In this document: one piece after another, positions 1 through 64,000 of the stretch
Numbering within the stretch: position 1 is the stretch's first letter
Layout: each line of letters starts with the position of its first letter
Assembly (NCBI GenBank): GCA_951406725.2
Contig: OX597830.1
Location: forward strand, 10,664,001-10,728,000
From: Octopus vulgaris
Taxonomy: Eukaryota
Reading direction: 5' to 3'
Length of the DNA: 64,000 nucleotides
Translations under genes and position numbers: made by a program
Notes under the pieces: generated by a model
Told to the model about the DNA's origin: nothing
What the model saw: the letters and a program-made list of their open reading frames with translations, nothing else
Database searches by the model: none

Positions 1-111
1 ATTATATATATACATATATTCATATATATATATATATATATACATATATATATACACAAATATATACATATATATACACACATATATATATACATATATA
101 TATATACACAA

Positions 112-142
<31 letters not shown>

Positions 143-145
143 CAC

Positions 146-182
<37 letters not shown>

Positions 183-440
183 CAAGGATATATATATATA
201 CACACAAATATATTTATATACATATATATACAAGGATATATATATATATGAAAGCTCAAGTAGTGGTTTTAAACCATGTCAATATATACATACTAAATTT
301 GTTCATATATCATACGATATATATTTATTTTGTTTCTAAGTTTTTACTTATTAAGTGTCACAGTGGGAGGTGCTTTAATATGTTTTTTTATTGATGTTTT
401 AGTTTCGTTTTCATTTTTTTTTTTTTTTTTTTTTTTCTAG

Positions 441-522
441 TCTGACTACATTACCAGGCCTCAGACTCAGAGGAAGTCTCCGGAGGAAAAAGAAATGTTC
501 GACTCTTGAATCAGTCTGGTGA
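441..522 (+). CDS. Probable exon of an unidentified gene (terminal exon, or 78-bp internal exon 441-518)
   Basis: Poly-T tract ending ttctAG at 440, then non-repetitive, more GC-rich sequence. Frame from 441: SDYITRPQTQRKSPEEKEMFDS* (TGA 507-509). Frame from 442: LTTLPGLRLRGSLRRKKKCSTLESVW* (TGA 520-522). Possible donor TG|GTGAGC at 519; AATAAA at 714-719. Product not recognised. Confidence 0.45.
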
Positions 523-586
523 GCAGATTATACTGATATCCGTGTTCATACGATATACAGTGGCAGGTCACAATGCTATTAATACT

Positions 587-731
587 TGTGATAAGTTGAT
601 ACGAGGCAAACTAGATGCGATACCTCCGTAGTGAACCGTACCTTGCCTCAAATGCATTTTTTGTCATGTAAAGAATGTGATATCAACAGTTGGGATGTGA
701 TAACAATTCTGTGAATAAAAAGCTTGTGATA
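587..731 (+). promoter_or_regulatory. Cluster of four TGTGATA (K-box / miR-2 family seed matches) in putative 3' UTR
   Basis: TGTGATA at 587, 676, 696 and 725, just downstream of the stop codons of the candidate exon. Confidence 0.35.
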
Positions 732-950
732 TCAAGCAAGTATTTGTGTTTAAATATGTGTGAGATATCAACAATTTGAGGTTTTATTTGCAAGTATAGC
801 AAATGGATATGTTAGTAATTTTGGTTGGAAATAGTGTAAGTTGTATGATACATTCAGAAAAGGTTTACAACAAAAAGATACCCTCATGAGGTAGGGTAGT
901 AATTGACACATAGAACAATGGCATTGGCATATATAATAATATGCATGCCA

Positions 951-1535
951 AAGGTGCATGGCTCAGTGGTTAGATTAATCGGCAGCGAGCTGGCAGAAAC
1001 GTTAGCACGCCGTGCGAAATGCTTAGCGGTATTTCGTCTGCGTTATGTTGTGAGTTCAAATTCCGCCGAGGTCGACTTTGCCTTTCATCCTTTCGGGGTC
1101 GATAAATTAAGTACCAGTTACGCACTGGGGTCGATGTAATCGACTTAATACCTATGTCTGTCCTTGTTTGTCCCCTCTGTGTTTAGCCCCTTGTGGGTAA
1201 TAAAGAAATAGGTTAGAGTATCAGGATCACAATCATGAGATAGTGAGTTCAATTCCCAGGCTGCGTGTTGTGTTCTTGAGCAAGACACTTTATTTCATGT
1301 TGCTCCAGTTTGCTCAGCTGGCAAAAATAAGTTGTGACATCACAGGTGGCAAGCTGTATCGGCCCCTTTGCCTTTCCCTTGGATAACATCAGTGGCATGC
1401 AGAGGGGAGGCTGATATGCATGGGCGACTACTGGTCTTCCATTTACAACCTTACCTGGACTTGTGTCTCAGAGAGGAACTTTCTAGGTGCAATCCCATGG
1501 TCATTCATGACTGAAGGGGAGTCTTTACCCTTTAC
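951..1535 (+). mobile_element. tRNA-derived SINE (family D, head H1) interrupted by a family A SINE
   Basis: Head GGTGCATGGCTCAGTGGTTAGA at ~953-974 resumes at 1211 with B box GAGTTCAATTC and CTTGAGCAAGACACTT; TSD GGTTAGA at 968-974 and 1211-1217. Confidence 0.8.
981..1210 (+). mobile_element. SINE family A, long-tail variant
   Basis: GAGCTGGCAGAAACGTTAGCAC head, B box GAGTTCAAATTCC, core GTCGACTTTGCCTTTCATCCTTTCGGGGTCGATAAATTAAGTACCAG (resembles the Meta/MESC SINE domain from memory); more than 30 copies in the window. Confidence 0.85.
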
Positions 1536-1930
1536 CCGTAGCAAAACAAGGTAACATCTTTGTTAATATAATAGACATACATCAATACATGTGTATGTGT
1601 GTGTATATGTGTATATTTCATAGGGATATGCTTAGTTCTGGATAATCAAAATCTATACTAGAACTTATAAGTAAGCTATAGCACGGTTAACTATCCTTAG
1701 GGACAGACATATTTGTTATACATTATTTACATTATTTACATTTCACAGATATTTGTCCTCATCATGTTGTTAACACACTTCTTAAATATAGAACTGTATA
1801 TTTGTTATATATAAAAAATGACAATCAAAAACATAGAACATTTTGTGAATTTGCCTGTCATTCATTGCCTAAGAGTGTGACACAAAAATCTGTGACAGAT
1901 TCCAAAGTTTTGAGCCATATATCATCATTA

Positions 1931-2155
1931 AGGTAGTGATTTGGTAAAATCGTTAGCACCCTGGGCAAAATGCTTAGCAATATCTCACCTGTATTTACGT
2001 TCCTGTATTTACGTTCCGAGTTCAAACTCCACTGAGGTCAACTTTGCCTTTCATCCTTTCAGGGTCCATAAAGTACCAGTTGAACACTGGGGTCAATCTA
2101 ATCAACTTAACTCTTGACCCAAGATTGCTGGTCTTGTGCCGAAATCTGTAACCAT
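1931..2155 (+). mobile_element. SINE family A
   Basis: Same head, B box and core as 981-1210. Confidence 0.8.
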
Positions 2156-2694
2156 TATATATCATCATCCTCATCATCATCATCAATGTCCACTTCTCCA
2201 TGTTTGCATGGTCCAAAGTACCACACAATGGGACTGACCCTGAAGCCATGTGACTGGTAATCAAACACCTTAGCAACACATCCATTCCTGTGTCCACATG
2301 ATGGTAATTATAGCCAGATCTTTTAATAATTTATGCTAGGAAGTAACCATTTTTTGTCTGTCAGTCTTTCTATCTTTGTGTAGTGAAAACACACCAATAT
2401 CTTCAGACTTATGAAAATAAGAACTAGAGGGGTTAGGGGTGACCAGAACCTCCACAATACCAAATAATTATAACTTTTGGCTAAGATATTCTCTGTAAGA
2501 ATATATAAATTTCTTTCATCTACGCTTAATCTCCGCAGCCATCGTAGAGTAGCATGTTAGCTATGGAAGATCATCTTGGTCACCTTTGTAGGAGAGGATT
2601 TCACCAATATCATCAGATCAAGCATGAAATATGGTTAAGTAAGGTTTAAATGATGATAAATATCAGAGTGAGTTATCAACAGTAGCAGAAACAC

Positions 2695-3130
2695 ATCGTG
2701 ATGTAAATATGCCATTTGAATATGGCTAACCCCTAAGGGTGGATGCTACTGTAGTTTTTAGCCCCAGGAAGACATCTCCTCCAGCTGGCTATAGACGTAC
2801 TTTCTGTGCCCGTATTTGTAAAGAGAACCTCCTTCCTATCGACAACTGTGATTGTCACACGCTGATGATAGGTCAATACCTTGAAACTCGGGTCCGTGTG
2901 TATCATAAGTTGAAGACGGGAAGGATGGCTTCCATTTGCAAATACTGATGTAGGCACAGAAAGTATGTCTATAGCCAGCTGGACAACTGTGATGTCACTC
3001 TGATGGGGCTAAAAACTACAGTAACATGGTCCGTGTGTATCATAAGTTGAAGAAGGAAAGATGGTAATACAAGCAAGAAATATTGAAGAATTCTTTGAAA
3101 TAATTTCAAATGGCATGTTTACATCACGAT
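2695..3130. mobile_element. Foldback (inverted-repeat) element with hammerhead ribozyme at its apex
   Basis: 2695-2720 pairs with 3105-3130 and 2781-2810 with 2953-2982. Arms are homologous to the elements at 50.7, 57.5 and 63.4 kb. The right arm is partly scrambled (2983-3104). Confidence 0.75.
2856..2900 (+). ncRNA. Minimal type I hammerhead ribozyme, intact core
   Basis: CACACG-CTGATGA-tAGGTcaatACCTt-GAAA-ctcggg-TC-CGTGTG: perfect 6-bp stem I, canonical core, 4-bp stem II, near-palindromic stem III, GUC cleavage triplet ending at 2894. Confidence 0.8.
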
Positions 3131-3557
3131 AAGGTTTAAATGGTTTAACAGGAAAGCTTTCACAGATTACACAAAGGATTAATGGATCAACTATTGTATG
3201 CTGTTTCAGCCAAGAATCTTAGACTGAAATAGCAGACCAAATATTGGGTCTTACTACTATTGGGGATCTCTTCTGGTGAAAGCACATCAGTAACCTTTTT
3301 GTATTTCTTTTGAAATATGCTGCCTTTGTTTCAGTTCATTTAGAAATATTGAAGAATTTATTGAAATAATTCTCCCATTATTAAGCTGGACTTAAGAACA
3401 TAAAAAAAACATGGAATTTCGTTGGAAGGTTTTAATTTCAATTACTTTAAAGCAAGAAGGTTCCACCATAGAATCAGGAGAAATTTCAGGCAGATTAGTA
3501 TCAAAAGTGTTTAGGAAGGTTTGAAACAGCATTTATCAGTGAATGGAGGGTCTGTGT

Positions 3558-3986
3558 AACCCGTTCTATTGAAATACACTGCATTTATTTCAATGAATTT
3601 TGAAAATAACGAAGAATTTAGCAAAAGAACTGTGTGTTTATTAAGCTGGCATTAGGTGATGAGTTAGCAGAATTGTTAGCATGCCAGACAAAACGGCTAT
3701 GGCATTTCGTTTGTCTACGCATCTGAGTTCAAATTCCAAGGTCAACTTTGCCTTTCATCTTTTCAGGGTTGATGAAATAATTACCAGTTCAGCGCTGGGG
3801 GTCGGTGTAATCAACATACCACACAACCCCAAAATTGCAGACCTTGTGCCAATTGTAGAAAAGATTATTAAACTAAAGTTAAAACATAAATTAAAATACA
3901 ATTTCAAAAGAAAGTCTTTATTTAGATAGGAATTAATATACTAGAAGTATGTACAGTCTGGGGTAGGTTGGCATGAAAAGGGTTAA
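3558..3986. mobile_element. TTAA-bounded non-autonomous DNA element split by a family A SINE (3654-3870)
   Basis: Starts taacccg and ends aaagggttaa; related copies at 3291-3512, 56662-56805 and 61155-61180. Confidence 0.5.
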
Positions 3987-4129
3987 CATACAACTGCATC
4001 CCAAAGAAAGGGCTTGCTCCTAAAACATAATTACACTCTACTTGGTAAAGCTTGTCTATGAAGGGCTCTGCCACATCAACCGTTTTTCCCTACCCACAGT
4101 TCATCCCCTAACACCTAATAAGCAGCGGT

Positions 4130-4372
4130 GATGGTGCCACGTGAAATGCACTGGTACCAGTGATACACAAAAAGCACTTGTGATGGTGTCATGCAAAAGG
4201 CACTGGAGGTGGTGCCACACAAAGGGCGCCCAGTAAACTCTGTAGAAACCAAGCCAAAACAGATTATGGAAACTATTGCAGCTCCTGGCCTTGCCAGCTC
4301 CTGTCAAACCACACAACCCATGCCAGCATGGGAAAACAGATGCTAAATGATGATGATGATGATGATAATGAT
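4130..4372 (+). mobile_element. Family C repeat, degenerate
   Basis: Ends caacccatgccagcatggg...aaatgatgatgat with a (GAT)n tail. Confidence 0.6.
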
Positions 4373-4399
4373 GAAGGCTCAATTGAGGCCCACAATAAA

Positions 4400-5200
4400 G
4401 TGCTGCTCCGACATCTGAAAGAAGCTGCTGCTGCACACACAAACATCCTAGACCTCTTCCAGACAAGAGTTTCTCAGCCAATTTGCTTTTTCAGTCAAGC
4501 ACAGAACCATTCCAGACTCACACCTACAGGTGTGCTGGCTCTTCTATCTTTTCTGTTGCTATCATAATGGCTTTTTAAGGCAACAAGCTGGCAGAACCGT
4601 TAGCACGCTGGGCAAAATGCTTAGCGGTATTTCGTCTGCCACTACGTTGTGAGTTCAAATTCCGCTGAGGTCAACTTTGCCTTTCATCTTGACAGGATTG
4701 ATTAAATAAATACCAGTTACACACTGGGGGTCAATATAATCGACTTAATCCCTTTGTCTGTCCTTGTTTGTCCCCTCTGTGTTTAGCCCTTGTGGGTAGT
4801 AAAGAAATAGGTATTTCGTCAGTCTTCACATTCTGAGTTCAAATTCCGCAGAGGTCAACCTTGCCTTTCATCTTGACAGGATTGATAAATTAAATACCAG
4901 TGAGATACTGGGGTTGATATAATCAGCTAGTCTCCTCCCCACAAATTTCAGGCCTTGTGCCTTAGTAGAAAGAATTTTAATGGCCTTTGTTCCTCAAGAT
5001 GACTACACTTCACCTATGGTCTCTGAACTTCTTTTGTCACCCTTGTTGCAACCAGCCCAAACTAACCTGTAGAAAGCACCATGTTCAATCCTCCCTCCCC
5101 AGAACTTCATCCCACTGGAATCTTTTCCCTTCTCATGTTTTTACGGCAAATGTTGACCTACAACAGTTGAAACAGAACATCAACTGTGTCAATCTCACCT
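4400..5200 (+). pseudogene. Decayed CR1/Jockey-group LINE ORF2 C-terminus, interrupted by SINE A copies
   Basis: Translations ..CCYHNG / NGLCSS.. and SSLPRTSSHWNLFPSHVFTANVDLQQLKQNIN resemble the FYRYY.G.CS and SF.PRT..WN.LP..VF....L..FK..N motifs of such ORF2 tails. Confidence 0.6.
4577..4975 (+). mobile_element. Nested pair of family A SINEs
   Basis: Two cores; flanked by TAATGGCTTTT (4565) and TAATGGCCTTT (4978); GGTATTTCGTC occurs at both 4626 and 4810. Confidence 0.8.
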
Positions 5201-5524
5201 GCAAAGATCATGGGTGCTGCACCTCCATCCAGGCTTAGCAAATAAAAAGAACCATACCAAAACTCTTGAAACCATTGAAAATAATTTTAGTGAAGAACGG
5301 TGTGTATGTGTGTGTGTGTGTGTGTGTTTGTAAAAATCAGATTATTTTGTACTTGATTCAATTTTAAGGCCACAGACTGCCATTATACATTACGCCTGAT
5401 GTTTGTCATGCTACTACAGAAAGTCAAAAATAATTCAACTGATGGTTCCCACATCAAGCATGCGGAAACAGGAAATACAGCATCAGAATTAGATTCCTCT
5501 TATTCCATGTTACAGTTGGTTGCT

Positions 5525-5815
5525 AGCCCTGGTCAGGTGTACTATAGAAGATCTATGCTAGAGAAGTAGTACTAGTCAGGAGTACTATAGCATATCTGGT
5601 CCTGTCAGATGTGCTACAGAAGACCTGTGATAACGAGGTAGCCCTGAACTGGTGTACTATAGCACACCTATAATTTAGACATAGCTCTGTCAGGTGTACT
5701 ATAGAAGATATATAATATAGAGGTAGCCTGGATCAGGTATAGTACCTATGATATAGATATAACCCTATAGAAGATCTATGATATAGTGGTAGCCCTGTCA
5801 GGTGTAATATCAATG
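5525..5815. repeat. Degenerate minisatellite, unit ~42-45 bp, about 7 copies
   Basis: Recurrent tcaggtgtactatagaagatctatgatatagaggtagccct-like unit. Confidence 0.75.
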
Positions 5816-5827
5816 ATCCATGAAGAG

Positions 5828-6490
5828 AGACGAGCTGGCAGAAATGTTAGCGCGCTGGGCGAAATGCTTAGCAGTAGTTCATCTGTCTTTACGTTCTGAG
5901 TTCAAATTCTGCTGATATCAACTTTTCCTTTCATCCTTTTGGGGTCGATTAATTAAGTAACAATTGTGTACTGGGGTCAATTTAGTTGACTGGCCACCTC
6001 CCTCAAAATTTCAGGCCTTGTGTCTAGAGTAGAAAAGATTATTGATAATTGCTGTCAAGGCGGCAAGCTGACAGAAACATTAGTACGCCGGGCAAAATGC
6101 TTAGCAGTATTTCATTTGTCTTTACGTTCTGAGTTCAAATTCCGCCAAGGTCGACTTTGCCTTTCATCCTTTCAGGGTCGATTAATTAAATACCAATTTA
6201 ATTGACTGGCCACCTCCTCCAAAATTTCAGGCCTTGTGCCTAGAGTAGAAAAGATTATTGATTATTGCTGTCAAGGCGGCAAGCTGGCAGTAACATTAGT
6301 ACGCCAGGCAAAATGCTTAGTAGTATTTCGTCTGTCTTTACGTTCCGAGTTCAAATTAGACTGAGGTCGACTTTGCCTTTCATCCTTTCGGGATCAATAA
6401 ATTAAGTATAAGTTGTGTGCTGGGGTTGATCTAATCGACTGATCCCCTCCCCCCAAATTTCGGGCCTTGTGTCTAGAGTAGAAAAGAATA
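5828..6490 (+). mobile_element. Three head-to-tail family A SINEs
   Basis: Copies start near 5828, 6058 and 6273; the linker gattattgat(a/t)attgctgtcaaggcggcaagctg is repeated, which suggests tandem duplication. Confidence 0.85.
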
Positions 6491-6604
6491 TCAATGATCC
6501 AGGATATAGGGTCACTCTGTTGTACTTATTCATAGATAGACTTGTTCACATGACCAACCAAGTTGTTGTCAATTGCTACAGAGGTAGCCAACAGGGCAGG
6601 TACT

Positions 6605-6654
<50 letters not shown>

Positions 6655-6793
6655 TACGGAGATGTACTTGCATAGCGAGTGACTTGATCTGAGATTGTGT
6701 GCTGGAACGAAAACAATTGCAGTATGGAAGGTGTTTATAAGCCAGTTAAGAAACACACAAAACCGTTAGATTCACTTCAACATTTAAATTTAA

Positions 6794-6844
6794 TTTGTCA
6801 AAACATTTTCGTCGCTTTGAGACCACGACCTGTTCACTGACAAA
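6794..6844 (-). ncRNA. Type I hammerhead ribozyme variant with G3:C8 core
   Basis: Minus strand: TTTGTCA-GTGAACA-g-GTCGtggtctcaaagCGAC-GAAA-atgt-TT-TGACAAA. Perfect 7-bp stem I, 4-5 bp stem II, core GUGAACA in place of CUGAnGA. Confidence 0.65.
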
Positions 6845-7489
6845 GCTTCGTGCTGCATCTGCAGCACACTCTGTGTAGACTTTTAGGCTAGCTCCTGTGG
6901 AGGACTAATTGGGCCTGTGACCCCAAACTAATGAAAGCAATAATAATAAAGCATTTATCGGTACCCAACTAATACAGTGTTACCCTATCAATATGGTATT
7001 AGTTTGAATTTAGTTTAAATGAAAATGTTCTAAGGTTACAAATCTTTGGAGTCCTTTTAAAAAGTTGAATTTTCAACTGTTGGTATACAACAAATCCTCA
7101 TGCAGATCTGATCCCAATGCTGGATGTTCAAGGACCAAATGGAAGGCAGATTTTCAATCCCAAGATCATCCTGATTCCAAAACATGTATAATATGTCTAT
7201 GTAGAGCAAATATAGACTGATATACAGGGGTCCCAGACGGACAGACAGAATTTTGCATTTATTCATCATCATCATCATCATCATTTAACGTCTATTGTCC
7301 ATGCTGGTATGGGTTGGACAGTTTGACTGGGCTGATTTGGCATGGTTTTCGATGGCCTGATGCCCTTCCTAATACCAACCACTCTAAGAGTCTGGTGCAG
7401 CCTTCCAGAATGCCAGCCCGGTCAAACTGTCCAACCCATGCCAGCATCAATAATGGACGTTAAATGAAGATGATGATGATGATGATTCT

Positions 7490-7900
7490 TTTATTCTCTC
7501 TTTTACTTGTTCCAGTCATTTGACTGTGGCCATGCTGGAGCACTACATTTAGTCGAACAAATCAACCCCCAGGACTTATACTTTGTAAGCCTAGTACTTA
7601 TTCTAAAAGGGTCTTTTGCCGAACTGCTAAGTTACAGGGACATAAACACACCAGCATCGGTTGTTAAGCAATGTTGGGGAGACAAACACAGACACACAAA
7701 CATACACACACACATATATATATAAATACATATATATGACAGGCTTCTTTCAGTTTCCATCTACCAAATCCACTCACAAGGCTTAGGACAGACCGAGGCT
7801 ATAGTAGAAGACACTTGCCCAAGGTGCCACGCAGTGGGACTGAACCGGGAACCATGTGGTTGGTAAGCAAACTACTTACCACACAGCCACTCCTATGCCT
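7490..7900 (-). mobile_element. SINE family B
   Basis: Minus strand: GGAGTGGCTGTGTGGTAAG head, B box GGTTCAGTCCC, CORE-like CCTTGGGCAAGTGTCTTCTACTATAGCC, internal (TA/TG)n, tail ..GACTGGAACAAGTAAAAGAG. Confidence 0.85.
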
Positions 7901-8054
7901 ATGATGATGATGAAGAAACACAAAATTCCGTCTGTCTGTCTGTCTGTCCAGGATCCCTGTATCATTGCTTATATTTGTTCTACATTGATATCCCTTCTTT
8001 GGAATTAGGATGATCCTGAGATCAAAACTCTGCCCTCCATTTGGGTTCTTGGCC

Positions 8055-8264
<210 letters not shown>

Positions 8265-8737
8265 GTACCACTAAATCCTTTGCATCCTGTTTTTCTTTTG
8301 ATAAATATATATATGTATATATATATATATGTGTATATCTATGTCTGTGTTATTGCGTATATGTGAAGGAATGTCTGCACACATCAGTGTGTGTACATGG
8401 ATTTACACGTGTATGTATATGCATGTGTTTACATGCATACATGTATAATACATGTGTGTATGTTTCTGTGCATGGATACAAGCATGTGCGTTAGTGTTTG
8501 TTTGTGAAGGCTGTATGTGTACGTGTACATGTGTGTGTACGTGTGCGTGCATGCGTGTGTGTGTGTGTGTGTGAATTAGTGTGTGTGCTAATTATGGTTG
8601 TACACATAGATTCTGAGTAAACATACATCAATTCAAGGAAATGTTTGCATATAGAAAAAAATATACATTTGCAGGTGTTTGGATGTTGATATATATGCAT
8701 GGGTGTGTTCAAATATTATATCTATACATCTATAAAT

Positions 8738-8787
<50 letters not shown>

Positions 8788-9242
8788 GTGTGTGTGTATA
8801 CACACATATACACATACAAGCTATTCTTAGTCATAAAACTAAGTAGGTAACTTTGAATGAAGTACTCAATACAATCTGTAATGTAGAGTTTTAAAATTCT
8901 TATTCCAATATTGCCCCTGTAAGTAGAGCAATTCACTTCATATCCCATTCAACTCTTCATCACCAAAGTGTTCATCCCCAGATGAAGGACTGAATGCAGC
9001 TAGAAATGAAGGGGTAGATGGATGGAGGCATGCGTACTTGTGTATTTGTAAGTATATATGATCTGAGGGGTTACCTTTCCTTACTTGCTTTGATTTGTAT
9101 ACATTCAGTTGTATGCATGACACTGAGCATGCATATTAATGCAATCATGAATTTATAATTTTTTCCATTCTAAAACCAATACTATATGAAAGAGGTGATG
9201 AAACGCCCATAAGTCTATGGAAGTCACATAGTGAAATAAATA

Positions 9243-9819
9243 CACAGAACTGTAGGAAGTATATAGACACCTTTAATTTTCAAAATTTCTGATCTAAGCA
9301 TCTTGATATGTTTTCAGCGGTGTAGAATTTACAATGTAATTATTTTGTTTCATTCCAAGTGCCATTATATTAAACATTTGTGAAGAGTAACCATGCCATG
9401 CACAAAAAATTCAGCAGAACTGTCAGATTTTCAAAGAGCTTGTATTGTTGGGCAATCAGAGGCTGGTCTTAGCCAGCAAAAAATTGCTGAAAATCCTCAA
9501 ATTCCTCTCGCTACTGTTGATAGGATTATAGTGCAATTCAAAAGCCAAGGAAAACAATCAACAGATTCTCGTCCCAGCCAACCTGGGCCCTAGGAAAGGA
9601 ATCTTTGCTGATTGAAGAGAATTGTATAAAACAAACCCCGTTCAAAGGCTTCTCACATTGCAAAACAGCTGGAAGTTAGTCCAAGAACACGTGTTACATA
9701 TCTGCATAAGCTTGGGTATTATGGATGAGCGGCAAAAGGAAACCTCTCCTTCAACCAGTTAATATCAAATAAAGGATTTTGAAAATTAAAGGTGTCTATT
9801 TACTTCCTGTATATCTGTG
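9243..9819 (+). mobile_element. Internally deleted Tc1-family DNA transposon
   Basis: ~43-bp TIRs (CACAGaactgtAGGAAGTATATAGACACCTTTAATTTTCAAAA and its inverse at 9777-9819); TA on both sides (9241-9242, 9820-9821). Confidence 0.9.
9393..9775 (+). pseudogene. Tc1 transposase N-terminal HTH region with stops; DDE domain deleted
   Basis: MPCTKNSAELSDFQRACIVGQSEAGLSQQKIAE..., continuing past stops as ..KPRSKASHIAKQLEVSPRTRVTYLHKLGYYG*AA..KPLLQPVNIK, typical of Tc1. Confidence 0.85.
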
Positions 9820-10258
9820 TATATATTTCAGGTGAGCATAATATATCATAAGAAATGCATCCATTATGTAAGAGCATCCTCATACACAACCAGGACACCT
9901 CATCTTTGCAATTCATCTCTTTGGAGATGTCACCAATTCATTTTCACTCTCTCTCCTAAATGTGAGCAGCCATGTGACCCTTCTGCAACAACAACCCTGC
10001 TCTACTCCATCCTCTTCTCTCATACCTTAACCTGTATCTAACTTAAGGACACCCCTACTTCTGAAGCTTTGTAGACTTGTAAGATGCAGGTCGATCTCAG
10101 CAGTGCAAATGATGCAAGGAAGGCACCCAGTACACACAATAAATTGGTTTGAAGGGCATCTGGCCATAGGAACCATACCAAAGCATATACAGACCTTGGG
10201 CTCATCAGATCCTTGTTAAACCATCCAACCCATGACAACAAAGAATATAGCTGTTAAC

Positions 10259-10298
<40 letters not shown>

Positions 10299-10424
10299 AA
10301 TATGCATGCATGGTATATATTTATAACTTTCTGTAATGAACTTCGCACAATGATTGTGAATGAGTGTGTCACTGTCACACAAGCAGTGTACTTCCTTTCA
10401 AATTTTTCATAAGAAAATCTCCCA

Positions 10425-10840
10425 TCCACATGGTTCCAGGTTCAGTCCTACAGCATGGCACCTTGGGGCGACTGTCTTCTGCTGTCGACTTGGGCCAAAC
10501 AAAGCTTTGTGAATGGATTTGGTGGACAGGAACTGAAAGAAACCCATTGTACATATACATGTGTGTGTGTGTGTGTGTGTGTGTATGTTTGCATATATAT
10601 ATATGTATATGTATGTATATGTATATATATGTATGCATATATATGCATATATCTATGTGTGTGTGTGTCTGTGTCTGTACCCCCATCACCACTTGACAAC
10701 TGGTGTTGGTGTATTTACATTCCCATAACTTAGCAGATTGGCAAAAGAGACTGATAGAATAAGTACTAGGCATCCAAAGAATAAGTCCTGATGTCGATTT
10801 GTTTGACTAAAACCCTTCAGAGCTGTGCAATGGCATGGCC
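10425..10840 (+). mobile_element. SINE family B, 5' truncated
   Basis: B box, CORE-like segment, internal microsatellite and 3' half are present. Confidence 0.75.
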
Positions 10841-11061
10841 GTAGGGAAAAATTGCCCTGCTTAGAAACAGCTGAAGGTTGGTGACAGGGAGGGCACCCAG
10901 CTGTAGAAAAACCTGATTCAATAGATTATATCTGTCCCATGCAAGCAAGGAAAAGCGACTGACATGTTGACAATATATATTCAAACCTGCAGAAATAAAA
11001 TCTGTTCAATCTGTTGTGTGTGTGTGTATGTATGTGATTGTTTATATATATGTGTGTGTGC

Positions 11062-11184
<123 letters not shown>

Positions 11185-11188
11185 CACA

Positions 11189-11224
<36 letters not shown>

Positions 11225-11251
11225 CATATATACACATACAGACATATATAT

Positions 11252-11298
<47 letters not shown>

Positions 11299-11932
11299 AA
11301 CACACACATATATATATATATATGTAAGAGGGAATATTTCTTGTGTAAACAATTCTCACCAGAGAAGTCAATGAGTATGAAAAAAAAAATATTTATAATC
11401 AGAGTATTAAAATATAATTAACTGAAAAACTGGTCAAATATGTAAAAATAAAAACATTACTATACATATCAAAATGCTTGCAAATATCAGATAAATATGA
11501 GTGTCCTGACAAGAGGACGTTTATACACACATACATACATGTATGTATACAAATGAAAAAATGTATTGTAAATAAAGAAACGATGGGTAAAAGATGTACA
11601 ATGTATACTGAGTGTACAAACAAGATGGGAGACAGACACAGAAGGTCCCGAATTCTTCATCAGTTAGCAACCAGATGGTATTACTTAATTTTGCACCATT
11701 ACTGATAAGACTGAGAAGTTCCCATGATGGTGATGCTCAAGAATGTTGCAGAGAATATAGAGCCAAGAGCGAACAAAACAACACAGAGTGGACATAGAAA
11801 AGTGAATAAATGTAATTTAATGTGATGGACAAAGATGAAATAAAATTAAGAAATGAGCAAAATATAGCCTCAGGGCCCAAAAGGCAAGAATGGTGGGCAA
11901 TGCTTAGAAGGCATCCTAAAGGATATATATAT

Positions 11933-12290
11933 CATCATTATCGTTTAATGTCCGCCTTCCATGCTGGCATAGGTTGGACGGTTTGACTGGGGACTGGCAA
12001 GCCAGGAGGCTGTTCCAGGCGCCAATCTGATCTGGCAATGTTTCTACAGCTGGATGCCCTTCCTAATGCCAACCATTCTGAGAGTCTAGTGAGTGCTTTT
12101 TACAGGCTACCAGTGCAGGAGCCAGTCAGGGCGGGGAGACTGACATCGGCCAAATTCGGATGGTACTTTTTACTGTGTTACCAACTCAGGAGCCTTGTCA
12201 GGGTGGGGAGGACTGGCATCAATGACATTTGGATGGTGCTTTTTATGTACCACTAGCACAAGGAGCCATTCAGGTGGCACTGGCAACGAA
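11933..12290 (-). mobile_element. Family C repeat
   Basis: catcat..gtttaatgtccgccttccatgctggc..tttctacagctggatgcccttcctaatgccaacc signature. Confidence 0.75.
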
Positions 12291-12380
12291 CCATGAATAT
12301 AAACACAGTAGCATTGGTTGTCAAGTGATGGTGGTGGGACAAATACAGACACACACAGAAATATATACATATATATATAT

Positions 12381-13240
12381 ATACAAAATTTAAAGGACTG
12401 ACCACTAAAAGTGGATGGTCAATATGCTAGATGTAGACGTCAAAATCGCTATTTTCCACAAAGAATGTGTTCTCAAGAAAAAACTCAGCAAAAACCAAAG
12501 TGTAAAAAATAAGCAAGACAAATAAAAATATTCGTATATTTTCATTTGTCTTGCTTATTTTTTACACTTTGGTATTTTGATGAGTTTTTTCTTGAGAACA
12601 CATTCTTCGTGGAAAATAGCGATTTTGACGACTACATCTAGCATATTGACTGTCCACTTTTAGTGGTCAGTCCTTTAAATTTTGTATGTAAAAAATATTT
12701 TAATCTTCAGATTTTTTTAATATGCTAGGCCACTGGTTTTAATTGATTAATATCAATTTCTACCCTTATTCCATTTCATATATATATATATACATGTATA
12801 TATATATATGTATATGTCTATATGGATATTTGTTCATATTTTTTTATATATATTAAATAATACGTGTATCATGTTTAATGTATTAATATTAATATTTTTA
12901 AAGTTCCTTATAACCTCTGACGAGGCCTATGGTTATATATATAAGTACTCTATTTTTAAATGCCTACAACCTCAATATATTGATAACTATAGGCAATAAA
13001 AATAAAAATAACTACTTTTAACCATAGGCTGAAACAGCTGTAAGAAGTGATTTTAATGATTTCAATAATTTATATTATGATTTTTATAATTTGTATTCTT
13101 ATCTTATATGTATTGAATTATAAGATATATATGTATATTATTGAGGTTCTCATTTTGTTAAATGAATAAATAATCTAACATTCTAATATCCGAAAGTTGA
13201 TGAACAAACTAAATTTGTTTCTCCATTTTCTTATTTGTAT
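12381..13240 (+). mobile_element. Penelope-like (pseudo-LTR) remnant: 307-bp palindrome plus hammerhead motif
   Basis: Near-perfect inverted repeat 12381-12687 centred at ~12534; HHR core at 12917-13042; 13090-13240 is homologous to 59820-59968. Confidence 0.6.
12915..13044 (+). ncRNA. Hammerhead motif with greatly extended stem II
   Basis: CTGACGA (12917-12923), 12-bp stem GGCCTATGGTTA/TAACCATAGGCT (12924-12935 with 13019-13030), GAAA, palindromic CAGCTG, then TA. Stem I is weak (about 2 bp). Confidence 0.55.
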
Positions 13241-13768
13241 TATATATATACATATATATATATGATGGGCTTCTTTCAGTTTCCATCTACCAAATCCACT
13301 CACAAGGCTTTAGGTGGCCTGAGGTTATAATAGTAGACACAAGTCCAAGGTGCCATGCAGTGGGAACTGAACTCAGAACTATGTGGTTGGGAAGCAAGCT
13401 TCTTACCATACAGCCATGTCTATGCCTATATATATATATAATTTTATACATCACACCATATAAATGCTTTCACTTCACTCCACACTTTTGTTTGCCATCC
13501 AGTTCAATCATACACACATATGTGTATACATATATACATACATAGACACACACATATATATATATACATATATACATGCATACATATATACCATAATCAT
13601 CATTTCACATCTGTTGTCCATGCTGGCATGGGTTGGATGGTTTAACCAAGCCTAGCAAGCTGGAAGGCTGCACCAGACTCCAATCTGATCTGTCAAAGTT
13701 TCTACGGCTGAATGCCCTTCCTAATGCCAACCACTCCAAGAGTGTAATGGGTGCTTTTACATGCCACT

Positions 13769-13998
13769 TTCAACCTTTCACTGTTCATATTACTCTGTTA
13801 AATGTAATTTTGTATTCAATCACATTATTTTTAATTAAGCATGCATTATTTTGTAGCTTTGAGATTTCAATGATGTGACTGTTTATGCTTTGAATGACAT
13901 TGTAAGGTAGGGGTGAAAGGCCAGATCTGGCCAGGCTGAACATAAAACAGGTAGAAAGTTTTGTGCCAGATATGGCCTGTTTAAATGTTAAATGTTAA
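13769..13998. mobile_element. TTAA-type non-autonomous DNA element
   Basis: Inverse homolog of 61262-61422, which ends aaagggttaa. Confidence 0.5.
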
Positions 13999-14098
13999 AG
14001 AGGCCCCAAAAGGGGTCATAAGCTCTGCTGCTGTTGCACCTCCTCCTCTAACTCAGTATGAATTAACTCTTTTGATGCTAAACCTGAGACAAACGTTG

Positions 14099-14404
14099 GT
14101 TCTACAGGCTGCAGCACCAAAACCTCCCATATTTTTACAGCAGGTTTTGGCAGATATGACAGATTTTTGTAATAATTCTAACATTTCAAAAATTGACCAA
14201 AAATTAGTCAATAAACTTGAGCTGAAATCCTCCAAGAATTATACAAAAATTAGTTCTACAGGCTGTAGTACCAAAATATCCCACATTTTTGCTGCAGGAC
14301 GTTTTGACACAAATGGTAGATTCTTGTAATATTTTTTATAACATTTCAAAAATTGACCAAAACTTAGTCAATAAACCTGAGCTGAAATCCTTCAAGATTT
14401 ATAC
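14099..14404. repeat. Tandem duplication with ~155-160 bp period
   Basis: aacatttcaaaaattgaccaaaa.ttagtcaataaac.tgagctgaaatcct at 14180 and 14340; ttctacaggctg at 14100 and 14253. Confidence 0.8.
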
Positions 14405-14859
14405 TAAGTACCAGTAATGAACAAGGAACCATTATGTAATTTATTACATCTTATGTCACCAATGGTGTTCAGTTTGGACTGACATAAATCATAAATTTCT
14501 ATTTTGAGAACTTCTAGGTAAAAACTAAGTTACTTTTGTTTACTGTTTTCTTTCTTTTTATTAATGTTCTGCCTGGAGGAAATAACAGGAAACATTGACA
14601 GTCTTGTTTCTATGGTGATGTATTTAAAATTATATTTCCATTTGTGTGTGTGTGTGGGTGCGAAAGAGAAAGAGAGAGAGACACAAAGGGTATGTATGTG
14701 TGCAGGAGTATTTTTCTTAAAGGACCACACATGGATCTTTCCACTACAAGAAACTGAAATAACAGCCAACCATGAAATACTAATCATAGCTAGAGGAACA
14801 TTGTACACACACACACCCACACAAACACACACAAATGCATACATATATGTATGAGTGTA

Positions 14860-14861
<2 letters not shown>

Positions 14862-14943
<82 letters not shown>

Positions 14944-15020
14944 GAAGGTAGGTAGATAGATAGATACATAGACAGATAGGTAGATAGATAGATAGATAGA
15001 TACATAGACAGATAGGTAGG

Positions 15021-15080
<60 letters not shown>

Positions 15081-15085
15081 CAGAC
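14862..15085. repeat. (TA)n plus (AGAT)n microsatellite
   Basis: Seen directly. Confidence 0.95.
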
Positions 15086-15407
15086 AAAGAGGTAAAGATA
15101 GGGTTGGCAGCATTAGGTTTCCATTGGTCAAGTGACACAGAACGTTGAGAGGATAACAGAAAGAAACCAACGGAATGTACAGTTGGATAAAAAAGAGGGA
15201 GAAGGAGAGAAGAGAAGAGAAGAGAAAAAGAAAGAGGAGGAACAAGAGAGGGTATAGGAAGTGGTGGGAGGACGAGTATAAGGAAAGAACAACATAGGAA
15301 GGAAAAAAAGGGACAGGAAGGAAGAGATATTGGTAAGGGGGAAAATAAAAGACAGGAGATTTAGAAAACTTAAAATGAAAGACACTGAAATAGTGTGTGC
15401 ATGTATA

Positions 15408-15446
<39 letters not shown>

Positions 15447-15498
15447 GTGTATGTATTTGTGTATGTATTGGTTTATATATATATCTGTGTATGTACTG

Positions 15499-15532
<34 letters not shown>

Positions 15533-15550
15533 GTATGTATGTACTGTGTA

Positions 15551-15582
<32 letters not shown>

Positions 15583-15770
15583 CATCATGTATATACATGT
15601 ATATGTGTGTGTTTGTACATATATGTATGTACTTATACATATGTTTGTATGTACATACATTAATACATACATACATATATATCTACATATACACATATGT
15701 GTATACTTATATGATATACATATATCTAAGTATATATGTGGCATATGTATGTATACATATACAATGTATG

Positions 15771-15808
<38 letters not shown>

Positions 15809-15852
15809 TATACATATATGTATATATACATATGTATGTATATATACATATG

Positions 15853-15889
<37 letters not shown>

Positions 15890-16058
15890 ATATGTATGTA
15901 TATATACACACATATATATGTATACATATATGTATATATATACACACATATATATATGTATACATGTATATATATAACACATGTATATATATATGTGGAT
16001 ACATATATATACACACATATATATGTATATATATATATATATGTATACACACATATAT

Positions 16059-16093
<35 letters not shown>

Positions 16094-16338
16094 AAATAAA
16101 GTAAAGAAGAAAAAAAACGATATATAAAATGTAAGATGTGAGGAAAAGAGATGAAAGCAAGCTTGGTGCTATCAGCAGCGTTTGTAGTGGAGAATATCTG
16201 GATTTCAGATCCTGTTGGTCCCTTGAGTCTGAAAGTCTTGAAGCATGTGGATTCATAAATTAAAGAACTATTGATCTGTTAAAGTAAGCAACTAGCAACT
16301 GTGAGCTATCTGTTCCTAACGCAGATGAGGACAACGAG

Positions 16339-16376
<38 letters not shown>

Positions 16377-16459
16377 TTACTACTACTACCATAGCCCTAT
16401 TGCAAGGGCAACGAATGACATCACAGAACCTTGGGAATTCTCGTCAGGATTTCAGTGTG

Positions 16460-16555
<96 letters not shown>

Positions 16556-16558
16556 GTA

Positions 16559-16602
<44 letters not shown>

Positions 16603-16699
16603 CACAGATGTGTGTGTATATATATGACTTCATCTTTTTATGTATCTATTTATGCATATATACATACATGCGTATATTCATATATATATACATATTTAT

Positions 16700-16752
<53 letters not shown>

Positions 16753-17338
16753 CAAATATATATACACATATACATACATCTATGTATGCATACAACATAC
16801 ACGCACACATACATACATACATATGGCTATATATAAATATGCATGGTTAATGAAGCATCCATTATTCCAGATGGTTGCACTTTGGTAATGAAGGTCAACG
16901 AAGAACTGAAGGAATTTTATGATATTTATCAATTTTGAAATCTGAATTGAAGCATTTATTTACTTATTTATTTATTTATTTGCTTCTTGCCTCCTCTTCT
17001 GCTTCTTCCTCTCCTCCTCATCCTTCTCCTCCAAACAACATTTGAATAAATTCTGAATGCCAAGGAATATGGGAGTGAAGGGAGAAAGAGTAGAAAGAAA
17101 GAAAGAGAGAGAGAAAATGAGAGAGGAGGAGGAAAAGGGAGAGAGGAAGAGAGGGGGAGGAAAAGGAGAGGGGAAGAGAGGAAGAGCTCTAAGTTCCCTT
17201 GGTTACATAGACCTGTGCCCCAACAGTTTACACAGAAAACCAATGAGAGAAATCTTATAAACTCAACGAGTGTGGAATTAACCCTTCGTTTAACATTACA
17301 GGACTGGGTACTTAATTATTCTTTAGACATCATCACTA

Positions 17339-17740
17339 TAGGCACGGCTGTGTGGTAAGAAGTTTGTTCCCCAACCACATGATCCTGGGTTCAATCCCAC
17401 TGTGTGTCACCTTGGACAAGTATTCTCTACTACTGCCGCCAGATGACCAAGTCCTTGTGACTGGATTTGGAAGACGGAAACTGAAAGAAGCCAGTTGTGC
17501 ATGTGCGCGTGCATGCATGTGTGTTTGTGTTAGTCCATTCTCCAGCATCACTTGACGACCAGTGATGGTGTGTTTACATCCCCTAACTTAGCAGTTTGGG
17601 AAAAGAGACCAATAGAATAAATACCAGACTTTAATAAAAAAACAAACAGTAGTAGGGTCGATCTCTTTGGCTAAAATTCTTCAAGACAGTGCCCCAGCAT
17701 GGCCATAGTCTAATGCAACAAAAAAAAAAGAAATAAAAGA
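17339..17740 (+). mobile_element. SINE family B
   Basis: Head, B box GGTTCAATCCC, CORE-like segment and 3' half. Confidence 0.8.
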
Positions 17741-18183
17741 TTATAATTTAACATCTGTTTTCCATGCTGGCATGGGTCGGACAGTTGGAGAAGAACTGGA
17801 AAATCAGAAGACTGCATCGAGCTCTGCTGTTTGCTTTGGAATGGTTTCTATAGCTGGATGCCCTTCCTAATGCCAACCACTTTACCAAGTGCTCTGGGTG
17901 CTTTATATATGACACCAGTGGCAGTGAAGTCACCGAGGAACTTGCAGAGCAAGACCCCTCAACTGGAGGAGAAAAGTATGGAGGAAGAAAACAGGTGTCA
18001 TGCATCAGAGGAGAAAATCACAGAACTCACTCAAGAGTGAACAGTTTCATGCATGATTGAACAACAAAGTATTGTGTGATTGCTTGCTTAGTGCTTATTA
18101 TGATGGCCAGTCTGATATAGCCCCAGGTCAAACGAAACCTTGTGAGTAGGTCTGGTAGATGGAAACTGAAAGAACCCCTTGGA

Positions 18184-18215
<32 letters not shown>

Positions 18216-18341
18216 TGTTGTCTGTGTTTGTTCCCCACCACTGCTTGACAACCTGTGTGTGTGTTAGGGATGTTTATGTCCCCCATAACTTAGCAATTCA
18301 GCAAAAGAGAACAAGTACCAGGCTAAAAAAAAAAAATAATA

Positions 18342-18373
<32 letters not shown>

Positions 18374-18385
18374 TCAATAATAATA

Positions 18386-18418
<33 letters not shown>

Positions 18419-18444
18419 TAATAATAATAATAGTAATAATAATG

Positions 18445-18481
<37 letters not shown>

Positions 18482-18819
18482 TGATGATGATGATAATAAT
18501 AATAAAAAACTGGGGTTAATTCATTCAACACAAATTCTTCAGGATGGTGCCCCAATATGGCTGTAGTCTAATGACTGAAGCAAATGGAAACGCATAAAAA
18601 ATAAACCCCACGCAATTTACTGTTTGAAGTTTTAGTGTTTTGTAGAAAAATAATTTTGCACACAAGACATTCATAATTCCTATTGGAACTAATCACCATC
18701 ACCATCATCACATGTCCATTTTTTCCATGCTGGCATGAGTTGGACAGAATTTGTTGAAGCAGATTATAAAGTATGAAGGAAATAACATCATGTATTTCTC
18801 TTGATATCATTTTTTAAAA

Positions 18820-19545
18820 TCCTTTGCTTGTTTCAGCTGTTAGATGGTGGTGCTCCAGCATGGCCACACTGAAGAATTTTAGTCCAACGAATCGACTCCA
18901 GTACCTAATTTCTTTAAGCCTTGTACTTATTGTATTGGTCTTTTTTGCTGAACAACGAAGTTAGAGGGATGTAAGCACACCGACACCCATTGCCAAGTGA
19001 TGGTGAGAGACAATCATCATCATCATTGTTCAACCGTGGTCGAGACAATGGAATTTACTATGCCACACCAGACTTCATGGTCCATCATAGCATTACGGAG
19101 GTCCTGTCCCTGGAGATTACACCAGGGTAGGAGAGTGTGCACCCTCTGGCATCGCGAGTAGATGGCTTCCAGAGGAGAAGAGCAGAAATTACCTCGTTTT
19201 CAGCTCTACAACAATGTCCAGCAAACTGGACTCTTCTACCTTTCACAACAGATGATACAGGTGGTAGTTTCCCATATATTTGTACTTTGGTTGGATGACG
19301 CTTCCACAAGAGATTTCGAGCTCTCATAAGGAGGCGAGTGAGAGACAAAGATGCACACACACACACACACACACATATATGACAGGCTTCTTTCCGTTTC
19401 CATCTACCAGATCCACTCACAAGGCTTCGGTTGGCCTGTGGCTGTAGTAGAAGACACTTTCCCAAGATGCCACGTGGTGGGAATGAACCGGTTACCAACT
19501 GGTTGGAAAGCAAAATTCTTACCACACAGCCACGCCTGCACCTAT
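18820..19545 (-). mobile_element. SINE family B split by an RTE LINE fragment
   Basis: 3' part 18820-19012 and 5' part 19340-19545; gtgagagaca(a) is repeated at both junctions (~19003 and ~19338). Confidence 0.7.
19014..19337 (-). mobile_element. RTE-clade LINE 3' fragment
   Basis: Minus-strand LLMRARNLLWKRHPTKVQIYGKLPPVSSVVKGRRVQFAGHCCRAENEVISALLLWKP matches the RR..(F/W)AGH..R motif C-terminal to RT; (GAT)n tail. Confidence 0.8.
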
Positions 19546-20458
19546 AAATTGGTAAATTTCTACCAAAACCAAGACAAAACAATGAACTAATGCTTACTGC
19601 TGTTTATGTCTTACCTTGACACTAAAAGACACCAAAATGTGCACTTGATGCATAAAATGGCCGTCTACTGCTTACGGTTAGTAAATTCAGAAGTAAAAAG
19701 AAAAAAAGAAAGAAATGAAAAGCAGAAAAAAAAAAAAAAAACTCAGAATCAAAGATTTAGAATTGTGTGAAGAATATGGCTTTGTTTGTTTTGTAGCGAT
19801 TCTTTGTTTTCGTTGCGATGAAAAGATAAAATAACGAAAGGGAAAAATATATGATAAATACGTGATGGAAAGAGATGAATGATAAGCGAAGGAGGGAAAA
19901 AGAAAGGAAAGAACATAAGGAATGACTGAGACAAAGCAATATTGTGTAGGTGTGTGTGTGTATATACATGCATATGTGTGTGTGTGTGTGTATGTGTGTG
20001 CAGAGGTGTGTGTGTGTATAAATATAAATAAATGCACACAGTTGTGGCTGTGAGGTAAGATGCTTGCTTCCCAACCACAGAGTGCCAGGTTCAGTCCTAC
20101 TGCCTGGTACCTTGGGCAAATGTCTTCTACTATAGCCACAGGCTGACCAAAGTCTTGTGAATGGATTTGGTAGACAGAAAAATGAAAGAAACTTGTGTGT
20201 GTCTGTGTGTGTGTGTGTGTGTGTGTGTCTGTATGAGTTAGAGTTTAAGAAACCATCAAAGGGATATCAAATATCCAATATACTACTGGATGCGCACTTA
20301 AGTATTTATATCCAAGTGCTTAGTATTGCAGGGCAATTTTGCAAATGAATACTAGGTATGGATGGGGGTAAATTGTAAATTTACCCAGGATTTATAAAGC
20401 AAATAGATTTTATATCCTCTCTATTTTCTTATTTACTTTATATATACATATATATATA

Positions 20459-20877
20459 CTAGTAGCTAAGCCCAGTTTCACCCGGTTGGTTTGGATGATG
20501 TGACTGTAAAACCTGTTCTGTGTAAGTATTCGATTTGTTTGGGCACGCTTACGTTAAAAAACAATTTTGGAATGACTTTTTTTTCTGTCGAAAGGCTAAA
20601 AATAACTGACCAAAAAAAAAAAAAAACAACCGAGATTTAGCCAAATCAAAATATAAACCAACCCATTTCCATTTCACGAGCATACGCACACACATACGCG
20701 GGCACGCACACACACACATTCACATACCTCCCTTTACATACACACACATATATTTACACACAGTTGAAATGCTGTTTGATTTATTTTTTCAGCGTACAAT
20801 TTTCATCATCCCACTACCAAGTTTCACATCACTCCTTCCTTTCTCATTCATAAACACAATAGTATTATTATAGTAGA
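20459..20877 (-). mobile_element. Non-autonomous Helitron
   Basis: Minus strand A|TCTACTATAATAATA ... CCGGGTGAAACTGGG hairpin, then cttagcta-CTAG|T; no TSD. Confidence 0.7.
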
Positions 20878-21029
20878 TTATCTCGGTAACCATGGGAGGT
20901 ATGAAAAAAATACAAATTCCAGCAACACCCCTGGATCATTCTACACATCTGTGCAATTTTTCGTGCAATTCCACCCAGCCGTTTGACAGTGAAATCCAAG
21001 ACAAGAAAGAATCACCCATGTCAAATTTA

Positions 21030-21064
<35 letters not shown>

Positions 21065-21639
21065 TTATCATCATTTGTCGATGCTGGCGTGAGTTGGACA
21101 GTTTGAGCCAGAGAGCAGCAACAGGCTCCAAGCTGTCTTGCCATGGTTTCTATGGATGCCCTTCCTAACACGACCAACCATTTTACAAAGTGTGTTGTGT
21201 TGGATGTTTTTACGTGGCACACACACAAACACACACATACATATATATTCAGCCATGTAATGACACACATGCTTTTCACAAACTATTCTTTTCCTTCTCT
21301 CCACACTTTTTCTCCGTTCCTCTTTCCGATAAAGAGCCATGTTCAAAATGTCACACCCAACTCTTTTTGCTCACCTTAAACTTTCTCTAAGCATTAATCT
21401 AATACATTCACTGTGCGTGTCCTTTTCACTTTTGTTGTTTTACCTGTTTTTCTTTTTGCCTGTCCAACCCATACCAGCATGGACAACGGTGGTTAAATGA
21501 TGATGATGATGATGATGATATATATATATATGCAGTCAATCTGTTTGTCTGTAAGTCTGCCTCTATTATCTATCTATAAATGGTCATGCAAACACATACA
21601 CACACACACACACACACACATGTCACACACACACACACT

Positions 21640-21688
<49 letters not shown>

Positions 21689-21763
21689 TGTGTGGCCAAA
21701 TGAAAGAAGGGCACTCAACACATTTATTGGGACTCAGATGTATGGATCAAAGCAGTTTGATCC

Positions 21764-21795
<32 letters not shown>

Positions 21796-22300
21796 ATGCT
21801 TGTGTGTCTGTGTTTGACCCCCTAGCATTGCTTGACAACCGATGCTGGTGTGTTTACATCCCCATAACTTAGTGGTTTGGCAAAAGAGACCGATAGAATA
21901 AGTACTAGGCTTACAAAGAATAAGTCCCAGGGTCGATTTGCTTGACTAAAGGCAGTGCTCCAGCATGGCCGCACTCAAATGGCTGAAACAAGTAAAAGAG
22001 TAAAAGAGATATATGTATACATATATACAGTGTGTGTGTGTATGGATGTGTGTGTGTGTGTGTGTGGATATAAGTATTCTGTTACAAAGTAAAAGAGACT
22101 CTAACAAACCAGCCGGTTCATCTCATTCGTTTCACACAGAGATCTTCAGAAATTGTAAAACTGAAGAAGAATGAAGAGAATTCCGGAAACCAAAGGAAAA
22201 ATGAAGAATAAAAATGAGAAGGCAAAGACAACATCAAGTATCAATAATTGTGTGTGCGTGTGTATATGTATGTATGTATGTATATATGCATACGTTTATG

Positions 22301-22852
22301 TCAGGTCACTTTCGAGTGCTACTGGTAACATGTAATCCAGTACAACTTTTTGCATGGGCGGGTTGTCGGCGACTAAACCGGCAACCCCACCAAGCTTGCT
22401 TGGTGAGGAGGGTGTCTTTTTGGACACCCTGCGGGATGAAAAACAAAACCCGTCAAAGGGTGGAGGGACTCTTGAGAGTCAACGGCCATCCAATAAATGT
22501 CTTAAGGCTGTATCATGTGCGGAGACATAGAAATAATCGAACTGAATACCCGATCGCGCGGTTAAACCATTGGGAGTGAAGGACTCCTTTCCTTTGTTAG
22601 GGTATCCTTCTAGGAGAAGGTAACTCAGGTAACTGGGATAACTCCGACATAAAACCTGAAGCTCAGTGGTTACCGATGATGTTGATTTGTTCTTCTTTTC
22701 AGATTATGGCTGCTGTTACTTAGTGAGTGGGATTGACTCAGTGCACAGCCTTTCCGCACTTTAAAAAAATCTTCTTGCAGTAGCATTGCACGATAACAAC
22801 ATTGATAAAGTTTCGTGCAATGGCCATACTCGATAACAAGGGGGCAGCCACC
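22301..22852 (+). mobile_element. Probable bipartite non-autonomous RTE derivative (5' UTR-like part joined to 3' end)
   Basis: GC-rich body with tctaggagaaggtaactc (RTE 5' UTR-like, from memory); 3' end caatggccatactcgataac.ag.gggcagcc is shared with the zinc-finger LINE end at 49334-49366. Confidence 0.55.
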
Positions 22853-23464
22853 ATGCATATATGCATTTCTGCATGCCTCCATTATCCATGATGTATGTAT
22901 GTTCTCTTCCTCTTTTTAATTCAAAACAGATTTTGACCGGTCATCTACTTGGTGGCCAGGTGGAGAAGGAAAGCATCTTGTTTTAACCATTATCCTTTGA
23001 ATCTTAAGAAAGCCTTGCAGACTTTTTATAGTCCCAGATATCATGGTCATTTGCAGCATAAGAATTAAGGATTTGCATTCTCCCCCCCAAGAACCCAAGT
23101 CCAGCTCCAGATGGGTTGGTAAAAAGCTGAAAGTGTATCTGGGTTACTGGATCATGTGTGTGTGTGTGTGTGTGTGTAATTCACTATTACATCCAATTTT
23201 CAATGGCAGCATGAGTTAGATGAATATTACTATTGAAGAACTGTTTTGCAGCTGGATACTCTTCCTGTCACAAACACTTAGCTTCTTTCTTTCAATAGGA
23301 ATCATCTTTTGTGTATTCAAAGTTTTAAAGCCATTGGTTAATGCAAATGACAACACTGTTACTGCTTGTTGCTAAGCAATTTTCAGATAGATATAAACAA
23401 ATGCACACACATGGGCACACACACACACGCACACACACATACACACACACACATACACACACAC

Positions 23465-23668
23465 TTTACTCTTTTACTTGTTTCAGTCATTCGACTGTGG
23501 CCATACTGGAGCACTGCCTTTAGTCAAGCAAATCAACCCCAGAACTTATTCTTTGTAAGCCTAGTACTTATTCTATCGGTCTCTTTTGCTGAACCACTAA
23601 GTTATGGGGACATAAACACAGCAGCATCGGTTGTCAAGCTATGGTGGGGGACAAACACAGACACACAA

Positions 23669-23715
<47 letters not shown>

Positions 23716-23872
23716 GCTTCTTTCAGTTTCCATTTACCAAATCCACCCACAAGGCGTTGGTTGGCCCGAGGCTATAGTAGAAGACACTTGCCCAAGGTGC
23801 CACATAGTGGGACTGAACCCGGAACCATGTGGTTGGTAAGCAAACTACTTACCACACAGCCACTCCTGCGCC
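23465..23872 (-). mobile_element. SINE family B, full length
   Basis: Minus strand starts GGCGCAGGAGTGGCTGTGTGGTAAG and ends GAAACAAGTAAAAGAGTAAA. Confidence 0.9.
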
Positions 23873-24178
23873 TATATACATATACATACATACTTATGTA
23901 TATGCTTGCGTCAATGAGTCCCCTACAAGGCTTTGGTCAGGACAAGGGCTATAGTGGAGATACTTGCTGAAGGAGCATTGCAGAGGGACTGAACCTGAGA
24001 CCATGTGGATGGGAAGCAGACTTCTTTAGCAAACAAACATACTTGTACCTATTAATACATACAAGAATATCTTTTATCTTTTACTTCTACCAGTCATTAG
24101 GCTGCTGCCATGCTGGAGTACTGTCTTGCAGAACCTCTAGTTGAATAAATCGACACCCAAACACCCAGTACTCTATTA

Positions 24179-24202
<24 letters not shown>

Positions 24203-24209
<7 letters not shown>

Positions 24210-24375
24210 GTGAATTGAAGAAATGGAGCTGAACGCAGATTGAACAGAAATCGTTTTATTTCATTCTACACGTGTTTCGAAAGGCACAAATTGCCTTTCG
24301 AAACACGTGTAGAATGAAATAAAACGATTTCTGTTCAATCTGCGTTCAGCTCCATTTCTTCAATTCACCAATAAT
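24203..24375. repeat. Perfect palindrome (84-bp arms, 5-nt spacer) containing the 3' half of a hammerhead; Penelope-like end
   Basis: 24203-24286 is the exact reverse complement of 24292-24375. The right arm reads tgcctttc-GAAA-CACGTG-TA-gaatg. Confidence 0.85.
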
Positions 24376-24525
24376 GTTCTAATTTCAATTATCTGCACCA
24401 ACGCACGGTTGCAACACCATATGGTTGTACCTCCAACCATGCTGTTTTACTGCTGTGATTTTTGCTACTAAGGTATCGGTTAAACTTTTGATTAATCTAC
24501 TACAAGATTATTCATCTTTCTATTT

Positions 24526-24577
<52 letters not shown>

Positions 24578-24578
24578 T

Positions 24579-24990
24579 AGGCGCAAGAGTGGCTGTATGG
24601 TAAGTAGCATGCTTACCAACCACATGGTACCGGGTTCAGTCCCACTGTGTGGCACCTTAGGCAAGTGTCTTCTACTATAGCCTTGGGCTGACCAAAGCCT
24701 TGTGAGTGGATTTGGTAGACGGAAACTGTATATATACACGTATATGCATATATGTATATATCTATGTATGCGTGTGTATGTGTTTGTGTGTCTGTGTTTG
24801 TCCCCTCAACATCATTTGACAACCAATGCTGGTGTGTTTACATCCCCGTATCTTAGTGGTTCGACAAAAGAGTCCGAGAGAATAAGTACTAGTTTTACAA
24901 AGAATAAGTCTGGGGTCGATTTGCTCAACCAAAAGCAGTGCTCCAGCATGGCCACAGTCAAATGACTGAAACAAGTAAAAGGGTAAAAGA
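24579..24990 (+). mobile_element. SINE family B, full length
   Basis: GGCGCAAGAGTGGCTGTATGGTAAG ... GAAACAAGTAAAAGGG. Confidence 0.9.
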
Positions 24991-25252
24991 GGAAAGAGTA
25001 CATGCACATATCTCTGTTTGTTTACATTTGTGTTCTCTAAAATTCTCTGAGCCTCTGTCAGGAAATCATCTGCAGGCTTTGCACCTTCAAAGATGTGCGA
25101 GTTAAAATATCCCTTTTTCGAGAAACAGGTAATGGTTAGCAACGAGAAGATTATCAACTGGTCAGCATCAGTCAGGATAATACAATGCTTTGACAATGTA
25201 TTCATCTAACCCATGCTAGCATGGAAAAAACTGACATGAAAAACAAAAGAAA

Positions 25253-25645
25253 TCTATATATATAAAGCTGAAGTTGTCTGTGTATGGCAGGTTTGGTAGC
25301 CTTCAACTAACACTATCTCCTCCGAGACCTGCAGCACAAGTTGACCAAAATTGAGAGTATGACAGAAGAAGGCTTGCTCTTCCTTTCTGTAGAAGAAAAA
25401 ATTCAAATCGGACCATGTTAAAACCAAAAATTATTTACATCACAAAGGTGCTTTTTTTTTCTATGAAAATCCCGATTTTTTACGATTGTTTTACTGCTGT
25501 GTCGCTATTTTAAGGTGTATTTCAACCAGAAAAATGTTCACTTAATGAGAATGACAGGTTACATAATGCAAAATTTTTACTTTTCAAAATTTCCATTTCT
25601 AAAGGGTCGAAAACAAGCCCGAGCAACGCCGGGCTATACTGCTAG
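25253..25645 (+). mobile_element. Non-autonomous Helitron
   Basis: A|TCTATATATATAAAGCTG start; CCCGAGCAACGCCGGG hairpin (25618-25633), then CTAG|T; second partial copy at 31354-31572. Confidence 0.85.
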
Positions 25646-26124
25646 TGAATCTATAAAAATTACATCTCTATGCATGCAAACATATGCATTTCATGTGTAC
25701 ATCATTTAATGATATACACATGTATGTATATGACATGCATATATAATGCGTATATGCAACAGATGTCTATATATAACATATGTGTGTATAACATATGCAG
25801 CTGCTATTATTATAAGTAGCTGAATAAGCTAGTTGTTCTTTTGATCACGGAATCAGAGAATCTTTTTAACTAAAGATCACAAAAGTAATCTATTCCTGTC
25901 TGACAATAACAGGAACTGATATTAAACCCAGATTAAAAAACTTTAGCTAATGACTTCCTTTGTCTTTTAATGGTGATAGATTTTTATGACATAATATTTA
26001 CAAAATATTTACAAAACAACAAATAAATCCTTGTTTGCATTGTGTTACCATAACAACGAAGGAGATTAACTGCAAAGCTTCACACCTCTCATTCACAATG
26101 TCTTCCGTATGACATACTAATAAA

Positions 26125-26158
<34 letters not shown>

Positions 26159-26189
26159 GTAATAATAATAATAATGATATCATGATAAT

Positions 26190-26967
26190 CCTTTCTCCTA
26201 TAGGCACAAGGCCTGAAATTTTAGGGGAGGAGGATAGTCGATCATATCAACCCTGGTGTGTAACTGGTATTTATTTCATCAACCCCGAAAGACTGAAATG
26301 CAAAGTTTACCTTGGCAGAATTTGAACTCCGAATGTAAGGACAGGTGAAATATGGCTAAGCATTTTGCCCAGAGAGCTAATATAAAAATGATGATAATAA
26401 TAATAATAATAGCAAAAGGGGCTGATCGCTACCTAACTCAGATACCAGGAGACCCCAAAATGACAGAAATTCAAAAGATAGTGCTCATGGGAACTGCTCA
26501 TATCCTACACAAAATACTTTCTATGTAATCTCAAGTTTTAAAACAAACATAATTTTCGTTTTTCTTTTTTTTTTTTAGACAATCACTAGTACAACACTAA
26601 ACACAAAACCAAATATATGGCACACTAGGCATAACACCAACATGAACTTCCAACCTGTTGTCTCTTGAGGTCTCTGGGTGAGACTTGGAGCCAACTTGTA
26701 CAAATATAAAGCAAAAGTCAAACATAGAATAATAATCATAATAATAATAATTTATTTCCTTATTTATAGGCACAGGGCCTGAAATTGGAAGGAGAGAGAT
26801 AGTCGATTACATTGACCCCAGTATGCAACTGGTACTTAATTTATCGACGCCAAAAGGATTGAAGGGCAAAGTCGACCTCAGCGGAGTTTGACCTCAGAAC
26901 GTAACGACAGGCAAGATGCCACTAAGCGTTTCATTCAGTGTGCTAACAATTCTGCCAGCTCACTGCC

Positions 26968-26970
<3 letters not shown>
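26190..26970 (-). mobile_element. Two family A SINEs (26190-26380, 26755-26970) within (TAA)n
   Basis: Reverse-complement cores and heads. Confidence 0.8.
26409..26730 (+). mobile_element. R4/Dong-type non-LTR retrotransposon 3' end within (TAA)n
   Basis: IAKGADRYLTQIPGDPKMTEIQKIVLMGTAHILHKILSM* (stop 26526-26528) matches the Q+.VLLGTA+I+RK C-terminus of R4/Dong; flanked by TAA repeats, the known Dong target. Confidence 0.8.
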
Positions 26971-27002
<32 letters not shown>

Positions 27003-27121
27003 CAATAATAACAACAATAACAATCAATAATAATAACAATAATAATGATAATCAATAATAATAACAATGATAATGATTTCTTTTAGTTTTTTTAACGATT
27101 CTGTCAGCTCACAGCCTTAAA

Positions 27122-27165
<44 letters not shown>

Positions 27166-28554
27166 TGATGACGACAACAACAACAACAACAATAATCATT
27201 AATAATAATGATAATAGTAACAGATCCAGATTTTAGCCCAAGGCCATCGATTTGGGGTTTAGCAGGCTATTCAAATAAATCGATCGCAATACCCAACAGG
27301 TACTTTTCTTAATCAATCACAAAAGAATGAACAACACAGCTGAGTTGGCAAGATTTCTGCCTAAAGAAGGAAACTCTGTTGACCAGTACAGTTCCTCATC
27401 CACATTCCATGGTGATGTAGGATGGAGAGTTTGATAGGATTCAAGAACTGGAGAGGAGAGCAATGCACTCCAAGGTTTTTTCTGACATCTTTTCCATGCT
27501 CTTCCTCGTGCCAGCCATTTTCCGTAGTGTACTGGGTATTATGGTTTTATGGCACCAGCATCAGTGAGGTCACCAGATAACTTACAAGACAAGACCCACC
27601 ACCTCGACTGAGGGAAATTGTAACAGAGAGGGAAGCGTGCTTTATACATGGTGTTGAGAGGCTAAAGTGTGACAGAGGGACAAATATGGGTGTCTTGATA
27701 TAGAGGAAATTCATGGCGACCCTGAATGATATAAAAGTGGATGGTGGAAGCTGGAAAGCAGACAATGATGACAGGATGGAGGGCAACTGTATCATAACTT
27801 TGAAGGTAGCAGCAAAAGGATCACAACTTCCCCCATACTCAGAGGTTACAGTCAAACCATCTTTTGACACAATTCAAAAACCATCTGCTTCAAATATTTG
27901 ACCCCCTGTGCTGTCAAGTCCCTGACTTCTCCCTAGGGGTAATAACCACAAAATTAATCATTGAGGAAGGCAAAACACAAAAACACACATATGCCTATAT
28001 GTACCTCTCACTTTCTCAGTGTGTGTGTGTGTGTATATATATACCTTCACTGATGTGAACTGTACATATATATCTATCTATATCTATATATATGTGTGTG
28101 TGTGTGTATGATCCCGTGCAGAGTTAGTTAATTTGTCTTGTACATAATTGCTAACCCTACGCTGCTGGATAATTAACGGTATGTATCTAATGACACTGAC
28201 TGCACACAAATTAAACGAGAACAGCCAACTGGTTTGAAATTCTGAGACTTGACTTATTAGTCATGTGTGTCTATAATGTTCTCTCTCCAGAGATTTTAAC
28301 TGAACAGTTAGTTCAAAAGTAGACTACGTGTGTGTGCCTGTGTATAGATATATATATATATATATATATATAGAAACACAAATGTATGTATGTATGTATA
28401 CTTGACAAAAGATTTTACTTATATTAGAAATTATTAATTTATATAAAAAAAAGCACTTAAACATATACTTGCAATGGAAGGGTTTTCAGATTTTCTGCGT
28501 TAGTGTATGTATCATATGTATGTGTGTGTGTGCATATATAGATAGACAGATACT

Positions 28555-28590
<36 letters not shown>

Positions 28591-28633
28591 AAGATATGCA
28601 CATATATACATACGTATATATGTATATATATGT

Positions 28634-29055
28634 AAAGCACCATCCGTTCGCGTCCGTTGCCAGCCTCGGCTGGCCCCCGTGCCAGTGACACGTAAAAGCA
28701 CCGTCCGTTCGTGGCCGTTTGCCAGCTCTGTCTGGCCCCGTGTCGGTGGCACGTAAAAGCACCATCCGTTCATGTCCGTTGCCAGCATCGCCTGGCCCCG
28801 TGCCGGTGACACGTGAAAGCACCATCCGTTCGTGGCCGTTCGCCAGCTCTGTCTGGCACCAGTGCAGGTGGCACGTAAAAAGCACCCACTACACTCGCGG
28901 AGTGGTTGGCGTTAGGAAGGGCATCCAGCCGTAGAAACACTGCCAGATCTGACTGGGCCTGACGAAGCCTTCCAGCTTCACAGACCCCAGTTGACCCGTC
29001 CAACCCATGCTAGCATGGAAAGCGGATGCTAAATGATGATGATGATGATGATGAT
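28634..29055 (+). mobile_element. Family C repeat with internal tandem array of ~61-bp units (4-5 copies)
   Basis: aaagcacc(a/g)tccgttc at ~28634, 28695, 28756 and 28816; ends ggttggcgttaggaagggcatccagccgtagaaac..(GAT)n. Confidence 0.85.
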
Positions 29056-29250
29056 ATGCTCTCTCAATATATATATATTCATGTGTATATATTATATATA
29101 TGTGTGTGTGTGTGTATTATATATATATGTACATATGCATATATATTATATATATATACACATACACACAGATATATATATACATATGTATGTGTGTGTG
29201 TATGTGTATATGTATAGAATCTGTGTGTGTATTTGATGTCTTTTTCTTTC

Positions 29251-29292
<42 letters not shown>

Positions 29293-30014
29293 TATATATA
29301 CATACATACATACACACACACATATACAGACACACACACACATATACATAAACATTCTCATTATTCTTCTTCCAAATTAATTAACATCTACATTACACAG
29401 TACCACCACAACACACAGAACTTATAGACTCCGCATCATTTTCTTCCCCAACACCATCACAAAAACAAAATCAATACACATATCTAAAAATAAAACAAAA
29501 TACACACATCTTAAACTACTGAACTTCAAATATCTGGATCTGGTTTCTAATCACACCAGCAGGTCATTGAAAACTTTAAATGTTGTGTAAAATTAATACG
29601 AAAATCATCACTTGGTATAAATATCAACTTCTTCAGTATTTCGGGAGCAATAAGTCCAAAGCTTGCTCAAGTTTGGTTTAATTAAAACCACTTGATGTAT
29701 CACAAGTAGGAGAGAAAATTAAACAGTCAGTTGGGATTATATTTTGATATCTCTTGTGAATTTTTAAACATGATTTAAATAACGAAAATATTTATTTATT
29801 TTTTTATATTTTTTTTTTTTATATAATTTTAGAGTGAAATGAAACGAAAAGAGTTTGTGACAACTTATAGCTTTAATCCCCCCCTTCTCTCTCTTTCTCT
29901 CTCCCCTTTTCTCATGGCTTCTGACTTACTCAGTCTCCTTCCTTCGTTCTCATATATCTCATATGTATATATTTATATAATATATATAAATATGTAATAT
30001 ATATATATAGTAGT

Positions 30015-30333
30015 GAGGACGCGTGGCTTAGTGGTTAGGGCATTCGGCTCATGATCGTAAGGTTGTGAGTTCGATTCCCGGCGACGCGTTGTGTCCTTGA
30101 GCAAGACACTTTATTTCACGTTGCTCCAGTCCACTCAGCTGGCAAAAATGAGTTGTACTTGTATTTCAAAGGGTCAGCCTTGTCACTCTCTGTGTCACGC
30201 TGATTATCCCCGAGAACTACGTTAAGGGTACACGTGTCTGTGGAATGCTCAGCCATTTGCACGTTAATTTCATGAGCAAGCTGTTCCGTTGATCGTATCA
30301 GCTGGGACCCTCGTCGTCGTAACCGGCGGAGTC

Positions 30334-30337
<4 letters not shown>
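30015..30337 (+). mobile_element. tRNA-derived SINE family D (head H1 + tail T1), young-looking
   Basis: A box TGGCTTAGTGG, B box GAGTTCGATTC, CCTTGAGCAAGACACTT; CpGs retained; sits in (TA)n. Confidence 0.85.
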
Positions 30338-30382
<45 letters not shown>

Positions 30383-31197
30383 TTGGGGGGGGGGGGTGGC
30401 AATGTAGATATGTTTATATGTGGATATATAACATAAATGCATATATATATATATATGTATAGATTATAAATATACATAGTATATATGTGTGTGTATTAGT
30501 GTGTATATATGTTTGTGTATCTGTTTGCATATATATGTGTGTCTGTGCATATGTGTGCTTATATATGTGTGTGTGTGTGTGTGTGTATGCATGTATGCAA
30601 ATATATACATATATACATATTAGTATATATGGGTGTATTTATGTGTGCGTATATACATATACACCACATATATATATATGTGTGTGTGTGTTATATTTGG
30701 ACTGCATTCTTCCCGTTTATATAAATTGCATGGACATAAAGTTACAACGAGTTGTCTCTTCATTATGTACTCTCATTAATTAAATATCTCACTTAGAAGA
30801 ACACAGATTTTATCGCCTCACTCAATAAATTTACATATGTATTTAGAAATGCACATTATGAAGTTATTACCCAAATGATTTAAGGATTCACCACCACAAC
30901 CTTGTTTAGGCTTAGCAGCCCTTTCTGTTTGCGTCACCAATTTTGTCCCTCCACAAAATCCCAAATTTTATTTAATTTGCTTTGCAGGAGCAACTGTTTT
31001 ATCGAAAGCGTATTTTGTTGTTAAATGCTCGAAATACGAAAGTAGAGAAGCAGCCAACAACTGATGAAGGGTCGTTTTTTTGTGTTATTTGTCTTGTTTT
31101 CCATTTGTGTTTTTCGTCGTTCAAAAACATAGTTCATGTTCCATGTACTCATACTTCATATTTTTGTTGTACATGTTTCATGATGTGCCCACATATG

Positions 31198-31246
<49 letters not shown>

Positions 31247-31353
31247 ACACACACATATATACATATGTATATATTCATATATAAATATTATTTATACTAT
31301 TATATGATTGAATGCCACGCATCCTCTTCCAAGTAAGTTTTATCTCTCTCTCT

Positions 31354-31572
31354 CCAAAAATTATTTACATCGAAAAGGTGCTTTTTTTCTATTAAAATCC
31401 CTATATTTTACGATTTTTTGACTGCTGTGTTGCCCTTTTTCGGTGTATTTCAACCAGAAAAATGTTCACTTAAAGAGAATAACAAGCTACATAATGCAAA
31501 ATTTTTACTTTTCAAAAATTCCAACTCTAAATGATCGAAACAAACCCAAGCAACGCTGGGTGATACTGCTAG
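31354..31572 (+). mobile_element. Helitron 3' fragment
   Basis: Homologous to 25424-25645; ends CCCAAGCAACGCTGGG..CTAG|T. Confidence 0.8.
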
Positions 31573-32455
31573 TTGAAAATACAATTGAAGGGGGAAATGA
31601 TGATTATCCAAGTGTTTTGTACCATTCTACATTGTACCAGCACCAGGTATCCAACTGACTGTTACCATTCCAGGGAGTAACAGTATAAAGTTAATACAAT
31701 CCAAATAATCACTTAATCATACTGTTATTTTGGGCATAATGATCTCTATCAACTTTCAAACAAGTGTTTACTTGAATTTCTCCATACTCACCAAATAATA
31801 CCATGAAACAACGATATATGAATAAATATATAAAGAAATATATTTTTAGTTGATTAACAGAAAAAAAAATTAAAAATAGAAATAGGAGAAAACAAAACAG
31901 AAAATTCAATTTTGAAGGTAAAAATAGCTAAAAAAAAAATTAAGAAATAATATTATAATAAGACACCTGGAGTTTGTTTCCTTCAATTTAAAGTTGATTA
32001 GAAAAATAAAAAAATAGTGAAAATGATATGTAAAGGTAAAATAAACAAATATTGTAATAAATATTGTATTGAATTTTGTTGTAGCCTGAAGCAAAATGTA
32101 TTTAGATATATGTGTATTGATGTTTGTGTATATATATATATATATATAATAATGCATATATGCATCTGTGTATGTATGTGTGTGTGTGTCTTTCTGTTTG
32201 ATATTCATATATATCTAGGTATATTAATATCGATGTATTGACAGATATAATATAACATATATATATGTGTGTATGTGTGTGTGTATGTATATACATATGT
32301 ATGCATATATATATATATACATATATACATAAATATACATATATATATACACACACACATATACATATATGTACATACATACCTATATTATTTATATATA
32401 TACACACATATATATATGTGTGTATATATATATATATATAGACATATATATTTAT

Positions 32456-32493
<38 letters not shown>

Positions 32494-32527
32494 TACATAT
32501 ATACCTACATATGTGTGTATATATATA

Positions 32528-32606
32528 CAGTAGTACCTTGGTTTTCAAACAACTCTGATCACGAATAAATCGTGCTTCATATATATATATATATATATAT
32601 ATGTAG

Positions 32607-32665
<59 letters not shown>

Positions 32666-32747
32666 CAGAGAGACAGATAGATAGATAAGTAGATATAAAG
32701 CACGATTTATTCGCGATCAGAGTTGTTTAAAAACCGAGGTTCTACTG
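32528..32747. mobile_element. pogo/Tigger-like MITE
   Basis: 50-bp TIRs CAGTAGTACCTTGGTTTTC.. (32528-32577 and 32698-32747); TA on both sides; interior is only (TA)n/(AGAT)n. Confidence 0.85.
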
Positions 32748-32873
32748 TATATCCTACTTACACAAACACATACCTGCATATGAGAGTGTCAACACATACA
32801 TTTATACAATCACATACGTATGTATGTTTTGCATATTTGTATACATATATGCATATGCATGCATGTACACACA

Positions 32874-32905
<32 letters not shown>

Positions 32906-32917
32906 AACATTTATATA

Positions 32918-32966
<49 letters not shown>

Positions 32967-33808
32967 TTCAATACATTCAGTATCTATATACATTCATATA
33001 TGTACACATAATTATGTGTATGTGAATACATATATATGTGTGTGTGAACACACATACATATGTATGTGTGTCATAAACAACATCATCATTGCTGTCATCA
33101 CGTTTTACTGTTCACATTTCTATGTTGGTGTGGGTCAGACAAAATTTGTTCAATCAGATTTTCAAAGGCCACATGCCCTTCCTGTCTAGACCAACCCTCA
33201 GTTGTTTCCAAGTGAGGTCCTACTTCTACATGGCTGCACATTTTCACAGAAGACTGAAAATGTGGACCATTGCTTGTATGGTGATGAAACTCATTTATAA
33301 CCATTGTGTGATGTCAAGACAAGAACACACAAACACACACATTAATATTCATATATGCATAGATATACATAAATACATAAACATATACATATATATATAT
33401 CATTATCTTCATCACCATTTTCCATGCTGGCATGGGTTGTATGGTTTGATGGTTTGACAGGAGCCTGCAAGCCAGGGAGCAGCACCAGGCTCCAGTTATC
33501 AAGTTTGGCAAAGTTTCTACAGCTGGATGCCCTTCCTAACGCCAACCACTTCACGGAGAATATAGTGTGCTTTTTATGTGACACCAGTATAGGTACTCTT
33601 CATGTGGCACCAGTACAGGTGCTTCTTCTTGGCACCAACACCAGTGGGGTCACCAAATGGCTTTCAAGCCAAATATTTTTCAGCTGAGAAAGTAAGTAAA
33701 ACCAATAGAAGTGACTGTGTACCAGGTGAGAGGTTAGAGTACGATGGAGGAACCAGAGATAGCTGTCTCACTATAAAGGGGATACTTGGCTCCCTTTTCT
33801 CTCTCTCT

Positions 33809-33867
<59 letters not shown>

Positions 33868-33963
33868 GTTAATCCAAACATGAACAAAGAGAAAACACAA
33901 CAACGTGAGGACGTGGAACAAGTACAGTGTTATTGGACACTCAGGAAAGGAAAGAAAGGAGGA

Positions 33964-33998
33964 TTTAATGTTTCAAGCAGAGCTCTTCGTCAGAAGCA
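33964..33998 (-). ncRNA. Decayed minimal hammerhead motif within a Penelope-like fragment (33865-34075)
   Basis: Minus strand CTGACGA-a-GAGCtctGCTT-GAAA-CATTA (probably GAAACGTTA originally); stem I weak. Confidence 0.45.
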
Positions 33999-34078
33999 TA
34001 GAAAAAGGAAAAGTCCAAGGAAGGGGAAAGGGAGAGAGAAAATCGCCAATGATACACACGGAGTCATATATTGAAAAA

Positions 34079-34123
<45 letters not shown>

Positions 34124-36623
34124 CGCGGGAGTAGCTGTGTGGTAAGTAGATTGCTTACCAATCACAACATTGTTCCAGGTTCAGTCCCACTGCATGGTAA
34201 CTTGGGCAAGTGCCTCAGACCAACCAAAGCCTTATGAGTGGATCTGGTAGACAGAAACTGAAAGAAACTCATCATATATATATATATATATCATATTTCC
34301 TACTATTAATAATATAGATACATATAAATATACATACATACATACATAATAGATACATACACACACACACATCATCATCATCATTTAACGTCCGTTTTCC
34401 ATGTTGGGCGGTTTGACTGGGAACTGGCAAACCAGGAGGCGGCACCCTCCAATCTGATCTGGCTATGTTTCTACAGCTGGATGCCATTCCTAACGCCAAC
34501 CTCTCCGAGAGTGTAATGTGTACTTTATATGTGCCACCGGCACGGAAGCCAGTCAGGCGAAACTGGCATCATCTACATTCATACATTATATATATATAAT
34601 TAGATACATCATATACATAGATACATAATATACATATTGTATATATATACACACACAATGGGTTTCTATTAGGTTCTATCTACCAAATTCATTCCGTAGA
34701 TTCTAGGGCTTTGGTCAACCCTTAACTATAAGGGAAGGCACCTGCATTATGCTCCAAAATGGGACTGTACCTAAGACCATATGATTTAAATACAAGCTCC
34801 TAAACCACACAGCCATGCCACAGAGCTTTATGGCCTTTTGGATTGGTTATTGGTCTCACAAGTGCCATGTGGTTTTGAATTCTCCGATCAGCAGTGCATT
34901 GTGCTCTCAAGTGAAACATCTCATTTCACACTGCTTCAGCCAACTCAGCTAAAAGAAATGAGTACCAGGAATAACCGAGGGTCAACCCTGTGATCAACTG
35001 ACTCTTGCTCGGCAGTGACAAGTTGACTCTTGATCAATTAAATGCCATAGAAATTGGGAAGAAATTCTGGTTTAACGAGTCTGTAGACTCATAACGGATG
35101 CAAGAGAAAGAGAATGAATGAATGGAGGGATGGATGGATGGAAGAGTTGATGGATAGGAATTAAAACGGCATCAAAGATTACAGAAACAATTAAGGAAAA
35201 CGAAGAAATAACAATCAAATATATATATAAAAAAATGGTAAATAAAAGAAATAAAACAATAATAAATTGTGAATGAAATGAAAGAGATGTGAGATACAAT
35301 TGATTGTTTCATGTAAAATTCTCACACAATTGTGTGTGTGTGTGTGTGTGTGTAAAATGTTATGTGTGTGTGTGTGTGTGCATATGTAAAATTTTATGTA
35401 TGTGTGAGTATGTAAAATTTTATGCGTGTGTGTGTATGTAAAATTTTATGTGCGTGTGTGTGTGTATAATTTTATGAATGAACATATGGATGTTTGTGTG
35501 CTTGTATATGAACATGTAGGCATGTATATATGAATACATGCATGTATGTATGTGTATGTAAGTATGCATGTATGTATGTGTATGCATGCATAATTTTATG
35601 TATGGATGTATGCATGTCTGTGCATTTGCATGTAAATATGCATGCATGTATGTATGTGTGTGTGAGTGTATGTGTGTAAGAATGCATGTATGTATATGTG
35701 TGTATGTATAGTTTTACGTATGGATGTGTATATGTTCATGTGTTAGCATGTATGCATGTATATACAAATGTATGTATGTCTGTACATATGTATGTATATA
35801 TGCATGTATGTAAGTACCTATGTATGCATGTATGTATGCATGTATGCATGTATGTATGTGTGTGTGTATACATGGATGTATGTATGCTTGCATTTATATT
35901 TGTGTGTGTGTGTACTCGTAGAGATAAAGTAAGGAAAATTTGATCAGATTGTTCCAACTTCAAAGCTTCTCAGCCTTACAGAAACACAGATAATACATCT
36001 GTTTTTAATTATTGTTTCTTTTAATTGGATGCATTACCACATGTTGGCTCCAAGAGGAAGGAAAAGAAGGAGAAGAAGGAGCTGTAGTTTCCACGAAAAA
36101 GCCACTGGTTATACAACAGGCACTATGATATCTTAGGTGATGGACTATAAGTAGGTAGGGCAGAGGGCTGAGCGGGTTTGCGAGAGACACTAAATGCTGT
36201 CTGTTTGGTAGTAATTAGGAACACAATCTTTGGTTTGCAGAGTATGTCTTGGAAGAGATGGAATTGGTTAAGTACAAGCAAATGTTGTTAATGAAAAATT
36301 TGGTTTCACCCGAGGCTCTGCGGTGCTGAAGAAAATGGCTCACGTGCAGCAGAAGGAGATGGAAATTGGTTAAAGAGACGGTTATGTTTTATCTGTTAGC
36401 TTTAACCCGTTTCAGTCATTTGACTGCAGCCATGCTGGGGCACCACCTTGAAGAATTTTAAGTCAAACGAATCAACTGCAATATTTTGTTTTTTGTTTTT
36501 GGTTTTTGGTACTTTATCGATTTCTTTTGTTGAACCTCAAAGTTATGGGGAGGTAAGTACATCAACACCAGTTGTCAAATGGTGGTGGGGACAAATACAC
36601 ATAGATATATATATTTATGTGTA

Positions 36624-36660
<37 letters not shown>

Positions 36661-36662
<2 letters not shown>

Positions 36663-37010
36663 AAGCACTCCGTCGGTTACGACGACGAGGGTTCCGGTTG
36701 ATCCGAATCAACGGAACAGCCTGCTCGTAAAATTAACGTGTATGTGGCTGAGCACTCCACAGACACGTGCACCCTTAACGTAGTTCTCGGGGATATTCAG
36801 CGTGACACAGAGAGTGACAAGGCCGGCCCCTTGAAATACAGGTACAACAGAAACAGGAAGACTGAGTGAGAGAACGTTGTGGTGCCGGAGCCTCGTGGAG
36901 CTTTTAGGTGTTTTCGCTCAATAAACACTCACAATGCCCAGTCTGGGAATCGAAACCGCGATCCTATGACTGCAAGTCTGCTGCCCTAACCACTGGGCCA
37001 TTGCGCCTCC
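36661..37010 (-). mobile_element. tRNA-derived SINE (head H2 + tail T1)
   Basis: Minus strand GGAGGCGCAATGGCCCAGTGGTTAGGGCAGC..GGTTTCGATTCCC; 3' part is homologous to 30160-30335. Confidence 0.85.
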
Positions 37011-37139
37011 ATATATATATATATATATATATATACATGACGGGCTTCTTCCAGTTTCTGTCTACCAGGTCCATCCACTTCAGTCGTATCATCAATTAAA
37101 TTAAGAAACAGAATATCGCAATTCCTTCCTCCTCACCAT

Positions 37140-37702
37140 TCTCTCTCTCTCTCTCTCTCTCACTTTCTGTCCCAGAGAGAGACAGACAGACAGAGTGAGA
37201 CAAAGAGACACACAAACAGAGAGAGATATATACATATATACACGCACATAAAGAAACAGGCAAAAAGAGACAGATGGACACATAGAGAGACAGGCAGACA
37301 GAGAAGGGACACATAGAGAGAGACAAAGACAGAAAGAGAGAGATAGAAAGAGAGAAAAAGAGACAGAGATAGAGAGAGAGAGAGAGTGAGAGAGAGAGAG
37401 GGAGAGAGAGAGAGAGAGAGAAGGACAGAGAAAAAGAAGCAGAGAAATAAAGAGAAATACAAATATGGAGAGGAAGAGACACATATGCAGAAACAAGCAG
37501 AGACAGACAGACAGACAAATAAAGGGGCAGAGAGAGAGAGAGAGACACACACACACACACAGACGGAAAAAAAGAAAACAGAAAAAGAGAGACAGAGATA
37601 GACAGACGGACAGACAGATTGAGACATAGATAGAGCCAGACAAAGAGAGAAAGACACAAAGAGGGAGAGAGAGAGAGAGAGAGAGCAAAAGCGAGAGAGA
37701 GA
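37140..37702. repeat. Polypurine (AG/AGAC)-rich low-complexity tract
   Basis: Seen directly. Confidence 0.9.
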
Positions 37703-38204
37703 TTTCCATTAAACTAAATTTAGTTTCAACTTAACATGCTGACCTGTGTAATCTTTACATTTCAGTAGAGTCTCTTATAAAATTAGTATCATCTCAGAGA
37801 AATATAAGGTGGAATCGATAGAGCTGAAGACAGGTGGTCAAGAGGTCAATGATGTATGTCCTGTCAGTGTTTGGTGTTGTCAGTGGTGTACGTGATGTCA
37901 GGGGTCAGCGATGGAAACCGTGATAAACACAAGTAGCTTCCAACTGTCAAGAAATTTTAAATAAACAGATGACCCACTGTGACAGCAGTTTCGCACGTGC
38001 GCACAGATGTGTGAGTGTGTGTGTGATCATTATCATCCTCCTCATCATCATTATTGTTTAATGTCCACCTTCTATGCTGGCATGGGTTGGACAGGAGCTA
38101 AACAGGAGCTGGCCAGGCAGAAAAGCACACCAGATATCTGTGTCTGTTTTGGCATGGTTTTTACAACTGGGTGCCCTTTCTAACATCAACCACAACGCAG
38201 TATA

Positions 38205-38432
38205 TATTTCTTTACTACCCACAAGGGGCTAAACACAGAGGGGACAAACAAGGACAGACAAACGGATTAAATCGATTATATTGACCCCAGTGCGTAACTG
38301 GTACTTAATTTATCGATCCCGAAAGGATGAAAGGCAAAGTCGACCCCGGCGGAGTTTGAACTCAGAACGTAACGGCAGGCGAAATACGGCTACGCATTTC
38401 GCCCGGTGTGCTAACATTTCTACCAGCTCACC
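38205..38432 (-). mobile_element. SINE family A, long-tail variant, inserted in a family C repeat
   Basis: Reverse complement of the 981-1210 type; AGTATA on both flanks. Confidence 0.85.
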
Positions 38433-38689
38433 TAGTATAGGCTCACTGCTTTTTTATGTGGCACCAACACAAGCAAAGTCAGTTTTGACATGGTTTTTAC
38501 AGCTGGATGCCCTTCCAAATGCCAACCACTGTACAGTGTGGATGTGATGCTTTTTCTACATGGCACCAGAAATGGCAGGGTCACCAACTAAGTTGCAAGA
38601 CAAAGATCCTTTCAGAGAGGAGATGGAATTGGAGGAGAGACAGAAACATGTGTCATGCTGTAGAAGAGGTACATGGTATGTGCTCCTGC

Positions 38690-39008
38690 ACCAGTGGTAC
38701 GTCAAAAACTCCACTCGAATGTGGTCGTTGCCAGTGCTGCCTGACAGGCTCCCATGCCGGTGGCAAGTAAACAGCACCATTTGAGCATGGCCAATGCCTG
38801 TACTGTCTGACTGGCCCTCTTGCTGGTGGCACATAAAAGCACCCACTACACTCTCGGAGTGGTTGGCATTAAGGAAGGGCATCCAGCTGTAGAAACTTTG
38901 CCAGATCTGATTGGAGCCTGGTGCAACCTTCGGGCTTGCCAGCCCCCTAGTCAAACCGTCCAACCCATGCCAGCATGGGAAGCAGACTTTAGAGGACAAT
39001 GATGATGA
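38690..39008 (+). mobile_element. Family C repeat
   Basis: Repeated ggtggca..aaa.gcacc units, aggaagggcatccagctgtagaaac, (GAT)n tail. Confidence 0.8.
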
Positions 39009-39016
39009 TATATATA

Positions 39017-39235
39017 CAGAGTAGCCCAAAAGTAGGTTTCATATAGGTACCTTAAATTTCTTTTAAAACATTTTATTACATTTAAATTTCTATCTTACAA
39101 ACTGAAAAGGGAACTTGACAAAATTAACTAAATTAGCATAGAATATTGGTTTCAAATTTTTTTATAATTAAGATCTAAACTGTTAATGAGAAAGAGATAA
39201 TTGAATAATGGTAAACCTACTTTTGGGCCACCATG
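39017..39235. mobile_element. Tc1/mariner-type MITE
   Basis: TIRs CAGAGTAGCCCAAAAGTAGGTTT and AAACCTACTTTTGGGCCACCATG; TA on both sides. Confidence 0.8.
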
Positions 39236-40260
39236 TACGTATGTATATATATATATATAGACACACACACACATATTACTATGGGTTCATACATTTATAG
39301 ATTTATAGAGTGGAAATATTTCTTCAGTAGGTTATGTGTGCATGTGCATGTGTGTGTCTGTGTGTACTGACACACACATACACATGGATGCACCCACAGT
39401 CTCACTGCATGGTATCTTGGGTAAGTGTCTTCTACTATAGCCTTAGGCCAGCCAAAGCCATGTGAGTGGATTTGGTAGACGGAAACTGAAAGAAGCCCGT
39501 CGTATATTTACGTATATATGTATGTGTTTGTCCCCCCCACCATCGCCTGATAACCCATGTTGGTGTGATTATGTTCTTGTAACTAAGCGGTTCGGCAAAA
39601 TCGACCAACAGAATAAGTACTAAGATTACAAAGAATAAGTCCTGGGGTCGAATTATTCAACTAAAGGCAGTATTCCAGCATGGCCATGGTCAAATGACTG
39701 TAACAAGTGAAAGAGTAAAAATAGAGTTACACACATACAAACACACAGACAGCATACACATACGCACAAAATAAATTCATTATGAATAATTAGGAAGCAA
39801 TTAGTGTCAAATTTATATTTAAAAAAAAAAAATTTGGTGATAGATTGATTCAAAAATGTATGTGTATATATGTGTATATATGTATGTATGTGTACATGTA
39901 TGTACGTGTACATGTATGTACGTACACAAGTTTTGTTATCTTAAACGAGGAGTAAATTTATGAACACAGTGTGTCTATACTTTTATGATGCGGACATGGA
40001 AATATTTAAAACTTCTGAAAACACACAATATTTAAATAAAAGTCACCTGTGTTGGGGAAGGTGGGGGGGAGGCACTGTTACTAATCTTTCAATCAGTTAG
40101 GAACATAGAGATTAAATGGAGGAAAGAAATTAGTTCCATGTACTTCATCTCTCTCTCTCTCCTTCTCTCTCCCTCTCTCTCTCTCCATAAATATATAAAT
40201 ATATATATACATACATGTATATATATACATATATATATATATACATACATATATATATAT

Positions 40261-40299
<39 letters not shown>

Positions 40300-40350
40300 C
40301 ATACATATATATATACATACACATATATATACATACATATATATATATAA

Positions 40351-40421
<71 letters not shown>

Positions 40422-40453
40422 CATACATATATACATATATATATACATACATA

Positions 40454-40494
<41 letters not shown>

Positions 40495-40508
40495 ATATAA
40501 ATACATAC

Positions 40509-40541
<33 letters not shown>

Positions 40542-40565
40542 CATACATATATATATATACATACA

Positions 40566-40592
<27 letters not shown>

Positions 40593-40597
<5 letters not shown>

Positions 40598-41010
40598 CAT
40601 ACATGGCTTCAGTCCATTTATGCATACCTTTCCTTCTTGGGACACAAAACCCTACTTGTGAAGACCTGTTGAGGCAAGTGAAAATCAAAAAATCAAAAAA
40701 TCAAAAAATCAAAAATCAAAATTGATCAACATGAATGGAAATTGTCGCTGTGATATCAGTGCTGGTCGCACATAAGAGAACCATCCGAACGTGGCTGTTG
40801 CCAGTACCGCCCTGAATGGCTTCCGTGCCGGTGGCATGTAAAAAGCACCCACTACACTCATGGAGTGGTTGGCGTTAGGAAGGGCATCCAGCCGTAGAAA
40901 CATTGCCAGATCAGACTGGGCCTGGTGCAGCCTTCTGGCTTCCCAGATCCCCGGTCGAACCGTCCAACCCATGCTAGCATGGAAAGCGAACGCTAAACAA
41001 TGATGATGAT
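40593..41010 (+). mobile_element. Family C repeat with extended 5' region
   Basis: cgtgccggtggcatgtaaaaagcaccc..ggcgttaggaagggcatccagccgtagaaac..(GAT)n; internal (aaaaaatc)n. Confidence 0.8.
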
Positions 41011-41194
41011 ACATACATACATACATATATACATACATATATATATACATATATATATATACATATATACATACATATATATATATATATACATACATAT
41101 ATATACATATATATATACATATACATACATATATATACATATATATATACATATATATATACATATACATACATATATATACATATATATATAC

Positions 41195-41235
<41 letters not shown>

Positions 41236-41246
41236 CATACATATAC

Positions 41247-41305
<59 letters not shown>

Positions 41306-41402
41306 CATATACATATATATATATATACATATATACATATACACATATATATACATATATACATATATATATATATAAATATACATATATACATATATAT
41401 AT

Positions 41403-42123
41403 ATATTAGAAGAAATGAGGTACTCAGAAATTCGGATGGTTTTATATTTACAGATATTTATTTGTATATTACATGTTTTTATATGAACCCTCCCTTCATC
41501 CAATTTTTGGCATATTTGGCATTAGAAATTTTTTCGTTTGCCCTTATTTATAAGTTGTTTATAATTTTAACCTTTAGAGGTATTTTTTAATATGCTGGCC
41601 ATTGATAAAATTTTTTTTTTTCAAAAAAAAAATTTATCCTACATTAAATATAAATTTAAGTGTTCACTTTCGGACTCTCCCATTCTGTGAGAGCCTCAGT
41701 TCAAATCACACATGTCTTGAATGGGCTGGAGTATTTCTATTTTGGATATATTTGGGGTACTTAATTGTGCTCATGACTTAGTGTTTGCTTCTTCCATGGG
41801 TATGAGTAAGTATCTCATTTATTTCTTTGCCACATTTATCACTGACAAAGGAAGGGTTCTCACGAACTAACCCTGAAATCGGTCCGATATAGTAATAATG
41901 GAATTATTTAGAAATTTCTGTCGGCTTTTTTCGAGTAGCGTGCGTATTGTGAAAAAATATATGGTAATGGACAATATGTCCAATTTTTGGCATATTTGGC
42001 ATGAGAATTTTTTTCGTTTGCCCTTATTTATAAGTTGTTTATAATTTTAACCTTTAAAGGTATTTTTTAATATGCCATTGATAAAATTTTTTTTCGAAAA
42101 AAAAAAAATTTTATCCTACATTA
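41403..42123 (+). mobile_element. Penelope-like remnant with ~145-bp direct repeats and decayed hammerhead-like motif
   Basis: tccaatttttggcatatttggcat..tttatcctacatta at 41498-41645 and 41979-42123; CTGACAA..AGGGTT/AACCCT-GAAA-TCGGTCCGA-TA at 41842-41889; embedded in (TA)n. Confidence 0.5.
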
Positions 42124-42174
42124 TGTATATATATATGTATATATATATCTGTGTATGTATGTATTTATATACAC

Positions 42175-42232
<58 letters not shown>

Positions 42233-42429
42233 TGGAGCCTGACAACTGACAAATAACATATTACAAAGGGGCTTCAATCGAAACATATGTAGGTTTTTGA
42301 TTTTTCTATGGTGCTTTTTAAAAAAGAAATTTATTTGTATTTATATCTTAAAAACAAAATATGATGCAAATAAATTGAATACACATATTTATCTCTCCAT
42401 TTTCTGACATTATTAAATTTAACTATCAG

Positions 42430-42965
42430 GCTTGGCTGCATGGTAAGAAGGTGGTTCCGGATTTAATTTCACTGTGTGGTACCTTGGGCAAGTCTCTTCA
42501 ACTATAGTCTCAGGCTGACCAAAGCCTTGTGAGTGGATTTGGTAGATGGAAACTGAAAGAAGCCCATCGTATATTCTTTACTCTTTTACTTGTTTCAGTC
42601 ATTTGACTGCGGCCATGCTGGAGCACTGCCTTTAGTCGAGCAACTCGACCCCGGGACTTATTCTTTTGTGAGCCCAGTACTTATTCTATCGGTCTCTTTT
42701 GCCGAACTGCTAAGTAACGGGGACATAAACACACCAGCATCAGTTGTCAAGCAATGCTAGAGGGACAAACACAAACACACACACGCATATATATATATAT
42801 ATATACATATATAAGACGTGCTTCTCTCAGTTTCTGTCTACCATATCCACTCACAAGACTTTGGTTGGCACAAGGCTATAGTAGAAGACACTTGCCCAAG
42901 GTGCCATGCAGTGGGACTGAACCCGGAACCATGTGGTTGGTACAGCCACTCTTGTGCCACTCCTG
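42430..42965. mobile_element. Two family B SINEs in opposite orientation (+ 42430-42570; - 42575-42965)
   Basis: Family B signatures on both strands. Confidence 0.8.
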
Positions 42966-43469
42966 CGTATATATATATTTTTGAAGAACATGTCTAGCTA
43001 TGGTAGCATGTTACTTTACTTGGAAACAGATGAGGGTTAGCAACAGTAAATGCATGCAGCTGTAGAAAAATAACCTCAGTAAATTCCATCTGACCTTTGC
43101 CAGCATGGGAAAGCGATCACTAGAATGATGATGGTGATGGTGGTAGAATATGTTAGCAGAAAGGAAGTAGGAGAAAAATTTTGAAAACTGTCAGATCTTG
43201 ATTGAAGAATGCAGAAAACTCAAGGACAAATGACAGTGAATGGAATTTATTACTAATTTTCCAAAAGATCTCAAAGAAGAAACTCAATTGCAGCTGTTTT
43301 AAAGGCTTTGGAAGATTCTTTGGAATTTCAGACTACAATACCAAAGTTGCAGAACATTCTCTTCTTGTATTTCTTTCAAGAATTAATTACAACACACCTG
43401 AGAGTTAAAGGAGCTTGTTGTTATTAAATCTCAACGCAGAAATCCATTGATAGCATCCATGTAAAAGTT

Positions 43470-43824
43470 TGGTGGTGGTGGTGGAGGTGGTGGTGAAAGT
43501 GGTGAGGATGATAGTGGTGATGGTGATGATAGTGGTGGTGGTGGAGATGTAGGAGATGGTGGTAGTGGTGATGGTGGTGGCAGCAGCGGTGGTGGTGGTA
43601 GTGGTGGTGGCAGAGAAGGTGATGGGGGATGATGATGGTAGTGGTGGTGGTGGTGGTGGTGGTGATAGCGAAGGTGACAGTGAAGTAGGGATGAGGAGGA
43701 GGAAGAGGGTAGTGATTTGGATGAGGATGGTGGTGGTGATGATGGTGATGGGGGGATGATGATGATGTTGGTGATGATGATGATGGTGACCATGATGCAG
43801 ATGATGGTGGAGGTGACAGTGATA

Positions 43825-43864
<40 letters not shown>

Positions 43865-44320
43865 TGATAATTACAACTATTATCTTTTTAAAATATCGTT
43901 ATTATCTATGATTAAGTACCTTGCTAATTACCAATTCTTTCCTTGTGGTTTCTGGCAAAAATCGACTTCAATCTCTCAGGACAGAAACGAAATGGAAACG
44001 AAAATATATATCAACAAGTAGCAGCAGTAGCAGCAGCAGCAGCAGCAACAATGGTGATGGCTGTTGTAGTAGTAGTAGTAGTGGTGGTGGTGGTGGTGGT
44101 AGTGGTGGTAGTAGTAGTGGTGGTGGTGGTGGTTGTGGTGGTGATCGTAGTAGTAGTGGTGGTGGTAGTAGTATTGAGGTCATGATGATAGTGGGCGTAA
44201 TGCAATAATGATAGTAGTGATGGTTGTTGTAGTGGTGGTGGTTGTGATGGTGGTGGTGGTGGTGGTGGTAGTGGCAATAGTGGTTGTAGTAGTGGTCATC
44301 GTAGTGGTGGTGATGCAGTG
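43470..44320. repeat. (GGT)n/(GAT)n/(AGT)n/(CAG)n compound trinucleotide region
   Basis: Seen directly; it generates the poly-P/G/V/T ORFs in the track. Confidence 0.9.
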
Positions 44321-44399
44321 GAGCAATTATGGACTACTTATTCCTGTTCTCATACAAAAAAAAATATGCTTTGATAAATGAAATAAAAGCAAATTAAAT

Positions 44400-45130
44400 A
44401 TTTGCAATTTTAGCCCCGTTTAGATTTCGAAATAAGCCCTATTTCAAAATAAGCCCCATTTTATTCTAGCGTAAATTTGATGTAGTCCTATTTTAGCTTT
44501 TGCCATATTTGTAATTTTAGCTCTGTTAGGATTTTGGCCCTTTCGTGATTGAAGCCCTGCTAGGATTTTAGTTCCATTCTGAATTAAGTCCTATTTTGAC
44601 TATATCCTTAATCTTTTACTTGTTTCAGTCATTTGACTGTGGCCATGCTGGAGCACTGCCTTTTACTCAAGCAAATCGACCCCAGGACTTATTCTTTGTA
44701 AGCCTAGTACTAGTAAGCTAAGTTACGGGGACATAAACACACCAGCATTGGTTGTCAAGCGATGTCATGGGAACAAACACAGACACACAAACACATATAC
44801 ATATATATAAACATATATATGACGGGCTTCTTTCAGTTTTCGTCTACCAAATCCACTCACAAGGCTTTGGTCAGCCCGAGGGTATTGTAGAAGACACTTG
44901 CCCAAGGTGACATACGGTGGGACTGAACCCGGAACCATGTAGTTCGTAAGCAAGCTACTTACCACACAGCCACTCCTACACCTATTTGCAATTTTATCCC
45001 ATTTTTTTTTTATATTAGTCCTAATCTGAATTAAGCATAGATTCTGATTTTACCTTTATTGTGAACTGAAGTCCTATTAGGATTTTAGTCGTATTTTGAT
45101 GCTAGTTCTATCTATGCTTATAGCCCTACT
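44400..45130. repeat. Degenerate short-unit minisatellite (tttagccctatt-like) split by a family B SINE (44612-44985, minus)
   Basis: Recurrent ttttagccc/aagccct/tagtccta motifs on both sides of the SINE. Confidence 0.6.
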
Positions 45131-45145
45131 ATAGATGGGCTGAGT

Positions 45146-45458
45146 AGAAGCACATGGCCTAGTGGTTAGAGTAGCGGACTCGTGGTTGAGGGATTGCAGG
45201 TTCGAATCTGAAACCAGGTGATGTGTGTGCTTATGAGGGAAATACCTAAGCTTCTATGTGGCTCTGACAGAAGGTAATGGTGAACTTCTGCTGACTCTTT
45301 CGCCACAACTTTCTCTCAATCTTTCCTCCTGCATCTTGCAGCTCACCTGCGACGGACCAAAATCCCATGCAGGTGGGAACCAATACATCAATGAAACCAG
45401 GAAACTGGCCCTTATGAGCCAGGCATAGCTTGAGAAGAAACAAACAACAACAACAACA
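45146..45458 (+). mobile_element. tRNA-derived SINE (head H2 + tail T2)
   Basis: TGGCCTAGTGGTTAG A box, GGTTCGAATC B box; tail homologous to 58680-58765; (CAA)n end. Confidence 0.75.
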
Positions 45459-46391
45459 CAGTAGGGCTAAAGACACACCCTTATTGTGTCTTTAAATTTA
45501 TTTAAATTTAGCATCATTTTGCAATGATTCATTTGAGATGAAATTTAAATATGGCCATTTGGTTGGCTGTAAGATGCTCTTTTTCCACCCACCAAAAAAC
45601 CCCTCAAAAAATTACCCCAGGCCCTATGTGCAAAGTTGACCCTACAGTACATGAGTATACGTTTTAATGTGTTAAAAACCTGGTTTTCCAGAATATGAGC
45701 AAATGAATTTAGAATGTTTCTAATAAACCCGTAAGTCTTTTATGCCATCAAAAATGGTAATTCAAATGGATGTCAAACGAAGAAAACATTACTAATAATC
45801 AAACTCTTAATTAATTACTGGAAAATTCTCTCATCAATGAAATCCATTATGTAGAGAGAAGAGGCAGACTCCGACCTCTGGCGACATGTACAGGTCAGAG
45901 GTCACTGTGTTTTGGTGAGCAATTCCATGGCAATCAGATAAGTGGCATCTCTTTGTTATTTTTTTAGATGCAGTCTGTGATGTTCGTACGTGATGCTGCT
46001 CCTACATATGAGACAATGTTGCTATTATGATGTAAATATGGCAGTAATATTCCATTGTGAGATTCGGTGACTGATGAGGCCACCTGGAATCCATTTGGGA
46101 AAACACAGGAGATAAACATTTCAAAAAACGACAATTGAGAAATTAGTTCTGTTTTCTTATCTGTTGTATTTTTTTGAAAAGTGCATCAATGTAATTGCCA
46201 GTCGCAATGCAAAAAAAAAAAGAGAGTGCAGAACAGAAGTATTATTGGAAGGAAAATGAAAACGTCTGTGAGAGAAAAGGAAAAGGGGGAAGGTTGGGGT
46301 TACAAAGACTTTCAGAAAAAAAAAGAAATGGTACAACCAATGACTTCAGGATTTCAAGTAAACAAAACATGTTTACAATGATAATAGTAAT

Positions 46392-47142
46392 TCTTTCTGC
46401 TGGAAGCACAAGGCCTCAAATTTTTGGGGGAAAGGTTTAAGTCAGTTATATCGACCCCAGTGTGTAACTGGTACTTATTTAATTTATCCTGAAAGGCAAT
46501 GAACAATTCTGCCAGCTTACCACCTTAATAATAATAATAATAATAATAATAATGATGATGATGATGATGATGATGGTGATGATGGTTTCAAATTTTGCCA
46601 CAAGGGCAGCAAATTTGGGGGAGGCGACTAGTCGATTACATCAACCCCAGTGTTCAACTGGTACTTATTTTGTCGACCCCTAAAGGATGAAAGGTACAGT
46701 TGACCTCGGTGGAATTTGAACCCAGATTGTAGTGCCAGACGAAATACCGCTAAGCATTTCATCCAGCACGCTAACGATTCTGACACCTCACTACTGCCTT
46801 AATAATAATAATAATAATGATAATAATAATAATAATAATAATAATGAGAAGAAGAAGAAGAAGAAGAAGGAGGAGGAGGAGGAGGAGGAGAAGAAGAAGA
46901 AGAAGAAGAATCACCCTTTCTTATATAGACACAGGGTTTGAAATATTTTAGAGTAGGTACTAAGTCGACTGCATCAGTCGCCAGTGCTAAACTGGCAGTT
47001 ATTTTATCGACCCCGAAAGGATGGAAGAAGGCAAAGTCGATCTCGGCGGAATTTGAACTCAGAATGTAACGATGAATGAAATGACACTAAGCAACTTGCC
47101 CAACTTGCCCAACTTGCTAACAATTATGCAAGTTTACCACCT

Positions 47143-47184
<42 letters not shown>

Positions 47185-47411
47185 CATTTCTACTATAGGT
47201 GCAAGGCCTGAAATTTTGGGGGAGAGGACCAGTCGATTACATCAACCACAGTGTTTCACTGGTATTTAATTTATCAACCCTAAAAGGATGAAAGGCAAAG
47301 CCGACCTCAGTGGAATTTGAACTCAGAACATAGCAGCAGAAAAAATACCGCTAAACATTTCACCTGGTGTACTAACAATTCTGCTACCTTGCCACCTTAA
47401 TAATAATGATG

Positions 47412-47463
<52 letters not shown>

Positions 47464-47622
47464 TGATAATAATAATAATAATAACAATAATAATAACATG
47501 TATATTCCGTAAAGTACTGTCTATCTGAGGTCCTTGTTGTGACATGACGGACAGTACAAACCCCCGGTAGACACAATATCTCCAATCAATAACCTCACGA
47601 TATTGGATACTGTGCGACGTCT

Positions 47623-47686
<64 letters not shown>

Positions 47687-47895
47687 TAATGATAATAATA
47701 ATGATTTCAAATTTTGGTACAATGCCAGCAATTTGGGGTGAGGGGATAAGTCAATTACATCAACCCCAGTGCTCGATTGGTTTTTATTTTATTGATCACG
47801 AAAGGATAATAGGTAAAAGAGATCTCGGTAGGATTTGAACTCAGAACGCAAAAGATGAATGAAATGCCACTAACAGTTCTGTCAACTTGCCATCT
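46392..47895 (-). mobile_element. Array of five family A SINEs separated by (TAA)n
   Basis: Copies at ~46392, 46585, 46915, 47186 and 47705, all on the minus strand. Confidence 0.85.
47498..47623 (+). mobile_element. R4/Dong-type extreme 3' end within (TAA)n
   Basis: CIFRKVLSI* then tgaggtcctt.. (compare tgaggtctct at 26666); TAA repeats on both sides. Confidence 0.6.
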
Positions 47896-48082
47896 CAGGA
47901 ATAACAATAGTAATGATAATAATAATAACAACAACAACAATAATAAAAAAATAACTGGTTGGGTTGAATGAAATTGTGAAGAAATAGAAAATTTTTGAAA
48001 AATTGTAAAACAAATTGTGAAAAATTATAAAACATATTCTTTGAGGACTTTTAGAAAGAAAAGAAGAGAGAAGAGAAAGAAA

Positions 48083-48124
<42 letters not shown>

Positions 48125-48453
48125 CTAGTGTAATTAATTCTAAGTGTTTTTCCTTAAAGATAAACATGTTAGCCATTTTCTAAGCTGTTATTTCAGGAAA
48201 CTAACTCCAACGGCTCTGTTAGTCTACAGCAGAGCAAAAATTAACATGTTAAGATATTATTCAGATAGCGCCAACCAAAAAAAAAAATGAATGAATGAAC
48301 AAACATATAAATAAAATAACAAAAAAAAAAACAAAAAAACAAGAACTTCCCCTTTTCTCACTGCCATATTAGAAATGAACATGTTGGCATCACCATCAAA
48401 AGATGATGTGTAATGAAGAAAAATTAATATCACTAACGAGAAATGTCACTTAC

Positions 48454-48555
48454 GGACCACCGGAGAGGTTCCAGTCTTCTGAATTTCCCAAAATTGGTCT
48501 TATCACTGTCACATGGAGTTGACTTGATGCTTGTGGCCAATGGGGTGGGGGGCAT
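48454..48555 (-). CDS. Speculative coding exon
   Basis: ATG at 48555 opens MPPTPLATSIKSTPCDSDKTNFGKFRRLEPLRWS, ending in phase 0 at a consensus donor GTAAGT (48453), in unique sequence. No homology recognised. Confidence 0.2.
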
Positions 48556-49016
48556 GGGGGGAGGGTCGTTAACAATAGTCAGGGTGGATGTGAGTCAAAT
48601 GTAAACAGTGAGACGGGTTCCATACAAAATGGATCCAAACTGTCAATCATCAAGTTTGTAAGGAATTTATTCGAAAGGTTTCTGTCTTTAAGTATTTTTC
48701 TTTGACGGTTTTATTTTGTCTTTTGTTTGTTTGTCTGTTTGTTGGCTTGTTTTTGTTTGTAACTGAGATTCTTCAGAATCACCACTGAAACATTCCCTTG
48801 ATTTATATACACGTACACATATGTGTGTGTGTGTGTGTGTGAATTAGTGAGTGAGTATCAGTGTGTGTACGTATGTGTGTGTGTGTGTATGTTATTGATA
48901 ACACCTAGGAAAATGTGCTAACATCCCTCTCACCAAAATCAATGAAGCTTTGGCCAAAAGGAACTGATGTCACCAGATAGTATCCAACAATCATACATGT
49001 CTGTGCATGTGTATAC

Positions 49017-49074
<58 letters not shown>

Positions 49075-49085
49075 CACATATATAT

Positions 49086-49372
49086 GTGACAACCTGGCCA
49101 CTGGTGGTGGTGTAACACACCATACTAATCATATCTGTCAGGCATGTGGAAGAGAGTGTAATTCGGCAGGAGGACTTAAACGACATGCAAAGGTACATGA
49201 AGCCCTGTTACAACAACAACCGGCTATTACCGGTAATGGTTTTAGTTGCCAATTCTGTACAAGACATTGTAGATCTTTAGCTGGGCTAAAAAGTCACATT
49301 CGATCACAGCACCAGTAACAGTTAAGCTTCATTCAATGGCCATACTCGATAACGAGTGGGCAGCCATAATAA
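49086..49372 (+). mobile_element. RTE-like LINE 3' end encoding two C2H2 zinc fingers
   Basis: HICQACGRECNSAGGLKRHAKVH and FSCQFCTRHCRSLAGLKSHIRSQH, stop 49316-49318, short 3' UTR shared with 22818-22850. No TGEKP linker; bounded by microsatellites. Confidence 0.7.
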
Positions 49373-49391
49373 CATATATATATATATATGC

Positions 49392-49426
<35 letters not shown>

Positions 49427-49428
49427 TA

Positions 49429-49480
<52 letters not shown>

Positions 49481-49800
49481 GCCTATAGGTAAAGAAATTT
49501 GAAAAGAAAATATAAAACCAGTTATTTCTCCAAAAATTATGTTACTATACACAAAATTTTATAACATTTTTCTAATACAACAATTTAAATATATTCTTTA
49601 ACCATATAACACAAGCCATCTGTAGTTTTTTTCACTCTATGTTATCTTTGATATATATATATATATACACACACACATACACAACCCATATCTAACCCAG
49701 GACAGCATGGAAAACGGACGTTAAAGGATGATGCTGATGATATATATATGTGTGTGTGTGTGTGTATGTGTGTGTGTGCATGTATGTATGTGTGTGTATG

Positions 49801-49844
<44 letters not shown>

Positions 49845-50741
49845 CATATATATGTATGTATGTATTTGTGTGTCTGTGTTTGTCCCCACCTCCATTGCTT
49901 AACAACCACTGTTGGTGTGTTTACATCCCCATAACTTAGCAGTTTGGCAAAAGACACCGATAGAATAAGTACTAGGCTTACAAAGAGTAAGTCCTGGGGT
50001 CGATTTGCTTGACTAAAGGCAGTGCTCCAGCATGGTCACAGTCAAATGACTGAAAGGAGTAAAGGAGTATATATAATCAGACATAGCACATCTATTTTAT
50101 CTCTCTCTATCTCTCTCTCTTTTTCTCCCCACTTTCTCTTTCTCTCCCTCTCTATTTCTCTAATGTTGCCTCTTCTACATTGAAATACAGATTAAATATT
50201 TACGTAAATACTTTAATAAATAACTTAACATTTTCAAACAGATTTCTTCAATGACAGTCAGAGTCTCCGCTTTAAGATGTTGTCTAGGAAAATAAATTAT
50301 CAGCAATATCGTTATACATTTCGTTTATTTTATTCTAATTAACTTAAGATTTCTAAAAAAAGTAAGAAGTTTATTATGTACGCATCAATATATACATACA
50401 TCTGTCTGTTTGTCTGTGTGAGTTGGGTTGTGCGAAAGAACTGAAGCTGAAATTCCAGACATGGAAGCAAAGTAGACAGAGCAAAAATAAATGTTTTGGT
50501 AAGCAGGAAGGAAGTGAGGTTCTTTTAGGCATCAGGGAAATGGTAATGTTCCATTTGGAAAAAAGAGAGCTGGAGAAAATTCTAGAAGGTGTTCGCAATG
50601 TAAACAATGGACAGAAAAACAGTAAAATGGAATCACAGATCGGTTCTCAGAGAAGGTACGTTACATATCTGGCAGGACAACGAGCACTAAGAATTAGAAA
50701 ATTACTATTTGTAAATCCCACAATGAGAGATATTCAGCAAC

Positions 50742-51257
50742 AGTACTTTGGAGTAAAGATAGATTGTCAACATAACATGGCAGTCCTGGTTTAGGATGAA
50801 TGTTGTTGTAATTTAGCTCCAGGAGACATCGTCTCCCACTGGCTTTTTCTTATTAAAAAAAAAAAGTAAAAAAGGTAAAAAATTAATTGTTTATATAAAA
50901 TATTTTTTAAATAAATTTTTAAAAGTTTCATTCGAACTCATATAACATTTTTGTATTTGTTTGTCTTGTAATGTCCTTTTCTATGTATGATCAGTTTGAT
51001 CATAATAAAGACTTTACCTCTAGCCGAACAATTATTCTGTGCTGGTGATAGGAAATAACCCAGAAATCACAATATACAGATATTGTTTTGAGCTGAGTGG
51101 GGGTGCTAGATTCCCTTGTTTGAAAATGTAAAGACACAGATCATGTTGTATATATAGCCAGCTGGAGACGATGTCTCCTGGGGCTTAATTACAGCAACAT
51201 TCATCCTAAATCAGGACTGCCATGTTATGTTGGCAAACAAACTTACTCCAAAGTACT
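50742..51257. mobile_element. Foldback element with decayed apex hammerhead
   Basis: 50742-50844 pairs with 51156-51257; apex TCTGTG-CTGGTGA-taggaaataaccca-GAAA-tcacaa-TA-TACAGA (51036-51080). Confidence 0.7.
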
Positions 51258-52697
51258 AAGAATGCCTGGGATATAGATTTTCTCAAATACTCTGATGGCT
51301 CCCAAGAAGTAGTTGATAACTTTTGCTATTTAGGTGACCAGTGGCAGGAATATCCAGCAATCAGATCACTACACCTGATGTGATTCACTCGAAAATTACC
51401 CACAAACCAAAATCTATCCACCTCACCTAGAACTGGCTCCAGCAACAATTCCATGTTCTTGCACCTTCCTCTGAGCCTATCCAGTACTATAAATTCATTG
51501 CACCTCAGCTACTTGACAGAGAGTATTGATAGTCACAGCAGATGGAAGTGGACAGACCCAATCTGGCAGCACCTAAACAATGATGAATGGCAACAGCAAA
51601 AAAATAGACAGAGCCAAAAAAGAATTTGGACCTGGAGATCTCCATTTCCAGTGACTTCGAGGGCCACCTCCCAGTGGTGTTGGACATCAATGAAGAGCCT
51701 TCGACTACAACAAGACTACTAAAGTTTGTTTTTTTTCCAATGTCTGGGGTCTCCCGCTCTAAGCCCTAGATCATCACCTAATCACCCTTACCCGTCTTGT
51801 TGCTTAACAACAACAACAACAACAACAACAGCAAGTAACCACATTGTGACTGCAGCTACAATTACACCAAGAACAACAACATCCAAACTCTCTCAGCGTT
51901 TTTGTCATTTATAGTAACAACAGCGTTTTCTTTCCGTTTATGGAAATAATTAAAAATAGATTTCTGTCTTCTTCCTCATACAGACCAAATTAGCATTAGA
52001 AGTGGATGCTTCAACAAGAATAAAAAGGGGCTGGAGAAAGTTCATAGATGTCTAACCCTGTGATCATTGTCTTAAGAGACAGTTGCAGCTGCATCAGTCC
52101 ATGTCCCCCATCATTTGATGGGATGTAGAGTCTGTCTACATCTGTTTCTGGATGGAGTCAATTTTACTGAGCCTCTATCACCACTTCTCTTTCTCATGGC
52201 TTTCGTTCTTCTGTCATCATCATCATCATCATTATTTAGATGGCAAACTGACAAAACTGTTATCGCACTATGCGAAATGCTTACTAGCATCTCATCCGTC
52301 CTTACATTCTGAGTTCAAATTCTGCAGACACCAACTTTGCCTTTCGGTACCTGTACCGGTGACATGTAACAACTATCATTCAAACATAAGGCATCACAGA
52401 TGCTGGTGACGCATAACTGGGCCCCATGCTGGTGGCATGTGAAAAGCACAACTGGGCCTTGCAGAGGCAATGTGGCTGATATTGATGTCACATACATGGC
52501 GCCCCTGCTGGTGACATGTAAAAGCACTCATTACACTCTTGAAGTTGTTGGCATTAGGAAGGATATCCAGTTGTAGAAACCATACCAAATTAGACTGGAA
52601 TTTGGTACCTTACCAGCCCTGATCAATCCATCCAACCCATGCCATCATGAACAACGGACATTAAATCATCATGACATTAAATCATGATGATGATGAG

Positions 52698-52799
52698 GGT
52701 CGATAAAATAAGAGTACCAGTTGAACACTGGGGCTGATATAATCAACTTAGCCACCCCACTCTCCAAAATTGCTGGAGTTGTGCCAAAATTTGAAATAT

Positions 52800-52860
<61 letters not shown>

Positions 52861-53465
52861 TATTATTACTACTGAGGTGGTGAGGTGGCAGAATTGTCAG
52901 CATGCCAGGCAAAATACCTAGTGGAGGCATTTCATGGGGCTGTTCATTCTGAGTTCAAATTCCACCGAGGTCAAGTTTTCTTTTCATCCTTTTGGGGTCA
53001 ATAAATTAAGTACCAGTTAAACACTGGGGTCAATATAATTGACTTACCCCTTCCCTCAAAATTACTGGCCTTGCGTCAAAATTTGAAACCATTATTATTA
53101 TTATCGTTATCATTATTTTCTGCTGAGGTCGACTTTGCCTTTCATCCTTTCAAGGTCAATAAATTAAGTACCAGTTGCATACTGGGGTCGATCTTATCAA
53201 CTGGCACCTTCCCCCAAAATTTCGGGCCTTGTGCCTAGAGGAGAAAAGATTATTATTGTGATTAAGGTTGCAAGATGACAGAATCATCAGTGAGCTGGAC
53301 GAAATGCTTAGCGGAATTTTGTCCACTGCTACATTCTGGGTTCAAGTTCCACTGAGGTCAACTCTGCCTTTCATCTTTCCGGGGTCAATAAAATAAGTAC
53401 CAGTTAAACACTGGGGTCGACAAATCCCCACCTCTCCCAAGCAGACATTGTAGCAAAAATTTGAA
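52698..53465 (+). mobile_element. Cluster of four family A SINE copies or fragments separated by (TTA)n
   Basis: Cores near 52700, 52965, 53125 and 53355. Confidence 0.8.
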
Positions 53466-53482
53466 ATAATAATAATAATAAT

Positions 53483-53722
53483 CATCATCATCATCATCAT
53501 CATTTAGCGTCCGCCTTCCATGCTAGCATGGGTTGGACGGTTCAACTGGGGTCTGGGAAGCCAGGAGGCTGCACCAGGCCCAGTCTGATCTGGCAGAGTT
53601 TCTACAGCTGGATGCCCTTCCTAACGCCAACCACTCCACGTGTGTAGTGGGTGCTTTTTACGTGCCACCTGCACAGGTGCCAGACGGGGCTGGCAAACGG
53701 CCACGGACAGATGGTGCTTTTT
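53483..53722 (-). mobile_element. Family C repeat
   Basis: Near-identical inverse of 28815-29040. Confidence 0.85.
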
Positions 53723-53768
53723 AATAATAATAATAATAATAATAATTATTATTATTATTATTATTATT

Positions 53769-54232
53769 GAGTGAGCGAGCAGTGCATGCCATCAAAGTGA
53801 CACGGGGATAAAATACACGAAGCCCAGTATACCCATCGTGACTACCTGTCTGATAAGGGTACACCAGGCACATGCATCACAACCATATGTGCGTGACATA
53901 GTGAGCTCATATCAAGATTAACAGCGCATGACCTTGCAGGTGGGACCCAGTTAGAATTTTCTTCGGGTCGAGTAACCCATCCCACTCAAAAGGTCCCTGA
54001 AGAAAGATTGTTTAAGGATGTTGAACGAACCACCCATGTTTCCAGAGGTGAATTATTCAAACCCCAAAGAATCCCTCTCAACACATGGCTATGGTGCCCC
54101 CCCACTACTTCTGCTTGTGATCAGTGATGCACATATCGTCAACCACTAAGGGACATGCTCAACTGGTTAAGGTCAAACAACTGACAAGCAAATCTGTGGT
54201 ATTATGCAGAATATTTGCTGTAGCCCATCTTA
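53769..54232. mobile_element. Unclassified insertion within (TTA)n
   Basis: GC-elevated ~460-bp block sharply bounded by TTA repeats; possibly a microsatellite-targeting retroelement UTR. Confidence 0.35.
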
Positions 54233-55159
54233 TCATTATTATTATTGTTTTTGTTGCTGTTATTGTTATTATTACAAATAAGGTGGCAGGTTGACATTAT
54301 GAATAGAACACTGCACTAAATATTTCGTGTCATTGCTTTCAACTTAACATTTTGAGTTCAAATACCACTGGGATCGACTCTGACTTTCATCCTTGTGGGG
54401 TTGATAAAATAAGTACCAACAAAGAAGTGGGGTCAATGTAATCAACAAATGTACTCCCGTTAAAGTGCTAGCCATGTGCCAAGATGTAAAACTATTCTCA
54501 GACGTACTATCATCATCAACATTATTATTATTATTATCATTATCATTATTATTATTGTTATTAAAAGAAAAGTTATGACAAGACATTCAAACAAAAATTA
54601 AAAGAACCTTCCACTCTCTACTGTTCCACCACCACCACCACCACAAAGGGGACCAGGGTAGAAGTAGAGCAGAGGGGTGGCAGCAGATACAAGGAAAAGT
54701 CTGCAACAGATGATTCACAATGGGTGTAGTTCTAATAAAAAAAAACAAAAATAGGTAAATAAAAATATTAACCATGAAATTCTATGAACAAAAACAGAAT
54801 GTTTGTATGGTTGGTTTAGATAAGGAATGGGTTTATGGAGGAAGTGCGGGGAAGAATTCAGGATTATGGAAGGGTGGGCAAGGGTGGAGAGTGAGGTCAA
54901 CCTTCTAATGTTGAAACAGCAAATGAATTGTTGCTATATTTAAGGGACAACTTCATTTCTTGTCTAGATTCTTCACTATTTTTGCACCCTTTCTTTTTTT
55001 TTTTATCATTTTTTCCCATGCTAACCTAAATCAGATTGTGCTATCTGCAGAAGTGATCAGAACCAAGGATGCTTACCACAACATCGCTTCTTTTCTTTTC
55101 TTATTAATTTTTTTTTTTTTTTTTTGGAGCCTGAAGAAAAATCTGAAGTAAATTTTTTC

Positions 55160-56411
55160 TGCTATTTGAACAAGGCCAGCCATTTGGCAGGCATGGAGGT
55201 AGTTGATTGATTACATCAACCCCCAGATCTCAACAAGTACTTATTTCATCAACCCCGAAAAGGATGAAAGGCAAAGTTGACCTCGGCTGATTTTGAACTC
55301 AGAACGTGAAGACAGACAAAATACCGCTAAGCATTTTGCCAGACATGCAAATGGTTCTGTCAACTCACCACCTTAATAATGATGATGATGATGATGATGA
55401 TAATAATAATAATGATAATGACAATGAGAAGAAGAAGAAGAAGACGAAGAAGAAGAAGAAGAAGAAGAAGAAGAAAACGAAGAAGAAGAAAAAGACGATG
55501 AAGACGAAGAAGAAGAAAAAGAAGAAGAAGAAGAAGAAGAAGAAGAAGAAGAAGAAGAAGAAGAAGAAGAAGAAGAAAACGAAGAAGAAGAAAAAGACGA
55601 TGAAGACGAAGAAGAAGAAAAAGAAGAAAAAGAAGAAGAAGAAGAAGAAGAAGAAGAAGAAGAAGAAGAAGAAGAAGAAGAAGAAGAAGAAGAAGAAGAA
55701 GAAGAAGAAGAAGAAGAAGAAGAATCCTTTCTACCATGGGCACAAGGCCTGAAGTTACATCAACCCCAGTGCACAACTAGTACTTAATTTATCGACCCTG
55801 AAAGGATGAAAGAGAAAGTCGACCTTGGTGGAATTTGAACTGAGAACATAGCAATGGGTGAAATACCAATAAGCATTTCATCCAGCGTGCTAACGATTCT
55901 GCCAGCTCACCGCCTTATAATAATAATAATAACAATAATAATCCTTTCTACTATAGGCACAAGGCCTGAAGTTTTGGAGGAGGGGGCCAGTCGATTAGAT
56001 TGACCCCAGTGTTTCACTGGTACTTAATTTATTGACCCTGAATAGATGAAAGGCAAAGTCGCCCTTGGCAGAATTTGAACTCAGAACAGCTACAGACAAA
56101 ATACTGCTAAGCGTTTCGCCCGGTGTGCTAACGTTTCTGCCAGCTCACCGCCTTACAATAATAATAATAATAATAATAATAATGGTTTCAAATTTTGTCA
56201 CAAGCGCAGCAATTTTGGGGTAGGGGATGAGTCAGTTACATACACCCCAGTGTTCAACTGGTATTTAATTTATCGACCCCTAAAGGATGAAAGGCAAAGT
56301 CTACCTAGGCAGAATTTGAACTCAGAACATGCAGATGGACAAAATGCCGCTAAGCATTTTGCCCAGCATGCAAATGATTCTGCCAGCTTGCCACTTTAAT
56401 ACTACTACTAC

Positions 56412-56459
<48 letters not shown>

Positions 56460-56650
56460 CCTTACTGCAATAGGCACAAGGCCTGAAATTTGGGGGAGGG
56501 GGTACTTGACCCTAGTACTTATTTTATTTACCCTGAAAAGATGAAAGGCAAAGTTGACCTCAGCAGAATTTGAACTCAGAACATTAAGAGGGAACTAACG
56601 CTGCTGAGCATTTTGCTGGGTGTGCTAACAATTCTGCCAGTTCACCTCCT
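55160..56650 (-). mobile_element. Array of five family A SINEs separated by (TAA)n/(AAG)n
   Basis: Copies at ~55160, 55725, 55942, 56184 and 56460, all on the minus strand. Confidence 0.85.
55426..55723. repeat. (AAG)n tract with ~102-bp internal duplication
   Basis: aaaacgaagaagaagaaaaagacgatgaagacg at ~55474 and ~55576. Confidence 0.9.
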
Positions 56651-56804
56651 GAATAATATTAATAACTGTCATAATTAAGCTGTTGTTTGGAATATAAATT
56701 AACGTGAAATTTTAACGGAGCTTTTAATTTAGATCATTTTAAATGAGGGAATTTACGTTATAGGACCAAGGACGTTTCAGGTGGTTTGGTATTAAAAGCA
56801 TGTT

Positions 56805-57197
56805 ACATCTTTGGCCAAACCCTCATCAACTTTTACAAGTTTCACTTGAAAAGGAAATTGAGGATGGAGAAGGAAGTGTTGTAGCGAGTTTGTTGAAAGG
56901 TGGGTGAATGTTGGAAGAATGGCCAGTGCGAAAGGACCAAGTCTGAGCATGCACCTGTAAGAAATAAATGAAGGGCTCTTGCCCTGTTGATTAGACACCT
57001 GTTGTTTTTGTGGGGTTTTTGCATGAGGACCTTAAAGCAGCTCCCCTATTGGGAGTTTATAGTTTGTTCAGTTTTTTTTGTTATTACATTGTGTACATGT
57101 GAAAACCCATTGTATCGTCCCTGATTTTGTCTTTAATGTTGTTATATGTCTTTTAATGTTATTTTATGTAAGCCCTTGTGGCCAATAAAAGAATAAA

Positions 57198-57198
<1 letters not shown>
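56805..57198 (+). mobile_element. Probable L1/Tx1-like LINE 3' fragment
   Basis: GQTLINFYKFHLKRKLRMEKEVL / EFVERWVNVGRMA-like C-terminus, T-rich UTR, ends agcccttgtggccAATAAAagaata. Confidence 0.45.
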
Positions 57199-57261
<63 letters not shown>

Positions 57262-57276
57262 CATTATTATTATTAT

Positions 57277-58055
57277 TAAGGCGGCGAGCTGGCAGAAATG
57301 TTAGCATGCCAGGTGAAATGCTAGCTATATTTTGTCTGCCACTACGTTCTGAGTTCAAATTCCGCCGGGGTCGAATTTACCTTTAATCTTTTCTGGGTTG
57401 GTAAATTAAGTGCCAGTTGCATACTGAGGTCGATCTAATTGACTGGCCCCCACCCCTTAAAATTTCAGGCCTTGTGTCTAGAGTAGAAAAGATTATTGAT
57501 ATAACTATATACAGCATCGTGAAATATATTTTCCACTTAAATGTGGCTAACCCTTAAGGGTTGATGCTACTGTAGCTTGTAGACCCAGGAGGACACCTCC
57601 TCCAGCTGGCTATTGACACACTATCTGTGCCCTATCAGTATTTGCAAATGGAAGTCATCCTTACATCACATCAGGATGAAGATGGGAAGGATGGTTTCCC
57701 TTTGCAAATACTGATAGGGCACAGATAGTGTGTCAATAGCCAGCTGGAGGAGGTGTCCTCCTGGGTCTACAAGCTACAGTAGCATCAACCCTTAAGGGTT
57801 AAGTGGTAAATATACTTCACAATGCTGTATATAGTTATATCAATAATCCTTTCTATCATAGGCACAAGGCCTGAAATTTTGGGGGTAGGGACCAGTCAAT
57901 TAGATCAACCTCAGTACACATCTGGCACTTAATTTATCAACCCCAAAAGGATTAAAGGCAAAGTTGACCTGAGCAGAATTTGAACTCAGAATGTAGTGAC
58001 GGATGAAATACAGCTTTCACCTGGCATGCTAACGTTTCTGCCAGCTCGCCACTTT
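57277..58055. repeat. ~780-bp compound inverted repeat: SINE A(+), foldback element, SINE A(-)
   Basis: SINE A + at 57277-57495; foldback 57491-57848 with perfect 101-bp arms (57548-57648 and 57701-57801); SINE A - at 57845-58055. Confidence 0.85.
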
Positions 58056-58241
58056 AATATCATTCAGTACCTTGATTGCTTGCCCCGCAGACCCCAGTCA
58101 CTTCACAAAATTTTCAAAGATTTCAAGTTTAATATGTAATGGAGGGAACACAATTAGCTCAGATGAAACTAGTGGTACATTATGAATGCTTTTATTCCCT
58201 GATCTCCATTCATGACATGGTGGCCAATCCTGCCAAATGTA

Positions 58242-58458
58242 TGCAGTGGTACTGAAAAGTTCCTGGCTTTAAGGGTATCACAAAAGGCCTGGTTGAAGAC
58301 CCAAACCTCCAAGTCCTTCTACAGGGTTTAGAAAAACTGAAGGACCACAGCAATATGTGTGTGAATCTGAGAAGGGAATATGTTGGGTAAAATCATAATT
58401 AATTGATCCTCATGTATCTTCTTTGACCCAAAGCCAGGAACTTTTCAGTACCCCCTTG
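58242..58458 (+). mobile_element. Internally deleted mariner element
   Basis: TIR cores GGTACTGAAAAGTTCCTGGCTTT and AAAGCCAGGAACTTTTCAGTACC; remnant ..LEKLKDHSNMCVNLRREYVG* resembles a mariner C-terminus (KL..RW.KC+..G.YVE). Confidence 0.8.
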
Positions 58459-58532
58459 TGGTATTCACTTCAATCCTGGCTGTCCCACAGACAAAACTTG
58501 TGTAGCTCTTTTTTAACTATATATTGTATGGT

Positions 58533-58780
58533 GGAGGTGCGTGGCTTAGTGGTTAGGGGTGTCAGCATCATGATCATATGATTGTGGTTTCAATTCCTGG
58601 GCCGGGCAACATGTTGTGTTCTTGAGCAAAACACTTCATTTCACGTTGCTCCAGTCCTCGCAGCTGGCAAAAATGAGTAACGCTGCGATGGACTGGCGTC
58701 CTGTCCAGCTGGGGAACACATACGCCATTGAAACCGGGAAACTGGGCCCATGAGCCTGGCTGGGCTTTAAAAGGGTACAT
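58533..58780 (+). mobile_element. tRNA-derived SINE family D (head H1 + tail T2)
   Basis: A and B boxes, CTTGAGCAAAACACTT, then CTGCGATGGACTGGCGTCCTGTCCAG tail. Confidence 0.85.
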
Positions 58781-59807
58781 TTATATTGTTTTTATATATT
58801 GTATGATAACGCAGTAGAAGGATGTTATATCCCAGATATAATAATATACCATATGATAAAATAGAAGTATATTATATCCTAGATATCATTATAATCTTTA
58901 TATTAGCAGAGTAGAAATATGCTGTATCAGAAACACTCCAAGACAAAACTTCAGCATGCAAATTTTTTATTGTAAATACTGTCTAAATTTCAAATATAGG
59001 GTTTGGTTTGTTTATGAGAGTCCCAATCCCCTTCCATAGAACAAAATTTCAAAAATACACAAAGCAAAAACGAATTACATAGAAGTTCTTTGTATGTAAA
59101 ATATAAAGTGATTTCTGTTTGTGAAAATATTCCATCCCAACACAGACAATCCTAGCTGAAGCTGTTACTGACAAAACTCGTTTCCATTCTTTTTTTTGTG
59201 TCATTTTTCAATTTGAAACATTTAGATGTAAATTCTAAATATTGTTTTGCCATCTGTTGTTGTTTACTAGCTTCAGTCATCGCACTGAGGCCATGCTGGA
59301 ACACAACCATGAAGAGTTTTAAGTCGAACAAATCGACCCCAGTACTAATAGCTCTTTTTCTTTTTTTTTTTATGAATGGTAATTACTTTAACAGTCCCTT
59401 TTCTTGCTGAATCACTAGGTTATAGGGACATAAACAAAGCAACACTGGTCATTAAGTGGCAGGGAAGAAGGGACAAGCACACACAATATATATATATATA
59501 TATGACGAGCTGCAGTAATGTTAACATGCCAGGTGAAATGCTCAGCAGTATTTTGTCTGTCTTTACTTTCTGAGGTCAAATTCCACCAAGGTCGACTTTG
59601 CCTTTCATCCTTTCTGGGTCGATAAATTGAGTACCAGTTGCATACTGGAGTCGATCCAATCGACTGGCCCTCTCCCCAAAAATTTAAACTCAAGCCTTGT
59701 GCCTAGAATAGAAAAGTATATACATCATCATCATCATCATCATCGTCGTTTAACGTCCGCTTTCCATGCTAGCATATACATATAAATATTTAAACATATA
59801 TATGACT

Positions 59808-60125
59808 TTTAAAATCTGTATTTGTATTATTATCTTACCTATTGATTTATATAATATTTTGTATGCTTTTGATGTCCTCATTTGTAAAATGAATAAATAA
59901 TCCAACATTCTAATATCCAAAAGTTGATGAACAAACCAAATTTGTTTCTCCATTTTCTTATTTGTTTTATAAATTTACGGTAAAAATATTTCTTTACCTT
60001 CACCCATTTAATACAATAAATGAATTAATTGCATTGCAAATAAAAACATTTATGTATTAAGAATTTGGGTACTTTACCAACAGTATATTGGATAAATGAT
60101 ATCCCATAGTGGGTTACACCCATAA
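59808..60125 (+). mobile_element. Second fragment of the Penelope-like family seen at 13.1 kb
   Basis: aaatgaataaataatc.aacattctaatatcc.aaagttgatgaacaaac.aaatttgtttctccattttcttatttgt is shared with 13160-13238. Confidence 0.6.
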
Positions 60126-60140
60126 CCCCTATCTTACTTT

Positions 60141-60196
<56 letters not shown>

Positions 60197-60717
60197 AATA
60201 TATATATACAAACACAATGGGGTCACACAAATTTTCCATCAACCAAATTCACTCACAAGGCATAGGTCAGCCTGGATCTATAGTAGAAGACATTTGCCCA
60301 AGGTGCCACACAATAGGATTGAACCTAAAATCACATGGCTGCAAAGGGAGCTTCTTAACCACACAGCCATACTTCTGTCTGTTGTACAAATTTGTAAAAA
60401 GGAAAAAAAAATTTACCAGTTGTTTCCTTAAAACTGCTATGGCTTCTTTTAAAAGATTTATCATTAACCTTTAAAATAAGAGCTGTGAAGACCCAAGGCA
60501 CTAAGATAATATTTGTCAAAAACCTTAATTGAGTTTTACAATTATAATGCAAATTAAAAAAATCTTAGAAGAAAATTTGACATTTTTGATAATTTCCTAA
60601 GTATTTTTAAAGGAGAGTGTTTGCGGATAATGGATGTGAGAAGTTGGTTTTACTGAGCTGCAATTATCGGTAGATTTAGATAAATTAAACGAGCTGTGGA
60701 TTTTTATTTATTCAATA

Positions 60718-61150
60718 ATCCTTTCTCCTAATAAGCACAAGACCTGAAATTTGGGGGAGGCGAATAGTTGATTACATCAGCTCCAGTATAAAACTGGTAC
60801 TTAATTTATTGACCCAGAAAGGATGAAAGGCAAAGTCGACCTCGGTGGAATTTGAACTCAGAACGTAAAGCCAGACAAAATACCACTAAGCATTTCACCT
60901 GGGATACTAACGATTCTGCCAGCTTGTCACCTGTATTTAGTCAATAGTAGTCCTTCAATGGCGATGAGCTGGCAGAAACGTTAGCATGCTGGGTGAAATG
61001 CTTAGTGGTATTTCGTCAGTCTTTACATTCTGAGTTCAAACTCCACTGAGGTCAACTTTGCCTTTCAACCTTTCGAGGTTGATAAATTACGTACCAGTCG
61101 TATACTGGGGTCAATCTAATCAACTGGCCTCCTCCTCTAAAATTTTGGGC
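60718..61150. mobile_element. Head-to-head inverted pair of family A SINEs (- 60718-60932; + 60959-61150)
   Basis: Complementary cores; the heads are about 25 bp apart. Confidence 0.85.
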
Positions 61151-62054
61151 CTTCATCCAGGTTGGTATCAAAAGGGTTAAGGATTGTTTCTCTATTATAT
61201 ATTTTAACCTTTTGGTTACCATATTTCGGTTTCAGCCAAGTTGGTAACGAAAGGGTTAAAACTGGCCAGAACTGACCACTCACACCTGACCTTCAATGTC
61301 ATTCTAAACACAAGCATCCACATCATTGAAATCTCAAAGCTGGAAGATAATGCATGAATTCAAGACAATGTGAATAGACAGGCATTACATTTCACAAAGT
61401 AATCTAAAAGCAAAAGGGTTAAAGTAGGTACCAGTTATAAACTGGGTTTCTGTTCAGATGGTTATACCAACACACACACACACACACTTTATATTTGTGG
61501 CGCAATGCCAATGTAAGGAAAAACAATGATGCAACTGTTGGGTGTTTTTCAAAACAAGAATATAAAATCTGATAAATTGTTTCCTTTGGCCAATACCTGG
61601 GTTCTTGTGATTTCCAACAAGTGTGACACTCCCAAGGAAACTAGCAAGCATATCTTGTCTTGTTTTGTTTGTACAGTCAACGAAAATTATTAGAAAATTA
61701 GTCAAAATAATAATTGAGATAATAATCTATATATATATTTCATGATGGAGTGATGATGGCTTTTGATGTAATTTTGGAGGTTATTTCTTTATTTTTTTTT
61801 TGTCTTTACACTTAAATAATGTTGCTTCCGTTTTTGTTTTAAATATGTAGGTTGAAAACTCCAAGAACAATAGAACTGGTAAGGTCACAGCAATGTTGAG
61901 TTCATTGATAGTGATGACAAAGGAAAGAACTATTTAAGGAAAAGAAAAAAAGAACATGTTAGGTGGAATATATCAGATGTGTATGCAAGGTAGCGAGCTG
62001 GCAGAACCCTTACCATCATCATCATCACCATCATCATCATCATCTTCATTATCA

Positions 62055-62455
62055 TCATCATCATTTAACATCCATTGTCCATACTGGACGGTTTGACTGG
62101 GGCCGGTAAGCTGGAAAGCTGCACCAAACTTTAATTTGATTTGGCATAGTTTTCTAAGGTCAGATGCCCTTCCTAATGCCAACCACTCCGAGAGCGTAAT
62201 GGGTGCTTTTATATGTCACTGACACAGTGCCATTTGTGTGACACCAATATCTGCCATGACTGTGATTTTGCTCGGCTTGATGGGTCTTCTTCACAAGCAT
62301 GACATAAAGCCAAAGGTCTCGGTCATTGCCTCCGTGAGGCCCAACACTTGAAAGGAACTCAGCCACTTTGCCTCCATGAGGCCCAACGCTTGAAACGAAC
62401 TCAGCCCAGTGCTCAAAAGGAACTCAGCCACTTTGCTTCTATGAGGCCCAACGCT
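62055..62455 (-). mobile_element. Family C repeat with tandemly repeated ~41-bp 5' segment
   Basis: ttgcctcc.tgaggcccaac.cttgaaa.gaactcagcc about three times in 62326-62455. Confidence 0.7.
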
Positions 62456-63349
62456 CAGCAGTATTTCATCTGTCTTCACGTTCTGAGTTCAAATTCAGCC
62501 ATGGTCGACTTTGCCTTTCATCATTTAGGGGTTGATAAATTAAGTACCAGTTTTAAATCTCCTTCCCCCAAATTGCAGGCCTTGTGCCAAAATTTGAAAT
62601 CAATATGTGTGTTTGTGTATGCGTTTAGGGTTTCTGTATTTTTTACATGTTTGGTTAGCAATCACATGATGATGGGTTCAATACCAGTGCATGGCGCCAA
62701 GTGAAAGTGTATAGCCCCATGTTGAGTTGATCAATACCCTGCGAATGGAAACTGTTTGGAAGCTCATTATCTATGTTATATATGATGCTCTTCCTGCCAA
62801 CAACCCTTACCTGTTCCCTAGCAAGGTAATAACACTTTTTTCCATGACTGGTATGTTCCCATGGATGATCAGAAACAAATGACACTGCTTGTATGACAGT
62901 GAAACTCATTTACAACAATCACATGATACTGAGACAAGGAGGTACAGACACAACTATACACACATCACGGTATCAACCAGACTATCAGACATTGTTATAC
63001 ATCGCTGGTCACAATGCACTTCACACAGTTTTAGCTTTTGAATGATGCCACTCCACTGGGTGGGGTGAGCAGGCTAACTTTTTCCCTGATTGGAAGACTA
63101 GTCTATTGCAGAGTTTCCCATTAATGGCTGAGTATACTGCAGCAACATGAATGAAGTGTTTTGCTCAAGAACAAAACACACTGCCCAGTCCAGGAACTGA
63201 ACCCATGATCTGGGGATTGTGAATGTATTACACAAACCACTAGGTCACACATCATTACATATACATATATTCTTTTTAGAAATATTGAATTTCTAAATGT
63301 CTCATAGAGACATGAGCGGTGGTGGAGTGATAGAGTGGTTGTATAAAGT

Positions 63350-63594
63350 AAACATAACGTGACAGTCCCATAAAGGGAATTACACCACCGCTGTTTAGCC
63401 CTAGGTAGCATCGAACGCTTCCTGTCGGCTTTGACACATTTCCTGTGTCCTTATATTTGCAAAGGGGAGGCAAGCACCCCCACCAGCTAGGACTAGCAAC
63501 CTGAAGACATGCATGTTTCTGGGTCTTGCCCGTCATCAGTCCAGGGTAGCGAGTCCCCGCTAGCGGTGATACTTGCCAAGCCTTTGCAAATATA
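63350..63594. mobile_element. Foldback element (one arm truncated) with intact apex hammerhead
   Basis: 63452-63465 pairs with 63581-63594. Arm motifs aacataac.tg.cagtcc, tttagccc.agg and ctgtg.cc..tatttgcaaa are shared with the 2.7, 50.7 and 57.5 kb copies. Confidence 0.7.
63500..63545 (-). ncRNA. Type I hammerhead ribozyme, intact core
   Basis: Minus strand CCTGGA-CTGATGA-cGGGcaagaCCCa-GAAA-CATGCATG-TC-TTCAGG: 6-bp stem I, palindromic stem III, GUC triplet. Confidence 0.8.
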
Positions 63595-63744
63595 TCTATT
63601 TACAGTGAAATCTATTCAGTGGTCACCGTAATTAGTTCACTGGTCACCATAAGGATTTCAAATATCAAAGTCCAATGAAAATGTATATTCCTTTACACTT
63701 GTATAGCCTTTACACTTACATCTATATATATATATATATGTATA

Positions 63745-63899
63745 CAACAGGCTTCTTTCAGTTTCCACCTACCAAATCCACTCACAAGGCTTTGGTCAGC
63801 CTGAGGCTATAGTAGAAGACACTTGCTAAAGGGGTCACATTGTGGGACTGAATACAGAACCATGTAGTTGGGAAGCAAGGTTCTTACCACACACCCACA

Positions 63900-63902
<3 letters not shown>
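63745..63902 (-). mobile_element. SINE family B 5' half
   Basis: Family B head, B box and CORE-like segment on the minus strand. Confidence 0.75.
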
Positions 63903-63975
<73 letters not shown>

Positions 63976-64000
63976 GATGCATGTATACACACACACATGC

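Follow-up and report, generated by a model that had tools for sequence, protein, structure and literature searches.

Metazoan non-LTR retrozymes are noncoding tandem repeats of 150 to 450 bp with low GC content, one canonical type I hammerhead per repeat, a self-paired fold, and target duplications of more than 4 bp (PMC7229834; bioRxiv 10.64898/2026.07.22.740005). Those of mussels measure 350 to 390 bp and form circles (PMC7229834). According to a 2020 review, these repeats bear no motif that would point to a helper (PMC7761336); a preprint argues from phylogeny that retrozymes derive from the pseudo-LTRs (pLTRs) of Penelope-like elements, which they match in Xenopus; one of nine Xenopus retrozymes cleaved in vitro (bioRxiv 10.64898/2026.07.22.740005). 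Penelope-like elements themselves insert as partial tandems with an inverted 5'-truncated copy and a tail of 30 to 40 bp, often on one end only (PMC8557442). Inverted pLTRs with 8- to 10-bp duplications and mobilization in trans have also been described (PMC3846280). A Penelope protein cuts and extends both strands, reverse transcription starts at two internal sites whose distance equals the tail, and hammerhead cleavage is not required in vitro (PMC11167929). Retrozymes, their proposed Penelope origin, and the inverted ends of Penelope insertions are already in print.

The window analyzed here is a 64,000-nt stretch of the Octopus vulgaris genome that contains a long hairpin tipped with a hammerhead motif. 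We propose, with a probability of roughly 85%, that the hairpin derives from a 352-nt non-LTR retrozyme likely inserted by a Penelope-like reverse transcriptase-endonuclease and that the foldback is likely a by-product of insertion. The word “inverted” is absent from the main text of PMC7229834 and occurs in the text of bioRxiv 10.64898/2026.07.22.740005 only in the title of a reference. A search of openly accessible papers returned no report of this octopus repeat family or of inverted, tailed retrozyme insertions.

The hairpin at 2653 to 3130 and its hammerhead motif

Positions 2695 to 3130 of the window form a long hairpin (−207.9 kcal/mol, z = −18.8) that none of 100 shuffled sequences equaled. 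An earlier sequence-only reading had recognized this foldback but had overlooked its true start at 2653, a tail, and a 12-bp target-site duplication, a mark that the same reading had suggested looking for. The copy extends from 2653 to 3130 between identical 12-bp duplications at 2641 to 2652 and 3131 to 3142 (plus strand). Its left arm is an antisense, 5'-truncated monomer piece running from monomer position m215 back to m57 (2653 to 2811, minus strand), placed head to head with a sense piece that runs from m270 to m352 and then from m1 to m173 (2812 to 3130, plus strand). The two pieces meet at 2811-2812 (m57/m270) without microhomology. Both outer ends are 3' ends, a shorter one at m173 and a longer one whose additional 42 nt (m174 to m215) form a tail at one end of the copy (2653 to 2694, minus strand), and the same 26 nt occur at both ends in inverted orientation. 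In the assembled sequence, the right arm is broken up by three templated patches on the plus strand. The alignment indicates that 2982 to 3005 was copied from the sequence immediately 5' of the hammerhead core; 3028 to 3064 was copied from 2891 to 2928, which comprises the cleavage site and the next bases (92% over 38 nt), and 3076 to 3105 was copied from the downstream flank at 3342 to 3371 (93% over 30 nt).

The hammerhead motif occupies 2856 to 2900 (plus strand), with predicted cleavage after C2894. Stem I is CACACG/CGUGUG (6 bp), the core reads CUGAUGA at 2862 to 2868 and GAAA at 2883 to 2886, stem II has 4 bp with a U.U at its base, the GUC triplet ends at C2894, and stem III consists of 2 bp with a 4-nt near-palindromic loop. 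The type I assignment and the predicted cut made in the sequence-only reading stand, but the motif is not minimal as that reading had it: because helix III is present, it belongs to the canonical metazoan form that PMC4209133 defines apart from the minimal hammerheads of Penelope pLTRs. As PMC4209133 describes them, those minimal hammerheads agree with it in a type I core, in palindromic positions around stem III, and in possible dimer cleavage; unlike them, it has a helix III with a loop. The axolotl hammerhead HHR_Amex2, as described, likewise combines a helix III of 2 bp with a basal U.U in helix II. A strict motif scan of the 64-kb window was passed by only two motifs, this one and another on the minus strand at 63539.

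Rfam hammerhead models, recommended earlier as a check, gave no match in positions 2600 to 3200 at E values up to 10, and microsatellite matches dominated the Rfam scan of the whole window among the matches listed. The hammerhead call thus rests on the core and on covariation. Across 15 motifs, 88.5% of cells were paired and 9 of 11 pairs had changed on both sides, in a comparison of few, related sequences whose structure was drawn from those same sequences. None of 500 shuffles matched this pairing, and slid controls gave 13 to 61%. The stem III palindrome is retained with different letters in each family of the repeat. The base of stem II is U.U in family 1a and carries other mismatches in families 2 and 4, and the minimum-energy fold of the monomer leaves stem III open, while a stem III duplex between two copies is worth −8.9 kcal/mol. 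In hammerheads of subfamily 1b (L013, L021, and L026), unlike those of the youngest subfamily with its U.U, stem II has a canonical G-C pair at its base and the stem III palindrome is perfect; the two subfamilies may differ in activity. The pattern of double changes supports a self-cleaving-type motif under structural selection, as had been suspected from the window.

The 352-nt repeat unit and its families

A search of the 2.8-Gb genome returned at least 122 matches from 40 scored of 3040 candidates, many of them 352 to 353 nt apart. The repeat is a 352-nt tandem monomer with one hammerhead, measured from cleavage site to cleavage site (352 or 353 nt across monomers). Related families have monomers of 350 nt (family 2) and 355 nt (family 4), and dimers and trimers are found. 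The three families are 51 to 56% identical and have the core and the fold in common. Folded as a circle, the 352-nt monomer reaches −117 kcal/mol (z = −7.3), and in an alignment of eight monomers, 31 of the 62 predicted pairs have changed on both sides. The family is noncoding, as had been surmised: GC content is 38 to 45%, the longest ATG frame spans 28 to 47 amino acids, and the monomers contain no open reading frame (ORF) with reverse transcriptase (RT) and GIY-YIG domains. A tblastn search of the window with two Penelope proteins gave no match.

Judged from its sequence, the mobile unit is this tandem monomer with its hammerhead motif, a non-LTR retrozyme, and not the foldback. The assignment follows from the canonical hammerhead, direct tandems within 150 to 450 bp, absence of coding capacity, GC content below 50%, target-site duplications of more than 4 bp, and self-pairing. 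The sequence-only reading had set retrozymes aside on the ground that they carry hammerheads in direct repeats; the octopus unit does repeat directly in tandem, and each monomer holds one hammerhead. By analogy with the retrozymes that have been studied, its transcripts would be expected to cleave themselves and may form circles. Three features of the motif weigh against a retrozyme, namely the missing Rfam match, the mismatched base of stem II, and the open stem III, and so does the low rate of in vitro cleavage among the Xenopus retrozymes. The monomer is covered by contigs from four sequencing runs, one of them large and the other three presumed, on a guess, to be RNA. Contigs that span the cleavage site came from two of the presumed RNA runs and from the large run, tandem DNA yields the same joint, and contig coverage is skewed toward the part of the monomer that is commonest in genomic copies.

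All four elements in the window belong to one superfamily (nhmmer E values of 1e−24 to 1e−44). The same profile search found eight elements in 422 kb of other stretches, against four in the 64-kb window. By a rough extrapolation from sampled stretches that are rich in repeats, the genome would hold on the order of tens of thousands of copies. The three related elements noticed beforehand are thus members of one superfamily, although the one near 63350 has no inverted arm. A family 2 copy at 50692 to 51257 (plus strand) lies within a 9-bp duplication (50686 to 50694 and 51255 to 51263) and comprises an inverted arm (50692 to 50836) and a sense arm (51016 to 51257) with a hammerhead at 51036 to 51080, the mutated core of which reads CUGGUGA and is accompanied by stem mismatches. 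Between its arms, and inside the target duplication, lie ∼180 nt of AT-rich filler foreign to the element (50837 to 51015). An older inverted copy at 57511 to 57827 has no hammerhead, both arms stopping 3' of it. This copy is flanked by diverged SINE-like copies in opposite orientation (57280 to 57498 and 57844 to 58050), and 18 nt beyond its mapped arms are inverted as well, possibly by a larger inverted duplication or arm conversion. The fourth element, a family 4 copy at 63273 to 63635 (minus strand), is in a single orientation with an intact hammerhead (core at 63539), and its apparent arms are the monomer's own stem. Of the two further apex hammerheads claimed earlier, the one at 63273 to 63635 is intact but sits in no foldback and the one at 50692 to 51257 has a mutated core, so that an intact hammerhead at the apex of a foldback is present in only one of the four window elements.

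Further palindromic and hammerhead-like structures were also seen. A separate near-perfect palindrome of ∼185 nt at 12444 to 12628 is MITE-like and has a below-threshold Rfam microRNA match. Other families of hammerhead-like motifs occur at unrelated loci (L092:175 and 2335, L097:1194 and 9295, and L139:8914), and a motif at L093:4428-4665 that weakly matches the retrozyme profile may represent a fourth family.

Insertion pattern of the copies

The orientation of family 1 copies was scored at 37 loci, which remained from 60 after loci at the same place were removed and which had been retrieved with queries that did not span a junction; L045 and L046 may still be one duplicated insertion. Inverted copies accounted for 20 of the 37 loci and copies in one orientation for 17, with one more inverted copy added at a lower length cutoff. 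By our own reading, a single hammerhead lies near the tip at 5 of the 37 and one hammerhead lies in each arm at 6. Junction positions are scattered and differ between nearly all copies. The single-orientation copies likewise have scattered start positions, with scattered 5' truncations and unrelated 5' flanks, and in dimers and trimers monomer abuts monomer without a gap. The 13 inverted loci among 13 of family 2 come from a set handpicked for multihit loci and are not a frequency. Near-identical insertions that lie 4 to 6 kb apart (L013/L014 and L045/L046) are probably local duplications or assembly repeats.

In each of the three families, the 3' ends gather at two positions (m173 and m216 in family 1, where 42 of 98 ends fall near m216). 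Among 101 loci, 63 were inverted and 49 of these had two scoreable ends, after removal of the duplicates L014, L030, L031, L034, L036, L038 to L041, L045, L060, and L082. A short and a long 3' end were paired in 48 of the 49, in a sample partly retrieved with a tail-containing query that under-samples short-short pairs but not long-long pairs, and long-long pairs numbered zero. Tails are ∼43 to 56 nt long across copies. A (TA)n run abuts 78 of 98 ends in family 1, 16 of 37 in family 4, and 0 of 26 in family 2, against a background of 6%. Automatic scoring found target duplications of 7 to 14 bp at 13 of 21 inverted loci outside (TA)n, the window copy being among those it missed.

Two features of the junctions themselves were scored. 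Under the idea that junctions form where the monomer's long stem lets two cDNAs anneal, 9 of 24 were in register with that stem, in a set selected by likeness to the window copy. In a less biased set (18 of 19 junctions resolved), at least 2 nt of microhomology was present at 4 of 11 flush junctions, compared with 16% expected by chance.

This pattern bears directly on the idea that the RNA that moves is the entire foldback, a hammerhead-tipped rod that is nicked, kept together by its arms, and then copied whole. The idea gains from the window junction m57/m270, which was found at exactly two places in the genome, the window and the unlinked locus L002, with different flanks. The two copies share a short-arm variant that no other family 1 copy among L001 to L090 has, and the long arm of the window copy carries this variant too, with an alignment break at m55 to m57. 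A second junction was found at three places, but with 14 nt of homology it may have arisen more than once. Against the idea, nearly half of the family 1 loci are in one orientation, single tip hammerheads are few, direct tandem repeats are common, and junctions differ almost everywhere. As the main route it is refuted, and the rod-shaped mobile RNA of the sequence-only reading is not supported, the inverted junction varying between copies; as an account of the family as a whole, we regard it as improbable. What the recurrence of the exact window junction at one unlinked locus does indicate, in this one case, is that a foldback probably served at least once as the source of a new copy. It would fit the transcription of a foldback source and the recopying of that single RNA from both start sites, and the alternatives for the shared junction and variant are arm-to-arm conversion or copying during DNA repair.

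The insertion marks instead resemble those of Penelope/Poseidon, Neptune, Naiad, and Chlamys elements, as these are described in PMC8557442, PMC3846280, and PMC11167929: incomplete tandems, a 5'-truncated copy lying inverted on the 5' side, a one-ended tail, duplications of 7 to 14 bp, in part of the families microsatellite targets (a bias of Neptune and Naiad elements), and a hammerhead upstream of the 3' ends. An inverted 5'-truncated copy with a one-ended tail has been published for Penelope-like elements (PMC8557442; PMC3846280), so the architecture that the sequence-only reading offered as a candidate for an undescribed one is known from those elements; its suggestion of a nonautonomous Penelope-like relative agrees with these marks. 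Unlike the described Penelope-like insertions, the octopus repeat has no ORF and its tails exceed 30 to 40 bp. Unlike the retrozymes in the published accounts, the sampled octopus copies are mostly short, dispersed, and often inverted head to head, with two fixed 3' ends.

Penelope-like elements and a proposed route of insertion

An autonomous partner was sought with two protein searches and in 34 stretches of 10 kb, which yielded three Neptune-like families. Scans of these families found no hammerhead, neither blastn nor nhmmer detected similarity between their ends and the monomer, and no autonomous partner sharing monomer sequence was found among them. Two intact ORFs match RVT_1; one of the two exceeds the cutoff for GIY-YIG and the other falls short of it. 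Three ORF fragments had no Pfam match. An autonomous Neptune-like Penelope family of this genome with intact RT and GIY-YIG domains has inverted long and short ends at 6 of 12 loci and a 28-nt tail, and long was paired with short at all 6 loci with both ends scored. Young Neptune-like families at L131:774-6487 and L174:3524-7954 have frames of 775 and 811 amino acids, many near-identical copies, (TA)n targets, and inverted insertions, and no hammerhead was found in them even when one core mismatch was allowed. The nonautonomous Chlamys elements of the MRC1 type, as PMC8557442 describes them, are comparable to the octopus repeat in being noncoding, multicopy head to tail, and in need of Penelope-like machinery; they differ in having 3' ends that resemble those of their autonomous partners, and most Chlamys elements lack canonical hammerheads.

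The linkage to a Penelope-like ORF that had been proposed as a check was seen once. At L091:1957-4830 (minus strand), the stop codon of a decayed Penelope ORF is followed after 110 nt by a young retrozyme copy in the same orientation, either by nesting or as a template-switch chimera, and no other ORF-linked copy was found among L091 to L184. This locus speaks for a second explanation, in which the copies are solo pseudo-LTRs, that is, short 3' fragments of an unsampled autonomous Penelope-like element. Their end structure, identical to that of Penelope insertions, and the match of Xenopus retrozymes to pLTRs noted above point the same way. The gapless joints between monomers in dimers and trimers, the single-orientation copies with scattered starts and unrelated 5' flanks, and the lack of further ORF-linked copies in the loci searched all tell against it. 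We consider this explanation improbable, and it alters the origin of the repeat while leaving the mechanism of insertion unchanged. A third explanation, a DNA-transposon MITE whose terminal inverted repeats enclose a chance or captured hammerhead-like interior, draws on the 26 nt shared in inverted orientation by the ends of the window copy and is refuted by variable junctions and unequal ends (48 of 49 copies), with varying interiors, duplications of 7 to 14 bp, direct tandem arrays, and a covarying hammerhead leaving it hardly any probability. The sequence-only reading had named an apex without covariation, or MITE arms around a chance hammerhead, as findings that would speak against it; covariation is present across the 15 motifs compared, and a MITE is refuted.

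Insertion of a retrozyme by Penelope-like machinery thus remains the preferred reading. The genomic copies themselves display monomers in tandem, 3' ends fixed at two positions, 5' truncation at scattered points, pieces joined head to head, duplicated target sites, and insertion at (TA)n. A Penelope-like mover is likely because the opposite arms, unequal ends, and target duplication match the marks of Penelope-like insertion, and for the same reason the hairpin is likely a scar left by insertion, distinct from the RNA that moves. Several observations run counter to this reading: the three Neptune-like families have neither a hammerhead nor similarity to the monomer, at L091 the copy is young but the adjoining ORF has decayed, the tails are longer than those described, and family 2 has no preference for (TA)n.

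Under this reading, multimeric transcripts would self-cleave at the hammerhead, either as monomers or as dimers via the palindromic stem III, and the products may circularize. A Penelope protein would bind a conserved multihelix RNA domain around m113 to m185 and nick both DNA strands. Reverse transcription would start at two internal sites, one per strand, and the two cDNAs would be joined at their stopping points. A hammerhead would come to lie at the tip only if one cDNA crossed it and the other stopped short. A read-through transcript of the window copy could in principle give the nicked hairpin envisaged in the sequence-only reading.

More tentatively, and at somewhat less than even odds, the superfamily may represent a minimal natural substrate for Penelope retrotransposition. 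Its conserved RNA domain would direct one protein complex to start reverse transcription at two fixed sites, strictly one per strand, as the ends of 48 of 49 insertions suggest; both sites would be usable on one transcript, even that of a foldback; and families with different targets would use different Penelope partners. The use of both start sites on one foldback transcript would explain both the inherited junction of the window copy and the presence of the short-arm variant in its long arm. If this reading is true, the copies would prove directly, from genomic sequence, that animal retrozymes are moved by Penelope machinery.

These copies bear the Penelope insertion signature directly and in large numbers, and the 350-nt RNA that carries it has a conserved fold. 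They bear on two questions, which machinery moves animal retrozymes and how the inverted ends of Penelope elements originate, and the 350-nt repeat offers a small substrate for in vitro work on two-site initiation. Elements of this kind are prone to misannotation as MITEs or as novel hairpin RNAs, and their long double-stranded transcripts may be substrates for RNA editing or silencing.
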